A DNA stretch of 62,475 nt from Myxococcota bacterium. GTDB lineage: Bacteria > Myxococcota_A > Polyangia > Polyangiales > Sandaracinaceae. The position numbers and the translations under genes were made by a program. Positions 1-62,475 of this stretch are shown here, piece after piece. Each line of letters starts with the position of its first letter. Within the stretch, counting starts at the first letter, position 1. The notes below the pieces were generated by a model. That model made no database searches. It saw nothing but the letters and a program-made list of their open reading frames with translations, and was not told the origin of the DNA. Location: assembly GCA_036149055.1 (NCBI GenBank), contig JAYZQJ010000183.1, positions 1 to 62,475 on the forward strand, written 5' to 3'.

Positions 1-70
1 ATCGGCCGTCCGTCGGAAACCTTGAGTCGAGGTGGTGCGAGAGCGAGGTCGGAGCGCGAGGTGAGAGCGG

Positions 71-310
71 GGTCGCCGCACGCCCCCCACCTCGCCCGAT
101 CCCGCGGCACCGGGCGGCCAGCGAGCGCGCAGCGCGAGCGCGAGCCGCGTGGCTCACGCGCGGAGCGCGGGACTCGCGCGCCGCAGGCGCGCGGAGGGGG
201 TGGGGGGGCCCCGCGGAGGAGGCGCAGCGATGTTTGCGGAGGGCGCAGCCCGGAGCGACCATCGTTGTGCCGCCGCAGCGGGGGGGGCGGGGGCGAACCC
301 GCCCCTGCCC
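71..310. repeat. Dispersed ~240 bp structured intergenic repeat, copy 1
   Basis: Shares ordered blocks with 42875-43127: GGTCGCCGCACGC, GGGCGGCCAGC, AGCGCGAGCGCGAGCCGC, GGGTGGGGGGGCCCCGCGGAG, CGTTGTGCCG-CGCAGCGGGGGGG...GGGGGCG-ACCCGCCCCTGCCC. Contains multiple short hairpins. Confidence 0.85.
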
Positions 311-323
311 CAAAAACACAGCC

Positions 324-1190
324 TCAGCCCACGCGGCGGAGCTTCGCCTTGATCGGCACCTCGGTCTCGTAGACCCGCTTCACGCCGTCGCCGAGCGCCT
401 CCTCGACCGCGCGGATGTCGCGCACGAGCCGGGTGAAGCCCTGGGGCTCGATCGAGGCCGACTGGTCGCTGCCGAACATGGCGCGGTCGAGGGTGACGTG
501 ACGCTCGACGACGCAGGCGCCGAGGGCCACGGCGGCGACCGAGGTGGCGAGCCCGAGCTCGTGGCCGGAGTAGCCGATCGGCACGCCGTAGCGCTCCTTC
601 AGCATCGGGATGCACTGGAGGTTCAGCTCCTCGTTCTTCGAGGGGTAGGTGCTGGTGCAGTGGAGGATGATGAGGTCCTCGGTGCCGAGCACCTCGACCG
701 CGTGGTCGATCTCCTCGAGGGTGCTCATGCCGGTGCTAATGATGATCGGCTTGCCGGTCGCGCGCTTCGCCTTCAAGAGCGCGTCGTCGGTCAAGCTCGC
801 CGAGGCGACCTTGTAGGCGGGCACGTCGAACTGCTCCATGAACGCGATCGACGGCTCGTCCCAGCAGCTCGCGAACCAGTGCAGGCCCTTCTCGGCCGCG
901 TGGCGCCCGATCGCGTGGTAGGCGTCGGCGTCGAGCTCGAGGTGGCGCTTGAGGTCGCCGTTGGTCGCGCCGAACGGGGTCTCGCGCGGGCGGGCGAGCT
1001 CCTCGGCCGTGTAGACGATGTCGAGGGTGCGCTTCTGGAACTTCACCGCGTCGGCGCCGGCCTCGGCGCACACGTCGGTGAGCTGGTTGGCGATGCCGAC
1101 GTCGCCGTTGTGGTTGATGCCGATCTCGCCGATGACGTAGCAGGGCTCACCGTCGCCGATCCAGCGCTCTCCGATCTTCACCTTGGTCAT
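324..1190 (-). CDS. neuB: NeuB-family PEP-dependent ulosonic acid (phosphate) synthase, lacking the C-terminal SAF/antifreeze domain
   Basis: Motifs EIGINHNG, AVKFQKR, KVASA, IISTGMS, LHCTSTYP, GYSGHE, VERHVTLDR, GSDQSAS. ATG at 1190 has a GAGGG RBS. Confidence 0.9.
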   Translation of the reverse strand: MTKVKIGERWIGDGEPCYVIGEIGINHNGDVGIANQLTDVCAEAGADAVKFQKRTLDIVYTAEELARPRETPFGATNGDLKRHLELDADAYHAIGRHAAEKGLHWFASCWDEPSIAFMEQFDVPAYKVASASLTDDALLKAKRATGKPIIISTGMSTLEEIDHAVEVLGTEDLIILHCTSTYPSKNEELNLQCIPMLKERYGVPIGYSGHELGLATSVAAVALGACVVERHVTLDRAMFGSDQSASIEPQGFTRLVRDIRAVEEALGDGVKRVYETEVPIKAKLRRVG

Positions 1191-1207
1191 GTCTCGCTTC
1201 CCTTCTT

Positions 1208-1822
1208 TCAACCGAACAGCAGCTGCTCCACCACGTCACAGACGGCGTGGAGGGCGGCGGTGTGGATTTCCTGAACCCGCGCCGTGTGACGCGAGGGGGC
1301 TCTGAGCACGAGGTCGGCGGCGGGGCTGCCGCTCTGGCCGACGATCGCGATGGTGGCGAGGCCGCGCTCGGTCGCGGCGTCGAGGGCGGCGAGCACGTTC
1401 TTGCTCGTGCCGCTGGTCGAGAGGCCGACGAGCACGTCGCCGGGGCGGCCGAGGCCGTGGACCTGGCGCGCGAACACCTGCTCGTAGCCGTAGTCGTTCG
1501 CGATGCAGGTGACGACCGAGGGGTCGACGGTCAGGGAGACCGCGGGGAGCGAGGGGCGCTCCATGCCCATCCGGCCGATGAGCTCGGCGACGAAGTGCTG
1601 GGCGTCGGCCGCGCTGCCGCCGTTGCCGCAGGCGAGGATCTTGCCGCCGCCGCGGATGGACGTCGCGCACATCGCGCCGGCCTCGGCGATCTGGGCCGGG
1701 AGCGTCTGGGCGGCGATCGCGGCGGTCCGGCTCAGCTCCATGAGCGCGTCTCGCACGCGGGTCACGCCCGCGTCCTCTTCCCGCTCGACGACCAGGTCCC
1801 AGGCGGGCCCGGTCTTCACCAT
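1208..1822 (-). CDS. gmhA: SIS-domain phosphoheptose isomerase (GmhA/DiaA family)
   Basis: Motifs CGNGGSAADAQH, ANDYGYEQVFARQV, STSGTS, VQEIH. ATG at 1822 has a GAAGGAG RBS. Confidence 0.85.
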   Translation of the reverse strand: MVKTGPAWDLVVEREEDAGVTRVRDALMELSRTAAIAAQTLPAQIAEAGAMCATSIRGGGKILACGNGGSAADAQHFVAELIGRMGMERPSLPAVSLTVDPSVVTCIANDYGYEQVFARQVHGLGRPGDVLVGLSTSGTSKNVLAALDAATERGLATIAIVGQSGSPAADLVLRAPSRHTARVQEIHTAALHAVCDVVEQLLFG

Positions 1823-1832
1823 CGCTGCTCCT

Positions 1833-3029
1833 TCACGCCACACGTCGCACTCCTTCCGCGAGCTCCGCCCGGGCCGCGAGGATGGCGTCCGCCACCTCCC
1901 GCACCGCGCCGTCGCCGCCGATCTTCTCCGTCACCCACACCGCGGCCGCCTTGGCCGGGGGCGTCGCGTCCGCGACCACGATCGGCACGCCGACCTGATC
2001 GAGCGCGCCGAGGTCGTTGACGTCGTTGCCCACGAACGCGACCTGCCGCGGCGAGAGCTTCGCGTCGGCGAGGATGCGCGCGACCGCGGCCCGCTTGTCC
2101 GCGATGCCCTGATGGCAGCGGATGCCGAGCTTCTGGCAGCGCGCCGCCACCACCGGGTTGGTCTCGGTGCTCACCACCTCGACCCGCAGCCCCGCGTCGC
2201 GGAGCCGGGCGATGCCCCAGCCGTCGCCGCGGTGACAGGTGACCGACTCGGTGCCGGTCTGGTCGACGCTGACGCGGTTGTTGGTCATCACCCCGTCGAA
2301 GTCGAGGAGCACCAGCCGGAGCGGCGCGAGGAGCGACGGGTCGGCCTTGGGCACCTCGCTGATGAGCAGGGCCTCCATCAGCGCGAGGTCCTCGGGCTCG
2401 TCGACCTGGAAGGAGTCGCGCACCCGCATCTCGTAGGTGGCGACCTTGCCGCCGAGCCGGTTGTTCTGCTCGCGCAGCACCGACGGGCGGAAGACGTAGA
2501 TCGAGCCGTTCTCCACCACGTCGACCGGCGCGTCCTGCCGGCGGGGGCGCGCGGTGTGGTCGTAGTTGAGCGAGCGCGGCCCGCCCTCGTGCATGCGCCA
2601 CACGAAGCCGTGGGTGGGGCAGCAGGAGAAGAGCGAGTCCGCCTCCTGCTCGACGAGGGTGGCGATCGCGTCGCCGATGTCGTTGGGCTGGCGGAAGGGC
2701 GAGGTGCACTGGAGGAAGACCACCAGGTCGGGCACGTATCCCTCGCGGGCCTCGAGGGCGTCGAGCGCGTGGACCAGCGCGGACTCGCTCGAGGCGGTCG
2801 GCCCGGCCAGGGTCGCGGGCCGCTCGATGACCTCGGCGCCCCAGGCGCGCGAGACCTGCGTGATCTCCCGGTCGTCGGTCGAGACCACCACGCGGGTGAT
2901 CGCCTCGGTGCGCAGCGCCTGGCCGATGGTCCAGGAGATCAGCGGCCGGCCGCCGAGCGCGCGCACGTTCTTGCGGGGGATCCCGACCGAGCCGCCGCGG
3001 GCCGGGATGATGGCGAGGATCTCTTTCAT
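1833..3029 (-). CDS. neuA: Acylneuraminate cytidylyltransferase (NeuA/CMAS) fused to a KdsC-like HAD phosphatase
   Basis: N-terminal IPARGGSVGIPRKN, VVSTDD, LQCTSPFR, ENGSIY. C-terminal LLDFDGVMT, DGWGI, VGNDVND, GGDGAVREV. Start overlaps the upstream stop (ATGA). Confidence 0.9.
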   Translation of the reverse strand: MKEILAIIPARGGSVGIPRKNVRALGGRPLISWTIGQALRTEAITRVVVSTDDREITQVSRAWGAEVIERPATLAGPTASSESALVHALDALEAREGYVPDLVVFLQCTSPFRQPNDIGDAIATLVEQEADSLFSCCPTHGFVWRMHEGGPRSLNYDHTARPRRQDAPVDVVENGSIYVFRPSVLREQNNRLGGKVATYEMRVRDSFQVDEPEDLALMEALLISEVPKADPSLLAPLRLVLLDFDGVMTNNRVSVDQTGTESVTCHRGDGWGIARLRDAGLRVEVVSTETNPVVAARCQKLGIRCHQGIADKRAAVARILADAKLSPRQVAFVGNDVNDLGALDQVGVPIVVADATPPAKAAAVWVTEKIGGDGAVREVADAILAARAELAEGVRRVA

Positions 3030-4243
3030 CGCGCCGCGACCTCCTGCACGAACGGGTGGGACTTCACGCGGAGGGTGCCGAGGGTGTCGTTCACCAGGGC
3101 CCGGGTCTCGCGCCGCGCGATCTCGACCAGCTCGGCCTTGCGGGCCTTCGCCTGCGCGCTGAGGGCGTCTCGCTCGCTCGAGGCCGCGCGCACCGCCGAG
3201 ACGAAGCGCTCGGTGCGGCACTCGCGGTCGAAGTCGAAGAGATCGATGTGCTGGTCCTTCGGCGAGCCGAACAGCTCCTGCATCCAGCCGTTGGAGCGGG
3301 TGGTCGAGAGGCTCACCACCGGGGTGCCCATCGCCCAGGGGAGGATCACCGAGTGCAGCCGCTGGCCGAGCACAAGGTGCAGCTTCTCGTAGACCCCGGC
3401 GAGCAGCGCCGGGTGACCGAGGTCGGCGCCGTGGTAGATGGCCGGCACCTCCTCGTGGAGGAGCAGGAGCGCGCCCTCGGGGAGCGACGCGCGCAGCAGC
3501 CGGCCGACCTCGAGGTCGCCGCTCGTCAGCAGGTGCGGCGTGAAGACGATCTGGTAGCCGTCCTCCTCCACCAGGCGCTGGCAGGTCTCGACCAGGGTCT
3601 GGACGTAGCGCTCGAAGCTCTCGGCGAAGGGCGCCGGGAAGCGCTCCTCCGGGCGGTCGATGCGCAGGCAGAGGCCGAGCGACTTCCGGCTCGGGTCGAG
3701 GCGCGGCAGGTGCACGCGGCCGGGCTCGACGTGGAGCGCGCAGTCGGGCACGAAGGAGACGCCCTCGGTCACGCCGAACTGCTCCTCGAGCATCTTCACC
3801 GAGCCCTGCTCGCGCACCGAGAAGTGCGCGGCGTGCTTCACGGTGGCGCGCACGTGGCTCGCGGTGTGGGCCGGGAAGTGCTGCGGCGCGAAGGCGCGGT
3901 AGTTGTAGCCGGTGGAGTAGATGGCGAACGGCACCTCGAGGCTCGGGATGAGCGCCTCCGGGATGTCGAAGCCCCACCCGCTCGCCGACCGATCCGCGCC
4001 GCGGTGGTAGAGGAAGCCGCCGCCGCCCATGACGACCAGGTCGTACGAGGCGTTGATCGTCGCGATCGTCTCCTCGCGGAAGGGCAGGTCGTAGATGAAC
4101 GACTGGTCGACGATGACGTCGAGGCCGGCGGCGTCGACCGCGTCGCCGAAGACGCGGAGCCAGCCGGCGAAGATCGCCTGGTCGCCGAGGTTGTTGCCGT
4201 TGCCGTTCAAGACGAGCACCCGGCGCTGCGTGTTCGAGCTCAT
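3026..4243 (-). CDS. Polysaccharide pyruvyl transferase family protein
   Basis: Motifs NNLGDQAI, MGGGG, FSVRE, VPDCA, QRLHSVI. Confidence 0.75.
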   Translation of the reverse strand: MSSNTQRRVLVLNGNGNNLGDQAIFAGWLRVFGDAVDAAGLDVIVDQSFIYDLPFREETIATINASYDLVVMGGGGFLYHRGADRSASGWGFDIPEALIPSLEVPFAIYSTGYNYRAFAPQHFPAHTASHVRATVKHAAHFSVREQGSVKMLEEQFGVTEGVSFVPDCALHVEPGRVHLPRLDPSRKSLGLCLRIDRPEERFPAPFAESFERYVQTLVETCQRLVEEDGYQIVFTPHLLTSGDLEVGRLLRASLPEGALLLLHEEVPAIYHGADLGHPALLAGVYEKLHLVLGQRLHSVILPWAMGTPVVSLSTTRSNGWMQELFGSPKDQHIDLFDFDRECRTERFVSAVRAASSERDALSAQAKARKAELVEIARRETRALVNDTLGTLRVKSHPFVQEVAAR

Positions 4244-5427
4244 GTCCTCACCGTTCCTTCGGATCCCCCGAGCTGCCGGCGGCAGAGCTCGACGAGTCGC
4301 TGACACTGCTGTTGGAGCGCGGCCTCGTGCGGCCCCTCGATGACCGCGGTCGCGAGGGCGAGCGCGGCCCGGGGCGCGCCGGCGCGCGCGAAGACGTCGA
4401 GCAGCACGTGCACGCTCTCGGCGCTGTGCACCGCGAAGCCCGGGCGCCTCAGCATCTGGGTGAGCACCCCGAGGCGATCCATGGAGATCTTCCCGCCGAG
4501 GATCTCCTCCTTGAGGCGCTGCACGTGGCGGTAGGTGTCGAGGCGCTCGGCGACCCAGGCGCCGTCCTGCGCGCGGTCGGGGAGCATCTCCGGCGCGAAG
4601 GCGCGCGGCCCGCCGCTCGGGGTCCCGGTCATGAACAGGGTCCCGCCGTCGGCCATCTTCTGCGGCTCGAGGCCGGCGCGCTCGAACATCGCGGCCAGGG
4701 TGTTGGCCGAGAAGCTCGTCAGGTGCGCGTTCTGGAAGAAGTTGCCCTCGAGCGCGCCGTACGGCTGGGTGACGTTCGGCACCTCGATGAGCAGCGTGCC
4801 GCCCGGCTTCAGCCAGGAGGCGAGGCGGGTCAACGCGGCGAGCGGCTCGTGCAGGTGCTCGAGCACGTGGAACATCTGCACCTGGTCGAAGCGGGCGTCC
4901 GGGGCCGGCGCGAACTCCTCGAGCAGCCCGACGAACACGTCGACCCCGCGCTCGCGCGCCTCGGCCGCCTCCTCGGGCCCGGGCTCGACGCCGAACGCCT
5001 CGACGCCGCCGAGCGCCACCATGTGCATCAGCGTCTGGCCGTCGCGGCAGCCGACCTCGAGCACCCGCTGGCCGGGCTGGAGATCACCGAGCCGAAGCGC
5101 GAGCTGGGCCTGGCTTCGGTAGCGCGCGGCCCGGGCCTCGGCGTACCCCGGGTCGTCCGGGCCGACGAAGCCGCCCCCGCCGGGGAGCGGGAGCTTCACC
5201 GTCCGGTACTGCGCGCGGTAGGGGCCGCGGTAGTAGGCGTCCATCGCCTCGGGCGTCGGTCGCGGGCTCACCCGAACCAGCCCGCAGCTCCGGCAGGCCA
5301 CGTTCCGCACCGCCATGTCGAAGCGGGCGCGGGTGCCGACCACGATGGCGTCGTCCGGCGCGCGCTCGCAGAGCGGGCAGGGCACGGTCTCGTGCTGGCT
5401 CGGATCGTTCCAGGGCTCGGAGGTCAC
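4240..5427 (-). CDS. Class I SAM-dependent methyltransferase with N-terminal Zn-ribbon (glycan-locus type)
   Basis: CPLC...CRSCGLV, VLEVGCRDG, MFHVLEH, IEVPN, HLTSFS. Start placed at GTG 5427 (uncertain). Confidence 0.8.
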   Translation of the reverse strand: MTSEPWNDPSQHETVPCPLCERAPDDAIVVGTRARFDMAVRNVACRSCGLVRVSPRPTPEAMDAYYRGPYRAQYRTVKLPLPGGGGFVGPDDPGYAEARAARYRSQAQLALRLGDLQPGQRVLEVGCRDGQTLMHMVALGGVEAFGVEPGPEEAAEARERGVDVFVGLLEEFAPAPDARFDQVQMFHVLEHLHEPLAALTRLASWLKPGGTLLIEVPNVTQPYGALEGNFFQNAHLTSFSANTLAAMFERAGLEPQKMADGGTLFMTGTPSGGPRAFAPEMLPDRAQDGAWVAERLDTYRHVQRLKEEILGGKISMDRLGVLTQMLRRPGFAVHSAESVHVLLDVFARAGAPRAALALATAVIEGPHEAALQQQCQRLVELCRRQLGGSEGTVRT

Positions 5428-5607
5428 GAGACCCCTGCTCAGCACGATGGATGCCAGCGCTATCCGATAGCCGGATCGCCGGCGATTCCCGCCAAAGAGC
5501 CAAGGTCCCGACGGCCGGATCGCCATCGCTCTGACGGTCCCCCCGAACGCCCCGCCCGGCTCGGGTCGTGGACCCGGGTGGACCGTTCCTTGCTCAGCCC
5601 CCCCGGC

Positions 5608-7278
5608 ATGCAGCCGATCCTTTTCGAGAGCGACAGCGGACTCCCCAGCCTGCGCTTCGGCGCCGAGACCCTCGAGGACCCGGTCGATCCGGTGCTCGCG
5701 GCGGAGATGTTCGCGGGGCCGGAGACGGTCGACCGGACCGATCACGTCGTGCTCTTCGGCGCCGGGCTCGGCTATCGGGTGAGGCGGCTGCGGGAGCTCG
5801 GGCGCGACCCGATCGTCTTCGAGCCGTGCCGCGCGGCGCTCGACCTCGCGCAGCAGCACGGGCCCGGCGTCGACGGCGCCTCCGTCTTCACCGACCTCGC
5901 GGCGCTCCACGAGCACCTGCTGGCGGTCTCGAAGCCCGACCAGAGCACCATCCTATTGCACGCGCCGCCCTACGGCCGCGCCTTCCCCGACGCGCTGAGC
6001 GCGGTCTCGCGCGTGATCGACGAGGTGCAGGGCCTGGTGATGCTGCGCCGGAACAGCGTGCAGGAGCGCGCGGCCTTCCTGACCGAGCGGGCGCTGGAGA
6101 ACCTCCCCCGGCTGAGCCAGGTGCCGTCGATCGCGTCGCTCGGCGGAGTGCTCGACGGCGTGCCCGCCTTCATCGTCAGCGCGGGCCCGTCGCTCGACCG
6201 GAACCGCCACCTCCTCGCCGAGGCGAGCAAGCGCGGCCCGGTCTTCGCGGTCAACACCTCCGCGCCGGTCCTCGCCGCGATCGACGCGCCGATCGATCTG
6301 CTCGTCGCCATCGAGGCGCTCGACGTATCGGAGCCGATGAAGAAGGCCGCGCACGTGACCCGCGCCCTCGCCCTCGACCTCACGAGCGGCGGGCCCAACT
6401 TCGAGGTCGAGGTGGACCGGAAGGTCTGCTTCCTCGCGAGCGCGGCCCAGTACCGCGCGCTCGGCGAGGCGCTCGGGGTCGGCACCCTCGGCTACGGCGG
6501 CTCGGTGGCCACCGCCGCCTTCGCGCTCGCGGCCGCGCTCGGCGCCGACCCGATCGTGGTGCTCGGCCAGGACCTCGCGTACACGGACGGCCGCGGCTAC
6601 GCGTCCGACACCCTCTTCGAGGGCACGGTGGTCCGACGCGAGGGCCCGTTCCTCCACATCGACCGGGTGGCCAAGTGGGACGAGATGACCCGCGCCGGCG
6701 GCCTCAAGGTCCCCTCCAAGACCCGCCCCGCGGTCGACGTCCCGGCGTGGGGAGGCGGCACCGTGTGGAGCACGCACGAGCTGGTGCTCTTCCGGCGCTG
6801 GTTCGAGATGGCCGCGCGCGAGCTGCGCGGGGTGCGGCGCCTGGTGAACGCCACCGAAGGCGGCGCGTCGATCGAGGGCTTCGAGGAGGTCGCGCTCGAG
6901 GCGCTGCTCGCGGAGCTGCCCGAGCGCGAGCACGGCCTGCACGCCGCGATCGACGCCGCGCCCCTCGTGCCGAAGGCGCGCATCCAGGAGGTGGCGCGCG
7001 AGGCGGAGCGGAGCGCGAAGAAGCTCGCCACCGCCGCCACCAAGGTCGTGAAGGGCCTGCGACGCGGGCACGTGGCCGCGGCCCGCAAGGCGAGCGAGCA
7101 GGTCCGCGCCGCCGCCAAGGCGTCCCCGCTCGCCGAGTCGCACGTGGCGCCCGCGCTGATGGAGATCATGGCCGACGACACCCTCGCGCCGGCCGAGCGG
7201 GAGCGGCGCACGTACGCCGCCATCGAGCGCTCCGCGAAGAAGGTCGCCTCGCTCGCGAAGCGCGCCTCTCGCGGGTAG
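5608..7278 (+). CDS. maf: Maf-family (DUF115/MAF_flag10) motility-associated flagellin glycosyltransferase
   Basis: IVSAGPSLD, GGSVATAAF, DPIVVLGQDLAY, NATEGGASIEG. Lies next to a ulosonic acid operon and flagellins. Confidence 0.85.
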   Translation: MQPILFESDSGLPSLRFGAETLEDPVDPVLAAEMFAGPETVDRTDHVVLFGAGLGYRVRRLRELGRDPIVFEPCRAALDLAQQHGPGVDGASVFTDLAALHEHLLAVSKPDQSTILLHAPPYGRAFPDALSAVSRVIDEVQGLVMLRRNSVQERAAFLTERALENLPRLSQVPSIASLGGVLDGVPAFIVSAGPSLDRNRHLLAEASKRGPVFAVNTSAPVLAAIDAPIDLLVAIEALDVSEPMKKAAHVTRALALDLTSGGPNFEVEVDRKVCFLASAAQYRALGEALGVGTLGYGGSVATAAFALAAALGADPIVVLGQDLAYTDGRGYASDTLFEGTVVRREGPFLHIDRVAKWDEMTRAGGLKVPSKTRPAVDVPAWGGGTVWSTHELVLFRRWFEMAARELRGVRRLVNATEGGASIEGFEEVALEALLAELPEREHGLHAAIDAAPLVPKARIQEVAREAERSAKKLATAATKVVKGLRRGHVAAARKASEQVRAAAKASPLAESHVAPALMEIMADDTLAPAERERRTYAAIERSAKKVASLAKRASRG

Positions 7279-7330
7279 AGGCAGATCACCCCACTGACGT
7301 CTTTGTAAATCTCGGGCTAGCGTCCGAGAC

Positions 7331-7981
7331 ATGCAGCCGTCCTTCGATCGCCTGCGCGAGCCGCTGACCGAGATCCTCCTCACCACCCCCGAGGAGCGTA
7401 TGTACGCCGACGTGCTCGATCTGATGCTCGAGGCGTTCGAGAGCGAGTTCGGCTACTTCGGCTACATCGACTCCAAGGGCGATCTCGTGTGCCCGTCGAT
7501 GACCCGGCGCATCTTCGCGGCGTGCCAGGTCCCGGACAAAGACGTCGTCTTCGAGCGCGCGATCTGGGGCGGCCTCTGGGGCCGGATCCTCACCGAGAAG
7601 CGGGCCCTGAAGAAGAACGCGGCCCACGGGGTGCCGGAGGGGCACCTGCCGATCCAGCGCTCGTTCGGCGCGCCGATCCTCTACCGCGGCGTGCTGATCG
7701 GGCAGATCCACCTCGCCAACCGCGACCGGGACTACGAGACGGCGGACGTCGACGTGCTCCGCGAGATCTGCGCCTTCCTCGCCCCGGTGCTCAACGCGCG
7801 GCTGCGACGCGACGAGGAGGAGCGGCGGCGCGTCGAGCTGGAGGAGGATCTCCGCTCGGCCAACGAGGAGCTCCGCGCCAAGGTGGACGAGCTCGAGCGG
7901 CTCCGGGACGCGATGATCGACCGCGAGGAGCGAATGGTCGAGCTGAAGGCGCGGATCCGCGCCCTGGAGGGGGAGGGCTGA
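7331..7981 (+). CDS. Stand-alone GAF-domain protein with C-terminal coiled coil
   Basis: PEGHLPIQRSFGAPI...IGQIHLANRDRDY GAF core; coiled-coil tail ELERLRDAMIDREERMVELK. Confidence 0.75.
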   Translation: MQPSFDRLREPLTEILLTTPEERMYADVLDLMLEAFESEFGYFGYIDSKGDLVCPSMTRRIFAACQVPDKDVVFERAIWGGLWGRILTEKRALKKNAAHGVPEGHLPIQRSFGAPILYRGVLIGQIHLANRDRDYETADVDVLREICAFLAPVLNARLRRDEEERRRVELEEDLRSANEELRAKVDELERLRDAMIDREERMVELKARIRALEGEG

Positions 7982-10150
7982 GTGGACCAGGCCTCCGCGC
8001 CGCGGCTGGACCTCACGACGCTGCAGTCCCAGCACGTCGCCACGCTCGGCCGCCGGGTGCGGGAGCTCGGCCAGAGCTGCCGCGACGAGCGACAGCTCGC
8101 CGAGCGCGTGATCAGCTCGCTCTACGACGCCCTCGTCCGCCCCGAGGGAGGGCGCGCGCTGGTGCTGGCGCGCCTCTTCGTCACCGAGCGCTTCGCCGAC
8201 CTCGAGCCTCCGCTCCAGCGGTTCGCGGAGAAGCTCGCGCTCGAGCCCCTGGGCGACGACGCGCCGTGCCTGACCCTGCTCGCGAGCCGGGGCTACGAGG
8301 CGGAGTGGAACGATCCGGCCGCGTCGCACGGCCACCGCGCCGTCCCGCTCGCGGACTCGGCCGCGGCCGGACGGCTCCCGATGCTGGCCGCGCTGTGGAG
8401 GCGGCTCGGGCTCGACCTGGAGCGCTTCGAGATGCTCGCGCCCAGGCTGCCGAGCGCGCCCCGCGTCTCCGGGGTCGTGCACGTCGAGCGCGCCCCCGAC
8501 AGCCCCCTGCTCCCGCAGCAGCGGGGCTTCGTCGTGCCCTACGGCGTGCAGAGCGCGCTCGGCTTCGGCGGGGTGCTGCCCGACGGCCGCGTCTACGTCG
8601 TCGCGCTCTACAGCGGGGTGCCGGTGAGCGAGGGCGTCGCGCGGAGCTTCGAGCTGCTCGGGCTGCACCTCGAGCTCGCCTGGCTGGAGGCCGCGCCGAC
8701 CCGCTTCGGCGACGCCGCGGCGCTCGCCCGCATCCGGAGCGCGGCGCTGCAAGAGCTGCTCGACGTGCAGGAGCAGCACCTCGTCGACTGGGCCAACGCG
8801 CTCGCCGACTCCCGGGACGACGAGCGCCGACGGCGAGAGGAGGCCGCGCGCCAGCGGGAGGCGGAGGCGCTCGAGAAGAACCGCAAGCTGGAGCGCATCC
8901 AGAACGCGATGCTCAACGTCATCGAGGACCTGCGGGAGGCGCGCGAGGGCCTCGAGCGCACGGTCACCGAGCGCACCGACGCGCTGCGGGAGGTCAACGC
9001 CGAGCTGAGCGCGCAGAACACCCACCTGCAGCAGCAGATGTCCGAGCGCGAGGCCATCCTCGCCTCGCTCGGCGTGGGCCTCTACGGCCTCGATCGCGAG
9101 GGGCGGTGCACCTTCATCAACCCGGCCGGGGCCGAGCTCGTCGGGCTGCCGGCGGCGGAGATCCTCGGCCGCGACATGCACGCCCTCGTGCACCACACCC
9201 GCCCGGACGGCACCCCGTTCCCGGTCGAGGAGTGTCCGATCTACGCCGCGTTCCGGAACGGGCAGTCCGTCCGCGTCAGCGACGACCTGATGTTCCGGGT
9301 CGACGGCACGTCGTACCCCGCCGAGTACACCTCCGCGCCCATCCTGACCGACGGCGAGGTGGTCGGCGCGGTGGTCGTCTTCGCCGACATCAGCGTCCGC
9401 AAAGCCTGGGAGGAGCGGCTCCGGCGCAAGCGCCACCTGCTGGAGGTCACGAACCAGGCGCTCGCGGCGAGCAACGAGGAGCTGGAGCAGTTCGCGTACG
9501 TCGCGTCTCACGACCTCCAGGAGCCGCTGCGCACCATCACCGGTCACCTCCAGCTCCTGCAGCGCCGTCACGCCGACGCGCTGCCGCCCGACGCGAACGA
9601 GTTCGTGGACTACGCGATCGACGGCGCCCGGCGCATGAAGGAGCTCATCGAGTCCCTGCTCGACTACTCGCGCATCACGACCCGCGCCAAGAACTTCCGG
9701 CCGGTGAGCCTCGAAGAGGTGCTGCGCGACGTGCGAGAGATGCTGGCCGCCGCCATCGCGACCTCGGGCGCCCGGATCGAGCAGCCCGAGCTGCCGACGG
9801 TCGAGGGCGATCCGATGCAGCTCCGCCAGCTCTTCCAGAACCTGCTCTCGAACGCGATCAAGTTCGCCGGCGACGCGCCGCCCCGGATCACCCTGACGGC
9901 CGAGCGGATCGAGGGGGGCTGGGCGCTCTCGGTCGCCGACCGGGGCGTCGGCTTCGACCCGAAATTCGCCGAGAGCGTCTTCCGGGTCTTCCGGAGGCTG
10001 CAGCGGACCGCGCCGGGGACTGGCATCGGGCTGGCGATCTGTCGGAAGATCGTCGAGCGCCATGGTGGCACCATCCGGGCGGTTTCGGCCCCCGGCGAGG
10101 GCGCTACCTTCCACTTCACTCTCCTCGACGCCCCCCCGCAGGACCCATGA
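7982..10150 (+). CDS. Sensor histidine kinase (GAF-like N-domain, coiled coil, PAS, HisKA, HATPase)
   Basis: PAS (GLYGLDREGRCTFINPAG), H-box FAYVASHDLQEPLR, N-box QNLLSNAIKF, G boxes DRGVG and GTGIGLAIC. Confidence 0.92.
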   Translation: MDQASAPRLDLTTLQSQHVATLGRRVRELGQSCRDERQLAERVISSLYDALVRPEGGRALVLARLFVTERFADLEPPLQRFAEKLALEPLGDDAPCLTLLASRGYEAEWNDPAASHGHRAVPLADSAAAGRLPMLAALWRRLGLDLERFEMLAPRLPSAPRVSGVVHVERAPDSPLLPQQRGFVVPYGVQSALGFGGVLPDGRVYVVALYSGVPVSEGVARSFELLGLHLELAWLEAAPTRFGDAAALARIRSAALQELLDVQEQHLVDWANALADSRDDERRRREEAARQREAEALEKNRKLERIQNAMLNVIEDLREAREGLERTVTERTDALREVNAELSAQNTHLQQQMSEREAILASLGVGLYGLDREGRCTFINPAGAELVGLPAAEILGRDMHALVHHTRPDGTPFPVEECPIYAAFRNGQSVRVSDDLMFRVDGTSYPAEYTSAPILTDGEVVGAVVVFADISVRKAWEERLRRKRHLLEVTNQALAASNEELEQFAYVASHDLQEPLRTITGHLQLLQRRHADALPPDANEFVDYAIDGARRMKELIESLLDYSRITTRAKNFRPVSLEEVLRDVREMLAAAIATSGARIEQPELPTVEGDPMQLRQLFQNLLSNAIKFAGDAPPRITLTAERIEGGWALSVADRGVGFDPKFAESVFRVFRRLQRTAPGTGIGLAICRKIVERHGGTIRAVSAPGEGATFHFTLLDAPPQDP

Positions 10151-10584
10151 CCCGAGCCGTACAGATCCTCCTCGTCGAAGACTCTCCCTCCGACGCCCGC
10201 CTGACCCAGCTCGCCCTCGAGTCGGCCGAGCTCGACTGCCGGGTGGAGATCGCCGAGGACGGCGAGAGCGCGCTGTCGCGCCTGCGGGACCCCGACGCCC
10301 CGCGCCCCGATCTCATCCTGCTCGACCTGAACCTGCCCGGGATCGACGGCCACGAGGTCCTCGGCGAGCTGAAGTCGGACGACGCCCTCTCGCTCATCCC
10401 GGTGTGCGTGCTGACCACCTCCCGGGCGCCCGAGGACGTGGACCTCGCCTACCGCCGCCACACCAACTGCTACATCGCCAAGCCCTTCGACATGGACGAG
10501 TTCGCCGAGGTGATCCGGCAGCTCGAGACCTTCTGGTTCCAGGTCGCGGAGCTGCCCGGCTCGAGGGCCCACGATGCCGCCTGA
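10147..10584 (+). CDS. Single-domain response regulator, Rcp1-like
   Basis: LLVEDS, ILLDLNLPGIDG, LTTS, YIAKP and the Rcp1-type tail FWFQVAELP. ATGA overlap with the kinase. Confidence 0.9.
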   Translation: MTRAVQILLVEDSPSDARLTQLALESAELDCRVEIAEDGESALSRLRDPDAPRPDLILLDLNLPGIDGHEVLGELKSDDALSLIPVCVLTTSRAPEDVDLAYRRHTNCYIAKPFDMDEFAEVIRQLETFWFQVAELPGSRAHDAA

Positions 10585-11656
10585 CGACCGGCCCGCCCTC
10601 CTCCTCGTGGAGGACGACGAGGGCTACGCGCGGCTGCTGCGGGCGATGCTCGCCGCCAACCCGGCCCTGCCCCGGGCCTACCGCGTCGAGCACGTGACCA
10701 CGCTGCGCGCCGGGCTCGACGCCCTGCGAGCGGAGACCTTCGAGGTCGCCCTGCTCGACCTCGGGCTGCCCGACGCCGAGGGGCTCGAGCCGGTCGAGGC
10801 GGTGCACGCGCAGGCGCCGCGCCTGCCGCTCGTGGTGCTCAGCGGCCAGGACGACGTCGACGTGGCGGTGGCCGCGATGCGCCGCGGCGCCCAGGAGTAC
10901 CTGGTGAAGGGCCAGGCCGAGGAGCAGCTGCTCCCGCGCGCGATCCGCTACGCGGTCGAGCGCAAGCGGAGCCAGGACTTCGAGCAGATGCTCGTGGGCG
11001 TGGTGAGCCACGACCTCCGCGGGCCGATGCAGACCATCTCGCTGACCCTCGACCTCTTCGAGGACTACGAGCTCGGGCCCGACGCGAGCGGCTTCCTCTC
11101 TCGCGCGCGCCGCGCGACCCACCGAGCCCGCGGCCTGGTGGACGACCTGCTGGACCTCACCCAGATCCGGCTCAGCGGGCAGCTGGGCGTGGAGCCCGGG
11201 CCGATCGATCTCGCCGAGCTCGTGCGGCAGGTGGTGGACGAGCACCGCGGCGCGCATCCCGCTCGCCGCATCGCGCTCGAGGCCCCGGAGCGCTGCCCCT
11301 GCGAGGGCGACGGGCGGCGGCTCGGCCAGGTGGTCGGCAACCTGCTCGGCAACGCCCTCCAGCACGGTCACGGCGACCACGAGATCAGCGTGCGGCTCGA
11401 CGCCGATCCCGACCGCTGCCGCCTCTCGTTCCACAACCGGGGCGAGCCGATCCCGGAGCCCCTGCGCCACCGCCTCTTCGAGCCGCTCGAGCGCGCGGCG
11501 GCCCGCGGCGGGAGCGCCCAGAAGGGCAGCCTGGGCCTCGGCCTCTTCATCGTGCGCGAGATCATCCGGGCCCACCACGGCCGCATCGACGTCCGCTCGA
11601 GCGCCGAAGAGGGCACCGTCTTCACCGTATCGCTGCCCCGTCACTCCTCCCGCTGA
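10574..11656 (+). CDS. Hybrid receiver-histidine kinase
   Basis: LLVEDD...LLDLGLPD receiver, then VSHDLRGP, NLLGNALQHG, GLGLFIV. Confidence 0.9.
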   Translation: MPPDDRPALLLVEDDEGYARLLRAMLAANPALPRAYRVEHVTTLRAGLDALRAETFEVALLDLGLPDAEGLEPVEAVHAQAPRLPLVVLSGQDDVDVAVAAMRRGAQEYLVKGQAEEQLLPRAIRYAVERKRSQDFEQMLVGVVSHDLRGPMQTISLTLDLFEDYELGPDASGFLSRARRATHRARGLVDDLLDLTQIRLSGQLGVEPGPIDLAELVRQVVDEHRGAHPARRIALEAPERCPCEGDGRRLGQVVGNLLGNALQHGHGDHEISVRLDADPDRCRLSFHNRGEPIPEPLRHRLFEPLERAAARGGSAQKGSLGLGLFIVREIIRAHHGRIDVRSSAEEGTVFTVSLPRHSSR

Positions 11657-11665
11657 TCTTTTCGT

Positions 11666-11691
11666 TCAAGGCCCGACCCCGTTCGCCCGAC
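11666..11691 (+). promoter_or_regulatory. Putative sigma28 (FliA)-type promoter of flagellin 1
   Basis: TCAAG-N16-CCGAC. The same arrangement recurs before flagellin 2 and fliD. Confidence 0.55.
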
Positions 11692-11750
11692 TCCCTCTGC
11701 GAGCACGGCGTCACGGGGCGCCAAGAGACGAAAAATCAAGAAGTTGGCAA

Positions 11751-11788
11751 GGGTCGGGATGACCCGGAACCACACTCAAGGAGGAGTG
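11751..11788 (+). promoter_or_regulatory. Two GGA-loop hairpins (CsrA/RsmA-type sites) in the flagellin 1 leader
   Basis: GGGTC-GGGAT-GACCC and CACTC-AAGGAG-GAGTG, the latter overlapping the RBS. Confidence 0.6.
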
Positions 11789-11790
11789 AC

Positions 11791-12648
11791 ATGGCCATCA
11801 CGATGAACACGAACATTGCGTCCATCAACGCGCAGCGGAACCTCAACAAGACGCAGTCCAGCCTGATGGGCAACTTCGGTCGGCTCTCGACGGGCCTCCG
11901 GATCAACACCGCGGCCGACGACGCGGCCGGCCTCGCCATCAGCGAGAAGCTCAAGAGCCAGATCCGCAGCCTCTCGCAGGCCGAGCGCAACGCCCACGAC
12001 GGCAACAGCCTGCTGCAGGTGGCCGAGGGCGCGATGAACGAGGTCAGCGGCATCCTCACCCGGATGCGCGAGCTGGCGGTGCAGAGCGCCACCGACACCG
12101 TCGGCGGCACCGAGCGCGGCTTCCTCAACCAGGAGGTCGACGCCCTCCAGGCCGAGCTCGACCGCATCGGCGAGGTCACCGAGTTCAACGGCGCCAAGCT
12201 GCTCGACGGCGGCACCACCGGCACCGTCTTCAACTTCCAGGTCGGCATCGGCGCCACCACGAACGACCGCATCAGCGCCACCATCAAGGGCACCAAGGCG
12301 GCCGACCTCGGGGCCATCACCGGCGGCTCCATCAGCTCCATCGCGGGCATCGACATCACCAGCATCACCGGCGCCCAGAACGCCCTCGCGGTCATCGACC
12401 AGGCCATCACCGACGTCTCGAGCCGCCGCGCGGACCTCGGCGCGGTCCAGAACCGGATGGTCGTCACCATCGCCAACCTGGGCACCGCCCGCGAGAACCT
12501 CAGCGCCGCCAACAGCCGGATCCGCGACGTCGACGTCGCCGCCGAGACGGCCGCGATGACCCGGAACAACATCCTGATGCAGGCCGGCACCTCGGTCCTC
12601 GCTCAGGCCAACCAGCAGCCGCAGATCGCGCTCTCGCTGCTCGGCTGA
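11791..12648 (+). CDS. fliC: Flagellin (short, 285 aa)
   Basis: NTNIASINAQRNL, RLSTGLRINTAADDAAGLAISEK, RADLGAVQNR, ANSRIRDVDVA, VLAQANQQPQIALSLLG. Confidence 0.97.
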   Translation: MAITMNTNIASINAQRNLNKTQSSLMGNFGRLSTGLRINTAADDAAGLAISEKLKSQIRSLSQAERNAHDGNSLLQVAEGAMNEVSGILTRMRELAVQSATDTVGGTERGFLNQEVDALQAELDRIGEVTEFNGAKLLDGGTTGTVFNFQVGIGATTNDRISATIKGTKAADLGAITGGSISSIAGIDITSITGAQNALAVIDQAITDVSSRRADLGAVQNRMVVTIANLGTARENLSAANSRIRDVDVAAETAAMTRNNILMQAGTSVLAQANQQPQIALSLLG

Positions 12649-12687
12649 CGCGCGCCCCCCGGCACGGGGCACTTCACGGAGAACGAC

Positions 12688-12721
12688 GGCGGTCCGCTTC
12701 GGCGGGCCGCTTTCGTTCTTT
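12688..12721 (+). terminator. Rho-independent terminator after flagellin 1
   Basis: GGCGGTCCGC-TTCG-GCGGGCCGCT (C-UUCG-G tetraloop) followed by a T-rich tract. Confidence 0.7.
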
Positions 12722-12784
12722 CCGTCCGTCTCACCGGTCTCGTTCTGAGACACCCAAACCTGCGAGATGGCTGAACTTTTTCTC

Positions 12785-12810
12785 TCAAGGACCGCCCCGC
12801 TCCGACCGAT
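12785..12810 (+). promoter_or_regulatory. Putative sigma28-type promoter of flagellin 2
   Basis: TCAAG-N16-CCGAT. Confidence 0.6.
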
Positions 12811-12851
12811 TGCCTGGGTGTCGAAGGGTGGGCTGGCACCTCCCCTCCGAC

Positions 12852-12893
12852 GGCGGGTCTGGAAGACCCGTCTTCTGACAGCTCACGGAGGAG
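12852..12893 (+). promoter_or_regulatory. Two GGA-loop hairpins (CsrA/RsmA-type sites) in the flagellin 2 leader
   Basis: GGCGGGTCT-GGA-AGACCCGTC and CTC-ACGGAG-GAG at the RBS. Confidence 0.6.
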
Positions 12894-12899
12894 AACAAA

Positions 12900-13757
12900 A
12901 TGGCAATCACCGTCAACACGAACGTCGCGTCCATGAACGCGCAGCGGAACCTCGGTCGCACGCAGAAGTCCCTCATGGGGAACCTGGGTCGGCTCAGCAC
13001 CGGTCTCCGCATCAACACCGCCGCCGACGACGCCGCGGGGCTGGCGATCAGCGAGAAGCTGAAGAGCCAGGTCCGCAGCCTCTCCCAGGCGGAGCGGAAC
13101 GCCAACGATGGCGTCTCCCTCCTGCAGACCGCGGAGGGCGCCATGAACGAGGCGAGCGGCATCCTGACCCGGATGCGCGAGCTCGCCGTGCAGTCGGCCA
13201 ACGGCACGCTCGGGGGCACCGAGCGCGGCTTCCTGAACGACGAGGTCTCCGCGCTGTCGAGCGAGCTCGACCGCATCGGGAGCGTCACGGAGTTCAACGG
13301 GACCAAGCTGCTGGAAGGCGGCACCACCGGCACGAGCTTCTCGTTCCAGGTGGGTCTGGGTGCGACCAGCAACGACTCGATCAGCGCGACCATCAAGGGC
13401 GTGAAGGCGGCCGACATCGGCGTCGTCACCGGCGGCTCGGTGAGCTCGCTCGCGGGGATCGACATCAGCACCGCGACCGGCGCGCAGAACGCGCTCGCGG
13501 TCATCGACCAGGCGATCACGGACGTCTCGAGCCGCCGCGCGGACCTCGGGTCGGTGCAGAACCGCCTCAACGTCACGATCAGCAACCTCGGCAGCGCGCG
13601 GGAGAACCTGTCCGCCGCCAACTCGCGAATCCGTGACGTGGACGTCGCCAGCGAGACGGCCGACATGACGAGGAACAACATCCTCATGCAGGCCGGCGTC
13701 TCGGTGCTCGCCCAGGCGAACCAGTCGCCTCAGGTGGCACTCGCCTTGCTGGGCTAA
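12900..13757 (+). CDS. fliC: Flagellin paralog (285 aa)
   Basis: Same N- and C-terminal flagellin motifs; colinear with 11791-12648. Confidence 0.97.
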   Translation: MAITVNTNVASMNAQRNLGRTQKSLMGNLGRLSTGLRINTAADDAAGLAISEKLKSQVRSLSQAERNANDGVSLLQTAEGAMNEASGILTRMRELAVQSANGTLGGTERGFLNDEVSALSSELDRIGSVTEFNGTKLLEGGTTGTSFSFQVGLGATSNDSISATIKGVKAADIGVVTGGSVSSLAGIDISTATGAQNALAVIDQAITDVSSRRADLGSVQNRLNVTISNLGSARENLSAANSRIRDVDVASETADMTRNNILMQAGVSVLAQANQSPQVALALLG

Positions 13758-13771
13758 TCGCCCGAACGAGG

Positions 13772-13812
13772 CCCCCCGTGGAGCGCTCGCTCCGCGGGGG
13801 GTTCTTTTTTTT
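13772..13812 (+). terminator. Rho-independent terminator after flagellin 2
   Basis: CCCCCCGTGGAGC-GCTC-GCTCCGCGGGGGG then TTCTTTTTTTT. Confidence 0.9.
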
Positions 13813-13824
13813 GAAGATTTCCCC

Positions 13825-13849
13825 TCAGGAGACGCCTCGATCGCCCGAT
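13825..13849 (+). promoter_or_regulatory. Putative sigma28-type promoter of the fliD operon
   Basis: TCAGG-N15-CCGAT, the canonical sigma28 spacing. Confidence 0.55.
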
Positions 13850-13903
13850 GAACCGTCAGGAAGCCGACGACGCCGTCGGTGAGCCGACACCGGAAAGCCT
13901 CTC

Positions 13904-15259
13904 ATGCCGTCCATCACCTTCAGCGGATTGTCCACGGGCCTCGACACGGGCGGGATCATCTCCCAGCTCATGCAGCTCGAGCGCGTGCCCGTCACCCGGC
14001 TCCAGGACAAGAAGAAGGCGTACGACTCCCAGGCCAACAAGTTCCGGAGCCTCGAGACCAAGCTGAAGGCGCTGCAGGACGCGGCCGCCAAGCTGGAGGA
14101 TCCCGAGGACGTGCTCACCACGAAGGTCCGCTCCAGCGACGAGGACGTGTTCACCGCGACCTCGAGCGGGGGCGCCGCGGTGGGCCCGACCAGCGTGCAC
14201 GTCACCTCGCTGGCCACGGTCGAGAAGACCTACTCCAACCCCTTCGCCGATCAGACCGCCACCGGCGCGTTCGGCACCGGCACGCTGACCCTCCAGGTCG
14301 GCTCCGGCGACCCGGTCGACATCACCATCGACGCGGACGACACCCTCGAGAGCGTGGTCGGCAAGATCAACGGATCGGGCGCGGACGTCACCGCGGGCCT
14401 GATGTTCGACGGCACCAACTACCGGCTGCGCGTGACCGGCAACGACACCGGCGCGGCCAACGCGATCAGCATCACCGAGACCGGCACGAGCCTCGGCCTC
14501 GACGACCCCGCCAACGAGGTGCAGTCGGCCACCGACGCGATCTTCAGCGTCGACGGCTTCGCGATGACCCGCGGGTCGAACAGCTTCTCGGACGCGGTGC
14601 CCGGGGTGACGATCACCCTCACCGGCGAGTCCCCCGACGCGTCACCGACGACCCTCGCGGTCGAGCGCGACACCGACGCCCTCCGGGAGAAGGCCCAGGG
14701 CTTCGTCGACGCCTACAACGAGGTCGCCAAGGCGATCAACGGGGAGTTCGCCTACACCGGCACCGCCAAGGGCCCGGGCAGCCTCGTGGGCGACTCTGCG
14801 CTCCGCAGCGTGCAGTCCCGGTTGCGCTCCTTCATCGGCTCGACGGTGAGCGGCACGAGCGGCGCCTACACCACCCTGGCCTCGATCGGCATCGAGACGA
14901 ACCAGGACGGCACCCTGAAGCTCGACCAGGCCGACTTCGACGAGGCCATCGCGGCCGACGCCAACGGGGTGAGCACCCTGCTCGCCGGCAACCAGGTCGG
15001 CGGCATCGACGGCTTCGTGAAGGGCTTCGACGCCCTCATCGAGGAGTTCGTCGACAGCGCGGACGGCATCATCCCGAGCCGCATCGACGCGCTCGAGGGC
15101 CGCAACCGCGACATCGACGACCAGATCGATCGGCTCGAGCTCCGCCTCGAGAAGACCGAGGAGCAGCTCGTCTCCCAGTACGCCCGGCTCGAGGAGCTGG
15201 TGAGCGGGCTGACGAACCAGGGGAACCAGATCATCGCCGCGATGAGCGGCCTGGGTTGA
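13904..15259 (+). CDS. fliD: Flagellar filament capping protein
   Basis: ITFSGLSTGLDTGGIISQLM, FVDAYNE, LVGDSALR, LASIGI...DGTLKLD, C-terminal QYARLEEL. Confidence 0.95.
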   Translation: MPSITFSGLSTGLDTGGIISQLMQLERVPVTRLQDKKKAYDSQANKFRSLETKLKALQDAAAKLEDPEDVLTTKVRSSDEDVFTATSSGGAAVGPTSVHVTSLATVEKTYSNPFADQTATGAFGTGTLTLQVGSGDPVDITIDADDTLESVVGKINGSGADVTAGLMFDGTNYRLRVTGNDTGAANAISITETGTSLGLDDPANEVQSATDAIFSVDGFAMTRGSNSFSDAVPGVTITLTGESPDASPTTLAVERDTDALREKAQGFVDAYNEVAKAINGEFAYTGTAKGPGSLVGDSALRSVQSRLRSFIGSTVSGTSGAYTTLASIGIETNQDGTLKLDQADFDEAIAADANGVSTLLAGNQVGGIDGFVKGFDALIEEFVDSADGIIPSRIDALEGRNRDIDDQIDRLELRLEKTEEQLVSQYARLEELVSGLTNQGNQIIAAMSGLG

Positions 15260-15279
15260 GACCGAAACCGGAGTCACAC

Positions 15280-15648
15280 ATGTCGTTCGCTGCACTTCAG
15301 TACCAAACCGCGCGCGTGGAGACGGCGTCTCCCGTCCAGCTGGTCGTCGACCTCTACCGAGGCGCCATCCGCTTCATGCGGCAGGCGGCGGCCTTCCAGG
15401 AGCAGGGCGACGCGGCGAGCCGCGGCCGGGCGCTGGGGCGCGCGCACGCGATCGTCAGCGAGCTCCAGGCCACCCTCGACCACGGCCACGCGCCGGAGCT
15501 CTGCGAGGAGCTCGATCGGCTCTACGACTTCGTGCTCTACCAGATCACCGAGTCCAACGTGCGCGCCGACGCGAGCCTGCTCGACCCCGCCATCGAGGTC
15601 ATGGGCACGCTCGAGGACGCGTGGGCGCAGCTCGCGGGCCGCGGGTGA
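15280..15648 (+). CDS. fliS: Flagellar export chaperone
   Basis: YQTARVETASPVQLVVDLYRGAI, AHAIVSELQATLD, LDRLYDF, LEDAW; follows fliD. Confidence 0.92.
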   Translation: MSFAALQYQTARVETASPVQLVVDLYRGAIRFMRQAAAFQEQGDAASRGRALGRAHAIVSELQATLDHGHAPELCEELDRLYDFVLYQITESNVRADASLLDPAIEVMGTLEDAWAQLAGRG

Positions 15649-15983
15649 AGGTCGCGGCCCTCATCGACGCCCTCGAGGCGGCCGCGGCGCTCCCCGCCGA
15701 GCCGAGCCTCGAGGACGTGGCCGCCTCGATGGCCGCCCGGGCCCCCGTCCTCGACGCGATCACCGGTCTCGATCCGTCGAGCCTCGAGGCGTCCGAGCGC
15801 GCCGCCCTGAAGGAGGCGCTCTCCCGGATCCAGGCGCGCGACGCCGACACCCTCGCCGCCCTCGAGGAGGAGCGCGAGCGGGTCGGCGGCGAGCGCGCCA
15901 AGCTCGCGAACGCCCGCGGCATGGTGCGCGGCTACCGCAACGTCGCGCCCCACGGCCGCGGCGCGGTCCTCCGCACGGCGTGA
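15645..15983 (+). CDS. Small helical protein, probable FliT-like chaperone
   Basis: GTGA overlap with fliS; ~112 aa all-helical; C-terminal GY motif; occupies the usual fliT position. Confidence 0.55.
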   Translation: MKVAALIDALEAAAALPAEPSLEDVAASMAARAPVLDAITGLDPSSLEASERAALKEALSRIQARDADTLAALEEERERVGGERAKLANARGMVRGYRNVAPHGRGAVLRTA

Positions 15984-16023
15984 GGCCATTCCCGGCGCGT
16001 CTTCGCGACGCTAGGCTGGCGCC

Positions 16024-16665
16024 ATGCGCGCCTCGCTTCTCTTCGTCCTCCTGACCGCCTGCGGCACCACCCCCGACGCGCCCGACGCCTCCGAGCCGAT
16101 GGACGCCGCGGCGATCGACGCCGGCGCGACGGTCGACGCGGGGACGAGGGCCGACGCGGGCGCCGAGCCGGACGCGGGCCAGGGCGAAGACGCCGGCGCG
16201 ACGGTCGACGCCGGCGCGCGGGTCGACGGCGGCGCGACGGTCGACGCGGGCACGTCCGAGTGCAGCCCCACGCAGCCGTGCACCGATGGACGGATCTGCA
16301 GCGGCCAGCCGAGCTGCGGGAGCCACTGGATCTGCGTCGACAGCGGCACCGCGTGCACCGACGACGCGGTCCCCTACTGCGGCTGCGACGGGGTCACCTT
16401 TACCGACTCCGGGAACTGCCCGACCCGGCCCTACGCGCACCGCGGCACCTGCGAAGGCGGCGTCGACTGCGATCGGCGCTCCGTGACCTGCCGCGCCCCG
16501 GAGCCGGTCTGCCCGGCCGGCGAGGTGGCCGAGGTCGAGGGGAGCTGCTGGAGCTTCCGCTGCGTCCCGATCGACAGCTGCCGCTGCGCCGGCCCCGAGC
16601 AGTGCCCGATGCCGGACATGTACACCTGCCACATGTTCCGGATGCGCTGCGGTCCCTATCTCTGA
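16024..16665 (+). CDS. Cys-rich lipoprotein with DAG-repeat linker and Kazal-like motif
   Basis: Lipobox LLTAC, repeated [15 protein letters not shown]...C...HRGTC. Confidence 0.7.
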
Positions 16666-16746
16666 CGTCTCACTTTTTAGCGGTGTCGCTTCCGTCGTCC
16701 GCGCCTAGGACTCCCCTGACCACCCGGCGGTGGCGGGAAGAGACAG

Positions 16747-18612
16747 GTGGATTTTCACATCGACGGGAACGCGGCCTTCACCGTGGCGGCGGCGCTCGCG
16801 GCCGGCATGCTCGGCCAGGCGGCGGCCCAGCATGCGCGGCTCCCGGGCATCGTCCTGCTCCTCTTCATCGGGTTCCTGCTCGGCCCCGACGCGGCCAACG
16901 TGGTCCAGCCGGAGGCGCTGGGCGACGGCCTGCACCAGATCGTGGGGTACGCGGTCGCGGTCATCCTGTTCGAAGGCGGCATGAGCCTGAACATTCGCCG
17001 GCTGCGCCGCGAGGAGCGACCGATCCGGCAGCTCGTGACCGTCGGGGCGCTGGTGAGCCTGGTGGCGGGCGCGGGGCTGGTCTGGCTCGCCAAGGGCTGG
17101 GAGTGGCAGCGCTCGCTGCTGTTCGGGACGCTGGTCATCGTCACCGGCCCCACCGTGGTGACCCCGCTGCTCCGCCGGATCCGGGTGAAGAAGACGCTCT
17201 CGACCATCCTCGAGGCGGAGGGCGTGCTGATCGACGCGATCGGGGCGATCACCGCCGCGGTCGCGCTCGAGCTGGTGCTGCAGCCGAGCAACGACGCCGC
17301 GTTCCTGGCCGGGCCGAGCGTCTTCGGGCGCCTCGCCTTCGGCGCGACCTGCGGGCTGATCGGCGGCGGGATCCTCTCGCTCATCCTCCGCTACCGGAAC
17401 GTGATCCCCGAGGGGCTCGAGAACCCGTTCACGCTCGCCTGGGCGGTCCTCGTCTACCAGGTCGCCAACGTGACCATTCACGAGACCGGGATCGCGGCGG
17501 TCACGGTGGCCGGCCTCGTGGTCGGCAACACCCGCACCCACGTCGGGCGGGAGCTGCGCGAGTTCAAGGAGCAGCTCACGGTGATGCTGATCGGGCTGCT
17601 CTTCGTGCTGCTGGTCGCCGACGTGCGCCTCCACGACGTGATGTCGCTCGGCTGGTCCGGGCTGATGGTGGCCCTGGGCTGCGTGTTCCTGGTCCGGCCG
17701 CTCAGCGTCGCCGCCGGGACCTGGGGCACGGAGATGAAGCCGCAGGAGCGGGCCTTCACCGCCTGGATCGGCCCGCGCGGCATCGTCGCGGCCGCGGTCG
17801 CGTCCCTCTTCGGCTACGAGCTCGAGCGGGTCGGCCTCGCCGGCGGCTCCGAGCTGCGGGCGCTGGTGTTCCTGGTGATCGGCGTGACCGTCTTGTGGTC
17901 GGCGCTGACCGGCCCGCTCGCCGCGCGCTTCCTCACCGTGAAGGCCGGCGAGAACGACGGCTGGATGATCGTCGGCGGCAACGCGCTCGCCCGCACGATC
18001 GGGCGCCTCCTGTCCGAGAACGGGCAGAGCGTGGTGCTCGTCGACCACGATGCGGCCCACATCAAGGCGATCGAGGAGGCGGAGCTGCGCGCGATCCACA
18101 AGAACGCCCTCGAGAAGGCGGCGGTGGAGATGGCCCAGCTCGACACGCGCATCGGCGCCCTGTCGGTGACCTCCAACGAGGAGGTGAACTTCCTCTTCGC
18201 CCAGCGCGCGCGGCACAACCGCGCCGAGCTGCGCTTTCCGGTGGCCGTCACCAGCTGGTCGCGCGGGGTCACCCCGGCGATGGTCGAGGAGATGGGGGGC
18301 GAGGTGCTCTGCGGCGCCCGGGTCGAGGTCTCCGAGTGGTCCGAGAAGATCGAGCGAGGCTACGCCGAGGTGATCTGGTTCGAGCAGACCGGCAAGGACG
18401 ACGGGAGCGTGCTCACCGGCGAGATCACCCGCCCCGGCTACCTGCCCCTCGCCTGCTGCAAGAAGGGCGGCCCGATCGCCCCGGTGACCTCCGAGAGCCG
18501 CTTCGCCAAGGGCACCCGGGTCGCCTTCCTGGTCGAGGAGGATCACGCCGAGCGGGTGACCCGCGCCCTCCAGAAGTCGGGGTGGAGCGCCCTCCCCTCG
18601 CTCGACTCCTGA
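16747..18612 (+). CDS. CPA1/NhaP-type cation:proton antiporter with C-terminal RCK/TrkA-N domain
   Basis: [40 protein letters not shown]; soluble Rossmann-like tail. Confidence 0.9.
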
Positions 18613-18656
18613 GGCCCTCGTGGTACATCCGCAGGTCTCGACGGGAGTCAGGGGAC

Positions 18657-19382
18657 ATGGGACGCATATTCGAGACCCGCAAAGCCACGATGTTCGCCCG
18701 GTGGGACAAGATGGCGAAGGCCTTCACCCGGGTGGGCCGCGAGATCGCCGTCGCCGTCAAGCAGGGCGGCCCCGATCCGGCCGCGAACCCGGCGCTGCGC
18801 CGCGCGATCCAGAACGCGCGCGCGGTCAACATGCCGAAGGACAAGATCGAGAACGCGATCAAGCGCGCGCTCGGCAAGGACGCGACGGACTACCAGGAGG
18901 CGATCTACGAGGGCTACGCGCCCCACGGCGTCGCCGTCATCGCGGTCGCCGCGACCGACAACCCCACCCGCACCATCGCCAACGTCCGGGTCTGCTTCAA
19001 CAAGGCCGGCGGGAGCATCGGCCAGAGCGGCAGCGTGTCGTTCGGCTTCGATCGGATGGGCGTCTTCCGGCTGAACCCGGACGACGTGTCGGACCGCGAC
19101 GAGCTCGAGCTCGACCTGATCGATCACGGCCTCGAGGACATGGGCGAGGGCACGGGCGAGAAGGACGAGCCCCAGCTCATCGTGCGCTGCGCCCTCGCGG
19201 ACTTCGGCCGCCTCCAGGCCGCCCTCGAGGAGCGCGAGATCGAGCCGATCTCCAGCGGGAGCGAGTTCGTCCCGCAGACCACGGTGGAGCTCGACGACGC
19301 GCAGGCCGAGGAGGCCCTCAAGCTGGTCGATCTGCTCGAGCAGGACGACGACGTCCAGCAGGTCTTCCACAACCTCGCCTGA
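18657..19382 (+). CDS. yebC: YebC/PmpR family protein
   Basis: [53 protein letters not shown]. Confidence 0.95.
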
Positions 19383-20124
19383 CCGGGGCGAGGAGCGGGG
19401 CGAGGAGGGACGCCACGAAGCCCTCTCGCCGCGGGCCGGGCAGCCCGAAGGCGCCGGCTCGCGCGTCCGACGCGGTGCCGAAGAGGCGATCGATCCACGG
19501 GAACAGCGTCGCGAAGTTGGCGAGCGGCGCGTCGCGGTCGTGGTGGCGATGGTGGAAGCGCGGCGTCGCGATCCACCGCGCGAGCCAGCCGGGCGTGCGC
19601 ACGTTCGCGTGCACGAAGATGGTGTTCACCTGGAGCAACGCCACGACGGCGGCGTGCTCGGCGAGCGGCAGACCGAGGAGCGCGAGCGGCGCGTTCTGGG
19701 CGAGCGTCATCAGCGCGACCTCGAGCGGGTGCTGACGGAACCCCGCGAGCCAGTCCATGTGCGCGGCGGCGTGGTGCACGTCGTGGAGCCGGCGCAGGGG
19801 CCCGAACGCGTGCGCGGCCCGGTGGTAGGCGTAGCCGGCGAGCTCGAACACGAGCAGCCCGAGCGGGAGCGTGAGCCAGGTGGGCGCCCCGGAGAGCGGC
19901 TCGGAGAGCGGCGCGGCGAGGCCGGAGAGCCCGGCCAGCGTCGCCCCGGCCAGGAGCGCGATCAGGGCGTGGGTCATCACCGCGCCGACGGTGGCGAAGC
20001 CGAGGTCGGTGCGGAGGCTGGAGGCGTCCCGCTCGGACGCGCGCGCGGGCGCGAGGCGCTCGAGGGGCGCGAAGAGCAGGCCGACGAGCCCGGCGTAGAC
20101 GAGCGGGCGGAGCCAGAAGTCCAC
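19318..20124 (-). CDS. Sterol desaturase / fatty acid hydroxylase family membrane protein
   Basis: His boxes YHRAAH, HDVHH, HAN, FHHRHH; RQHPLE; DRLFGT. Confidence 0.88.
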
Positions 20125-20128
20125 CCTT

Positions 20129-20554
20129 TCAGTACCCTACGAGGACCCGGACCTCGAGCGGCTCGCTGCGGGCGACCAGCTCGGTGCCGCGGAGGACCGC
20201 GGTGCCCGGCGGGGGCGTGATCGAGCCCGCCTCGACCCGGTGGCGACGCCAGGTGCGGCGCGTGAGCGGCCGCCCGGGGCGATGGTCGACCCGGAGCGAG
20301 AGGCCCAGCGCGCGCGCGTGACGCACCGCGCGATCGACCCGGACCTCGTCGAGCGTCGGCACCACGACCATCTCCACCTCGTCCGCCTGGATCAGCGCGT
20401 CGTCGAAGGCCCGCGGCGGGTGCACCGGCGGCTCCTCGCGGACCGGCGTCGGCGCGTCCTCGACGGCCAGCGCCCGATCCATGCCCAGCGCGGTCGTCGC
20501 CACCAGCCCCAGCGCCCCCAGCCCGCTCACCGCCCAGAGGAGAATCCGTCGCAT
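20129..20554 (-). CDS. Exported small protein with PASTA-like domain
   Basis: N-terminal hydrophobic segment; VVVPTL...A..ARALGL...V...PPPGTAV pattern resembles PASTA. Confidence 0.5.
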   Translation of the reverse strand: MRRILLWAVSGLGALGLVATTALGMDRALAVEDAPTPVREEPPVHPPRAFDDALIQADEVEMVVVPTLDEVRVDRAVRHARALGLSLRVDHRPGRPLTRRTWRRHRVEAGSITPPPGTAVLRGTELVARSEPLEVRVLVGY

Positions 20555-20593
20555 GGGGAGCCTGACAACGAGACGAGCCAGAAGTTTTGGTCG

Positions 20594-21799
20594 TCAGGCG
20601 AACGACGCGCGCCACGCCGCCCAGGTGGCCTCCGCGAGCCGAGCCCCGGTCAGCCAGAGCGCGGCGGCCTGGTGCACCAGGTAGTCGCGGAGCTGATCGC
20701 GGAGCTGCTCGTCATACGGCGCGGCCACGTTGCGGGGGTGGCCGCGGCCGAGCTGCACGCCCACGTCGTAGAGGATCTCCAGCATCTCGGGCTCGGTCAC
20801 CGAGGCGTCCTCCACCTCGAGCTCGACGTAGTCGTCGACCCACTCGTGCAGCCAGTAGGGCTGACCGTTCAGCTCGACGGCCCCCATCTCCCGGAACGGC
20901 GCGTCCGAGAGGCGGGTGGCCGCGACCAGGATGCGCAGCGGATCGGGGCGACCGGTGTAGGGCAGGCACCAGGCCTCGGGGTTCTCGGTGACCGCCTTGG
21001 CCTCGACGATCAGGTCGTCTTCGGGCGCTTCCGTCGGCCCGCGGGCCCGGACGAGGTAGTTGGTCGTCGCGCGGCTCCCCACCCCGAGCCGGTGACGCCC
21101 CACGCGAACCACCTCGAACTGGCGCCGGTCTCGCCCCCCGTCCCGGCGGGCCAGCTGGTCGGAGTAGGTCTCCATGGCCAGCTCGAGGCGGGCGCCGGTC
21201 TCGGCGTCCACCGGGAGAAACAGCGTGTCGGCCCAGGCGAGGAGGCGTCGGTGGTCGCGTCTGAACGAGGCCCTGACCCGCGCCGCCCACGCCGGCTCCG
21301 GCGCCTCCACCGAGGGCTCGTCCAGCGCGGCCAGGTAGCCGGCGAGGAACCTCGCCCACAGCGCGTTCGCGTCCCATCGCCGCGAGCGGGAGGCGATCTG
21401 GAGGGAGGTGGCGAGTCGCAGCAGGTCGATGCCCACTGGCCCGAGCGTCGCCTCGTCGAAGTCACCGAGGCCGCGGCCGAGCGAGGTGACGAGGTACTGC
21501 TCCACGTGCGCGTCGCCGTGCAGATTCACCAGCGGCCCGAGCGTCCCGACGTCGCACTCGAGGCTCGCCATGCGGCGCGCCACATAGCGGAAGTAGTGGT
21601 GCGGATCGGCGCGGAGCTCGTCCCGGAGCGCCGGCTCCAGCGCCTCCACCTCCGCGCGCGACAGCCGGAGGCGGCGCCCCAGGGGGCCGAGCTCCGTGTC
21701 GTCCAGGCGCGGCCCGAGGGTCACGCCGCACCCCGAGGCCAGGGCCAGGATCAGCGGGAGCGCGGCGCGTCGAGACGTCCGACCGAGGATCGAGCTCAC
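20594..21799 (-). CDS. DUF2252-family kinase-like protein with apparent lipoprotein signal
   Basis: DPHHYFR, LHGDAHVEQY, GDFDEA, DLLRLATSL, GVGS, EAKA; LILALASGC lipobox. Start uncertain. Confidence 0.7.
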   Translation of the reverse strand: MSSILGRTSRRAALPLILALASGCGVTLGPRLDDTELGPLGRRLRLSRAEVEALEPALRDELRADPHHYFRYVARRMASLECDVGTLGPLVNLHGDAHVEQYLVTSLGRGLGDFDEATLGPVGIDLLRLATSLQIASRSRRWDANALWARFLAGYLAALDEPSVEAPEPAWAARVRASFRRDHRRLLAWADTLFLPVDAETGARLELAMETYSDQLARRDGGRDRRQFEVVRVGRHRLGVGSRATTNYLVRARGPTEAPEDDLIVEAKAVTENPEAWCLPYTGRPDPLRILVAATRLSDAPFREMGAVELNGQPYWLHEWVDDYVELEVEDASVTEPEMLEILYDVGVQLGRGHPRNVAAPYDEQLRDQLRDYLVHQAAALWLTGARLAEATWAAWRASFA

Positions 21800-21821
21800 C
21801 CGGATGGACTACCATCCGGCG

Positions 21822-24056
21822 ATGCGCCGCGCTCTCTTCGCCCTCTCCCTCCTCTTCGTCGGCTGCGGGGACGCCCCCGCCGACACCTGCTCCAGCGCCG
21901 CCGACTGCGCCGCCGGAGAGCGCTGCGTGGACGGGCGCTGCGAGCCCGGGCTGGACGGGGGCCGCGCGGAGAGCGACGCGAGCCCGAGCGAGGACGCGGG
22001 GGGCGGCTGCCCGAGCGCCATCCTCTGCGGGAGCCCGCCGGCGTGCTGCGGCGCGGGCGAGGAGTGCATCGAGGGGGCGTGCCTCGCGGCGTGCGCGAGC
22101 GGGGTGCGCTGCGGCGCGGACCTCGCCACCTGCTGCGGGGACGGGCAGGTCTGCGTGTCGGACGCCTGCGCCGACGTGGGCGAGGCGTGCACCGACTCCT
22201 ACGACTGCCCGGAGGGCGCGTTCTGCGAGCCGACGCTCGAGCGCTGCCTGCCGCAGTTCGACCCGGTGACCTGCCGGGTGGAGCCGACCTTCGAGGCGTT
22301 CGAGCCGACCGTCGAGTGGAGCGTCGAGAGCGCGACCGAGCACCCCACCTTCGTCCAGGCGATCGTGATGCCGGCGGTGATGGACCTCGACGGCGACCGC
22401 GTGCCCGAGGTGGTGCAGAGCTTCTTCGAGGTCGGCGGGACCGAATGCCGGGGCGTCATCCGCGCGCTGCGCGGCACCACCGGAGAGGTCCTCTGGTCCG
22501 TGCGCGACGTCGACGGCGAGCAGGTCAGCGGCTGCCCGACCCACGCCCTCGCCGATCTCGACGGCGACGGCGCGCCCGAGATCGTGACCCTGCGGACCGA
22601 CGGCCGGATCCTCGCGCTCCGGGCCGACGGCTCGCTCCTCTGGCTGAGCACCCGGAGCGACGGCTCGCCTTACTCCGTCGGAGACTGGCGCACCTTCGCC
22701 AACGCGGCGATCGCGATCGCCGACCTCGACGCGGACGGCGCCCCCGAGGTGGTGATCGGCGCGGTGGTGGTGGACGCGACCGGGGTGCTCCGCTGGGAGC
22801 GGGACGCGCGCACCCTCGAGGGCGACAACGACGGCTACGCGGGCGGCCTGCCGGTGGTGGCCGACATCGACGGAGACGGCGCCCCCGAGGTCGTCACCGG
22901 TCGCCGCGCCTACGAGGCCGACGGCACCCAGCGCTGGCTCGCGCCCACCACCGACGGCTACCCGGCGATCGGCGACTTCGACGGCGACCCGCAGCCCGAG
23001 ATCGTGCTCGTCACGCAGGGCAACGTCTACCTGCTCGACGGGCTCGACGGCACCCTCGACTGGGGCCCGATCGCGATCCCGGGCGGCGGGCGCGGCGGGC
23101 CGCCGACGGTGGCCGACTTCGACGGAGACGGGCGGCCCGAGATCGGCGTCGCGGGCGGGAGCAGCTACAGCGTCTACGACCCGGACGGCCCCACCCCGGT
23201 GCGCTGGAGCCAGGCGACCCGCGACCAGAGCAGCAACGCGACCGGGTCGGCGGTGTTCGACTTCGAGGGCGACGGCGCGGCCGAGGTCGTCTACGCCGAC
23301 GAGTGTCACCTCCGCGCCTACCGCGGGGACGACGGGTCGGTGCTCTTCGAGGTCGAGAGCTCGAGCGGCACCCAGCACGAGTACCCGGTCGTCGCCGACG
23401 TGGACGGCGACGGCAACAGCGAGCTGCTCGTCGTCGCCAACGACAACAACACCCGCATCGGAGACGGCTGCCGGGCGACCTACCCCGGCTGGGCGGGGGA
23501 GCGCCACGGGCTGTTCGTCTACGGCGACGCCGCCGATCGCTGGGTCCGCACCCGCCGGGTCTGGAACCAGCACACCTACCACGTGACCAACATCAGCCCG
23601 GCGGGCGCGGTGCCGAGCGCCGAGCTCGAGAGCTGGAGCACGGCCGGCCTCAACAACTACCGACAGAACGTGCAGGGCGAGGGCGTCTTCAACGCGCCGG
23701 ATCTCTACGTGCTCGGCCTCGAGGTGTCGCTCGTCGGCTGCCCGGACGAGGTCCGGCTGAGGGCCCGGGTCGGCAACGAGGGCAACCTCGGCGTCCCCGC
23801 CGGCGTGCCGGTGACCTTCCGCCGCGGCACCGCCGCCGCGCCGGGCGACGTGCTCGGCACCGTCTCCACGACGACCTCGCTCCTCCCCGGCGCCTCGACG
23901 GTCGTCGAGCTCGACGCCGCGCTCGAGGGCGACGCGCCCTTCGCGTTCGTCGCGACGGTCGACGACGACGGCGCGGGCGCGAGCCTCACGGTGGAGTGCG
24001 ACGAGGACGACAACGAGGCGGACATCGACGGGGTCGACTGCGACATCCTGTTCTGA
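21822..24056 (+). CDS. Cys-rich FG-GAP/VCBS-repeat lipoprotein with C-terminal CARDB-like domain
   Basis: Lipobox LFVGC; repeated DxDGDGxPEI; GGPPTVADFDGDG, DQSSNATGSAVFDFEGDG, WNQHTYHVTN; C-terminal VECDEDDN. Confidence 0.85.
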   Translation: MRRALFALSLLFVGCGDAPADTCSSAADCAAGERCVDGRCEPGLDGGRAESDASPSEDAGGGCPSAILCGSPPACCGAGEECIEGACLAACASGVRCGADLATCCGDGQVCVSDACADVGEACTDSYDCPEGAFCEPTLERCLPQFDPVTCRVEPTFEAFEPTVEWSVESATEHPTFVQAIVMPAVMDLDGDRVPEVVQSFFEVGGTECRGVIRALRGTTGEVLWSVRDVDGEQVSGCPTHALADLDGDGAPEIVTLRTDGRILALRADGSLLWLSTRSDGSPYSVGDWRTFANAAIAIADLDADGAPEVVIGAVVVDATGVLRWERDARTLEGDNDGYAGGLPVVADIDGDGAPEVVTGRRAYEADGTQRWLAPTTDGYPAIGDFDGDPQPEIVLVTQGNVYLLDGLDGTLDWGPIAIPGGGRGGPPTVADFDGDGRPEIGVAGGSSYSVYDPDGPTPVRWSQATRDQSSNATGSAVFDFEGDGAAEVVYADECHLRAYRGDDGSVLFEVESSSGTQHEYPVVADVDGDGNSELLVVANDNNTRIGDGCRATYPGWAGERHGLFVYGDAADRWVRTRRVWNQHTYHVTNISPAGAVPSAELESWSTAGLNNYRQNVQGEGVFNAPDLYVLGLEVSLVGCPDEVRLRARVGNEGNLGVPAGVPVTFRRGTAAAPGDVLGTVSTTTSLLPGASTVVELDAALEGDAPFAFVATVDDDGAGASLTVECDEDDNEADIDGVDCDILF

Positions 24057-24101
24057 TCGCGAGCGTTGCGTGCCGCGGGTGAGCGGTCGATACTCCCCGC
24101 G

Positions 24102-24458
24102 ATGGGCTGGTCGTTTCGGCTGACGTCGCTGCTGCTCGTCGCGTGCTTCGCGACGGCGGCGAGCGCAGCCACGGCCCAGACGGCGGCGATCACCCTCGAC
24201 GGCGACCGGGGCCTGTCGACGCCCGCGCCGGCCGACGCGGCGCCCCTCGGCGTCCCCCTCGACGCCTTCGAGACCGAGAGCGAGACGAGCGAGACCGAGC
24301 CCGGCCGCGCCCTCGACGCGGCGCCCGACGGCGCGCGAGGATGGCGCGCGCGCCAGCTGACCGTAGCCACCCCGCGCTCCGGCCCCACGTCCGACGGAGG
24401 CGCGCCTCCGCACCCGATCGCCGCCCACGCGCCCCGCGGTCCGCCCCTCGACGCCTGA
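24102..24458 (+). CDS. Small secreted protein ending in RGPP (candidate ribosome-arrest leader peptide)
   Basis: Signal peptide (LTSLLLVACFATAASAA), disordered middle, C-terminus HAPRGPPLDA. Confidence 0.55.
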   Translation: MGWSFRLTSLLLVACFATAASAATAQTAAITLDGDRGLSTPAPADAAPLGVPLDAFETESETSETEPGRALDAAPDGARGWRARQLTVATPRSGPTSDGGAPPHPIAAHAPRGPPLDA

Positions 24459-24529
24459 ACGGGAGCCCCCCGTTCGAGTGCCTCGCCCCGCGGCGAGGTG
24501 AGCGTCGAAGTCGGACCGAAGGATCGAAC

Positions 24530-25327
24530 ATGTGGACGAACTGGCTCCCCGGCCGCGCGCCGTGGGATCTCCCCTCGCGGCGTACGTGGCTGCGGATCGA
24601 GCGAGCGGATCTCGCGCTCGCGCTGGGCGCCGTGGTGACCGCGCTCGCGGCGCCTCCGCCCGCGCAGCTCGCGGCGGGCATCGGGCTGCTGCTCTGGCTC
24701 ACCCATCAGCTCGACCGACACCGCCGCGCCGGCTCGATGGCCCTGTTCCTCGCCACCCTCTCGAGGCGGGATCCCTCGACCCTGGCCCGGAGCTCCGGTG
24801 AGCTCGCGCGACGCGCGCGGGACCCTCGGCTGCGAGCGATGCTGCTGGGGTTCTGGGCGCACGCCGCGCTGCGGGCCGGCGAGCTCGAGGGCGCGGCCAA
24901 GGTCGCGCGCCGCCTCCAGGCGCGAGGCTGGACGCCGCGGACCTGGCTCGCCTCCGCCGACCGGGCGAGGCGCTGGGGCCCGGACGCCCTGCGGGCCGCG
25001 AGCGGAGTGGTCTGCGCGCTCGCCCTGGCCGGAGCGCTCGACGCCGCGGCCGCCGCGCTGCGCGAGCTCGAGGAGGTCACGCTCGATCGGGGCGCGCTCA
25101 CCCTCCCGACCATGCTGGTGCGCGCCCTCGAGGGCGACGACGCGGCGGTCCTCTCGGCCTGGGCCGGCGCGCGCGTCCCCGCCGAAGACCAGGCGGCGGC
25201 GTGCTGGCTCGCGAGCCGCGCCCAGCTCCGGGCGAGCCGGAGCCCCTACCGCCTCGATGCCGCCACCCGCGAGCCCCCCGCCTGGCTCGAGCGCGCCTGG
25301 CCGGACAATCGACCTGACGCGGTGTAG
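24530..25327 (+). CDS. Hypothetical membrane-anchored helical (TPR-like) protein
   Basis: GAAGGA RBS; hydrophobic hairpin near the N-terminus followed by Ala/Leu/Arg helical repeats. Confidence 0.55.
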   Translation: MWTNWLPGRAPWDLPSRRTWLRIERADLALALGAVVTALAAPPPAQLAAGIGLLLWLTHQLDRHRRAGSMALFLATLSRRDPSTLARSSGELARRARDPRLRAMLLGFWAHAALRAGELEGAAKVARRLQARGWTPRTWLASADRARRWGPDALRAASGVVCALALAGALDAAAAALRELEEVTLDRGALTLPTMLVRALEGDDAAVLSAWAGARVPAEDQAAACWLASRAQLRASRSPYRLDAATREPPAWLERAWPDNRPDAV

Positions 25328-25339
25328 CATCGCAACACC

Positions 25340-25636
25340 ATGGCAGTCTCCTTCTCCCGAAACTCACCGCTCCCGTTCCTCCTCGCGGGCGGCGCCGCGT
25401 TCATCGGCGTGATGGCCTGGGGCTTCCTGCTCGCGCTCCTGACGCCGTCGTCGCCGGCGGCGGACGAGGCCTTCGGTGGCGCGATCGCCCAGATCGCGTT
25501 CGGCGTGGCGGGGGCGGGCGCCATCGGCACGCAGCTCTGGCGCACGAGCCCACGTGCCCTCGGCGTCCTGCTCGTGATCGGCGCCGGCGGGGCGGGCCTC
25601 GCGCTGCCACTCCTGCTCGCCCTGCCGCGCATGTGA
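25340..25636 (+). CDS. Hypothetical small three-TM membrane protein
   Basis: Three hydrophobic segments in 98 aa. Confidence 0.55.
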   Translation: MAVSFSRNSPLPFLLAGGAAFIGVMAWGFLLALLTPSSPAADEAFGGAIAQIAFGVAGAGAIGTQLWRTSPRALGVLLVIGAGGAGLALPLLLALPRM

Positions 25637-25717
25637 GGGGATCCCACGGTCCTTCGACAGGCGCGGGAGCATGTGGAACACTGGCTGATTCCCTCACTCC
25701 TGACGCGAGATCGAAGC

Positions 25718-27226
25718 ATGTCCGACACCCTCCCCATCATTGGTCACTGGATCGACGGCAAGAACGTGCACGGCGAGCACCGCTCGCAGGAGGTCTTCGA
25801 TCCCGCGACGGGCAAAGCGGAGAAGCGCGTCCTGCTCGCGGACGCCGAGACGGTGAGGTCCGCGATCGCGTCGGCCCACGCCGCCTACCCCGCGTGGCGC
25901 GCCACCCCGCCGCTCAAGCGCGCCCGGGTGATGATGAAGCTCCGCCAGCTGCTCGAGGCGAACGCGGAGAAGATCGCGGGCCTGCTCACCGAGGAGCACG
26001 GCAAGGTCTTCGGCGACGCGATGGGCGAGGTGCAGCGCGGCATCGAGAACGTCGAGTACGCCTGCGGCGCGCCCGAGCTGCTCAAGGGGGAGCACAGCCG
26101 CAACGTCGGCCCCGACATCGACGGCTGGAGCGAGTTCCAGCCCCTCGGCGTCACCGCCGGCGTCACCCCGTTCAACTTCCCGGCGATGGTCCCGCTCTGG
26201 ATGTGGCCGATGGCGGTCGCCTGCGGGAACACCTTCGTGCTCAAGCCCTCCGAGCGCGACCCGTCGAGCGCGCTCTTCGTCGCCCAGCTCGCCCTCGAGG
26301 CGGGCCTGCCGCCCGGCGTGCTCAACGTCGTCAACGGCGACAAGGAGGCGGTCGACACCCTGATCGACGACCCGCGGGTGCACGCGATCAGCTTCGTCGG
26401 CTCGACCCCGATCGCGGAGTACATCTACGCGCGCGGCTGCGAGAAGGGCAAGCGCGTGCAGGCGCTCGGCGGGGCCAAGAACCACGCCGTCGTCATGCCC
26501 GACGCGGACATCGACAACGCGGTCAGCGCGCTCATGGGCGCCGCCTACGGCTCCTGCGGCGAGCGCTGCATGGCCATCCCGCTGGTGGTCGCCGTCGGCG
26601 ACGAGACCGCCGACGCGGTGGTGTTGGGCCTGAAGGCGCAGATCGCCGAGATGAAGGTCGGCCCGGGCAAGGACGCGGCCAACGACATGGGGCCGCTCAT
26701 CACCAAGGCCCACCACGAGAAGGTCCTCGGCTACGTGCAGAAGGGCGTCGACGAGGGCGCGACCCTCGTCGTCGACGGGCGCGACCTGAAGGTGGCCGGC
26801 CACGAGGGCGGCTTCTTCATGGGCCCCTGCCTCTTCGACCACGTGACGCCCGAGATGGTGATCTACCAGGAGGAGATCTTCGGGCCGGTGCTCGGCGTGG
26901 TGCGCGTCTCGTCGCTCGAGGAGGCGATGAAGCTCATCGACGACCACGAGTACGGGAACGGCACCTGCATCTTCACCCGCGACGGCGAGGCGGCGCGCTA
27001 CTTCAGCGACCACATCCTCGTGGGCATGGTCGGCATCAACGTGCCGCTCCCCGTGCCGGTCGCCTACCACTCGTTCGGCGGCTGGAAGCGCTCGATCTTC
27101 GGTGACCTGCACGCCTACGGGCCGGACGCCGTCCGCTTCTACACCAAGCGCAAGCAGATCACGCAGCGCTGGCCGTCGGCGGGGGTCCGCGAGGGCGCGA
27201 AGTTCTCCTTCCCGTCGACGAAGTGA
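25718..27226 (+). CDS. mmsA: CoA-acylating (methyl)malonate-semialdehyde dehydrogenase
   Basis: TPFNFPAMVPLWM, LKPSERDP, SFVGSTP, GGAKNH, GERCMA, EEIFGPV, VGINVPLPVP. Confidence 0.95.
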   Translation: MSDTLPIIGHWIDGKNVHGEHRSQEVFDPATGKAEKRVLLADAETVRSAIASAHAAYPAWRATPPLKRARVMMKLRQLLEANAEKIAGLLTEEHGKVFGDAMGEVQRGIENVEYACGAPELLKGEHSRNVGPDIDGWSEFQPLGVTAGVTPFNFPAMVPLWMWPMAVACGNTFVLKPSERDPSSALFVAQLALEAGLPPGVLNVVNGDKEAVDTLIDDPRVHAISFVGSTPIAEYIYARGCEKGKRVQALGGAKNHAVVMPDADIDNAVSALMGAAYGSCGERCMAIPLVVAVGDETADAVVLGLKAQIAEMKVGPGKDAANDMGPLITKAHHEKVLGYVQKGVDEGATLVVDGRDLKVAGHEGGFFMGPCLFDHVTPEMVIYQEEIFGPVLGVVRVSSLEEAMKLIDDHEYGNGTCIFTRDGEAARYFSDHILVGMVGINVPLPVPVAYHSFGGWKRSIFGDLHAYGPDAVRFYTKRKQITQRWPSAGVREGAKFSFPSTK

Positions 27227-27273
27227 CCCTCACGCGTTGACGTCGGCGCATCGCTGACCACAAAGATCGACGC

Positions 27274-27888
27274 GTGCGTCGTGTCCTCGGCAGCCCGTTC
27301 ACGCCCGATGATCCGGTCCCGGATCTCGGGCCGATCGAGCCCCTGATCCGCGAGATGCCCTCCAGCTACACGGTGAAGGGCATGTTCGTGGCGCCGATCG
27401 CGAACCGGCTGGGCAAGGCGGAGGTCGAGCGGCTGCGCTCGACCTTCGACGCGCCGCTCCGCGACCGCTACCTCGCCTTTCGGGACTACCCGCAGGCCGA
27501 TCACTCCCGGCTGATGGCCCGGCTGGCCGAGCTCGAGTACCCCGGGCACTCCCCGGCCGAGGCCCTGCGCCGCTTCGCTCGCAGCGACATGCAGACCTTC
27601 GCCGGCTCCACGCTGGGGCGTGTGATCATGGCGGTCGTGGGGGACGCGGTGAGCGCGCTGCTGAAGATCCCGACCGTCTACGAGAAGGTCGCGCCGGGCA
27701 CCGTGGTCGTCGGGCGCCAGACCCCGGGCGGCGTCTCGCTCGAGTTCCAGCCGGTCTACGGCGCGTGGGCGTACCAGCTCGGACAGGTCGAGGGCATCGC
27801 CGCCCACTACGGCGCCCGCACCGCGGCGACGGTCTTCGAGGAGCGGACGACCAAGACGGTGCGCTTCGAGGTCGGGCTCGAGGGGTGA
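27274..27888 (+). CDS. DUF2378 / TIGR02265 myxobacterial family protein
   Basis: YTVKGMF, YLAFRDYP, ALRRF...TFAGSTLGR, YQLGQVEG. Confidence 0.7.
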   Translation: MRRVLGSPFTPDDPVPDLGPIEPLIREMPSSYTVKGMFVAPIANRLGKAEVERLRSTFDAPLRDRYLAFRDYPQADHSRLMARLAELEYPGHSPAEALRRFARSDMQTFAGSTLGRVIMAVVGDAVSALLKIPTVYEKVAPGTVVVGRQTPGGVSLEFQPVYGAWAYQLGQVEGIAAHYGARTAATVFEERTTKTVRFEVGLEG

Positions 27889-27918
27889 TCTCGCGGCGCG
27901 GAGGAGTATGCTCGGCGG

Positions 27919-28995
27919 GTGCGCTGGGGTGGGCTGCTCTTCGTTCTGACGTGCGCGTGCAGCGCGCCGCCGACCCAGCTCGTCGTGGTGGTGGACAGCG
28001 ACTTCGCCGTGCCGGAGGAGCTCACCACGGTCGAGGTGGAGGTCTTCGACGCCGCCGGTGAGACGGTGTCGGGGACGACGTTCGCGCTCGCGCCCCGCGG
28101 CGAGGGCCAGCCGGCGCGCTTCCCGCTGCCGCTCTCGTTCGGCGTGGTGCCCCAGGGCGGCGACGCCTCGCGGCGGGTGCGAGTGGTGGTGCGCGGCAAG
28201 ACCGCCACCGACCGGATCATGGTGCAGCGCGCGGCCACCACGGGCTTCCTCGAGGGGCGCAGCCTCGCGCTGCCGATGTTCCTGCTCCGGAGCTGCGCGG
28301 CGGTGATGTGCCCGGACGGGCAGACCTGCACCGAGCGCGGCTGCGCCGACGAGGAGCGCCCCCCCGAGACGCTGCCCCCGGTCCGCCCGGGGGAGGAGCT
28401 CGACGGATCCCTGCCCGACGCCGCCCTCCGTGACGGCGAGGTCGTCGACGCGGGGGACGCGGGAGAGCCGGACGCCGGCCCCCTGGACGCCGGCACCGCG
28501 GACGGCGGCCTGGACGCGGACGGAGGCGCTTGTGCGCCGGTGCTCGAGGTCTGCAACGGGCGGGACGACGACTGCGACGGCGTGGTCGACGAGGACGGCT
28601 GCCCGTGTGCTCGCCATGTGCACGCCGGTCGTTCGTACCTCCTGTGTAGCGACGGCCGCCAGTGGGCGGAGGCCCGCTCGTTCTGCGAAGGCCTCGGCTA
28701 CGACCTCGCCACCCTCACCAGCGGGCCCGAGAGCGACTTCGCCCGCTCCCTCCTCTCGGGGCGCGACATCGTCTGGATCGGGATGTCCGACCTCGAGGTC
28801 GAGGGCACGTGGCGCTGGGTGGACGGGACGCTGCTGTGGAGGGACGGCGCCACGTTCGGCTACCAGGCCTGGGAGGCGGGCTTCCCCGCCGACGGCGGAG
28901 CTGGCGCCGACTGCGGGATCGTGACCGTGGACGGCTGGCGAGACATCCGCTGCAACATCGGCATCCCGTTCCTCTGCGAGTCCCCCAATCCTTGA
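27919..28995 (+). CDS. Lipoprotein with DDDCDG motif and C-terminal C-type lectin domain
   Basis: Lipobox-like TCAC; EVCNGRDDDCDGVVDE; WAEARSFC, VWIGMSD, WRWVDG, WRDIRC, FLCE. Confidence 0.82.
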   Translation: MRWGGLLFVLTCACSAPPTQLVVVVDSDFAVPEELTTVEVEVFDAAGETVSGTTFALAPRGEGQPARFPLPLSFGVVPQGGDASRRVRVVVRGKTATDRIMVQRAATTGFLEGRSLALPMFLLRSCAAVMCPDGQTCTERGCADEERPPETLPPVRPGEELDGSLPDAALRDGEVVDAGDAGEPDAGPLDAGTADGGLDADGGACAPVLEVCNGRDDDCDGVVDEDGCPCARHVHAGRSYLLCSDGRQWAEARSFCEGLGYDLATLTSGPESDFARSLLSGRDIVWIGMSDLEVEGTWRWVDGTLLWRDGATFGYQAWEAGFPADGGAGADCGIVTVDGWRDIRCNIGIPFLCESPNP

Positions 28996-29087
28996 GACGC
29001 CGTCACGCTTCTGATACCAACGTCTCTTCGCTTTCGGAGGGGGGTCGAGGGACAGGCCGCGCTCCGTCAGCCAACGGAGGGATTGGC

Positions 29088-29966
29088 ATGACACGCAAGG
29101 TCGTCGGTGGGCTCATCCAGTGCAGCAACGCGCTGAACGACGAGAACGCCTCGGTGAAGCAGATCGCGGACGCGGCGCTCGAGAAGCACGTGGGGCTCAT
29201 CGAGGAGGCGGCGTCGAAGGGCGTCCAGATCCTCTGCCTCCAGGAGATCTTCAACGGCCCCTACTTCTGCCCGAGCCAGGACCCGAAGTGGTGCGATCAG
29301 GCCGAGGCCATCCCCGACGGGCCGACCACCCAGAAGATGATGGAGCTGGCCAAGAAGCACGAGATGGTCATCGTCGTGCCGATCTACGAGCGCTCCAAGG
29401 TCGCGGGCGTCTACTACAACAGCGCCGCGGTCATCGACGCCGACGGCAGCTTCCTCGGCACCTACCGGAAGAACCACATCCCCCACACCAACGGGTTCTG
29501 GGAGAAGTACTTCTTCAAGCCGGGCAACCTCGGCTACCCGGTGTTCGAAACGCGGTACGCCACCATCGGCGTCTACATCTGCTACGACCGCCACTTCCCC
29601 GAGGGCGCGCGGCTGCTCGGCCTCAACGGCGCCGAGATCGTCTTCAACCCGAGCGCCACCGTCGCCGGGCTCAGCGAATACCTCTGGAAGCTCGAGCAGC
29701 CCGCCCACGCGGTCGCGAACGGCTACTTCCTCGGCGCGATCAACCGCGTCGGCACCGAGCCGCCGTGGAACATCGGCGAGTTCTACGGGCAGAGCTACTT
29801 CGTCGACCCGCGCGGCCAGTTCATCGCCGAGGCCTCGCGCGACCAGGACGAGGTGGTCGTCGCCGAGATGGACCTCGACCTGATCGAGGAGGTCCGCCGC
29901 ACCTGGCAGTTCTACCGGGACCGCCGGCCGGACACCTACGGCGACATGACCGAGCAGCTGCCCTGA
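29088..29966 (+). CDS. Nitrilase-superfamily beta-ureidopropionase (beta-alanine synthase)
   Basis: CLQEIF, YRKNHIP, FWEKYFF, ICYDRHFPE, RDRRPDTY; first gene of the pyrimidine operon. Confidence 0.9.
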   Translation: MTRKVVGGLIQCSNALNDENASVKQIADAALEKHVGLIEEAASKGVQILCLQEIFNGPYFCPSQDPKWCDQAEAIPDGPTTQKMMELAKKHEMVIVVPIYERSKVAGVYYNSAAVIDADGSFLGTYRKNHIPHTNGFWEKYFFKPGNLGYPVFETRYATIGVYICYDRHFPEGARLLGLNGAEIVFNPSATVAGLSEYLWKLEQPAHAVANGYFLGAINRVGTEPPWNIGEFYGQSYFVDPRGQFIAEASRDQDEVVVAEMDLDLIEEVRRTWQFYRDRRPDTYGDMTEQLP

Positions 29967-29976
29967 AGGAGATTCG

Positions 29977-31371
29977 ATGAGCATCCTGATCAAGAACGGC
30001 CGCGTCGTCACCGCCGTCGACGACTACTACGCCGACGTCTTCATCGACGGCGAGAAGGTCGCCCAGATCGGCAAGGACCTCGCCGTGCAGGCGGACGAGG
30101 TCATCGACGCGACCGATCGGCTGGTGCTCCCCGGCGGCATCGACCCGCACACCCACATGGACATGCCCTTCGGCGGCACGACCAGCGCCGACGACTTCGA
30201 GACGGGCACGCTCGCGGCGGCGCACGGCGGCACCACGACCATCGTGGACTTCGCCATCCAGACCAAGGGCGAGTCGACGATCAAGGGCCTCGACACCTGG
30301 CACGCCAAGGCCGAGGGCAAGGCCACGATCGACTACGGCTTCCACATGATCATCACGGATCTGCCCGTCGAGCGGATGCCGGAGATGACCAAGCTGCGCG
30401 ACGAGGGCGTCAGCTCCTACAAGCTCTTCATGGCCTACCCCGGCGTCCTCTACGTGGACGACGGCGTGCTCTACCGCGCCTTCCGGCAGGCCGGCCTCGA
30501 CGGCACCCGCATCTGCATGCACGCCGAGAACGGCATCGTCATCGACGAGATCGTGCGCGAGGCGGTCGAGGACGGGAAGGTCGATCCGAAGTGGCACGCG
30601 CTCACCCGGCCGACCCGCATGGAGGCCGAGGGCGTGCACCGCTCGATCGCGATCGCCGAGGTGGCGAACGTGCCCCTCTACATCGTTCACCTCTCGAGCC
30701 ACGACGCGCTCGAGGAGGTGAAGCGCGGCCGGGCGCGCGGCGTGAACGTCATCGCCGAGACCTGCCCGCAGTACCTGCTGCTCGATCAGAGCATCTACGA
30801 GCAGGAGGGCTTCGAGGGCGCCAAGTGGGTGATGACGCCCGCGCTGCGCGAGAAGTGGAACCAGGACTCCCTCTGGCAGGGCCTGCAGTTCCGCGACCTC
30901 GAGACCATCGCCACCGATCACTGCCCCTTCTGCTTCAAGGACCAGAAGGAGCTCGGGCGCGACAGCTTCACCAAGATCCCGAACGGGGCGCCCGGCGTCG
31001 AGAACCGCATGAGCGTCATCTACGACGCCGGCGTGGTGAAGGGCCGCATCGGGCTCAACCGCTTCGTGGAGCTGACGAGCACCGCCGCCGCCAAGGCGTT
31101 CGGGCTCTTCCCGAAGAAGGGCACCATCGCGGTCGGCTCGGACGCGGACATCGTGATCTTCGATCCGGAGCGCAAGGAGACCATCTCGGTCGACAACGAG
31201 CGCACCCACCACATGAACGTCGACTACTCGGCCTACGAGGGGCGCGAGGTCCAGGGTTGGACCGAGACCGTGCTCAGCCGCGGCCGGGTGGTGATCCGAA
31301 ACGCCAAGCTCGAGACGAAGGGCGGAGGCCAGTTCATCAAGCGCGCCGGGGTCGGCGAGCTCTTGCGCTGA
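29977..31371 (+). CDS. hydA: Dihydropyrimidinase
   Basis: PGGIDPHTH, GGTTTIVDF, KLFMAY, HAENG, YIVHLS, AETCPQY, TDHCPF, IPNG. Confidence 0.95.
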   Translation: MSILIKNGRVVTAVDDYYADVFIDGEKVAQIGKDLAVQADEVIDATDRLVLPGGIDPHTHMDMPFGGTTSADDFETGTLAAAHGGTTTIVDFAIQTKGESTIKGLDTWHAKAEGKATIDYGFHMIITDLPVERMPEMTKLRDEGVSSYKLFMAYPGVLYVDDGVLYRAFRQAGLDGTRICMHAENGIVIDEIVREAVEDGKVDPKWHALTRPTRMEAEGVHRSIAIAEVANVPLYIVHLSSHDALEEVKRGRARGVNVIAETCPQYLLLDQSIYEQEGFEGAKWVMTPALREKWNQDSLWQGLQFRDLETIATDHCPFCFKDQKELGRDSFTKIPNGAPGVENRMSVIYDAGVVKGRIGLNRFVELTSTAAAKAFGLFPKKGTIAVGSDADIVIFDPERKETISVDNERTHHMNVDYSAYEGREVQGWTETVLSRGRVVIRNAKLETKGGGQFIKRAGVGELLR

Positions 31372-31393
31372 ACGAGCGCATCGAAAGCAGCAC

Positions 31394-32731
31394 ATGAACG
31401 ACATCAAGGACACGCAGAAGGTCCGTCCCCCCATGACCAGCGCGCAGGTCCGGCAGAAGCACGCCGATCACCTGTTCCCCGCGGTGGCCAACTTCTACGA
31501 GGAGCCGGCCGTGCTCGTCGAGGGCAAGGGCACGCGCCTGAAGGACCTGGACGGCACCGAGTACCTCGACTTCTTCGGCGGCATCCTCACCGTCTCCCTC
31601 GGTCACTCGAACGAGGAGATCAACGCCGCCGTCATCGCGCAGATCCAGCGGCTCACCCACGTGAGCACGCTCTACCCGACGGTGCCGATCGTCGAGCTCG
31701 CCGAGAACCTCGCCAAGGCGGCGCCCGGCAACCTCGAGAAGTGCTTCTTCACCGCGAGCGGCACCGAGGCCGACGAGACCGCGGTGATGATGGCGCAGGT
31801 CTTCACCGGCAACACGGAGCTGGTCGCGCTCCGGCACGGCTACTCGGGGCGCTCGCTCCTGGCGCAGTCGCTCACCGCGCACCACACCTACCGCGCGGTC
31901 CCGAGCCAGATCGCGGCGATCAAGCACGGCCTCGCGCCCTACTGCTACCGCTGCCCGCTCAAGCTCGAGTACCCGAGCTGCGGCGTCGCGTGCGCCAAGG
32001 ATCTGGACGAGATGATCCAGACGACGACCACCGGCCGCATCGCCGGCATGCTCGTCGAGCCGATCCAGGGCGTGGGCGGCTTCGTCACCCCGCCGAAGGA
32101 GTACTTCCAGATCGCGCAGGAGATCGTCGCCAAGTACGGCGGCGTCTTCATCGCCGACGAGGTGCAGACCGGCTTCGGCCGCACCGGCAAGATGTGGGGC
32201 ATCGAGCAGTACGGCGTCGAGCCCGACATGATGACGATGGCCAAGGGCATCGCGAACGGCTTCCCGCTCGGCGCGATCGTCACCACCGCGCCCATCGCCG
32301 ACAGCCTGAAGAAGGGCTCGATCAGCACCTTCGGCGGCAACCCGGTGAGCTGCACCGCGGCGAACAAGGTCCTCGAGATCATCGAGCGCGACGACCTGAC
32401 GAGCAACGCCGAGCAGATGGGCGGCGTGCTCCGCGCCGGCCTCGAGGCGCTGCAGAAGAAGTACCCGAAGATCATCGGCGACGTGCGCGGCATGGGCCTC
32501 ATGCAGGCGCTCGAGCTGGTGAAGGACGAAGAGGCGGGCGACCGCACGCCGAACCCCGAGGCCACCAAGGCGCTCTTCGAGGAGACCAAGAAGCGCGGCC
32601 TGCTCATCGGGAAGGGCGGCCTCTGGGGCAACACGGTGCGCATCGCCCCGGCCCTCAACATCGGCGAGGACGAGATCCGCGAGGGGCTGAAGCTCCTCGG
32701 CGAGTCCTTCGCCGCGATGGAGAACGCATGA
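31394..32731 (+). CDS. Class III PLP aminotransferase, probable beta-alanine aminotransferase
   Basis: EPIQGVGG, FIADEVQTGFGRTG, TMAKGIANG, TFGGNP; operon context. Confidence 0.88.
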   Translation: MNDIKDTQKVRPPMTSAQVRQKHADHLFPAVANFYEEPAVLVEGKGTRLKDLDGTEYLDFFGGILTVSLGHSNEEINAAVIAQIQRLTHVSTLYPTVPIVELAENLAKAAPGNLEKCFFTASGTEADETAVMMAQVFTGNTELVALRHGYSGRSLLAQSLTAHHTYRAVPSQIAAIKHGLAPYCYRCPLKLEYPSCGVACAKDLDEMIQTTTTGRIAGMLVEPIQGVGGFVTPPKEYFQIAQEIVAKYGGVFIADEVQTGFGRTGKMWGIEQYGVEPDMMTMAKGIANGFPLGAIVTTAPIADSLKKGSISTFGGNPVSCTAANKVLEIIERDDLTSNAEQMGGVLRAGLEALQKKYPKIIGDVRGMGLMQALELVKDEEAGDRTPNPEATKALFEETKKRGLLIGKGGLWGNTVRIAPALNIGEDEIREGLKLLGESFAAMENA

Positions 32732-34047
32732 AGGACCTGCCCGCCGAGAGGCTCGAGAACCAGCTGCCGGACAAGGCGCCGCTCTACTCCCACGGGGAGG
32801 CGGTGACCGAGGCCAACCGCTGCATCTACTGCTCGGACGCTCCGTGCGTGCAGGCGTGCCCGACCGGGATCGACATCCCGACGTTCATCCACAAGATCGC
32901 GACCGACAACGTCAAGGGCGCCGCCCGCACCATCTTCACCGACAACCTGCTCGGCTACAGCTGCGCGCGGGTCTGCCCGGTGGAGGTGCTCTGCGCGGGC
33001 AGCTGCGTCTACAACCACTGGGGCCGCCCGCCGATCGAGATCGGGCGCCTCCAGCGCTACGCGACCGAGAGCGCGCTCGCGAAGGACGCGGAGCTCTTGA
33101 AGCGCACCCGCAAGGCCCCGACCGGCAAGAAGATCGCGTGCATCGGCGGCGGCCCGGCGTCCCTCGCGGCCGCTGGGCACCTCGCGCTCGACGGCCACAC
33201 CGTGCACGTCTTCGAGAAGCGCGACTACGCCGGCGGGCTCAACACCACCGGCGTCGCGCCCTACAAGCTCCACGCCCACGACGCGCTGAAGGAGGTCCGG
33301 ATGATCCTGGCCCTCGGCGACATCACGCTGAAGACCGGCGTGGAGATCGTGGACGGCGAGGCGGGCGACGGGCAGGTCTCGGCCCGGAGCCTGCTCGACG
33401 ACTACGACGCCATCTTCGTCGGCATCGGCCTCGGCCCGGACAACTTCCTCCACGTCGAGGGAGAGGACGGCGCCGGCGTGGTCGGCGCGGTCGAGTACAT
33501 CGAGGAGCTCAAGCTCGACCCCGAGGCCAAGCTCGAGGGCATCGAGCGCGCGCTCGTGATCGGGGGCGGCAACACCGCCATCGACATCGCCCGCGAGCTC
33601 GCGCAGCTCGGCGTGCCCGAGGTCGCGATGGTCTACCGCAAGACCGAGGCGGTGATGAGCGGCTACGCGCACGAGATGGTCGGCGCCCGCAAGGACGGCG
33701 TCCGCCTCGTCGAGAACCGGCAGCCGGTCGCGGTGGTCCGCGAGGGCGGCCGGGTCACCGGCCTGAAGGTCCGCGCGACCGACGACAGCGGCGCGGAGGA
33801 GACCCTGCGCTGCGACCTGGTCGCGCTCGCCATCGGGCAGAGCCGGCTCACCCAGCTCGCCGCCGCGTTCGGCGAGGTGGAGCTCGACGGCAAGGGCCGG
33901 GTCCGCGTCGACCCGGAGACGAACCGGACCGGAAACCCGAAGGTCTACGCGGGCGGCGACTGCGTGAACGGCGGCAAGGAGGTCGTCAACGCCGCCCAGC
34001 ACGGCAAGCTCGCCGCGCGGGCCATCACCGCATCCCTGGGAGCCTGA
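32728..34047 (+). CDS. preT: NAD-dependent dihydropyrimidine dehydrogenase, GltD-like subunit
   Basis: EANRCIYCSDAPCVQACPT, CARVCPVEVLC, IGGGPAS, IGGGNTAID, AGGDC. Confidence 0.9.
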   Translation: MKDLPAERLENQLPDKAPLYSHGEAVTEANRCIYCSDAPCVQACPTGIDIPTFIHKIATDNVKGAARTIFTDNLLGYSCARVCPVEVLCAGSCVYNHWGRPPIEIGRLQRYATESALAKDAELLKRTRKAPTGKKIACIGGGPASLAAAGHLALDGHTVHVFEKRDYAGGLNTTGVAPYKLHAHDALKEVRMILALGDITLKTGVEIVDGEAGDGQVSARSLLDDYDAIFVGIGLGPDNFLHVEGEDGAGVVGAVEYIEELKLDPEAKLEGIERALVIGGGNTAIDIARELAQLGVPEVAMVYRKTEAVMSGYAHEMVGARKDGVRLVENRQPVAVVREGGRVTGLKVRATDDSGAEETLRCDLVALAIGQSRLTQLAAAFGEVELDGKGRVRVDPETNRTGNPKVYAGGDCVNGGKEVVNAAQHGKLAARAITASLGA

Positions 34048-34050
34048 AGC

Positions 34051-35439
34051 ATGGCGGACTTGAGCATCGACTTCTGCGGCGTGAAGTCGCCCAACCCCTT
34101 CTGGCTGGCCAGCGCGCCGCCCACCAACACCGGCGATCAGGTCAAGCGCGCGTTCGACGCGGGCTGGGGCGGCGCGGTGTGGAAGACCCTCGGCAACCCG
34201 ATCGTGAACGTGTCGAGCCGCTTCGGCGGCGTCGACTACGGCTCGACGCGGCTGATGGGCCTCAACAACATCGAGCTGATCACCGACCGGCCTCTCGAGG
34301 TGAACCTCAGAGAGATGCTGGACGTGAAGAAGCAGTACCCCGACAACCTGCTGATCGCGTCGCTGATGGTCGACACCCGCGAGGAGTGGCACGAGATCAT
34401 CCAGAAGGTGGAGGACGTCGGCTCGGATCTCATCGAGCTGAACTTCGGCTGCCCCCACGGGATGTGCGAGCGCGGCATGGGCTCGGCGGTCGGCGCGGAG
34501 CCCGAGGTCCTCAAGACCATCGTCGGCTGGGTGATGGAGAAGGCCAACATCCCGGTCATCGTGAAGCTGACGCCGAACGTCGGCGACATCGGCGAGCCGG
34601 CGCGCGCGGCCTACGAGGCGGGCGCCGACGCGGTGAGCCTGATCAACACCGTCAAGTCGATCGTCGGCGTGGATCTCGACCGCATGGTCCCGCTGCCCGT
34701 CGTCGGCAACGGCTCGAGCAACGGCGGCTACTGCGGCCCGGCCGTGAAGCCCATCGCGCTGCACCTCCTGGGGCAGACGGCGAAGGTCTTCCCGAAGCCG
34801 ATCAGCGGCATCGGCGGGATCAGCAACTGGCGCGACGCGGCGGAGTTCATGGCCCTCGGCTCGACCAGCGTGCAGGTCTGCACCGCGGTGATGCACTACG
34901 GCTACCGCATCGTCGAGGACATGATCGAAGGCCTCAGCGACTTCCTCGACGAGAAGGGCATGAGCTCGGCGATGGAGCTCGTGGGCCAGGCCGTCCCTCA
35001 GTACAAGGACTGGGGCGACCTCGACATGAACTACCACGTCGTCGCGAGCATCGACGAGGACAAGTGCATCGGCTGCCAGCTCTGCTTCGTGGCGTGCATG
35101 GATGGGAGCCACCAGTGCATCCACATCCCCGGCATGTCGCACGAGGAGAAGGTCGCGGCGGGGCACGTCGCGTTCCCGAGCGAGGTGCCCGACCGACCGG
35201 TGACCGCCAAGGGCGGGACGCCCGGCGCCCGCGTCCCCTTCGTGCACGAGGAGGAGTGCGTCGGCTGTAACCTCTGCGCCCTCGTCTGCCCGGTGGAGGG
35301 CTGCATCTCGATGGTCGAGAAGCGCAAGGCCCCCGAGCCGATCACCTGGAACGACCGGGTGCGCGCCGGCACCGATCTCGTGCCCGGCGGGCTCGACGCC
35401 ACCCGCAAGGCGCGCGGCGCGGACTCCCCGGCGGAGTAG
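34051..35439 (+). CDS. preA: NAD-dependent dihydropyrimidine dehydrogenase, FMN/Fe-S subunit
   Basis: NPFWLASAPPT, GLNNIELITDR, ELNFGCPHGM, two CxxCxxC ferredoxin motifs. Confidence 0.95.
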   Translation: MADLSIDFCGVKSPNPFWLASAPPTNTGDQVKRAFDAGWGGAVWKTLGNPIVNVSSRFGGVDYGSTRLMGLNNIELITDRPLEVNLREMLDVKKQYPDNLLIASLMVDTREEWHEIIQKVEDVGSDLIELNFGCPHGMCERGMGSAVGAEPEVLKTIVGWVMEKANIPVIVKLTPNVGDIGEPARAAYEAGADAVSLINTVKSIVGVDLDRMVPLPVVGNGSSNGGYCGPAVKPIALHLLGQTAKVFPKPISGIGGISNWRDAAEFMALGSTSVQVCTAVMHYGYRIVEDMIEGLSDFLDEKGMSSAMELVGQAVPQYKDWGDLDMNYHVVASIDEDKCIGCQLCFVACMDGSHQCIHIPGMSHEEKVAAGHVAFPSEVPDRPVTAKGGTPGARVPFVHEEECVGCNLCALVCPVEGCISMVEKRKAPEPITWNDRVRAGTDLVPGGLDATRKARGADSPAE

Positions 35440-35444
35440 CGCGC

Positions 35445-36947
35445 GTGGCCGGCAGCACCGTCCCCGCCGAGCCCATCGAGGGCTCCGACCCCAGCCTCTT
35501 CAACGACGACCTCGCCCCCACCCCGGTGGCGGGCAAGACGTGGAAGTGGAACAACATCGCCGCCCTCTGGGTGGGGATGGTGGTCTGCGTGCCCACCTAC
35601 ATGCTCGCGGCCGGCATGGTCTCGGAGGGCATGAGCTGGTGGCAGGCGGTGCTCACGGTGCTGCTCGGCAACGTGATCGTGCTGCTCCCGATGATGCTGG
35701 TCGGCCACGCCGGCACCAAGCACGGGATCCCGTTCCCGGTGCTGCTCCGCTCGAGCTTCGGCACCGTCGGCGCCAACATCCCGGCCATCCTCCGCGGTCT
35801 GGTGGCCTGCGGGTGGTTCGGCATCCAGACCTGGGTCGGCGGCCAGGCCATCTACACGATGATCAACGCCCTGACCGCGGACGGGATCGTCGGCGAGGCG
35901 CTCCCGGTGCTCGGCATCGACCCGGGGCAGGCCGGCTGCTTCGTCTTCTTCTGGGCCCTGCACGTCGTCTTCATCAAGTTCGGCACCGAGTCGATCCGCT
36001 GGCTCGAGACGCTCGCCGCGCCCTTCCTCATCCTGATGGGGGTGGCGCTGCTCGTCTGGGCCTACGTGCAGGCGGGCGGCTTCGGCGAGATGCTCTCCAC
36101 GCCGTCGCAGTTCGACCCGGGCGGGCCGCGGGAGGGGCAGTTCTGGAGCGTCTTCTTCCCGAGCCTCACCGCGATGGTCGGCTTCTGGGCGACGCTGTCG
36201 CTGAACATCCCGGACTTCACCCGCTTCTGTAAGACGCAGAAGGACCAGGTGGTCGGTCAGGCGGTCGGCCTGCCGCCGACGATGGCGCTCTTCGCGTTCA
36301 TCGGCGTGGCGGTCACGAGCGCGACGGTGGTCATCTTCGGCGAGGCGATCTGGGATCCGGTCCAGCTCCTCGGCCGCATGGGCGGCTTCGCGGTGATCGT
36401 CGCGCTCTTCGCGCTCGTGGTGGCGACCCTGACCACCAACCTCGCGGCGAACGTGGTCGCGCCGGCCAACGGGTTCTCGAACATCGCGCCCGAGAAGATC
36501 AGCTTCAAGATGGGCGGCTACATCACCGCGGGCCTCGGCCTGGCGATGTTCCCCTGGAAGCTCCTCGAGAGCACCGAGGGCTACATCTTCACCTGGCTCA
36601 TCGGCTACTCGGCGCTGCTCGGCCCCATCGCCGGCATCCTGGTCAGCGACTACTTCGTGGTGCGCAAGACCGAGCTGGACGTGGACGACCTCTTCCGGAA
36701 GAAGGGCAAGTTCTCCTTCGACGGCGGCTGGAACTGGCGCGCCCTCGTCGCCCTGGCGCTCGGCGTGATCCCGAACGTGCCCGGCTTCCTCGCCGCCGCC
36801 GGCGCGCTCGACGACGTCGGCGACGCCTGGAAGACCGTCTACACCTACGCCTGGTTCGTCGGCTTCTTCGTCAGCGGCGGCCTCTACGCCGCCTTCATGA
36901 AGCTGGCCCCGCCGCGCACCGCCGCCGCTCCCGCCGTCGCCTCCTGA
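35445..36947 (+). CDS. NCS1-family nucleobase:cation symporter
   Basis: WFGIQTWVGG, WATLSLNIPDFTRF, TTNLAANVVAPAN, YAWFVGF. Confidence 0.93.
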   Translation: MAGSTVPAEPIEGSDPSLFNDDLAPTPVAGKTWKWNNIAALWVGMVVCVPTYMLAAGMVSEGMSWWQAVLTVLLGNVIVLLPMMLVGHAGTKHGIPFPVLLRSSFGTVGANIPAILRGLVACGWFGIQTWVGGQAIYTMINALTADGIVGEALPVLGIDPGQAGCFVFFWALHVVFIKFGTESIRWLETLAAPFLILMGVALLVWAYVQAGGFGEMLSTPSQFDPGGPREGQFWSVFFPSLTAMVGFWATLSLNIPDFTRFCKTQKDQVVGQAVGLPPTMALFAFIGVAVTSATVVIFGEAIWDPVQLLGRMGGFAVIVALFALVVATLTTNLAANVVAPANGFSNIAPEKISFKMGGYITAGLGLAMFPWKLLESTEGYIFTWLIGYSALLGPIAGILVSDYFVVRKTELDVDDLFRKKGKFSFDGGWNWRALVALALGVIPNVPGFLAAAGALDDVGDAWKTVYTYAWFVGFFVSGGLYAAFMKLAPPRTAAAPAVAS

Positions 36948-37072
36948 GATCGCCGACTACGCGCGCTGGAGCGGGACGAGCTTGGCGATGACCTTGCCCC
37001 GCGCGCGATCGCGACCTCGGGGGCTGGTCAGGTGGTCTGGTCAACCACGGCCCGTGGTGGTACGCCGCGGCC

Positions 37073-39199
37073 GTGTCTCAGCCGCTGTCCGCCACGATCG
37101 CGAACGAGCTCTCGCTGCCCGGGGCCGGGGTGGCCGCGGTGCTCGCGCTGCTGGAGGAGGGCGCGACCGTGCCCTTCATCGCGCGCTACCGGAAGGAGCG
37201 CACCGGCGGGCTCGACGAGGTGCAGATCCGCGACGTCCAGGAGCGACACGCGGCGCTGAAGGCGCTGGCCGACCGGAAAGCCACCGTGCTCTCGGCCATC
37301 GAGGCGCAGGGCGCGCTCACCCCCGAGCTGCGGCGCGCGATCGAGGCGTGCGCGACGAAGACCGCGCTCGAAGACCTGTACGGGCCGTACAAGAAGAAGC
37401 GCAAGACGCGCGGCACGATGGCCCGCGACAAGGGGCTCGGGCCGCTCGCCGATCGGATCCTCGCCCAGCCCCGGGACGGTCACCCCGGCCGGGAGGCGCG
37501 CGACTTCGTGAAGGGCGAGGTGAAGGACGCCCCCGACGCGCTCGCCGGCGCCCGCGACATCGTGGCCGAGTCGGTCGCCGACGACCCCCGGGTGCGCGGA
37601 CTCGTGCGCGAGACCTTCCTCGGGCACGGGCGCCTCCAGACCAAGGCGGCGCGCGGCAAGAAGAAGGAGCGCAGCAAGTTCGAGCAGTACTACGACTTCG
37701 CCGAGCGCCTCGATCGCATGCCGTCGCACCGGGTGCTCGCGATCCTGCGCGGGGAGGCGGAGGGCTTCCTCCGCTCGTCGATCGAGCTCGACCACGACCG
37801 GCTGAAGGCTCAGATCGAGCGTCTCGTCGGCCTCCGGCCGGGCTCTCCGTTCGCGGGCGAGCTGCGCGAGGCGGTCTCCGACGGCTACCAGCGCCTGCTC
37901 ACGCCGAGCCTCACCAACGACGTGAAGAGCACGCTGAAGGAGAAGGCGGACGGCGAGGCGATCGACGTCTTCGCCGACAACCTGCGCGACCTGCTGCTCG
38001 CCGCGCCGCTCGGGGAGGCGGCGGTCCTGGCCATCGACCCGGGCATCCGCACCGGCTGCAAGTGCGCCGCGCTCGACGCCACCGGGCGCTTCCTCGAGAG
38101 CGACGTGATCTACCCCGACCGCCGGGCCGACGACGCCGCGCGCGCCCTGGTGAAGCTGGTGAAGAAGCACGGCGCGCGCGCGGTCGCGGTCGGCAACGGC
38201 ACCGCGGGGCGGGAGACGGAGGCCTTCGCCCGCCGGGCGCTCTCGGACGCCGGCCTCGACGTGATGGTCGTCTCGGTCAGCGAGTCCGGCGCGAGCATCT
38301 ACAGCGCCTCGGACGTGGCCCGCGAGGAGTTCCCCGACCTCGACCTGACGGTGCGCGGCGCGATCTCGATCGGCCGCCGCCTGCAGGATCCGCTCGCCGA
38401 GCTGGTGAAGCTCGACCCGAAGGCGATCGGCGTCGGCCAGTACCAGCACGACGTCGACCAGAAGCGCCTCGCGCGGAAGCTCGAGGAGGTCGTCGAGAGC
38501 TGCGTGAACCAGGTCGGCGTCTCGCTCAACCTGGCGAGCGCCGCGCTGCTGTCGTTCGTGGCCGGGCTCGGGCCCGCGCTCGCGAAGCGGGTGGTGGAGC
38601 GCCGCGAGACCGAGGGCCGCTTCACGCGGCGGCGAGACCTGCTGAAGGTGAAGGGCCTGGGGCCCAAGGCGTTCGAGCAGTGCGCCGGCTTCCTGCGCAT
38701 CCAGGGCGGCCCCGAGCCCCTCGACGCGTCGGCCGTGCACCCCGAGCGCTACCCGCTCGTGCAGCGCATGGCGAAGGACCTCGGGGCCTCGGTGAGCGAC
38801 CTCGTCGGCGACGCCGGGCGCGCCCGCTCCCTCGATCTGTCGCGCTACGTCGAGGGCGACGTCGGCCTGCCCACCCTGCGGGACATCGTGCAGGAGCTCG
38901 AGAAGCCGGGCCGCGACCCGCGCGAGGCCTTCGAGCCGCCGCGCTTCCGCGACGACGTGCGCGAGATGGAGGACCTGAAGCCCGGCATGGAGCTCGAGGG
39001 CGTGGTCACCAACGTCACCCACTTCGGCGCGTTCGTCGATCTCGGGGTGCACCAGGACGGCCTCGTGCACGTCTCCAAGCTCGCCGACCGCTACGTCGAA
39101 GACCCGCGCGAGGTGGTCAAGGTGGGCGACCGCGTGCAGATCCGCGTGCTCGACGTGGACCTGCAGCGCAAGCGCATCTCGCTCGCGCGCCTCGGCTGA
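37073..39199 (+). CDS. tex: Tex family RNA-binding transcription accessory protein
   Basis: EGATVPFIARYRKERTGGLDE, IDPGIRTGCK, GASIYSAS, RRLQDPLAELVK, C-terminal S1 domain. Confidence 0.95.
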   Translation: MSQPLSATIANELSLPGAGVAAVLALLEEGATVPFIARYRKERTGGLDEVQIRDVQERHAALKALADRKATVLSAIEAQGALTPELRRAIEACATKTALEDLYGPYKKKRKTRGTMARDKGLGPLADRILAQPRDGHPGREARDFVKGEVKDAPDALAGARDIVAESVADDPRVRGLVRETFLGHGRLQTKAARGKKKERSKFEQYYDFAERLDRMPSHRVLAILRGEAEGFLRSSIELDHDRLKAQIERLVGLRPGSPFAGELREAVSDGYQRLLTPSLTNDVKSTLKEKADGEAIDVFADNLRDLLLAAPLGEAAVLAIDPGIRTGCKCAALDATGRFLESDVIYPDRRADDAARALVKLVKKHGARAVAVGNGTAGRETEAFARRALSDAGLDVMVVSVSESGASIYSASDVAREEFPDLDLTVRGAISIGRRLQDPLAELVKLDPKAIGVGQYQHDVDQKRLARKLEEVVESCVNQVGVSLNLASAALLSFVAGLGPALAKRVVERRETEGRFTRRRDLLKVKGLGPKAFEQCAGFLRIQGGPEPLDASAVHPERYPLVQRMAKDLGASVSDLVGDAGRARSLDLSRYVEGDVGLPTLRDIVQELEKPGRDPREAFEPPRFRDDVREMEDLKPGMELEGVVTNVTHFGAFVDLGVHQDGLVHVSKLADRYVEDPREVVKVGDRVQIRVLDVDLQRKRISLARLG

Positions 39200-40768
39200 T
39201 CAGTCGCAGCGGACGAGCGGCTCGAGCTCCGACTCGCGGCCGTACATGGCCATGATCGCCTCGAGCTGCTCGCGCACGTCGTCGAGGGTCTCGTCCGCGC
39301 CGCTGTCGTGCCCGGGGGTCTGGGCGACGCAGAGGAACTTCATCGCGCCGCACGCGTCGAGGGTGTCGCACGCGCCGTTGAGCGCGGCGGTCGGCTCCAG
39401 GTCGAGGTCGCCGTAGTAAGCGAGGCCGCCGATGAAGACGAGCCGCACGTCCGCCGCCTCGCTGTCCAGCACCGCCCGGTAGGGATCCATCGCGCGCCGG
39501 CCGAACACCGTCACGTCGGCGACCATGCCCTCCTCGAGCCGGCCGATGCGCGCCTCGAGGCCGACGGCGCCGGCGCCGCCCGCGGTCGCCATCTCCCAGA
39601 TCCGCGCCGGGGTCAGGGCGCTGATGCCCTCGGCGGTGCCGTAGGCGTGCGCGAAGCGCATCTCGCCGAGCACGTGGTCCTCCCCCGAGACCGTCCAGTC
39701 CGGGCCGAGCCCGATCTCGAGGCCCATGTCCAGCATCGCCGCGATCGGCGCCGTCTCGCCGTAGAGGATGAGGTTGCTCGAGGGCGACCACACCACGTGG
39801 GCGTCGGCCATCGCCGCCTCGGCGAGCTGCGCCTCGGTCAGGCCCATGGAGTGGATGAGCAGGCCCACCCCGCTCCAGGAGCCGTCCGGCGCGGCGAGCA
39901 GGCTCGTGCCCATGTGCCGGTTGCTGCGCGGGTCGCGCCCCGCGAAGGAGTCGAACTCGAGCTCGACGTTCGAGCCGCTCACGCCCTCCTGCATGTGCAC
40001 CGCGTAGCGGGTGGTGGGCTCGGTCGCGGCCGAGAAGTCCTCGACCAGGCCCGCGGCGTCGGAGTCGGTGATATCGCGCGGGGAGCTGATCGTGGTGCGC
40101 ATGTGGTCGTAGCCGAGGCCGTGGTGATGGTCGGCGTTGCGCGCGAGGCGGTTGAGGCACGAGCGGTTGGCCGACTGCCCCATGACCGTGGTGGTCCCGT
40201 GCACGATGGAGCGGAGCTCCCCCCACTTGGCGCCCGGGCAGATGCGCGCGTTCTCGTTCCGGCCGTCCGCGAAGGGGCGGATGTGGTCTTCGTACGCGGC
40301 GACGTCGGACCACTCGTAGCGGCTGCCGTAGGTCGTGCCCGCGACCCACTCGGGCAAGAAGTCGTAGGTGAGGTGGTTGTGCGCGTCGACGAGCCCGGGG
40401 CTGATGACCCCGAAGGTCTCGATCTCGATCGCCGAGGCGGCGCCCGGCGCGCCGCTGCAGTCCGCGGCGACGCAGGTGATGGTGTCGCCGACGATCAGCA
40501 CCTGTCCGTCCAGGATGGGCCCGTCGGGCGCGAGCACCGCGCCGCGCAGCAGGAAGCCCCCCGCGCCCTCCCGCACCACGCGCGCCGGCGGGCTCGGCTC
40601 GGAGCCCGTCGGGAGCGGCCCGGCGTCGATCGGCGGCCCGGCGTCCCGCGGACCGGCGTCCTCGAGGGGGCCAGCGTCGGCCGGCGGCGGCTCCGCGTCG
40701 CCGCGATCGATGGGGCGCACGCATCCGACGAGGAGCGCGAGCCCGAGCACCCAACTGCCATGCTTCAT
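39200..40768 (-). CDS. Amidohydrolase-superfamily lipoprotein
   Basis: Lipobox LLVGC; PGLVDAHNH, HMQEG, LIH, WSPSSN, GPDW, GRLEEGMVADV. Confidence 0.85.
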   Translation of the reverse strand: MKHGSWVLGLALLVGCVRPIDRGDAEPPPADAGPLEDAGPRDAGPPIDAGPLPTGSEPSPPARVVREGAGGFLLRGAVLAPDGPILDGQVLIVGDTITCVAADCSGAPGAASAIEIETFGVISPGLVDAHNHLTYDFLPEWVAGTTYGSRYEWSDVAAYEDHIRPFADGRNENARICPGAKWGELRSIVHGTTTVMGQSANRSCLNRLARNADHHHGLGYDHMRTTISSPRDITDSDAAGLVEDFSAATEPTTRYAVHMQEGVSGSNVELEFDSFAGRDPRSNRHMGTSLLAAPDGSWSGVGLLIHSMGLTEAQLAEAAMADAHVVWSPSSNLILYGETAPIAAMLDMGLEIGLGPDWTVSGEDHVLGEMRFAHAYGTAEGISALTPARIWEMATAGGAGAVGLEARIGRLEEGMVADVTVFGRRAMDPYRAVLDSEAADVRLVFIGGLAYYGDLDLEPTAALNGACDTLDACGAMKFLCVAQTPGHDSGADETLDDVREQLEAIMAMYGRESELEPLVRCD

Positions 40769-40821
40769 CGCGACCAGCCTAGCAGCGTGCAGTCATTTTC
40801 GCCGCGCGCTGCGCACATCGG

Positions 40822-42351
40822 TCATCCACGGGACGCCGCCTCGCGGAGCTCTTCGTCCAGAGCCTGTCGCTCCTCCGCCCCTCGACGGTCACCCAGGCTG
40901 AAGGCGACGCCGGCGAGGAAGGAGAGCGCGAACGCGGGGGGCAGCTCGCCGAGCGTCTCGAAGAAGGGCCCGACGCCGGGCAGCGCGGGGGCGCCGAACT
41001 TGAACAGCGGCACGCACAGGAAGCCGACCGCCATCGCCGCCAGCGCGCCGCGCCGGGTCATGCCCGACCAGAAGAGCGAGAGGATCATCGTCGGGCAGAA
41101 CGTGGCGCTGATGCCGCTCCAGCCGAAGATGACGAACCAGAAGACGGTGCGGTCCGGCGTGCTGAGGGCGACCCCCAGCGCGATGAGGAGCGCCACCATC
41201 GCGAGCAGGAAGGTGGCCGCGCGGCTCTTGCCGACCAGCTGGTCGTCGGGCAGGTCGGGCCGCTGCACCTTCTGATGCAGGTCTCGCGCGAGCGCGCTGC
41301 CGGCGAGCACGAGGAGCGAGTCCACCGTGCTCATGATCGCGCTGAGCACGATCGCCACGAAGAGCCCGACGAGGATCAGCGGCAGGAGGTGCTCGACCGT
41401 CATCGGCAGCACGTCCTCCCCGCCCGTCCCGAGCGCCTCGAGCGGCTGGTCCGGGCCGGTGAGGATCGCGCGGCCGAGCATGCCGATGAGCACCGCGCCC
41501 GCGTCGGCGAGCAGGGTGAAGACGATGGCGACCGCCGCGCCCTTGCCGATCTCTCCTTCGTCCTTCAGCGCGATGAAGCGCACGAAGATCTGCGGCGAGC
41601 CGAGGAAGCCGAGGCCGATCAGCGAGAGGCTGACGACGCTGACCACCGCCTCGAGCGACCACCCGCCGGGGCCCGCCGGTGAGAGCAGCCCGGGATCGAT
41701 CGCGGCGAGCGCGTCGGCCATCGGGCCGAAGCCGCCGATCGAGACCAGCCCGACGATCGGGAGCCCCACCAGCCCGAGGAACATGAGCGAGCCCTGGAAC
41801 ACGTCGCTCCACGCCACCGCCAGGAAGCCGCCCGCGACGATGTAGACCAGCACGACCGCGAAGCCGACCGCGATCCCCACGTAGTAGTCCCAGCCGAGGA
41901 AGCTCTCGAACGCCTTGCCGGTCGCGTCGATCTGCGCGCTCACGTAGATGGTGACGAACACCACGAGCGCGACGGCGCTGAAGATCCGCAAGAGGTGCGA
42001 TCGGTCGCGGAACCGGTCCTCGAGGTAGTCCGGGACCGTGATCGACGCGTAGCGATCGGTCAGCCGCTTGAAGCGCCGGCAGAGGAGGAGCCACGCGCCC
42101 GCGACGCCGAGCACCTCGCCGAGCACCACCCAGAAGGCCTTCACGCCGACCGCCGCGCCCATCCCGGTCAGCCCGATGAGCAGCCACGCGCTCTCCCCGG
42201 TGGCGCGCGCGCTGAACGCGACCGCCCAGAACCCGAGGCCCTTCCCGGCGGCGAAGTAGTCCTCGATGTCCTTCATGCGCCGCGACGCGACGACGCCGAT
42301 CAGCAGCAGGACGAGGAGGTAGACGGCGACCGCGACGAGCTTGACCAGCAC
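40822..42351 (-). CDS. putP: Sodium/proline symporter (SSS family)
   Basis: SARATGESAWLL, GGFLAVAWSDVFQG, GFLGSPQIFVRF, SAIMSTVDS. Confidence 0.85.
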   Translation of the reverse strand: MLVKLVAVAVYLLVLLLIGVVASRRMKDIEDYFAAGKGLGFWAVAFSARATGESAWLLIGLTGMGAAVGVKAFWVVLGEVLGVAGAWLLLCRRFKRLTDRYASITVPDYLEDRFRDRSHLLRIFSAVALVVFVTIYVSAQIDATGKAFESFLGWDYYVGIAVGFAVVLVYIVAGGFLAVAWSDVFQGSLMFLGLVGLPIVGLVSIGGFGPMADALAAIDPGLLSPAGPGGWSLEAVVSVVSLSLIGLGFLGSPQIFVRFIALKDEGEIGKGAAVAIVFTLLADAGAVLIGMLGRAILTGPDQPLEALGTGGEDVLPMTVEHLLPLILVGLFVAIVLSAIMSTVDSLLVLAGSALARDLHQKVQRPDLPDDQLVGKSRAATFLLAMVALLIALGVALSTPDRTVFWFVIFGWSGISATFCPTMILSLFWSGMTRRGALAAMAVGFLCVPLFKFGAPALPGVGPFFETLGELPPAFALSFLAGVAFSLGDRRGAEERQALDEELREAASRG

Positions 42352-42382
42352 CCGCCGAGGCTATCGAACGCGACGCGGGCCG

Positions 42383-42757
42383 TCAGGTTCGGAGCTCGAA
42401 CGCGGTCCTCACCTCGCCGGGATCCCAGCCGAGCCCGCGGACCAGCCGCGCGACCCGGAGCATCACGAGCTCCACGTCGTCGGCGCCCGGCGAGAGCGCC
42501 AGGTAGCGCCGGTAGGCGCGCACGGCCTCGGGCGCGTGACCCATCGCCTCGTACGCCACCGCGAGGGTCCGCCACGCCTCGGCGCGCTCGGCGTCGCGAT
42601 GCACGACGTCTTGCAGCACGGCGATCGCCGCGGGGAAGCGCCCGCGCAGGAGCAGCCCCCGCGCGTCGTCCACCGAAGGCTCGGCGAGCGCGACGCTCGG
42701 CGCGAGCAGGCCGGCGCAGAGCGCCAGGCTACTCGACATGACCCCCATCCACCGCAT
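42383..42757 (-). CDS. Small secreted TPR protein
   Basis: Signal peptide, then AWRTLAVAYEAMGHAPEAVRAYRRYLALSP TPR. Start uncertain. Confidence 0.65.
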   Translation of the reverse strand: MRWMGVMSSSLALCAGLLAPSVALAEPSVDDARGLLLRGRFPAAIAVLQDVVHRDAERAEAWRTLAVAYEAMGHAPEAVRAYRRYLALSPGADDVELVMLRVARLVRGLGWDPGEVRTAFELRT

Positions 42758-42874
42758 GCCCGAAGGGTGGATCGCGCTCGAGAGGGTGGCAAACGATGGC
42801 GCCGGGGCACCTTCGCGCACCTTCGCCCCCTTCCACGACTGACCCGAGACGACGGCAGGCGACGAGCGCAGCGA

Positions 42875-43127
42875 GGTCGCCGCACGCGCCACTCGAGTCG
42901 TGCGAGCCCGCGGCCGCGGGGCGGCCAGCTGGCGCGAAGCGCGAGCGCGAGCCGCAGGGGACCCAGCGCCCCGCGCTGGGGTCGGGGCCGAGCGGAGCGA
43001 GGTCCCGGAGTGGGTGGGGGGGCCCCGCGGAGCCGGTGCAGCGGTCATCGCGTAGGCTGCGGAGCAGCCGGAGTGGTGACCGTTGTGCCGGCGCAGCGGG
43101 GGGGCGGGGGCGGACCCGCCCCTGCCC
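42875..43127. repeat. Dispersed ~250 bp structured intergenic repeat, copy 2
   Basis: Colinear similarity to 71-310 in the same orientation; also abuts the stop codon of a minus-strand gene. Confidence 0.85.
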
Positions 43128-43134
43128 AGCTAAC

Positions 43135-44127
43135 TCAGCGCTCTGTCGAGGACAGCTGGTCTCCCGATTCGGGGACCCAGTGTTCCTCGAAGCGCGCCCG
43201 CCGGCCTCGGCTCACCCACACGCCGACCCACTCGCTGGGCACGCTCCAGGTGCGCAGGGGATCGGCATCGCGATCCGCCGCGAGCGCGGTCACGTGGAGG
43301 TGGGGCTCGAGGCTGACGCCGCTGTTGCCCACCCGCCCGAGGAGCGCGCCCGCCTCGAGCCGCGCGCCCACCTCCACCTCGGCCGGGATGGAGCCCTGCT
43401 GGAAGTGCAGCAGGTAGAGGTAGTAGCCGCCGTAGATCTGCACACCGACCAGGTTGTTGACAGCGTCGAGATCGAGCGCGCCGGGCGGCTGATCCGGCGC
43501 GTCGCGCACGACCTCCACCACCACGCCCGCGGTGGGCAAGAAGACGTCCTCACCCCAGACGAGGTAGTCCGCATTGCGCGTCCCGTCGCCGGTGAACCGA
43601 TCGCCGCGCGCGTCGGTGCGCACCAGGTCCCAGGCGAAGTCGCCGTAGCCGTTCTCCTCGAGGTGGTAACGCTCGTGTCCCGTGATCACCGTGGCCACGC
43701 CGTCGAGGGGCACGCGCTCGAGCGCGACCCCGACCCTGCGCATCGCGTCTCGGTGGCGCTCCGCGGGCCACGGGATCGCCTCCTCGCGGACGATCGCGTC
43801 CGACCTGATGAATCGCAAGGAACGATCCTCCGGCCACTCGGCGAGCCCCGCCGGGTCGAAGACGGCGTGGGTCAGGGCGTCCGCGGGCTCCCACCACCAG
43901 ATCGAGTGGTCGTAGGTGGCGATCCGCTCTCCCTCGACGACCCCGCCGTCCCGGAGGGTGAGCCGCACCCCGCCCCGCTCGAGGCCCGCGTCCGCGTCCC
44001 CGGGGCCGCCGTCGAGGCCGCGGCCCCCGTCTCGGCCGGCGTCTCGCCCCGCATCCGGACGCCCCGCGTCCTCGCCGGGAGCGCCGGCGCAGCCGAGGAG
44101 CAGCAGACAGAGCGCGATCCGGGTCAC
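43135..44127 (-). CDS. M23-family metallopeptidase lipoprotein
   Basis: Lipobox LLGC; FAWD, YLLHFQQGSI, LGRVGNSGVSLEPHLH. Confidence 0.85.
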   Translation of the reverse strand: MTRIALCLLLLGCAGAPGEDAGRPDAGRDAGRDGGRGLDGGPGDADAGLERGGVRLTLRDGGVVEGERIATYDHSIWWWEPADALTHAVFDPAGLAEWPEDRSLRFIRSDAIVREEAIPWPAERHRDAMRRVGVALERVPLDGVATVITGHERYHLEENGYGDFAWDLVRTDARGDRFTGDGTRNADYLVWGEDVFLPTAGVVVEVVRDAPDQPPGALDLDAVNNLVGVQIYGGYYLYLLHFQQGSIPAEVEVGARLEAGALLGRVGNSGVSLEPHLHVTALAADRDADPLRTWSVPSEWVGVWVSRGRRARFEEHWVPESGDQLSSTER

Positions 44128-44131
44128 CGGA

Positions 44132-44782
44132 TCAGTGTAGGAGCGCGCTGGGCACCGAGTCATCCAGCTCGCTCAAGGCCAGCACGAACCCGGTCCGGGT
44201 CTCGGGCTCGCGGGTACCGACCCAGACGCGGTAGCGCCCGGGCAGGAACGCCTGACGGACAGACGGATGGGGGCCGTCGGTGTCGTCGGCGCAGCGAGGC
44301 TCCCCGTCCGGGCCCACCACCATCAGGGTGGTGTCCGCGTGGGAGGCGACCAGGATGGCCAGCTCGGCGAACGGGCGCGCCGCGTCCAGCACGAGGTCGG
44401 GATCCTCGGCCGCCCATCCGTCGCAGCGATCGTCGAACGCGTCGAGGTCGACCGGGCCGCCGGCCGTCTCCCCGGTGTGCACGATCGGGTCCGGGACGAA
44501 CCCCGGGCTCAGATCGAGCTCGGCGAGGCGAGCCTCATCCGAGAGCAGGTCCGGCTCGACGATCTCCTCCGGCGCGCCGGCCTCCTCGGGCTCGGTCGCG
44601 CTCGCGAGCGTCGGCATCTTCACGTCGCGGACGACCGGGTCGTCGCAGCCCGCGAGGGCGCAACCTCCGATGCCCACGCCCCCCAGCGCGAGCGTCGCGC
44701 CGAGCACCATGGCCTTGCCTCCGCCGGTCGACCGGGTCGGTCGGCAGGCGCCGTTCGGGTGGGCGTCCTCGAGACTCGTCAC
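44132..44782 (-). CDS. Exported protein with LSPGFVPDP beta-sandwich domain
   Basis: LSPGFVPDP...GGPVD...CDGW...PDLVL...DTTL...CADD...GRYRVWVG; GGAGG RBS before GTG 44782. Confidence 0.65.
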   Translation of the reverse strand: MTSLEDAHPNGACRPTRSTGGGKAMVLGATLALGGVGIGGCALAGCDDPVVRDVKMPTLASATEPEEAGAPEEIVEPDLLSDEARLAELDLSPGFVPDPIVHTGETAGGPVDLDAFDDRCDGWAAEDPDLVLDAARPFAELAILVASHADTTLMVVGPDGEPRCADDTDGPHPSVRQAFLPGRYRVWVGTREPETRTGFVLALSELDDSVPSALLH

Positions 44783-44808
44783 GTCATCCTCCGAGCGAGT
44801 CCCCCCGA

Positions 44809-45297
44809 TCACGGCGTCGCCTCCGTGGGCGTCGCCTCTCCCCCTGCGTCCGCGCGTCCCATCGAACGCACGTGATCGACGAGCACCGCGATGCCGCGCT
44901 CGTTGATCATGGAGCCGAAGGCCGGCATGAGGCCTTGCCCCATCCGGATCGCGCGGGCGAGGTCGGCGTCCTCGCGGCTCGCCTGCCACGCGGCCGACGT
45001 GAAGTCGGCGATCTGCGCGCCCCCGGGGGCCTGCGCGCCGTCCCCGCGCCCCTCCGCGCCGTGGCAGCCGGCGCAGCGCTCCAGCCAGAGCGCGGTCACC
45101 GCCCGCCGGACGGTCTCCGGGTCCGGCTCCGCCGCGGGCTCGGCCGCGCTCCGCGAAGGATCGGGCTGCTCGGGCTGGACGTGGTCCGAGGCGCGCCACT
45201 CCCGGCGGTCGCGGGGCTCGTCGTCGCAGCCGGTGAGGGCGAGGAGCAGCCCCAGGACGGGGAACAATCGGGCGTGGCGCCGCACCGGCAGAGGCAT
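44809..45297 (-). CDS. Monoheme c-type cytochrome lipoprotein
   Basis: LALTGC lipobox; CAGCHG; distal MPAF. Confidence 0.88.
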   Translation of the reverse strand: MPLPVRRHARLFPVLGLLLALTGCDDEPRDRREWRASDHVQPEQPDPSRSAAEPAAEPDPETVRRAVTALWLERCAGCHGAEGRGDGAQAPGGAQIADFTSAAWQASREDADLARAIRMGQGLMPAFGSMINERGIAVLVDHVRSMGRADAGGEATPTEATP

Positions 45298-45349
45298 AGG
45301 CGAGCCCGCTCCGCGCCGCAAGCCGGGCGAACGCTGCTAGATTTCGCGG

Positions 45350-46606
45350 GTGAGGCGCACACGGGCCGGTTGGTACCTCCGCGGGGGGCTGCTGCTCCTC
45401 ACCTTCGGCATGGCGATGGTCGCCTTCGAGTCGGGGGTCGGGGTGAGCGATCGCGGCGGCGTGCCCGAGGGGGACCTGCTCACCCACATCTACTACTCGC
45501 TCGGCCTCTTCGTGCTCGGCGGCCTCGACCTCGGCATCCCGCGAGGCGGCCCGGTGTTCGCGCGGGCGCTGCTCTGGATCGCCTACTTCGCGGCGCCCGT
45601 GATCACGACCAGCGCGGTGCTCGAGGGCGCGGTCCGGCTGCTCAAGCCCGAGTGGCTGGTGGCGCGCATGAGCCGGGATCACGTCATCCTCGTCGGCGTG
45701 GGCCGCCTCGGCACGCTCTTCCTCGAGGCCCTCCGCGACCGGCACCCGCGCGTCCCCGTGCTCGCGGTGGATCTCGACGCGCACCGCGCCACCGTGCAGC
45801 AGGCGCAGGACCGCTTCGGCGCGCGGTTCTTGCCGGCGGACGTCCGGGTCGCGGCCACCCTCGACTCGCTCGCGCTCGAGGAGGCGCGCGCGGTCGCGCT
45901 CCTGACCAGCGACGACCTCGTCAACCTCGAGGCCGCCTGGCGCATCGCCGAGCGCTGCCCCGGCCTCCGGGTGATCGCGCACGTGGCCGACCTGGGAATG
46001 CGGCGCATGGTCGACCGCGTCGAGCACGGGAGGGGCGTGAGCATCTTCAACTCCCACCGCACCGCGGCGCGCAAGCTCTACCAGGACCACCTGGCCGAGC
46101 ACTTCAAGCAGACCGACCCCGCGGACGTGGTGGTGCTCGCCGGCTTCGGCCGCTTCGGGCAGACCATCCTCGAGTACCTGCACGCGGCCGCCGGCTCGGA
46201 GATCGGCCGCGCCGTCATCGTCGACGTCTCGGGCGAGCGACAGGCGCGCCTCTTCCGCGCGCAGGTGCCGGGCACCGCGTCCATCCCCCTCTCGATCCTC
46301 GAGCGCAACCTCGACGACCCGCAGAGCTGGACCGAGCTCGAGGCCATCCTCGCCGCGCACTTCGAGGCGGCGCACGAGGTCGAGCCCGTCTTCGTGATCG
46401 GCACCGACGACGACCAGCTCAACCTGCGGAGCGCGATCTCCCTCCGCGGCCTGCACCCGCGCGCCCGCATCTTCGTGCGCTGCACCTACGAGTCCGCGTT
46501 CACCAGCCAGATCGCCGGGACGATGGACCTCGAGCTGCTGGCGGTCGAGGGCATGCTGCGGGAGGCGCTCGCGGAGAGGCAGAAGGAGTGGCTCGCCGAG
46601 GGCTGA
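45350..46606 (+). CDS. Two-TM ion-channel-like protein with tandem TrkA-N/RCK domains
   Basis: TM-pore-like-TM N-terminus; HVILVGVGRLG and VVLAGFGRFG Rossmann motifs; TSDDLVNL and TDDDQLNL. Confidence 0.75.
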   Translation: MRRTRAGWYLRGGLLLLTFGMAMVAFESGVGVSDRGGVPEGDLLTHIYYSLGLFVLGGLDLGIPRGGPVFARALLWIAYFAAPVITTSAVLEGAVRLLKPEWLVARMSRDHVILVGVGRLGTLFLEALRDRHPRVPVLAVDLDAHRATVQQAQDRFGARFLPADVRVAATLDSLALEEARAVALLTSDDLVNLEAAWRIAERCPGLRVIAHVADLGMRRMVDRVEHGRGVSIFNSHRTAARKLYQDHLAEHFKQTDPADVVVLAGFGRFGQTILEYLHAAAGSEIGRAVIVDVSGERQARLFRAQVPGTASIPLSILERNLDDPQSWTELEAILAAHFEAAHEVEPVFVIGTDDDQLNLRSAISLRGLHPRARIFVRCTYESAFTSQIAGTMDLELLAVEGMLREALAERQKEWLAEG

Positions 46607-47685
46607 TCGCCGCCGCGTGGCTCCTCGCCGCCGTCGCCTCTGCGCAGCCGTCGGCCGACCCGCTCGCCGCGTTCCACGCCTCGCTCGCCCGGACCGCCCG
46701 GGGCGAAGGGGTGACCCGGGTGATGGTCTGGGGCGCCTCCCACACCGCGAGCGATCAGTTCACCGGGTTCCTCCGCGCGCGCTGGCAGCGGCGCTGGGGC
46801 GACGCCGGCCCGGGCCTCGTGCTCCCCGCCTCGCCCTTCCCGCTCTACGACCACCGGCAGGTCCGCTTCGCCCCCGCGGGGAGCTGGCGAACGGTGAGGG
46901 TGCGAGGTCGGCGGCGCGACCCGGGCGCGTACGGCCCGAAGGGCTTCGGGCTCGTGGCCCGGGTCGCCGCCGCCGGCTACGCGGAGACCGACGCGCCCTT
47001 CGATCGCGTGCGGATCTTCCGCGGCCCGACGCCCGGCGCGCTCGAGGTCCGGGCCGGCGAGGAGCGGCGGACCCTGCGCGGCGAGGGCGTCGCGCACGCC
47101 TCCCTCGAGGGGTCCTCTCGCCGGGTGACCGTGCGGGCCCGCGGCCCGGCGCGGCTGCTCGGCCTCTCGCTCGAGCGAGACCGCCCCGGGGTCATCGTCG
47201 ACGCGATGGGCGTGCCGGGCGCGCGCCTCCGGGACCGGCTGCCGTGGAGCGACGCGCCCCTCCGCGCGCAGCTCGAGGTGCTCGCGCCGGCGCTGGTGGT
47301 GCTCGCCTACGGGACCAACGAGGCCGGGTTCACCGGGCGGCCGATCCGCCGCTACGCGCGCGAGGTCGACGCGGCGGTGCGCCGGCTCCGCGCGGTCGCG
47401 CCGGGCGCCAGCTGCCTCCTGATCGGCCCGAGCGACTGGCCGGTCCGCGCCGAGGCCGGCTTCGTCGATCGCCCTCGCACCGCGGAGATCATCGCCACCC
47501 AGCGCGCGGCGGCCGCGCGTCACGGCTGCGCCTTCTTCGACCTGGTGGCCTTCCAGGGCGGTCCGCTGTCGATGCCGGGCTGGGTGGACCGGGGGCTCGC
47601 GCTCCCCGACCACGTGCACTTCACCGACGCCGGGCACCGCCGCCTCGCCGACGCGCTCGACCGCGCCCTGCGCCCTCCCCGTTGA
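46588..47685 (+). CDS. Secreted SGNH/GDSL hydrolase (PatB/Ape1-like)
   Basis: WGASHT (block I Ser), GVPGA, AYGTNE, PDHVHF. Confidence 0.8.
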   Translation: MARRGLIAAAWLLAAVASAQPSADPLAAFHASLARTARGEGVTRVMVWGASHTASDQFTGFLRARWQRRWGDAGPGLVLPASPFPLYDHRQVRFAPAGSWRTVRVRGRRRDPGAYGPKGFGLVARVAAAGYAETDAPFDRVRIFRGPTPGALEVRAGEERRTLRGEGVAHASLEGSSRRVTVRARGPARLLGLSLERDRPGVIVDAMGVPGARLRDRLPWSDAPLRAQLEVLAPALVVLAYGTNEAGFTGRPIRRYAREVDAAVRRLRAVAPGASCLLIGPSDWPVRAEAGFVDRPRTAEIIATQRAAAARHGCAFFDLVAFQGGPLSMPGWVDRGLALPDHVHFTDAGHRRLADALDRALRPPR

Positions 47686-47716
47686 CGGCTCGGGGCGGGA
47701 CCGGGAGAGTCGAGGC

Positions 47717-50077
47717 ATGCGCTTCGTCTGCCTCTCCCTCCTGCTCTTCGCCGCCGGCTGCGACTGCGCGGGCGATCCCGACCCCGACCGCTGCGAGAGC
47801 GACGAGGGTTGCCCGGGCGGCGTCTGCGTCGACGGCGTCTGCGTGGACGTGGACATGGACGCCGGCGCCACCGACGGCGCGCCGACCGAGGACGCGCCGC
47901 CCGAGGCCTGCGACAGCGGGCTCGTCTGCGAGGGCGTGTGCTGCCCGGCCAACCACCGCTGCGCCTTCGACCGCTGCGTGATCGACCTCGGCCCGTGCGA
48001 CACCGACGACGACTGCGCCGGCGACAGCTACTGCGACGGCGAGGGGCGCTGCACCCCGTACGGCGTGCCCGAGGACGTGGTGAACGACCCGGAGTGCGAG
48101 CGCACGATCACGATCGGCGACTTCACCCCCGACGAGCAGTGCCGCTGGGAGAGCCCGCCCGCCGGCGATCCCTTCGAGACCTGGGGCAACGTCTACAGCG
48201 CGCCCCACGTCGCCGACTTCGACCTCGACGACGATCCCACCGTGCTCGCGCCGAGCATCGTCTTCGGCGGCTTCGGCGACTCGCGGGAGGGCGCCATCCT
48301 CCGCGTCCTCGACGGGCGCACCTGCACCGAGCAAGCGGCGCTGACCGACCCGGCGGACCGCCTGATCTACGCGAGCAACTTCGCGATCGGCGACCTCGAC
48401 GGCGCGCCCGACGGCCGCCCCGAGATCGTCGCCGCCTCGCTCATCTCCCGCGAGACGCCGGGCGGGCTGGTGGCGTTCGGCTACGACGCCGGCGCGGGGA
48501 CCTTCGTCCGCCGCTGGTACGGCCGCCGCTGCGATCTCCCCGGCGAGCCGCGACACACCCCGAACGACTGGGCGAACAACAACGGCCCGTCGATGCACGA
48601 CCTGGACGACGACGGCACCCCGGAGGTGCTCCTCGACCGCTTCGTCTACGACGCGAACGGCTGCCTCCTGAACCCGGGCGCCGCCTACGAGAACTACCTC
48701 CGCCTCGGCCTCTTCGCCGTGGTCTCCGACGTCGACCTCGACGGCCAGCCCGAGCTGGTCCGGCACGACGGCGTCTACGCCTGGTCGGGCAGCGACTGGG
48801 TGCGCGAGGCGAGCTGGGCGCCCTCGAGCCCGACGGACGCGGAGCGGGTCGGCCACGTCGCGGTCGCCGACCTGGGCGACTTCCCCGGCGTGGCCGGCGA
48901 CGCCCCGGGGCGCGCCGAGATCGTGGTCGCGTCCGCGCCGAGCTCCACCAGCCCGGCCACCGCCACCGGGAGCGTCCGGGTCATGACCGTGGCCGGCGAG
49001 ATCGTCTTCGGGCCCTACGACCTGCCGAACGAGCCGGGCGAGGTGGCCGGCCGTGGCGGGCCGCCGACCATCGGGGACTTCGACGGCGACGGGAGGCGCG
49101 AGCTCGCGGTCGCCGGCGGCTCCCGCTACACGGTGTTCGACCTCGACTGCGACGTGGACGCCGGCTCGGCCCCCGGCTGCGCGCGGCTCGACGGGCTCCC
49201 CCGCGGCGTGCTCTGGAGCCGGCGCAGCCAGGACCGCAGCTCGAACGTCACCGGCTCGAGCGTGTTCGACTTCGACGCCGACGGCGTGGCCGAGGTCGTC
49301 TACGGCGACGAGTGCTTCGTGCGCATCTACCGCGGGACCGACGGCGAGGTGCTCTTCTCGAGCAGCGCGTCGAGCGGCACCGGCTACGAGCTGCCGGTGA
49401 TCGCGGACGTCGACGGCGACTTCAACAGCGAGATCGTGTTCGCGATGACGCGCGGCGTGAGCTGCCCGGCGACCGACCCGATCTTCACCCGCGGCGAGTC
49501 CACCTTCGAGAGCGGCACCGGCATCCGGGTGCTCCGCGACGTGATGGACCGGTGGGCCGCGTCGCGCCCGATCTGGAACCAGCACGCCTACTCGGTCACC
49601 AACGTCGAGGACGACGGATCCATCCCGCGCACGAGCGCGGTCCGCGTCAACCACACCGACGCGACGCTCAACAACTTCCGCATGAACGCCCAGGGCACGC
49701 TCGAGCGGCGCGGGGCGGCCGACCTCACCGTCTCGCTCGCCCGCGCCTCGGAGCTCTGCGACCGGCTGACCGGCGAGGTGACCCTGGCCGCCAACGTGTG
49801 CAACCGCGGCACCAACCCCGTGCCCGACGGCGCGCGCGTCGTCTTCTTCGCCGGCGACCCCGACGGCGGCGCGGACATCGCGTGCGAGACCACCCTACCC
49901 CGCCTGCTCGATCCCGGCGTGTGCACGGAGGTCAGCTGCGCGTGGACGGTGCCCGACATGAGCATGGTCACCCGCAGCGTGACGGTGGTCGTCGACTCCG
50001 ACGGAGAGGTCTTCGAGTGCCGCGACGGCAACAACCGCGGCGTGGTCCCGGACATCTACTGCGGGGGCCCGTTCTGA
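47717..50077 (+). CDS. Cys-rich FG-GAP-repeat lipoprotein with C-terminal CARDB-like domain (paralog of 21822-24056)
   Basis: AAGC lipobox; GGPPTIGDFDGDG, QDRSSNVTGSSVFDFDADG, WNQHAYSVTN, ECRDGNN. Confidence 0.85.
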   Translation: MRFVCLSLLLFAAGCDCAGDPDPDRCESDEGCPGGVCVDGVCVDVDMDAGATDGAPTEDAPPEACDSGLVCEGVCCPANHRCAFDRCVIDLGPCDTDDDCAGDSYCDGEGRCTPYGVPEDVVNDPECERTITIGDFTPDEQCRWESPPAGDPFETWGNVYSAPHVADFDLDDDPTVLAPSIVFGGFGDSREGAILRVLDGRTCTEQAALTDPADRLIYASNFAIGDLDGAPDGRPEIVAASLISRETPGGLVAFGYDAGAGTFVRRWYGRRCDLPGEPRHTPNDWANNNGPSMHDLDDDGTPEVLLDRFVYDANGCLLNPGAAYENYLRLGLFAVVSDVDLDGQPELVRHDGVYAWSGSDWVREASWAPSSPTDAERVGHVAVADLGDFPGVAGDAPGRAEIVVASAPSSTSPATATGSVRVMTVAGEIVFGPYDLPNEPGEVAGRGGPPTIGDFDGDGRRELAVAGGSRYTVFDLDCDVDAGSAPGCARLDGLPRGVLWSRRSQDRSSNVTGSSVFDFDADGVAEVVYGDECFVRIYRGTDGEVLFSSSASSGTGYELPVIADVDGDFNSEIVFAMTRGVSCPATDPIFTRGESTFESGTGIRVLRDVMDRWAASRPIWNQHAYSVTNVEDDGSIPRTSAVRVNHTDATLNNFRMNAQGTLERRGAADLTVSLARASELCDRLTGEVTLAANVCNRGTNPVPDGARVVFFAGDPDGGADIACETTLPRLLDPGVCTEVSCAWTVPDMSMVTRSVTVVVDSDGEVFECRDGNNRGVVPDIYCGGPF

Positions 50078-50119
50078 GGCGGTTTGCACCGCGGGGCAAT
50101 CTGTCCTGTAGTGGGCGCC

Positions 50120-52621
<2,502 letters not shown>

Positions 52622-53695
52622 TCAGCCGCCGATGAGGCTCATGCCCACTTCCTCGTGCTCGGTCACGGCCGGGTCGAGGAAGTGGTGTGAGGCGTCCTTG
52701 GTGGCGAGGGCCCAGTGGATGGCCCAGCCGAGGTCGAGGTCGCTCGCGCCCGCGCGCATCTGATCGCGGAGCGAGACGGCGCGGCGATCGGCGAGGCACG
52801 CCCGCACGTCGCCCTGCGCGGTCACGCGCACCCGGTTGCAGGCGGCGCAGAAGGTGTCGCTGATCGCGGTGATGAAGCCGACGCGGCGGCGGCCGTCCGG
52901 CGACGTCAGGTAGCGCGCGGGGCCGTGCCCGGCGTCGGGGCCCCGGTCGTCCGGGACGACGCGATCGCCGAGGATCGCCTTCAGGCGCTCGGCCGATAAA
53001 AACGCGTCCGCGGGGAGCTTCGCGGCCTCGCCGAGCGGCATCAGCTCGATGAACCGGGGCGTCACCCCGAGCGACCACGCCCAGTCCACCAGGTCCGCGG
53101 CGTCCGACTCCGGCAGCACGTCGCCGCCGAGCGCCACCGCGTTGATCTTCACCTCGAGGCCGGCGTCGAGCGCGGCGTGCACGCCGGCGATCACCGGGCC
53201 CACCTCTCCGCCGCGGGTCACCGCCCGGAAGCGGTCCGGCTCGAGGGTGTCGAGCGAGACGTTCACCCCGGTGAGGCCCGCCTCCTTCAGCGGGCGCGCG
53301 AGCTCCGGCAGGCGCACCGCGTTGGTCGTCATCTGCAGCTCGTCCACCTCGCGCCGCGCCATCGCGACGAGCCGCACCACGTCCTTGCGGACCAGCGGCT
53401 CACCGCCGGTGAAGCGGACGCGACGGATGCCGCCGCGGGCGAAGACCCGGATGAGCCGCGCCGCCTCCTCGAACGAGAGGAGCTCCGGCCGCAGCGCGTG
53501 CTCGATCTCGCCGCCGGGCGGCATGCAGTAGACGCAGGCGAGGTTGCAGCGGTCGGTGAGCGAGAGCCGGAGGTAGGTGATCGCCCGCCCCCGCGCGTCG
53601 ACGAGCCGCGGCGCGCCCACGAACCCGTCCGGGCGCGGAGGCACCGACGCGGGGAGCGCGAGCCGGGAGCCGGCGATGGGGAGGGAGATCTTCAC
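52622..53695 (-). CDS. moaA: GTP 3',8-cyclase
   Basis: YLRLSLTDRCNLACVYCMP, TGGEPL, FCAACNRVR...C, terminal MSLIGG. Confidence 0.95.
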   Translation of the reverse strand: MKISLPIAGSRLALPASVPPRPDGFVGAPRLVDARGRAITYLRLSLTDRCNLACVYCMPPGGEIEHALRPELLSFEEAARLIRVFARGGIRRVRFTGGEPLVRKDVVRLVAMARREVDELQMTTNAVRLPELARPLKEAGLTGVNVSLDTLEPDRFRAVTRGGEVGPVIAGVHAALDAGLEVKINAVALGGDVLPESDAADLVDWAWSLGVTPRFIELMPLGEAAKLPADAFLSAERLKAILGDRVVPDDRGPDAGHGPARYLTSPDGRRRVGFITAISDTFCAACNRVRVTAQGDVRACLADRRAVSLRDQMRAGASDLDLGWAIHWALATKDASHHFLDPAVTEHEEVGMSLIGG

Positions 53696-53759
53696 GGGGG
53701 ACGCTCTCTCCCGAAGCCTATCGCGATCTCCGCCGTTTGCCTCGCCGGCGAGGCGGGGC

Positions 53760-54665
53760 CTACTCCAGCCCGATCTTCGTCGAGTGGAGCGTCAGGAAGT
53801 CGCGCGCGGCGGCGATGACCTCGTCGTCGGCGAGGACCCGGCGGTGGCCGAGCCCCTCGGTGAGCAGCAGCCGGGAGTCGGCCCAGGCCTCGTGCAGCCG
53901 CTCGCCGCAGGCCGCCGGCACCTCCCGGTCCGCCCGGTCGTGCACGATGAGGGCGGGGAGATCGAGCCGGGCGGCGAGGGTCGGCCCGTAGACCTCGTCG
54001 AAGGTGCGGCCGACCTTGCTCTCGATCGTCGCCTGGGCGCGCGCCAGCGTCGGCGCGCCGAGCCCGAGCATCCGGCCCATCTCCGCCACCCAGGGCTCGG
54101 GCGAGATCGGCGCGCCGATCAGCACCGCGCCCCACGCGTCGAGCCCGTCCGACAGCGCCAGCGTCGCCGCCGCCGCGCCGAGCGAGTGCGCGAGCAGCCC
54201 GACCGGGCGCTCCTCGCCCTGCGCCACCCGCACGAGGGCGCGCGTCATCTGGCCGAGGTTGGTGGAGCGGCCGGTCGACTCTCCGTGGCCGACGTGGTCG
54301 AAGGTCACGACCCGGAAGCCGGCGGCGACCAGGGGCTCCACGAACGGCGCGAGCTGGGTCGCGCGTCCGTTCCAGCCGTGGGTGAGCACCACCGTCGGCC
54401 CACGCCCCCAGCTCCAGGCGGCGAGGGTCTCGCCCTCGAACGGGACCCGGAAGCGCCGCGCGAGGCCGAAGGCCGCGCTCGCGCCGGGCCGCATCCGGCG
54501 GGTCTGGAAGAAGAGGGTCGCGGCGATGCGCGCGGCCGCCTCCGGGGAGACCGCCTCCACCGCCCCGATCGAGCGGCGCATCCAGGCGGGCGCGCGTCGA
54601 GTCTCGGCGGCCTTGCCGGAACCAGAACGAACGGTCGTGCTTTTATCGTGAGACAACTGGGTCAT
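53760..54665 (-). CDS. Alpha/beta fold hydrolase
   Basis: HGWNG, GHGES, AHSLG nucleophile, HDRAD, GLGH. Confidence 0.9.
   Translation of the reverse strand: MTQLSHDKSTTVRSGSGKAAETRRAPAWMRRSIGAVEAVSPEAAARIAATLFFQTRRMRPGASAAFGLARRFRVPFEGETLAAWSWGRGPTVVLTHGWNGRATQLAPFVEPLVAAGFRVVTFDHVGHGESTGRSTNLGQMTRALVRVAQGEERPVGLLAHSLGAAAATLALSDGLDAWGAVLIGAPISPEPWVAEMGRMLGLGAPTLARAQATIESKVGRTFDEVYGPTLAARLDLPALIVHDRADREVPAACGERLHEAWADSRLLLTEGLGHRRVLADDEVIAAARDFLTLHSTKIGLE
54627..54638. promoter_or_regulatory. Second copy of the putative TetR operator, inside the hydrolase coding sequence
   Basis: ACGAACGGTCGT, the reverse complement of the 55319-55330 site. Confidence 0.65.
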
Positions 54666-54690
54666 GACTTCCTCCTCCCGCGAAACGGGC

Positions 54691-55281
54691 TCAGACCCGC
54701 GCGCTTCCGACCAGGCGCTCGAAGCCGGCGCGCAGCCGGGCCTCGGCGTCGTCCTGCTCGAGCAGGCGCGAGAACCAGTGATAGGAGAGCGCGAGCCCCC
54801 AGAGCTCGAACGCCCACTGCCGCGTGTCGAGCTCGGGCGCGAAGTGGCCCTCCTCGACCGCGATGCGCGCGGCGGTCCGCAGGGCGTCCATCCAGTCCCT
54901 CTGCACGGAGACCAGGTGGTCGCGGACCGGGCCGGGCTGATCGTCGAGCTCGGCCGCGGCGGCCACGAAGGGGCAGCCACCCGGCAGGTAGGACGCCTTC
55001 TCCCAGGTGATCCAGCGGTCGAGGATCGCGCGGACCCGGGGCTCGCCCCGCGGCGCTCGGAGCGCCGGCGTCATCACCTCGGACACGAAGCGCGCCCTCG
55101 CCTCCTCGAGCACCTGGATCTGCAGGTCCTCCTTGGAGCCGAAGTGCGCGTAGAGCCCGCTCTTGCTCATGCCGAGGGAGGTGGCCAGCCCGCCGATGGT
55201 CAGCCCATCGAGCCCCAGCACGCTCGCCTGCGACAGCGCGTCCGCCAGGATGGCGGCCCGGGTCTCTTCACCTTTGCTCAT
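54691..55281 (-). CDS. TetR/AcrR family transcriptional regulator
   Basis: LTIGGLATSLGMSKSGLYAHFGSKEDL HTH; GGCPF. Confidence 0.95.
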   Translation of the reverse strand: MSKGEETRAAILADALSQASVLGLDGLTIGGLATSLGMSKSGLYAHFGSKEDLQIQVLEEARARFVSEVMTPALRAPRGEPRVRAILDRWITWEKASYLPGGCPFVAAAAELDDQPGPVRDHLVSVQRDWMDALRTAARIAVEEGHFAPELDTRQWAFELWGLALSYHWFSRLLEQDDAEARLRAGFERLVGSARV

Positions 55282-55310
55282 CGTGCCCTCGCTCTCACCC
55301 TCGTACGACT

Positions 55311-55338
55311 ACAATAGTACGACCGTTCGTTTCGTCAA
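55311..55338 (-). promoter_or_regulatory. Sigma70-type promoter of tetR with operator in the spacer
   Basis: TTGACG-N16-TATTGT on the minus strand; the spacer holds the quasi-palindrome ACGAACGGTCGT. Confidence 0.7.
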
Positions 55339-55457
55339 GCGACGGCGATCGCCGTCCCCGCCACGGACGGACGCGGCCCCGAGCGACTGACGCTTCCTCT
55401 CGAGAGCTGGCGACGACGGCGCCGCACGTCGCCGTCGGACCCGCCCCCGCCCAGGGC

Positions 55458-58400
55458 TCACCGCGGCTTGGCGACGCGGCGGAGCTCGGCGTCGAAGGCG
55501 GCGAAGAGCGCGGGCGGCTGCCGCCGGGCCTGACGCTCGAGGCAGCGCTCGAGGTGGTCGGCCTGCCCGGCCAACGCGTAGCGCACCACCAGCGCGCCGT
55601 CGGGGTCGTCGTCGCCGTCCGGCTCGTGGAGCGCGAGGGAGCGCTCGGCGTGTCGGCCGGCTCCGTCGAGGTCCCCGGTGGCGAAGAGCGCGAGGGCGCG
55701 GCTCCAGTGCGCGTTGTGACAGAAGGGGGCGGCGTCGACGGCGTGGCGGCTGCAGCGGAGGGCCTCGTCGAGCTCTCGCATCGCCCGCGCGAGGAGCGCG
55801 CCGAGGCGCTCGGGCCCGATGTGCTGGTAGGGGTGGATCGCGGCGAGCCGGCGCGCGCAGGCGATGGCCTGCTCCAGCTCCCCCTTGCGCACCCACGACT
55901 CCTCCATGGCCGCGAGCGCGTCCTCGTCGGTGTCGTCGATCGCGACCGCCCGCTCCGCGGCCTCGTTCGCGTCGGCGTAGCGATCGAGCGCCGCGTAGGC
56001 GTAGCTCAGCTGGGCCCAGTCGTTGGCCGACTCGCTCATCGCCGCGCGGACGGCGTCGAGGTCGCGGTCCTCGCCGAGCTGCGCCCGCTCCGCCGCCGCG
56101 CGGATGCGCCACGTCATGCGCTTGCCCGCCCCGGCGCGCTCCGCCTCGAGCGCGGCCGCGTCCCCCGCCAGGCGGTGGTCGATCGAGCGGGTGGCCCAGT
56201 AGACGTCCCACGCCAGGTGGGCGGGCACCCCGTCCTCGCAGAGCGCGCGCAGGCGCGGCATCGCCTCCCGGACCGCGCCGGCGAGGCGGTGCGCGGCGAG
56301 CCAGCGCTGCTCCGCCCGGTTCTTGAGCCGCGGGGACGTCACCCGCTCGGGCACGCGGCGCGCGAGCGCGAGGGCCCGGTCGTAGCGCATGTCGTCGATG
56401 TGCCAGGTGACGAGGTCGAGCAGCCCCTGCTCGGGATCGGCCCAGGCCCGCAGCGCGTCGCCGAGCGCGCGCTCCGCCTCGTCCTCGCGCCCGAGCGCGG
56501 CCGACAGCGCCGCCCGGGTCTCGAGCACGTAGGGGTCCTGCGCGTCCTCCACCGCGTCGAGGTGATCGAGCCCCTCGGCCGGATCTCGCTCCGCGAGCGC
56601 CCACGCCAGCCGGATGCGCGACCAGCCGTGGCGCGGCGCGAGCTCCACCACCCGCCGCAAGGTCGCCTCGCCCTCCGCCCGCGTGAGCACGTCGCGCGAG
56701 AGCAGGCTGCCCAGCCGCGACATCGCGCCGACGTCCTGCGGCGACGCGGCGAGCACCCGGCGGAACAGGGAGACCGCGTGTCCGCGCTGGTTCTCGTCGT
56801 CGAGCAGACCGCCGATGGCGCGGACGAGCTCGGGATCGGTCGCGTGCGCCTCGGCCAGCTCGCGCAGCCGCGCGGCCGCCACCTCCCGGGACTCCAGCCG
56901 GCACCACAGGTCCCAGAGCGCGTCGGCCAGCGGGCCCGGCTCGCCGCCCTGCGCGAGCGCCCGGCTCAACATCTCCGCCGCCTCGGGGCCCCGCTCGAGC
57001 GCCTCGAGCGCCTCCGCGTGGAGAGTGAAGGCCCGGGTCGGCCCGCGGCCGCCTTCGGTGATCCGCGCCAGGGCGCGCTCGGCCTCCTCGACCCGCTCCA
57101 GCGACCACAGCGCCTGCGCGAGCCCGAGCGAGGCGAACGGGCTGCTCGGGTCTCGCTCCAGCGCCTCCGCGAAGGCGGCGCGCGCGCCCTCCCAGTCGCC
57201 GCAGGCCGCGGCCAGATCCCCCGCGACCTCGTGATCGAAGGGGTTGTCCGGGTGCTCGGAGAGCGCCACCCGCGAGAAGTGGGCGGCGCGCCGGCGCAGC
57301 GTCTCGTCGGCGCCGCGGACGCGCTCGAAGACCCGCGTCGGCGCGAGCAGGCTCTCGGGACCGCCCGTCTTCTTGCCCCGCTCGATCAGCTCCCGCACGT
57401 AGACCGCGGCCAGGTTCTCGGCGGCGCGGACGTCGTGCGGCGCGAGCGCCAGCGCCTCGAGCAGCAGCCCCTCGGCGCGCTCGAGGTCGCCGCCGAGCCA
57501 CATGCACTCGCCCATGCTCTGCTTGTTGTGGCTGTCGCCCGGGTCGCGACGCGACGCCTCGAGGTACTCGGCGTAGGCCTCGTCGCGCAGCCCGCGGTCG
57601 AAGAGGGAGTGGGCGTGCAGCTGGTGCGGCCACTCGTCTTCTCCGAACGCGGTGCGCACGTGGTGCAGGTCGCGCAGGAAGGCGTCGCGGTCGTCGGCCC
57701 GGCCGGTCATCTGGTGGAGGCGGCGGCGCGCGGAGACCCGGCGGTGCCACGCGAGCTTGAACTCCGGCGCGAGCGCGATCGCCTCGTCGCAGCGACGCAG
57801 GAGCTCGAAGAGCGAGGCCTCCTCCTTCGCGCCCCCGCCGCCGGGGCGGAGCCGATCGGCGTCGTCGAGGATCCGGAGGTGCGGCGCGTCGACGAGCCCC
57901 GCCTGGTCGCACCGCGCCTCGAGCGCAGCGAGCTCGGGTCCGGCGCGGCCGAGCACGATGATCGCGCCGTTGCCGAAGAGCTGCCCGGCGCGCGCCGTGA
58001 ACTCGAAGGTCTTCATCAGCGGGCGGTGCGTCGCCGGGTCCTGCGCGATGAAGGTGCCGAGCGCCTCGTCGTAGCCGACCAGCACCGCGACGTGGGAGGT
58101 CGTCGAGTACTCCTCCTGCACGATCACCGGCAGGCCGAGATCGATCGCCGCCATCAAGCGCGCGCGCGTGCCCTCCACCCGGCGCGCGACGATGTCGTGC
58201 GCGCGCAGGAACGCGGCGATCTCGAACATCGGCGTGCCGTGCTGACGCTTCACCACGTCGGCGATCTCGTCCTGGGTGAGCTCGATCGCGAGGTAGCGGA
58301 AGCAGAGCTCGAGCACGGCCGGCCCGCAGTAGTTCCACTTCTGCGAGGTGGTCGGGAACGCGGCGAGGCGCTGCCGTCGGCCGCCCTCGAGGTGACGCTC

Positions 58401-59183
58401 CAGGTGGCTCATGCGCTCGCGCGCGTAGCGCCCCGCGCCGCTGTCGGGGCTCATCCGCCAGGCCTCGCCGAGCGCCTCGAGCGCGTCGGCGTGTCGCCCG
58501 GTCCCGGCCAGCGCGAGGGCGTGGCTGATGCGGTCGTCCTGCGCGTGGTCGCTGCCCTCGCCCTCCTCGAGCACCTTCGCCCAGGCCTCCGCCTCGGCCT
58601 CCGGATCCTGTCGGGCCGCGTGACAGCTGGCGATGAGCCGGAGCGCGCGGAGCCGCGTGGGGCCCGGCCCGACCCTCCGGGCCTCGGCGATGGCGGCGTC
58701 GAAGTCGCCGAGCACGTACAGCCCGTCGGCGAGCGCGTGCCGCGCCGCGTCCTCCGCCTCGCCGCCCGCCTCGATGGCCTTCGCGAAGCAGGCGTGGGCC
58801 CGCTCGCGCTCGTCGAAGCCCATCATCGCGCGGCCCTCCGAGAGGAGCACGCGCGGGTGCGCGCCGAGCGCCTCCCGCGCCTCGGCGACCGCGCGCTCGG
58901 TGAGCGCGAAGCACCGCTTCGCCGCGTAGCCGTCGATCCGGAGCGCGTGGGCGCGCGGCAGCTCCGCCTCGAAGGCGGGCGCCTCGATGAGCGCCTCCAC
59001 CGCGAGCACGGTCTCGTCCACCGGCACCCGGGGCTCGCGCAGGTCGAGCTGGGCCCGCCGCAGCGCCCGGCGCCACCCGAGCGCCGTCTCGATGCCCTCG
59101 TCCGGTCCCTCCTCGAGCGCCGCGCGCGCCTCGCGGATCCGCTCCTCGGCCAGCAGCGCCTCGATCGCGTCCAGATCGGTCAC
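55458..59183 (-). CDS. Large TPR protein with intact C39-like (papain-fold) peptidase domain
   Basis: SQKWNYCGPAVL (Cys codon 58326-58328), SHVAVLVGYD (His 58092-58094), IAQDP (Asp 58038-58040); TPR-like repeats on both sides; GTG start overlaps the upstream TGA. Confidence 0.85.
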   Translation of the reverse strand: MTDLDAIEALLAEERIREARAALEEGPDEGIETALGWRRALRRAQLDLREPRVPVDETVLAVEALIEAPAFEAELPRAHALRIDGYAAKRCFALTERAVAEAREALGAHPRVLLSEGRAMMGFDERERAHACFAKAIEAGGEAEDAARHALADGLYVLGDFDAAIAEARRVGPGPTRLRALRLIASCHAARQDPEAEAEAWAKVLEEGEGSDHAQDDRISHALALAGTGRHADALEALGEAWRMSPDSGAGRYARERMSHLERHLEGGRRQRLAAFPTTSQKWNYCGPAVLELCFRYLAIELTQDEIADVVKRQHGTPMFEIAAFLRAHDIVARRVEGTRARLMAAIDLGLPVIVQEEYSTTSHVAVLVGYDEALGTFIAQDPATHRPLMKTFEFTARAGQLFGNGAIIVLGRAGPELAALEARCDQAGLVDAPHLRILDDADRLRPGGGGAKEEASLFELLRRCDEAIALAPEFKLAWHRRVSARRRLHQMTGRADDRDAFLRDLHHVRTAFGEDEWPHQLHAHSLFDRGLRDEAYAEYLEASRRDPGDSHNKQSMGECMWLGGDLERAEGLLLEALALAPHDVRAAENLAAVYVRELIERGKKTGGPESLLAPTRVFERVRGADETLRRRAAHFSRVALSEHPDNPFDHEVAGDLAAACGDWEGARAAFAEALERDPSSPFASLGLAQALWSLERVEEAERALARITEGGRGPTRAFTLHAEALEALERGPEAAEMLSRALAQGGEPGPLADALWDLWCRLESREVAAARLRELAEAHATDPELVRAIGGLLDDENQRGHAVSLFRRVLAASPQDVGAMSRLGSLLSRDVLTRAEGEATLRRVVELAPRHGWSRIRLAWALAERDPAEGLDHLDAVEDAQDPYVLETRAALSAALGREDEAERALGDALRAWADPEQGLLDLVTWHIDDMRYDRALALARRVPERVTSPRLKNRAEQRWLAAHRLAGAVREAMPRLRALCEDGVPAHLAWDVYWATRSIDHRLAGDAAALEAERAGAGKRMTWRIRAAAERAQLGEDRDLDAVRAAMSESANDWAQLSYAYAALDRYADANEAAERAVAIDDTDEDALAAMEESWVRKGELEQAIACARRLAAIHPYQHIGPERLGALLARAMRELDEALRCSRHAVDAAPFCHNAHWSRALALFATGDLDGAGRHAERSLALHEPDGDDDPDGALVVRYALAGQADHLERCLERQARRQPPALFAAFDAELRRVAKPR

Positions 59184-62100
59184 CAGGCGAGCCCTCCCCT
59201 CTCCACCGTGATCATCGCGCCCGGCGCGAAGCCCGTCAGCGCCCGTTCGTCGTCCCGCGCGTCGGGGTGCGCGGCCGCCCGGCCGATGAGCGTGAGCTCG
59301 GCTCGGGCGTCGGCGTGCCGCTCCGCCCGGGCGCGCACCCGTTCGGCCCACGCCGGCTCTCCGAGCGCGAGCCGGGCGCCGGCGAGCCGCGCCCGCATCA
59401 CCCAGCCGTCGTACGCGCCGCCGGCGGAGCGACGCGTCACCCGCAGGACCTCCTCCTCGGCGCGCCGGGCCGCCCGCTCCCAGTCGCCGGCGGCGAGCGC
59501 CACCCTCACGTCGAGGAAGACGTCGGGCGCGTCGATCGACGCGAGCCGCGCCGCCGCCTCGGTCACCTCGTCGAGCCTCAGGTGCTGGCGCGCCGCCTCC
59601 TCCGCGAGCCGCCGGCCCGCGTCTCCGTCGGCGTCGGCGAGGGCGCCGTCGAGGAGCTCCAGGCTCCGCCGCGACATCCCCACGGTGCCCAGGAAGCCGG
59701 CCGCGCGCAGCACGTGGTCGGCGTCCAGCTCGCTGAGACGCGCCGTCACCCGCGCCGCGTCGTCCGCCTGGCCGAGCGCGAGGTGGACCTGCTCGAGCGC
59801 CTTCCACACCAGCGCGGGCGCGGCGGCCGCGTCGGCCTCCTCGAGCAGCGCCAGGCAGGCCTCCGGGTCGGCCTCGACCTCGTACAGCGCCTTGACCACC
59901 CGCGGGTGCGGGTAGCGCCCCGCCCGCTCGATGGTCTCGTCCAGTAAAGCCGCGACCCGCGCGCCGCCACGCTCGGCCGGCACCCCCAGCAGGGTCTGCG
60001 CCGCCCGCCAGGGCCCGTTCGCGTCGTGCGGCATCAGCTCCCGCGCCGCGAGCGCGACGGAGATCCCGAGCGCGTCGTGGCGGCGGCGCACGAGGTCGAC
60101 CGCGACGTTCATCAAGGAGAGCGGCGAGCGCCCGAGCGCCCGCACCATCTCCTCCGCGCGAGCCTCCATCTCCTCGGGCGTGAAGAGGGTCCCGAGCACG
60201 CGGGCCACGCCGTCGACCAGCGCGGGGTCGGCGCCGCATCGGGACACGCCCGCGAGCGCGGTGTCGAAGGCCGCGCCCCCGTCGCCGCTCGCGAAGCACA
60301 CGAAGGTGACGTCGTCCCAGTTGAGCGGGTCGGCTGGATCGACGCGGAGCAGGGTCTCGGCCAGCGGCCGCGCGTCGCCCCAGCGTCCGTCGTGGAAGAG
60401 CCGCTTGAGGATCCGGGCGCGGGCCCCGGTGTCCCGCGGGTTCTCGTCGGCGATCCGCTCGAGGCGGGCGAACGCCTCGTCGTGGCGGTCCATCGCCTCG
60501 AGCACCGTCGCCCGGGCGCCCAGCACGTCGGGGTCGCCGGGCGCCAGGGCCTCGGCGAGCTCGCTCAGGCGCCGGGCCCGGTCGAGCCGCCCCCGCCGCT
60601 CGAGCAGGGTCGCCCAGCGGGCCATCGCCGGGGCGTGCCCGTGCTGGATCGAGAGCGCGCGCCGGAGGAGCGCCTCGGCCCGCGTGGTCTGGCCGACCTG
60701 CAGCAGGCAACGCGCCTCGCCCCACGGGTTGCGGTGATCCCAGGGATCGATCGCCGCCGCGTCCGCCCACGCGATGGCGGCCTCGTACGGGCGCCCCCAG
60801 CACTCCATCGCCTGGGCGTGGATCTGGTGCGCCCACTCGGCGCGCGGGAAGCGCTCCCGCGTCACCGCCACCCAGCGCTCGAGCCGACCGCCGGCGAGCC
60901 GCCCCGCGCGGAGCTGCTCGAGCATCGCCTCCCCCTGGCGCCGGTGGGGCGTGGGCAGGGTCGGCGCGACCTCGATCGCGCGCTCGGCCATCGCGTCGAC
61001 CCGCGCCCGGCTCGGCACCTGCCCGGACTCGTCGACGTCGCACCGATCGATCGCGTCGAAGCGCGGATCGTGCGCGAGCCCCTCGTCGGCGAGCGCGGCG
61101 AGCGCCGCCTCGGCCTCGTCGCCGAGCCCGAGGGCCACCAGGGCGCCGCCCCCGAAGAGCCGCCCCCGGTCGGCCTGCTCCTCGAAGGTCTGGAGGTAGG
61201 CGCCGCCGCGCGCCGGCTCGTGCAGCAGCAGCAAGCCGGCCACCGGCTCGACGCCGAGCACCAGGGTGAAGGCGGTGTGGGTCGGCCGCTCCTCCTGCAG
61301 CACCACGAGCCCGCCCGCGCGGGTGGCGGCCTCGACCGCCGCCGGCTCGCCGACCAGGCGGATCGATCGGACGCCGGCCTCGCCGAGCCGATGGCGGAGC
61401 ATGCCGATGCTGTCGAGGGGCTCGGCCGACGCGTCCACGCCGAAGCGGGCCAGGCACTTGGCCAGGGCGCCGGCCCCCGCGTCTCCGGCCCGGGGGGAGA
61501 GGGGGACCGGGGCGCCGAAGACCCAGCGCGGCCCGCCGTCCCGCCGCTCCGGGTCGCGGTCCACGCGATCGAGCACGTCCGCCGCGCGCAGGTGCGCGAG
61601 CAGGTCGGCGCGGCGGCCGCGCGTCTCCTCACGAATGGCCCGCAGGGCCTCGAGCGCCGCCTCGACGTCGCCCGCGGCCCAGCGGCAGAGGGCGCCGCTG
61701 GCGGCGAGGAGCGAGGCGTCCGAGGCCTCGGGCGCGTCCGCGACCGCGCGCCCGAAGCAGTCCGCCGCCGCCGCGAAGTCGCGCTCGGCCCGGGTGAGGT
61801 CGGCGAGCAGCCGGTGCGCGCGCTCTCTCCCGGGCGGCGGCCGCGACGCGAGCTCCGCCTCCAGGCACTCGCGCGCCGCCGCGACGTCTCCCTCGCGCAG
61901 CGCCAGCCTCGCCGCGTGCTCGGCCCGGTCCTCGGCCTCGAGCTCGTCGGTCTCGAGCTGCTCGGCCGCGAGCGTCAGCTCCGGGTCGCCCGGATGGGCG
62001 GCTCGCGCCTCCTCGAGCGTGGCCTCGGCCGCGCCGCGGGCGCCGGCCTTCGCCAGCGCGCGGATCGCGCGGGCCAGGTACGCGGGCGCGTCCGGCGCCC

Positions 62101-62284
62101 TCGCCTCCCGCAGGCGCTCCGCCGCCTCGACCGCGTCCACCAGCGGCGCGTGCCCCCGCGTCGCGAGCTGAGCCCGGAGCCGGACCACCCGCAGATCCTC
62201 GTCCGCCCCCGCGTCGCCCAGCGCCTCGGCCAGCTGCCGATACCGCCGCTCCGCGAACGCCGCCTCGAGCTCCTCCAGATCCAT
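59180..62284 (-). CDS. Large TPR protein with degenerate C39-like domain (paralog of the downstream gene)
   Basis: Aligns with the downstream protein (VVLQEE, TFEEQADRGRLFGGGALVALG, EWAHQIHA, DPWDHRN) but catalytic positions are substituted. GGAGG RBS before ATG 62284. Confidence 0.8.
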   Translation of the reverse strand: MDLEELEAAFAERRYRQLAEALGDAGADEDLRVVRLRAQLATRGHAPLVDAVEAAERLREARAPDAPAYLARAIRALAKAGARGAAEATLEEARAAHPGDPELTLAAEQLETDELEAEDRAEHAARLALREGDVAAARECLEAELASRPPPGRERAHRLLADLTRAERDFAAAADCFGRAVADAPEASDASLLAASGALCRWAAGDVEAALEALRAIREETRGRRADLLAHLRAADVLDRVDRDPERRDGGPRWVFGAPVPLSPRAGDAGAGALAKCLARFGVDASAEPLDSIGMLRHRLGEAGVRSIRLVGEPAAVEAATRAGGLVVLQEERPTHTAFTLVLGVEPVAGLLLLHEPARGGAYLQTFEEQADRGRLFGGGALVALGLGDEAEAALAALADEGLAHDPRFDAIDRCDVDESGQVPSRARVDAMAERAIEVAPTLPTPHRRQGEAMLEQLRAGRLAGGRLERWVAVTRERFPRAEWAHQIHAQAMECWGRPYEAAIAWADAAAIDPWDHRNPWGEARCLLQVGQTTRAEALLRRALSIQHGHAPAMARWATLLERRGRLDRARRLSELAEALAPGDPDVLGARATVLEAMDRHDEAFARLERIADENPRDTGARARILKRLFHDGRWGDARPLAETLLRVDPADPLNWDDVTFVCFASGDGGAAFDTALAGVSRCGADPALVDGVARVLGTLFTPEEMEARAEEMVRALGRSPLSLMNVAVDLVRRRHDALGISVALAARELMPHDANGPWRAAQTLLGVPAERGGARVAALLDETIERAGRYPHPRVVKALYEVEADPEACLALLEEADAAAAPALVWKALEQVHLALGQADDAARVTARLSELDADHVLRAAGFLGTVGMSRRSLELLDGALADADGDAGRRLAEEAARQHLRLDEVTEAAARLASIDAPDVFLDVRVALAAGDWERAARRAEEEVLRVTRRSAGGAYDGWVMRARLAGARLALGEPAWAERVRARAERHADARAELTLIGRAAAHPDARDDERALTGFAPGAMITVERGGLAW

Positions 62285-62475
62285 GTCCCCCTCCGGCCCC
62301 GAGCATGCCCGCACTCCCGCCGAACGACAACCCATCTGGCACCGTCGAAGGGCCGCCACCCGCGGCCCGGCGACCCCGGGCCCGGGCCCCTGCCCGGGCC
62401 CGTGCCCGCGAGCCGAAGCACCACACCCCGGAGGCATCAACGGCGCCCGGGTATAGGCGGTCACGAACCCGGCCC

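Follow-up and report, generated by a model that had tools for sequence, protein, structure and literature searches.

Conserved neighbours in Myxococcota: an active-type TPR-C39 cysteine peptidase and its catalytically dead paralog, predicted to bind each other

Pairs made of an enzyme and a pseudoenzyme paralog are a recurrent route to regulated or substrate-selective proteases. The bacterial active/inactive pairs that we found in print are metallopeptidases (M16B), and the only dead form that we found discussed for the C39/papain-like clan is the CLD within T1SS transporters. A contig of a Myxococcota bacterium, analysed as a single stretch of 62,475 nucleotides (the window), carries two adjacent genes for large TPR proteins, of which one retains a C39-type active site and the other has lost it. 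What, then, does the dead copy do beside the active one? An earlier note on this DNA had proposed a cytoplasmic heteromeric protease switch, in which the dead subunit would act as sensor, adaptor or inhibitor.

The genes, hereafter B (upstream, dead) and A (downstream, active-type), are located in Table 1; their overlap and the motifs quoted in the earlier note were all found where it had placed them. Both frames have a GC3 of ~ 0.96, as expected for real genes in DNA of 75% GC, and protein searches recovered many homologs of each. Orthologous B/A junctions read ATGGTGA, ATGA or GTGA, and a GGAGGGG tract ahead of A recurs in two other genomes (G014 and G017). By Kyte-Doolittle hydropathy, neither protein has a TM-like segment and neither N-terminus is hydrophobic (maximum 19-residue mean of 1.11 for A and of 1.65 for B, whose peak lies within domain beta strands); the claimed lack of a signal peptide thus stood as far as hydropathy goes, and the cytoplasmic location is what we infer from it. 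The C-terminal ERGG of B was considered as a Gly-Gly autoprocessing site and rejected, this GG being limited to a Sandaracinaceae-like clade and coinciding with the ribosome-binding tract of A. Contigs from RNA libraries span both genes; DNA carry-over is possible, and their depths and uncovered parts are uninformative.

Table 1. Features of the B-A module, in positions of the window
Feature	Position	Strand	Basis or remark
Gene B, TPR / pseudo-C39 / TPR, catalytically dead paralog	59180..62284	-	ATG start, 1034 aa; translation
Gene A, TPR / Peptidase_C39_2 / TPR, intact catalytic set	55458..59183	-	GTG start, 1241 aa; translation
GTGA overlap, stop of B and start of A	59180..59183	-	sequence
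Shine-Dalgarno-like purine-rich GGAGAGGGGAGGG inside the 3' end of B	59192..59204	-	8-20 nt upstream of A's GTG
Ribosome-binding-like tract GGAGGGGGA	62286..62294	-	sequence; ends 1 nt ahead of B's ATG
C39-like peptidase domain of A, residues 276-396	57996..58358	-	Pfam, profile match, AF2 model, Foldseek
Gln281 of A (oxyanion)	58341-58343	-	C39 motif
Cys286 of A	58326-58328	-	C39 motif
His364 of A	58092-58094	-	C39 motif
Asp382 of A	58038-58040	-	C39 motif
Predicted dimer-interface helices of A, residues 500-545, around EWPHQLHA	57549..57686	-	complex prediction, column profiles, covariation
Pseudo-C39 domain of B, about residues 252-400	61085..61531	-	alignments, AF2 model, Foldseek
Ala269 of B, at the Cys position	61478-61480	-	alignment
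Predicted dimer-interface helices of B, residues 466-532	60689..60889	-	complex prediction; most conserved stretch of B

The layout described earlier, a papain-like domain between TPRs, was recovered through the Pfam TPR families, the C39_2 match of A and the C39 folds predicted for both proteins. In A, Peptidase_C39_2 (PF13529) scored 38.1 bits against a cut-off of 24 over residues 276-384, and a profile comparison matched the domain to ComA PEP (E 3.9e-4, 3k8u), the Cys, His and Asp of the two falling in the same columns. Its AF2 model (pLDDT 88.9) returned 3erv, 6mpz, 5xe9/3k8u and PCAT1 as top PDB matches in Foldseek. The Gln, Cys, His and Asp that the earlier note had read in A are intact and invariant across 59 A-type and singleton sequences, and PF13529 is listed for 91 full-length-type relatives. 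By Pfam match, catalytic residues and predicted fold, A can therefore be placed in C39/C39_2 (clan CA). Proteolysis, and a specificity for Gly-Gly, would follow by analogy; A could instead be an acyl- or transpeptidase, like some C39-related folds.

The closest solved references are the C39 domains of PCATs (ComA PEP 3k8u, LahT150 6mpz and PCAT1 4ry2), with which A shares the Gln/Cys/His/Asp arrangement and, with Foldseek E-values of 1e-5 to 6e-4, the predicted fold. The differences concern the setting: the domain of A sits between two long TPR arrays in a soluble protein, Pfam puts it in the C39_2 branch with PF03412 borderline (22.6 bits, barely over the cut-off of 22), and, unlike in PCAT/AMS proteins or the T1SS CLD, Pfam detected no ABC_tran or ABC membrane family in A or B and the operon holds no transporter. 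The combination of TPRs with Peptidase_C39_2 also occurs in the PA2778 family, in Atlas clusters of 1650-1970 aa and in archaeal forms of ~ 320 aa, all of them uncharacterised, and the literature searched held no report of a dead paralog partner for any of these other families. PA2778 itself is named in one preprint only as a putative protein with a C39 domain, possibly a candidate T6SS toxin (bioRxiv 10.1101/733030). Its family model (NF033920) matched A with 64.3 bits over model positions 5-130 of 255 only, below the NCBIfam cut-off of 150, which leaves A outside that family. A further sequence, P0090 (on a contig of 3.8 kb), in which an A-like N-terminus is followed by half of a gamma-glutamyltranspeptidase, was excluded as a probable chimera.

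Judged by sequence similarity, A and B are paralogs (BLASTP 72.8 bits, E 9e-17, 28% identity across 703 columns). Pfam found no C39 match in B, only TPR families, and yet the AF2 model of its central domain (pLDDT 92.1) matched papain/C39-like chains in Foldseek, among them PCAT1, 6mpz, 3k8u, the CLD of HlyB (3zua) and 7sgr. In the multiple alignment, the catalytic columns of B read Cys to Ala, His to Ala and Asp to Glu. The first two losses, pointed out by the earlier note in this one gene, proved general: both residues are missing from all 27 B rows, and among 51 B-type representatives of 50%-identity clusters the His is kept by none (47 have another residue, 4 a gap) and the Cys by one. The third did not generalise, the Glu being confined to the B of the window and its nearest relatives and the Asp being kept in most B orthologs. 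With the catalytic Cys and His gone and the predicted C39 fold retained, B is best described as a pseudo-peptidase. The Cys415 of its 'IDxCD' motif was considered as a substitute nucleophile and rejected as a catalytic replacement, since many active relatives carry it too. B orthologs share 50-64% identity, and the half of B that once carried the active site has the lowest conservation in the protein (0.40) and has been lost by deletion from some lineages, which argues against the dead site as a sensor.

The conservation of the two genes as neighbours, expected if they work together as the earlier note supposed, held throughout: the order B then A was found in 27 distinct Myxococcota loci, the window being counted once. 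A scan of genome contigs seeded with B found A directly downstream in 10/10 loci, and a metagenome scan seeded with A found B directly upstream in all 17 A-clade loci having upstream DNA (2 further A-clade loci without such DNA stand outside the 17). A possible start codon overlaps the TGA of B in 22 of the 27 loci, 4 have gaps of 7-10 nt and 1 is unclear. Across the loci with the pair, A-A identities drop to ~ 36-45%. The flanking genes vary from locus to locus and are ordinary metabolic, regulatory or housekeeping-type genes; no conserved third gene was found in the window and in five other pair or singleton loci (L025, L028, L029, L030 and L035). The one shared element is a TetR and alpha/beta-hydrolase gene pair, placed downstream of the module in the window and, in G014, upstream.

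The active form also exists alone. Singleton relatives with an intact active site and no B were found at 9 metagenome loci and in 2 genomes with enough upstream DNA, so that the protease fold has no intrinsic need of a dead partner. The gene upstream of one singleton (G003) was considered as a remnant of B and turned out to encode an unrelated small membrane protein. B-type sequences form ~ 50 clusters at 50% identity from several Myxococcota families. In a sample of the family, the pair was found in 3 of 32 genomes and not in a genome of the same genus (G001). Among 401 genomes, a B-type match was found in G000 and G128 only, a figure that is not a prevalence as 2 candidates were scored per genome. 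Similarly, the 10 proteins returned by a word-indexed search with B are an undercount, an exhaustive profile search and the locus scans having given more.

The dead copy shows no sign of decay. Over 6 locus pairs, dN/dS was 0.39-0.47 for B and 0.31-0.46 for A, values obtained by NG86 and distorted by the extreme GC3; these sequence comparisons indicate that B is under purifying selection. All B sequences form a single clade (SH-aLRT 100), the inner branching order of which mirrors that of A. A topology setting A and B together against the singletons was not rejected (p-AU 0.568).

Do A and B bind each other? A complex prediction on the middle third of both proteins (A 236-640, B 212-620) gave scores of 0.73, 0.72 and 0.73, the best of 3 controls reaching 0.00; as a rough calibration, in which own alignments were used, the mark of 0.73 was attained by 116/157 solved complexes and 2/215 mismatched pairs. 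The runs agreed on 100% of the contacts, with partner pLDDT of at least 83. The predicted interface is helical and pseudo-twofold and lies just C-terminal of the protease domains, and on it falls the conservation maximum of B (0.65-0.67 in windows 441-520). At one predicted contact, A537 is F/Y in 26/26 sequences and faces B473, which is A/G in 26/27. At another position, a large A507 (H/Y/F/Q/L) is accompanied by G/A at B503 in 16/16 pairs, and an Ala at A507 by L/F at B503 in 6/7 pairs, the exception being the frameshifted L033. As the Ala/Leu state occurs in a single clade, this covariation amounts to one or two independent events only. Since A and B are paralogous, the success of the prediction may merely echo an ancestral homodimer interface, and the case for a specific heteromer rests on the knob/hole asymmetry and the covariation. 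The active protease with a pseudo-protease paralog put forward in the earlier note, probably a cytoplasmic heteromer, is supported in silico, whereas nothing in the analysis points to a switch. Its suggestion that B might inhibit the active site fared less well, the modelled interface (A 500-545) being distant from the catalytic residues (281-382).

Our preferred reading, towards which we lean, is that A and B, the predicted binding partners, likely work together as a cysteine protease that is soluble, cytoplasmic and equipped with one active site only. A homodimeric singleton ancestor, of the form still standing alone in other genomes, would have duplicated; copy A would have retained catalysis, and copy B the dimer interface and the TPR arrays, becoming a non-catalytic scaffold or a subunit recruiting substrate or ligand, as alpha-MPP does beside beta-MPP or the dead C39-like domain does in HlyB. 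Solved C39 enzymes suggest, by analogy, that A may cleave after small residues, e.g. Gly-Gly, within a target that the TPR solenoids would hold. We put forward more tentatively, as a possibility we would not yet bet on, that the pair represents a new holoenzyme class, a TPR-caged C39 obligate heterodimer with one silenced site, a knob-into-hole interface accepting only A with B, and TPR arrays of B that select ligand or substrate and thereby license catalysis.

Known systems offer partial precedents for this reading. In the M16B heterodimers described in PMC12731061 (MPP alpha/beta, SPH2681/SPH2682, TTHA1264/TTHA1265 and AlbF/AlbE), the working enzyme combines an active subunit with a non-peptidase homologue of it. 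The likeness lies in the neighbouring active and inactive paralog genes and in the path from a homodimer through duplication to the silencing of one site; the differences lie in clan and chemistry, a zinc clam-shell there against a papain-like Cys protease here, in M16B subunits of half the size without TPR arrays, and in the A-B complex being a prediction. The HlyB-type CLD is presented in PMC6363468 as a C39 fold without the catalytic Cys that is retained and needed and that binds unfolded substrate. B likewise has a dead C39 fold and matches CLD structures (3zua, 7sgr), but the CLD forms part of the transporter polypeptide, whereas B is a separate TPR protein with an active paralog, and the variability or deletion of its former active-site half makes substrate docking in the old cleft doubtful. 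TPR-CHAT (Craspase) is a TPR-flanked cysteine protease, and caspase-8/cFLIP a regulating heterodimer of active and dead paralogs. CHAT and the caspases belong to clan CD, with another fold than C39, and the TPR-CHAT analogy is therefore functional only; no CRISPR or other defence context was seen in the flanks of A-B that were examined.

The adjacency could also be explained without any stable complex, A being a protease and B a TPR scaffold for some other process, tandem duplicates kept together by co-regulation only. The binding of A to B is indeed a prediction that may reflect an inherited homodimer interface of paralogs, and TPR proteins are frequently independent scaffolds. Yet B adjoins A in every locus despite the low A-A identities and the unconserved flanks, its conservation peaks on the predicted interface, and the contacts show size compensation at A507/B503 and a bulky/small asymmetry at A537/B473; we hold this account to be unlikely. 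Somewhat less likely still is an antitoxin- or immunity-like B, made first and holding A inactive until its removal lets A cut essential targets. An upstream non-catalytic partner joined by a stop/start overlap recalls type II toxin-antitoxin operons, the pair occurs patchily among the relatives sampled, and antibacterial toxins of C39 fold with immunity proteins exist, toxin chains 8ssk and 9l5u being among the fold matches; one such toxin, StbD-CT, cuts a Gly-Gly motif in GyrB/ParE according to a preprint (bioRxiv 10.64898/2026.05.07.723447). By contrast, active singletons living without B indicate that the protease is not lethal in itself, the full ~ 1000-aa architecture retained by B is unlike that of antitoxins, the predicted interface is remote from the residues to be blocked, and the neighbourhood consists of ordinary genes rather than mobile or defence islands.

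The least probable of the accounts considered, in our view quite improbable, is an anti-phage or stress-signalling switch, where a trigger sensed by the TPRs of B would allow A to cleave an effector or a target in the host. Arrays of TPRs often serve as sensors of ligands or peptides, TPR-gated defence proteases such as TPR-CHAT/Craspase are known, relatives carry the pair in a patchy, accessory-like pattern, and B has a weak Pfam match to TPR-S (sensor), under the cut-off (E 0.12). On the other side, neither A nor B matched any family of PADLOC-DB 2.0.0 (0 families, E up to 0.1), the flanks examined contained no integrases and no defence or CRISPR genes, and no effector gene is conserved beside the pair.

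Under the preferred reading of a single heteromeric protease, B-A is an old, self-contained two-gene module and a natural experiment in which the singleton and the split form can be compared. The predicted interface is specific and mutable, which makes the module tractable for asking how an obligate heterodimer arises from a homodimer and what is gained from a dead C39 subunit. If true, the new class would be the bacterial equivalent, within the papain clan, of MPP alpha/beta or caspase-8/cFLIP. More broadly, the pair may point to an uncharacterised family of cytoplasmic proteases in predatory and social bacteria.

Domain annotation and fold prediction pointed to two paralogous proteins whose central domains have a predicted C39 peptidase fold, encoded next to each other in a 9.9 Mb, 75% GC source genome of which the window spans one entire 62,475-base contig. 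In A, residues 276-384 match Peptidase_C39_2 (Pfam; 38.1 bits, cut-off 24) and are flanked on both sides by TPR families, PF03412 being barely at its cut-off (22.6 vs 22). The Pfam matches of its paralog B are TPR families only, and the paralogy extends over ~700 residues (28% identity, BLASTP E 9e-17). A search of solved structures with a profile built from 27 active domains picked out the peptidase domain of ComA (3k8u; E 3.9e-4), whose Cys, His and Asp line up with A residues Cys286, His364 and Asp382. For the A domain, the AF2 model (pLDDT 88.9) retrieved 3erv, LahT150 (6mpz), ComA, PCAT1 and HlyB's dead C39-like domain with Foldseek, and the model of the B domain (pLDDT 92.1) retrieved the same papain/C39-like chains, in agreement with an earlier note that had read both central domains as C39-like from the DNA alone; every motif and coordinate that it gives was confirmed, Ala269 of B (61478-61480) among them. 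In alignments, B carries Ala in the Cys column, Ala in the His column and Glu in the Asp column. Judged by predicted fold and by residues, A is a C39/C39_2-type peptidase and B a pseudo-peptidase of C39 fold. A falls outside the PA2778 family, since it scores 64.3 with the NCBIfam model for a cut-off of 150.

Two further features of these domains were observed. Directly after its pseudo-domain, B has a nearly invariant Cys (Cys415) within an 'IDxCD' motif; many singletons, i.e. A-like relatives with an intact active site and no adjoining B, have one, and A of the window has 'DDAD' instead. Phytochelatin synthase, which acts on glutathione, was also among the fold matches, and an odd join was found in a 731-aa metagenome protein (P0090), where an A-like N-terminus (TPR + C39_2) is followed by the C-terminal half of a gamma-glutamyltranspeptidase; this protein, from a 3.8-kb contig, is probably chimeric.

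Positions of the gene pair and of neighbouring features in the window
Feature	Position	Strand	Description
B	59180-62284	minus	ATG start, 1034 aa
GGAGGGGGA tract	just ahead of the ATG of B	minus	sequence
A	55458-59183	minus	GTG start, 1241 aa
Purine-rich GGAGAGGGGAGGG	8-20 nt ahead of the start of A	minus	sequence
TGT in the GNAT frame	62423-62425	minus	TGA in L038
Cys415 of B	61040-61042		'IDxCD' motif
C-terminal tail of B	59192-59246		B residues 1013-1031
Bases missing from the X17 contig	55412-55453		42 bases
Promoter-like site	55338-55311		ahead of the TetR gene
TetR regulator and alpha/beta-hydrolase	53760-55281	minus	also L028:465-2094
786-aa gene	within 47717-52621	plus	FG-GAP + CARDB domains
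845-aa gene	within 47717-52621	plus	no Pfam family

The TGA of B overlaps the GTG of A in the sequence GTGA, and both frames have a GC3 of ~0.96, the level of real genes in this genome. Hydrophobic N-termini and TM-like stretches are absent from both proteins, which would therefore be soluble and cytoplasmic. Upstream of B, a 99% identical metagenome contig (L038) carries a gene for a 536-aa GNAT acetyltransferase-domain protein that ends with TGA at L038:1759-1761; the window has TGT at this codon, and so no stop interrupts its GNAT frame between the contig edge and B. A GNAT-B read-through fusion is possible in this assembly, or the TGT may represent a variant or an error in the sequence. 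B is equipped with a ribosome-binding tract and an ATG of its own. At its other end, B has a C-terminal tail conserved among B proteins, with an invariant Ala-Pro-Gly (10-sequence alignment) followed by x-x-T-[ILV]-[DE], and in the clade of the window its last residues (ERGG) coincide with the ribosome-binding tract of A. Since C-terminal peptides are frequent ligands of TPR arrays, this tail may dock somewhere within the complex.

Among 61 genomes related to that of the window, full-length A orthologs were recovered from G014 (63% identity) and G017 (61%), with B orthologs directly upstream (54% and 50%, respectively) and an ATGGTGA junction in both. G003, G019 and G043 have an A-like gene of ~1205 aa (30-39% identity) and no adjoining B, the G043 contig being too short to judge, and the unpublished G023 gave a partial match on which no claim is built. 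The 100% complete genome of the same genus (G001) gave a TPR-level match only, so the pair is accessory. The B alignment, used as seed for scanning 185,579 species genomes, yielded 10 loci, labelled Polyangia, Sandaracinaceae, Kofleriaceae, Polyangiaceae, Myxococcota or 'delta proteobacterium', with A directly downstream of B in 10/10. Seeded with the A alignment, a scan of metagenome contigs yielded 35 loci that HMMs of the two types split cleanly into 17 of the A clade with B directly upstream (L038 among them), 2 of the A clade whose upstream DNA is absent, and 16 of the lower-scoring 'singleton' type, 9 of which show no B in upstream DNA of 1.8 kb or more. With the window counted once, B lies directly upstream of A in 27 distinct loci, and no locus with B alone was seen in the genome and metagenome scans. 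A start codon overlapping the TGA of B is available in 22 of the 27 (with an ATG 2-20 nt downstream as alternative in 6 of these); gaps of 7-10 nt occur in 4 and one locus is unclear. In one MAG (L033), B matches lie in different frames on either side of L033:8489-8546, a frameshift that means either that this B is broken or that the assembly contains an indel; B is intact in its close relative L030.

Flanking genes vary by locus, including a TetR regulator, a hydrolase and MoaA in the window, and an ABC transporter, acetyl-CoA synthetase, kinase or sigma-54 activator elsewhere; the conserved unit is the A and B genes alone. In the window, the TetR and alpha/beta-hydrolase duo lies just downstream of the module; in G014 it lies just upstream, and it was not found beside the pair in more distant loci. 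Two adjacent large genes were also observed on the plus strand. Near-identical DNA occurs in seawater metagenomes from about ten studies. One contig of 5353 nt from the metatranscriptome run X17 matches 54000-55411 and 55454-59281, thus extending 98 nt past the B/A junction and taking in the TetR and hydrolase genes, and additional contigs of this run span 59390-61344 of B. The bases missing from the first contig lie in the A-TetR intergenic spacer, adjoining the promoter-like site. Because RNA-library contigs may be carried-over DNA, and transcript ends are not shown by them, this coverage is only compatible with expression.

The catalytic Cys and His are missing in 27/27 aligned B rows, and Gln/Cys/His/Asp are kept in every paired A and every singleton of the motif tables and do not vary across 59 aligned A-type and singleton proteins. 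Searched exhaustively by profile, 1.84 billion cluster representatives included 245 matching proteins at E up to 1e-30; 55 among the matches listed were scored by two HMMs, giving 51 B-type proteins, 3 singleton-type controls and one (P0215) too weak to class. The His column holds His in 0/51 B-type representatives (another residue in 47, a gap in 4), the Cys column Cys in a single one (P0142), and the controls have Q/C/H/D in 3/3. Over six locus pairs, dN/dS (NG86) ranged from 0.39 to 0.47 in B and from 0.31 to 0.46 in A; a further pair was saturated, and the extreme GC3 inflates the ratios of both genes. On these sequence measures B is not a decaying copy, and the proposal of a pseudo-protease with conserved loss of the catalytic residues stands. 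Conservation culminates in the catalytic domain of A (windows 281-400, 0.76-0.80) and at 441-520 in B (0.65-0.67), whose former Cys-helix region (0.40) is variable or deleted in several lineages.

A quick LG+G4 tree of 71 proteins and 384 columns, with its root not fixed, recovered B as a single clade (SH-aLRT 100) with all active proteins on the other side, and the internal order of this clade mirrors that within the A clades. How the A clades and three singleton clades branch is not settled by this tree; a tree constrained to unite A and B against all singletons was not worse (lnL 2.65 higher, p-AU 0.568). This is compatible with, not proof of, a history in which a singleton-like ancestor duplicated once and the two copies were then inherited together.

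With the central parts of the proteins (residues 236-640 of A, 212-620 of B) and a family alignment for each, complex prediction scored 0.73, 0.72 and 0.73, the best of three controls reaching 0.00, which lends in silico support to the heteromer postulated earlier; the 0.73 mark is reached by 116/157 solved complexes and 2/215 mismatched pairs, counts that are rough since our own alignments were used. Contacts agree 100% between runs, with a partner pLDDT of at least 83. The predicted interface (A 500-545, B 466-532) coincides with the conservation maximum of B and is pseudo-twofold, helix 500-514 of A meeting the B helix homologous to A 534-545, with the reverse contact too. Homologous interface positions differ systematically between the families: A537 is F/Y in 26/26 and B503 is G/A in 17/27 and L in a further 7; B473 is A/G in 26/27 and A507 mostly H, A, M or Y; Trp471 and Trp506 are invariant in B, where A has Asp and Tyr. 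In the model, A507 and B503 are in direct contact and their sizes co-vary: a large A507 accompanies G/A at B503 in 16/16 pairs, Ala accompanies L/F in 6/7 (B being frameshifted there in the seventh, L033) and Met accompanies Leu in 2 pairs. Because the small-A507 state is restricted to one clade, this covariation amounts to one or two evolutionary events.

On balance, we favour a scenario in which a homodimeric singleton ancestor gave rise to an A-B heterodimer, where A would supply the only active site. B, as a scaffold or recruiting subunit without catalysis, would bring the conserved interface and TPR arrays in addition to those of A. If A behaves like the C39 enzymes of solved structure, it may cleave after small residues such as Gly-Gly; enzymes of this kind cut double-glycine leaders (PMC6363468) or, within GyrB/ParE, a Gly-Gly motif (bioRxiv 10.64898/2026.05.07.723447). 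Paralogs sharing an ancestral homodimer interface can also pass the complex test. The interface conservation, residue asymmetry and covariation, seen in alignments and model, fit a real, heteromer-tuned contact, and we hold it to be unlikely that A and B form no complex and are just co-regulated paralogs. It is quite unlikely that B is instead an inhibitor or antitoxin-like partner of A, because active singletons live without B and the active site lies at a distance from the predicted interface. Also quite unlikely is a switch acting in defence or stress, drawn by analogy in the earlier note, contextual support being absent from both a defence-system search and the flanking genes.

TPR + C39_2 proteins are common and uncharacterised in family and database listings. 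Passages of a JBC 2023 papain-like survey (PMC10318531) present C39_2 members as single-domain peptidases near transporters, and PA2778 is named only as a candidate T6SS toxin in the passages of bioRxiv 10.1101/733030 that mention it. In the full-text literature searched, which included few subscription journals, no description of an active/dead C39-TPR pair was found. The dead C39-like domain of HlyB, as described in part of PMC6363468, offers a precedent for a retained inactive C39 fold such as that of B. The M16B active/inactive heterodimers listed in a section of PMC12731061 (SPH2681/2682, TTHA1264/1265, AlbF/AlbE, MPP alpha/beta) likewise combine neighbouring genes with an active and an inactive subunit, as in the predicted A-B complex. 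As an active/dead C39-TPR pair, the A-B case is robust, old and tractable.
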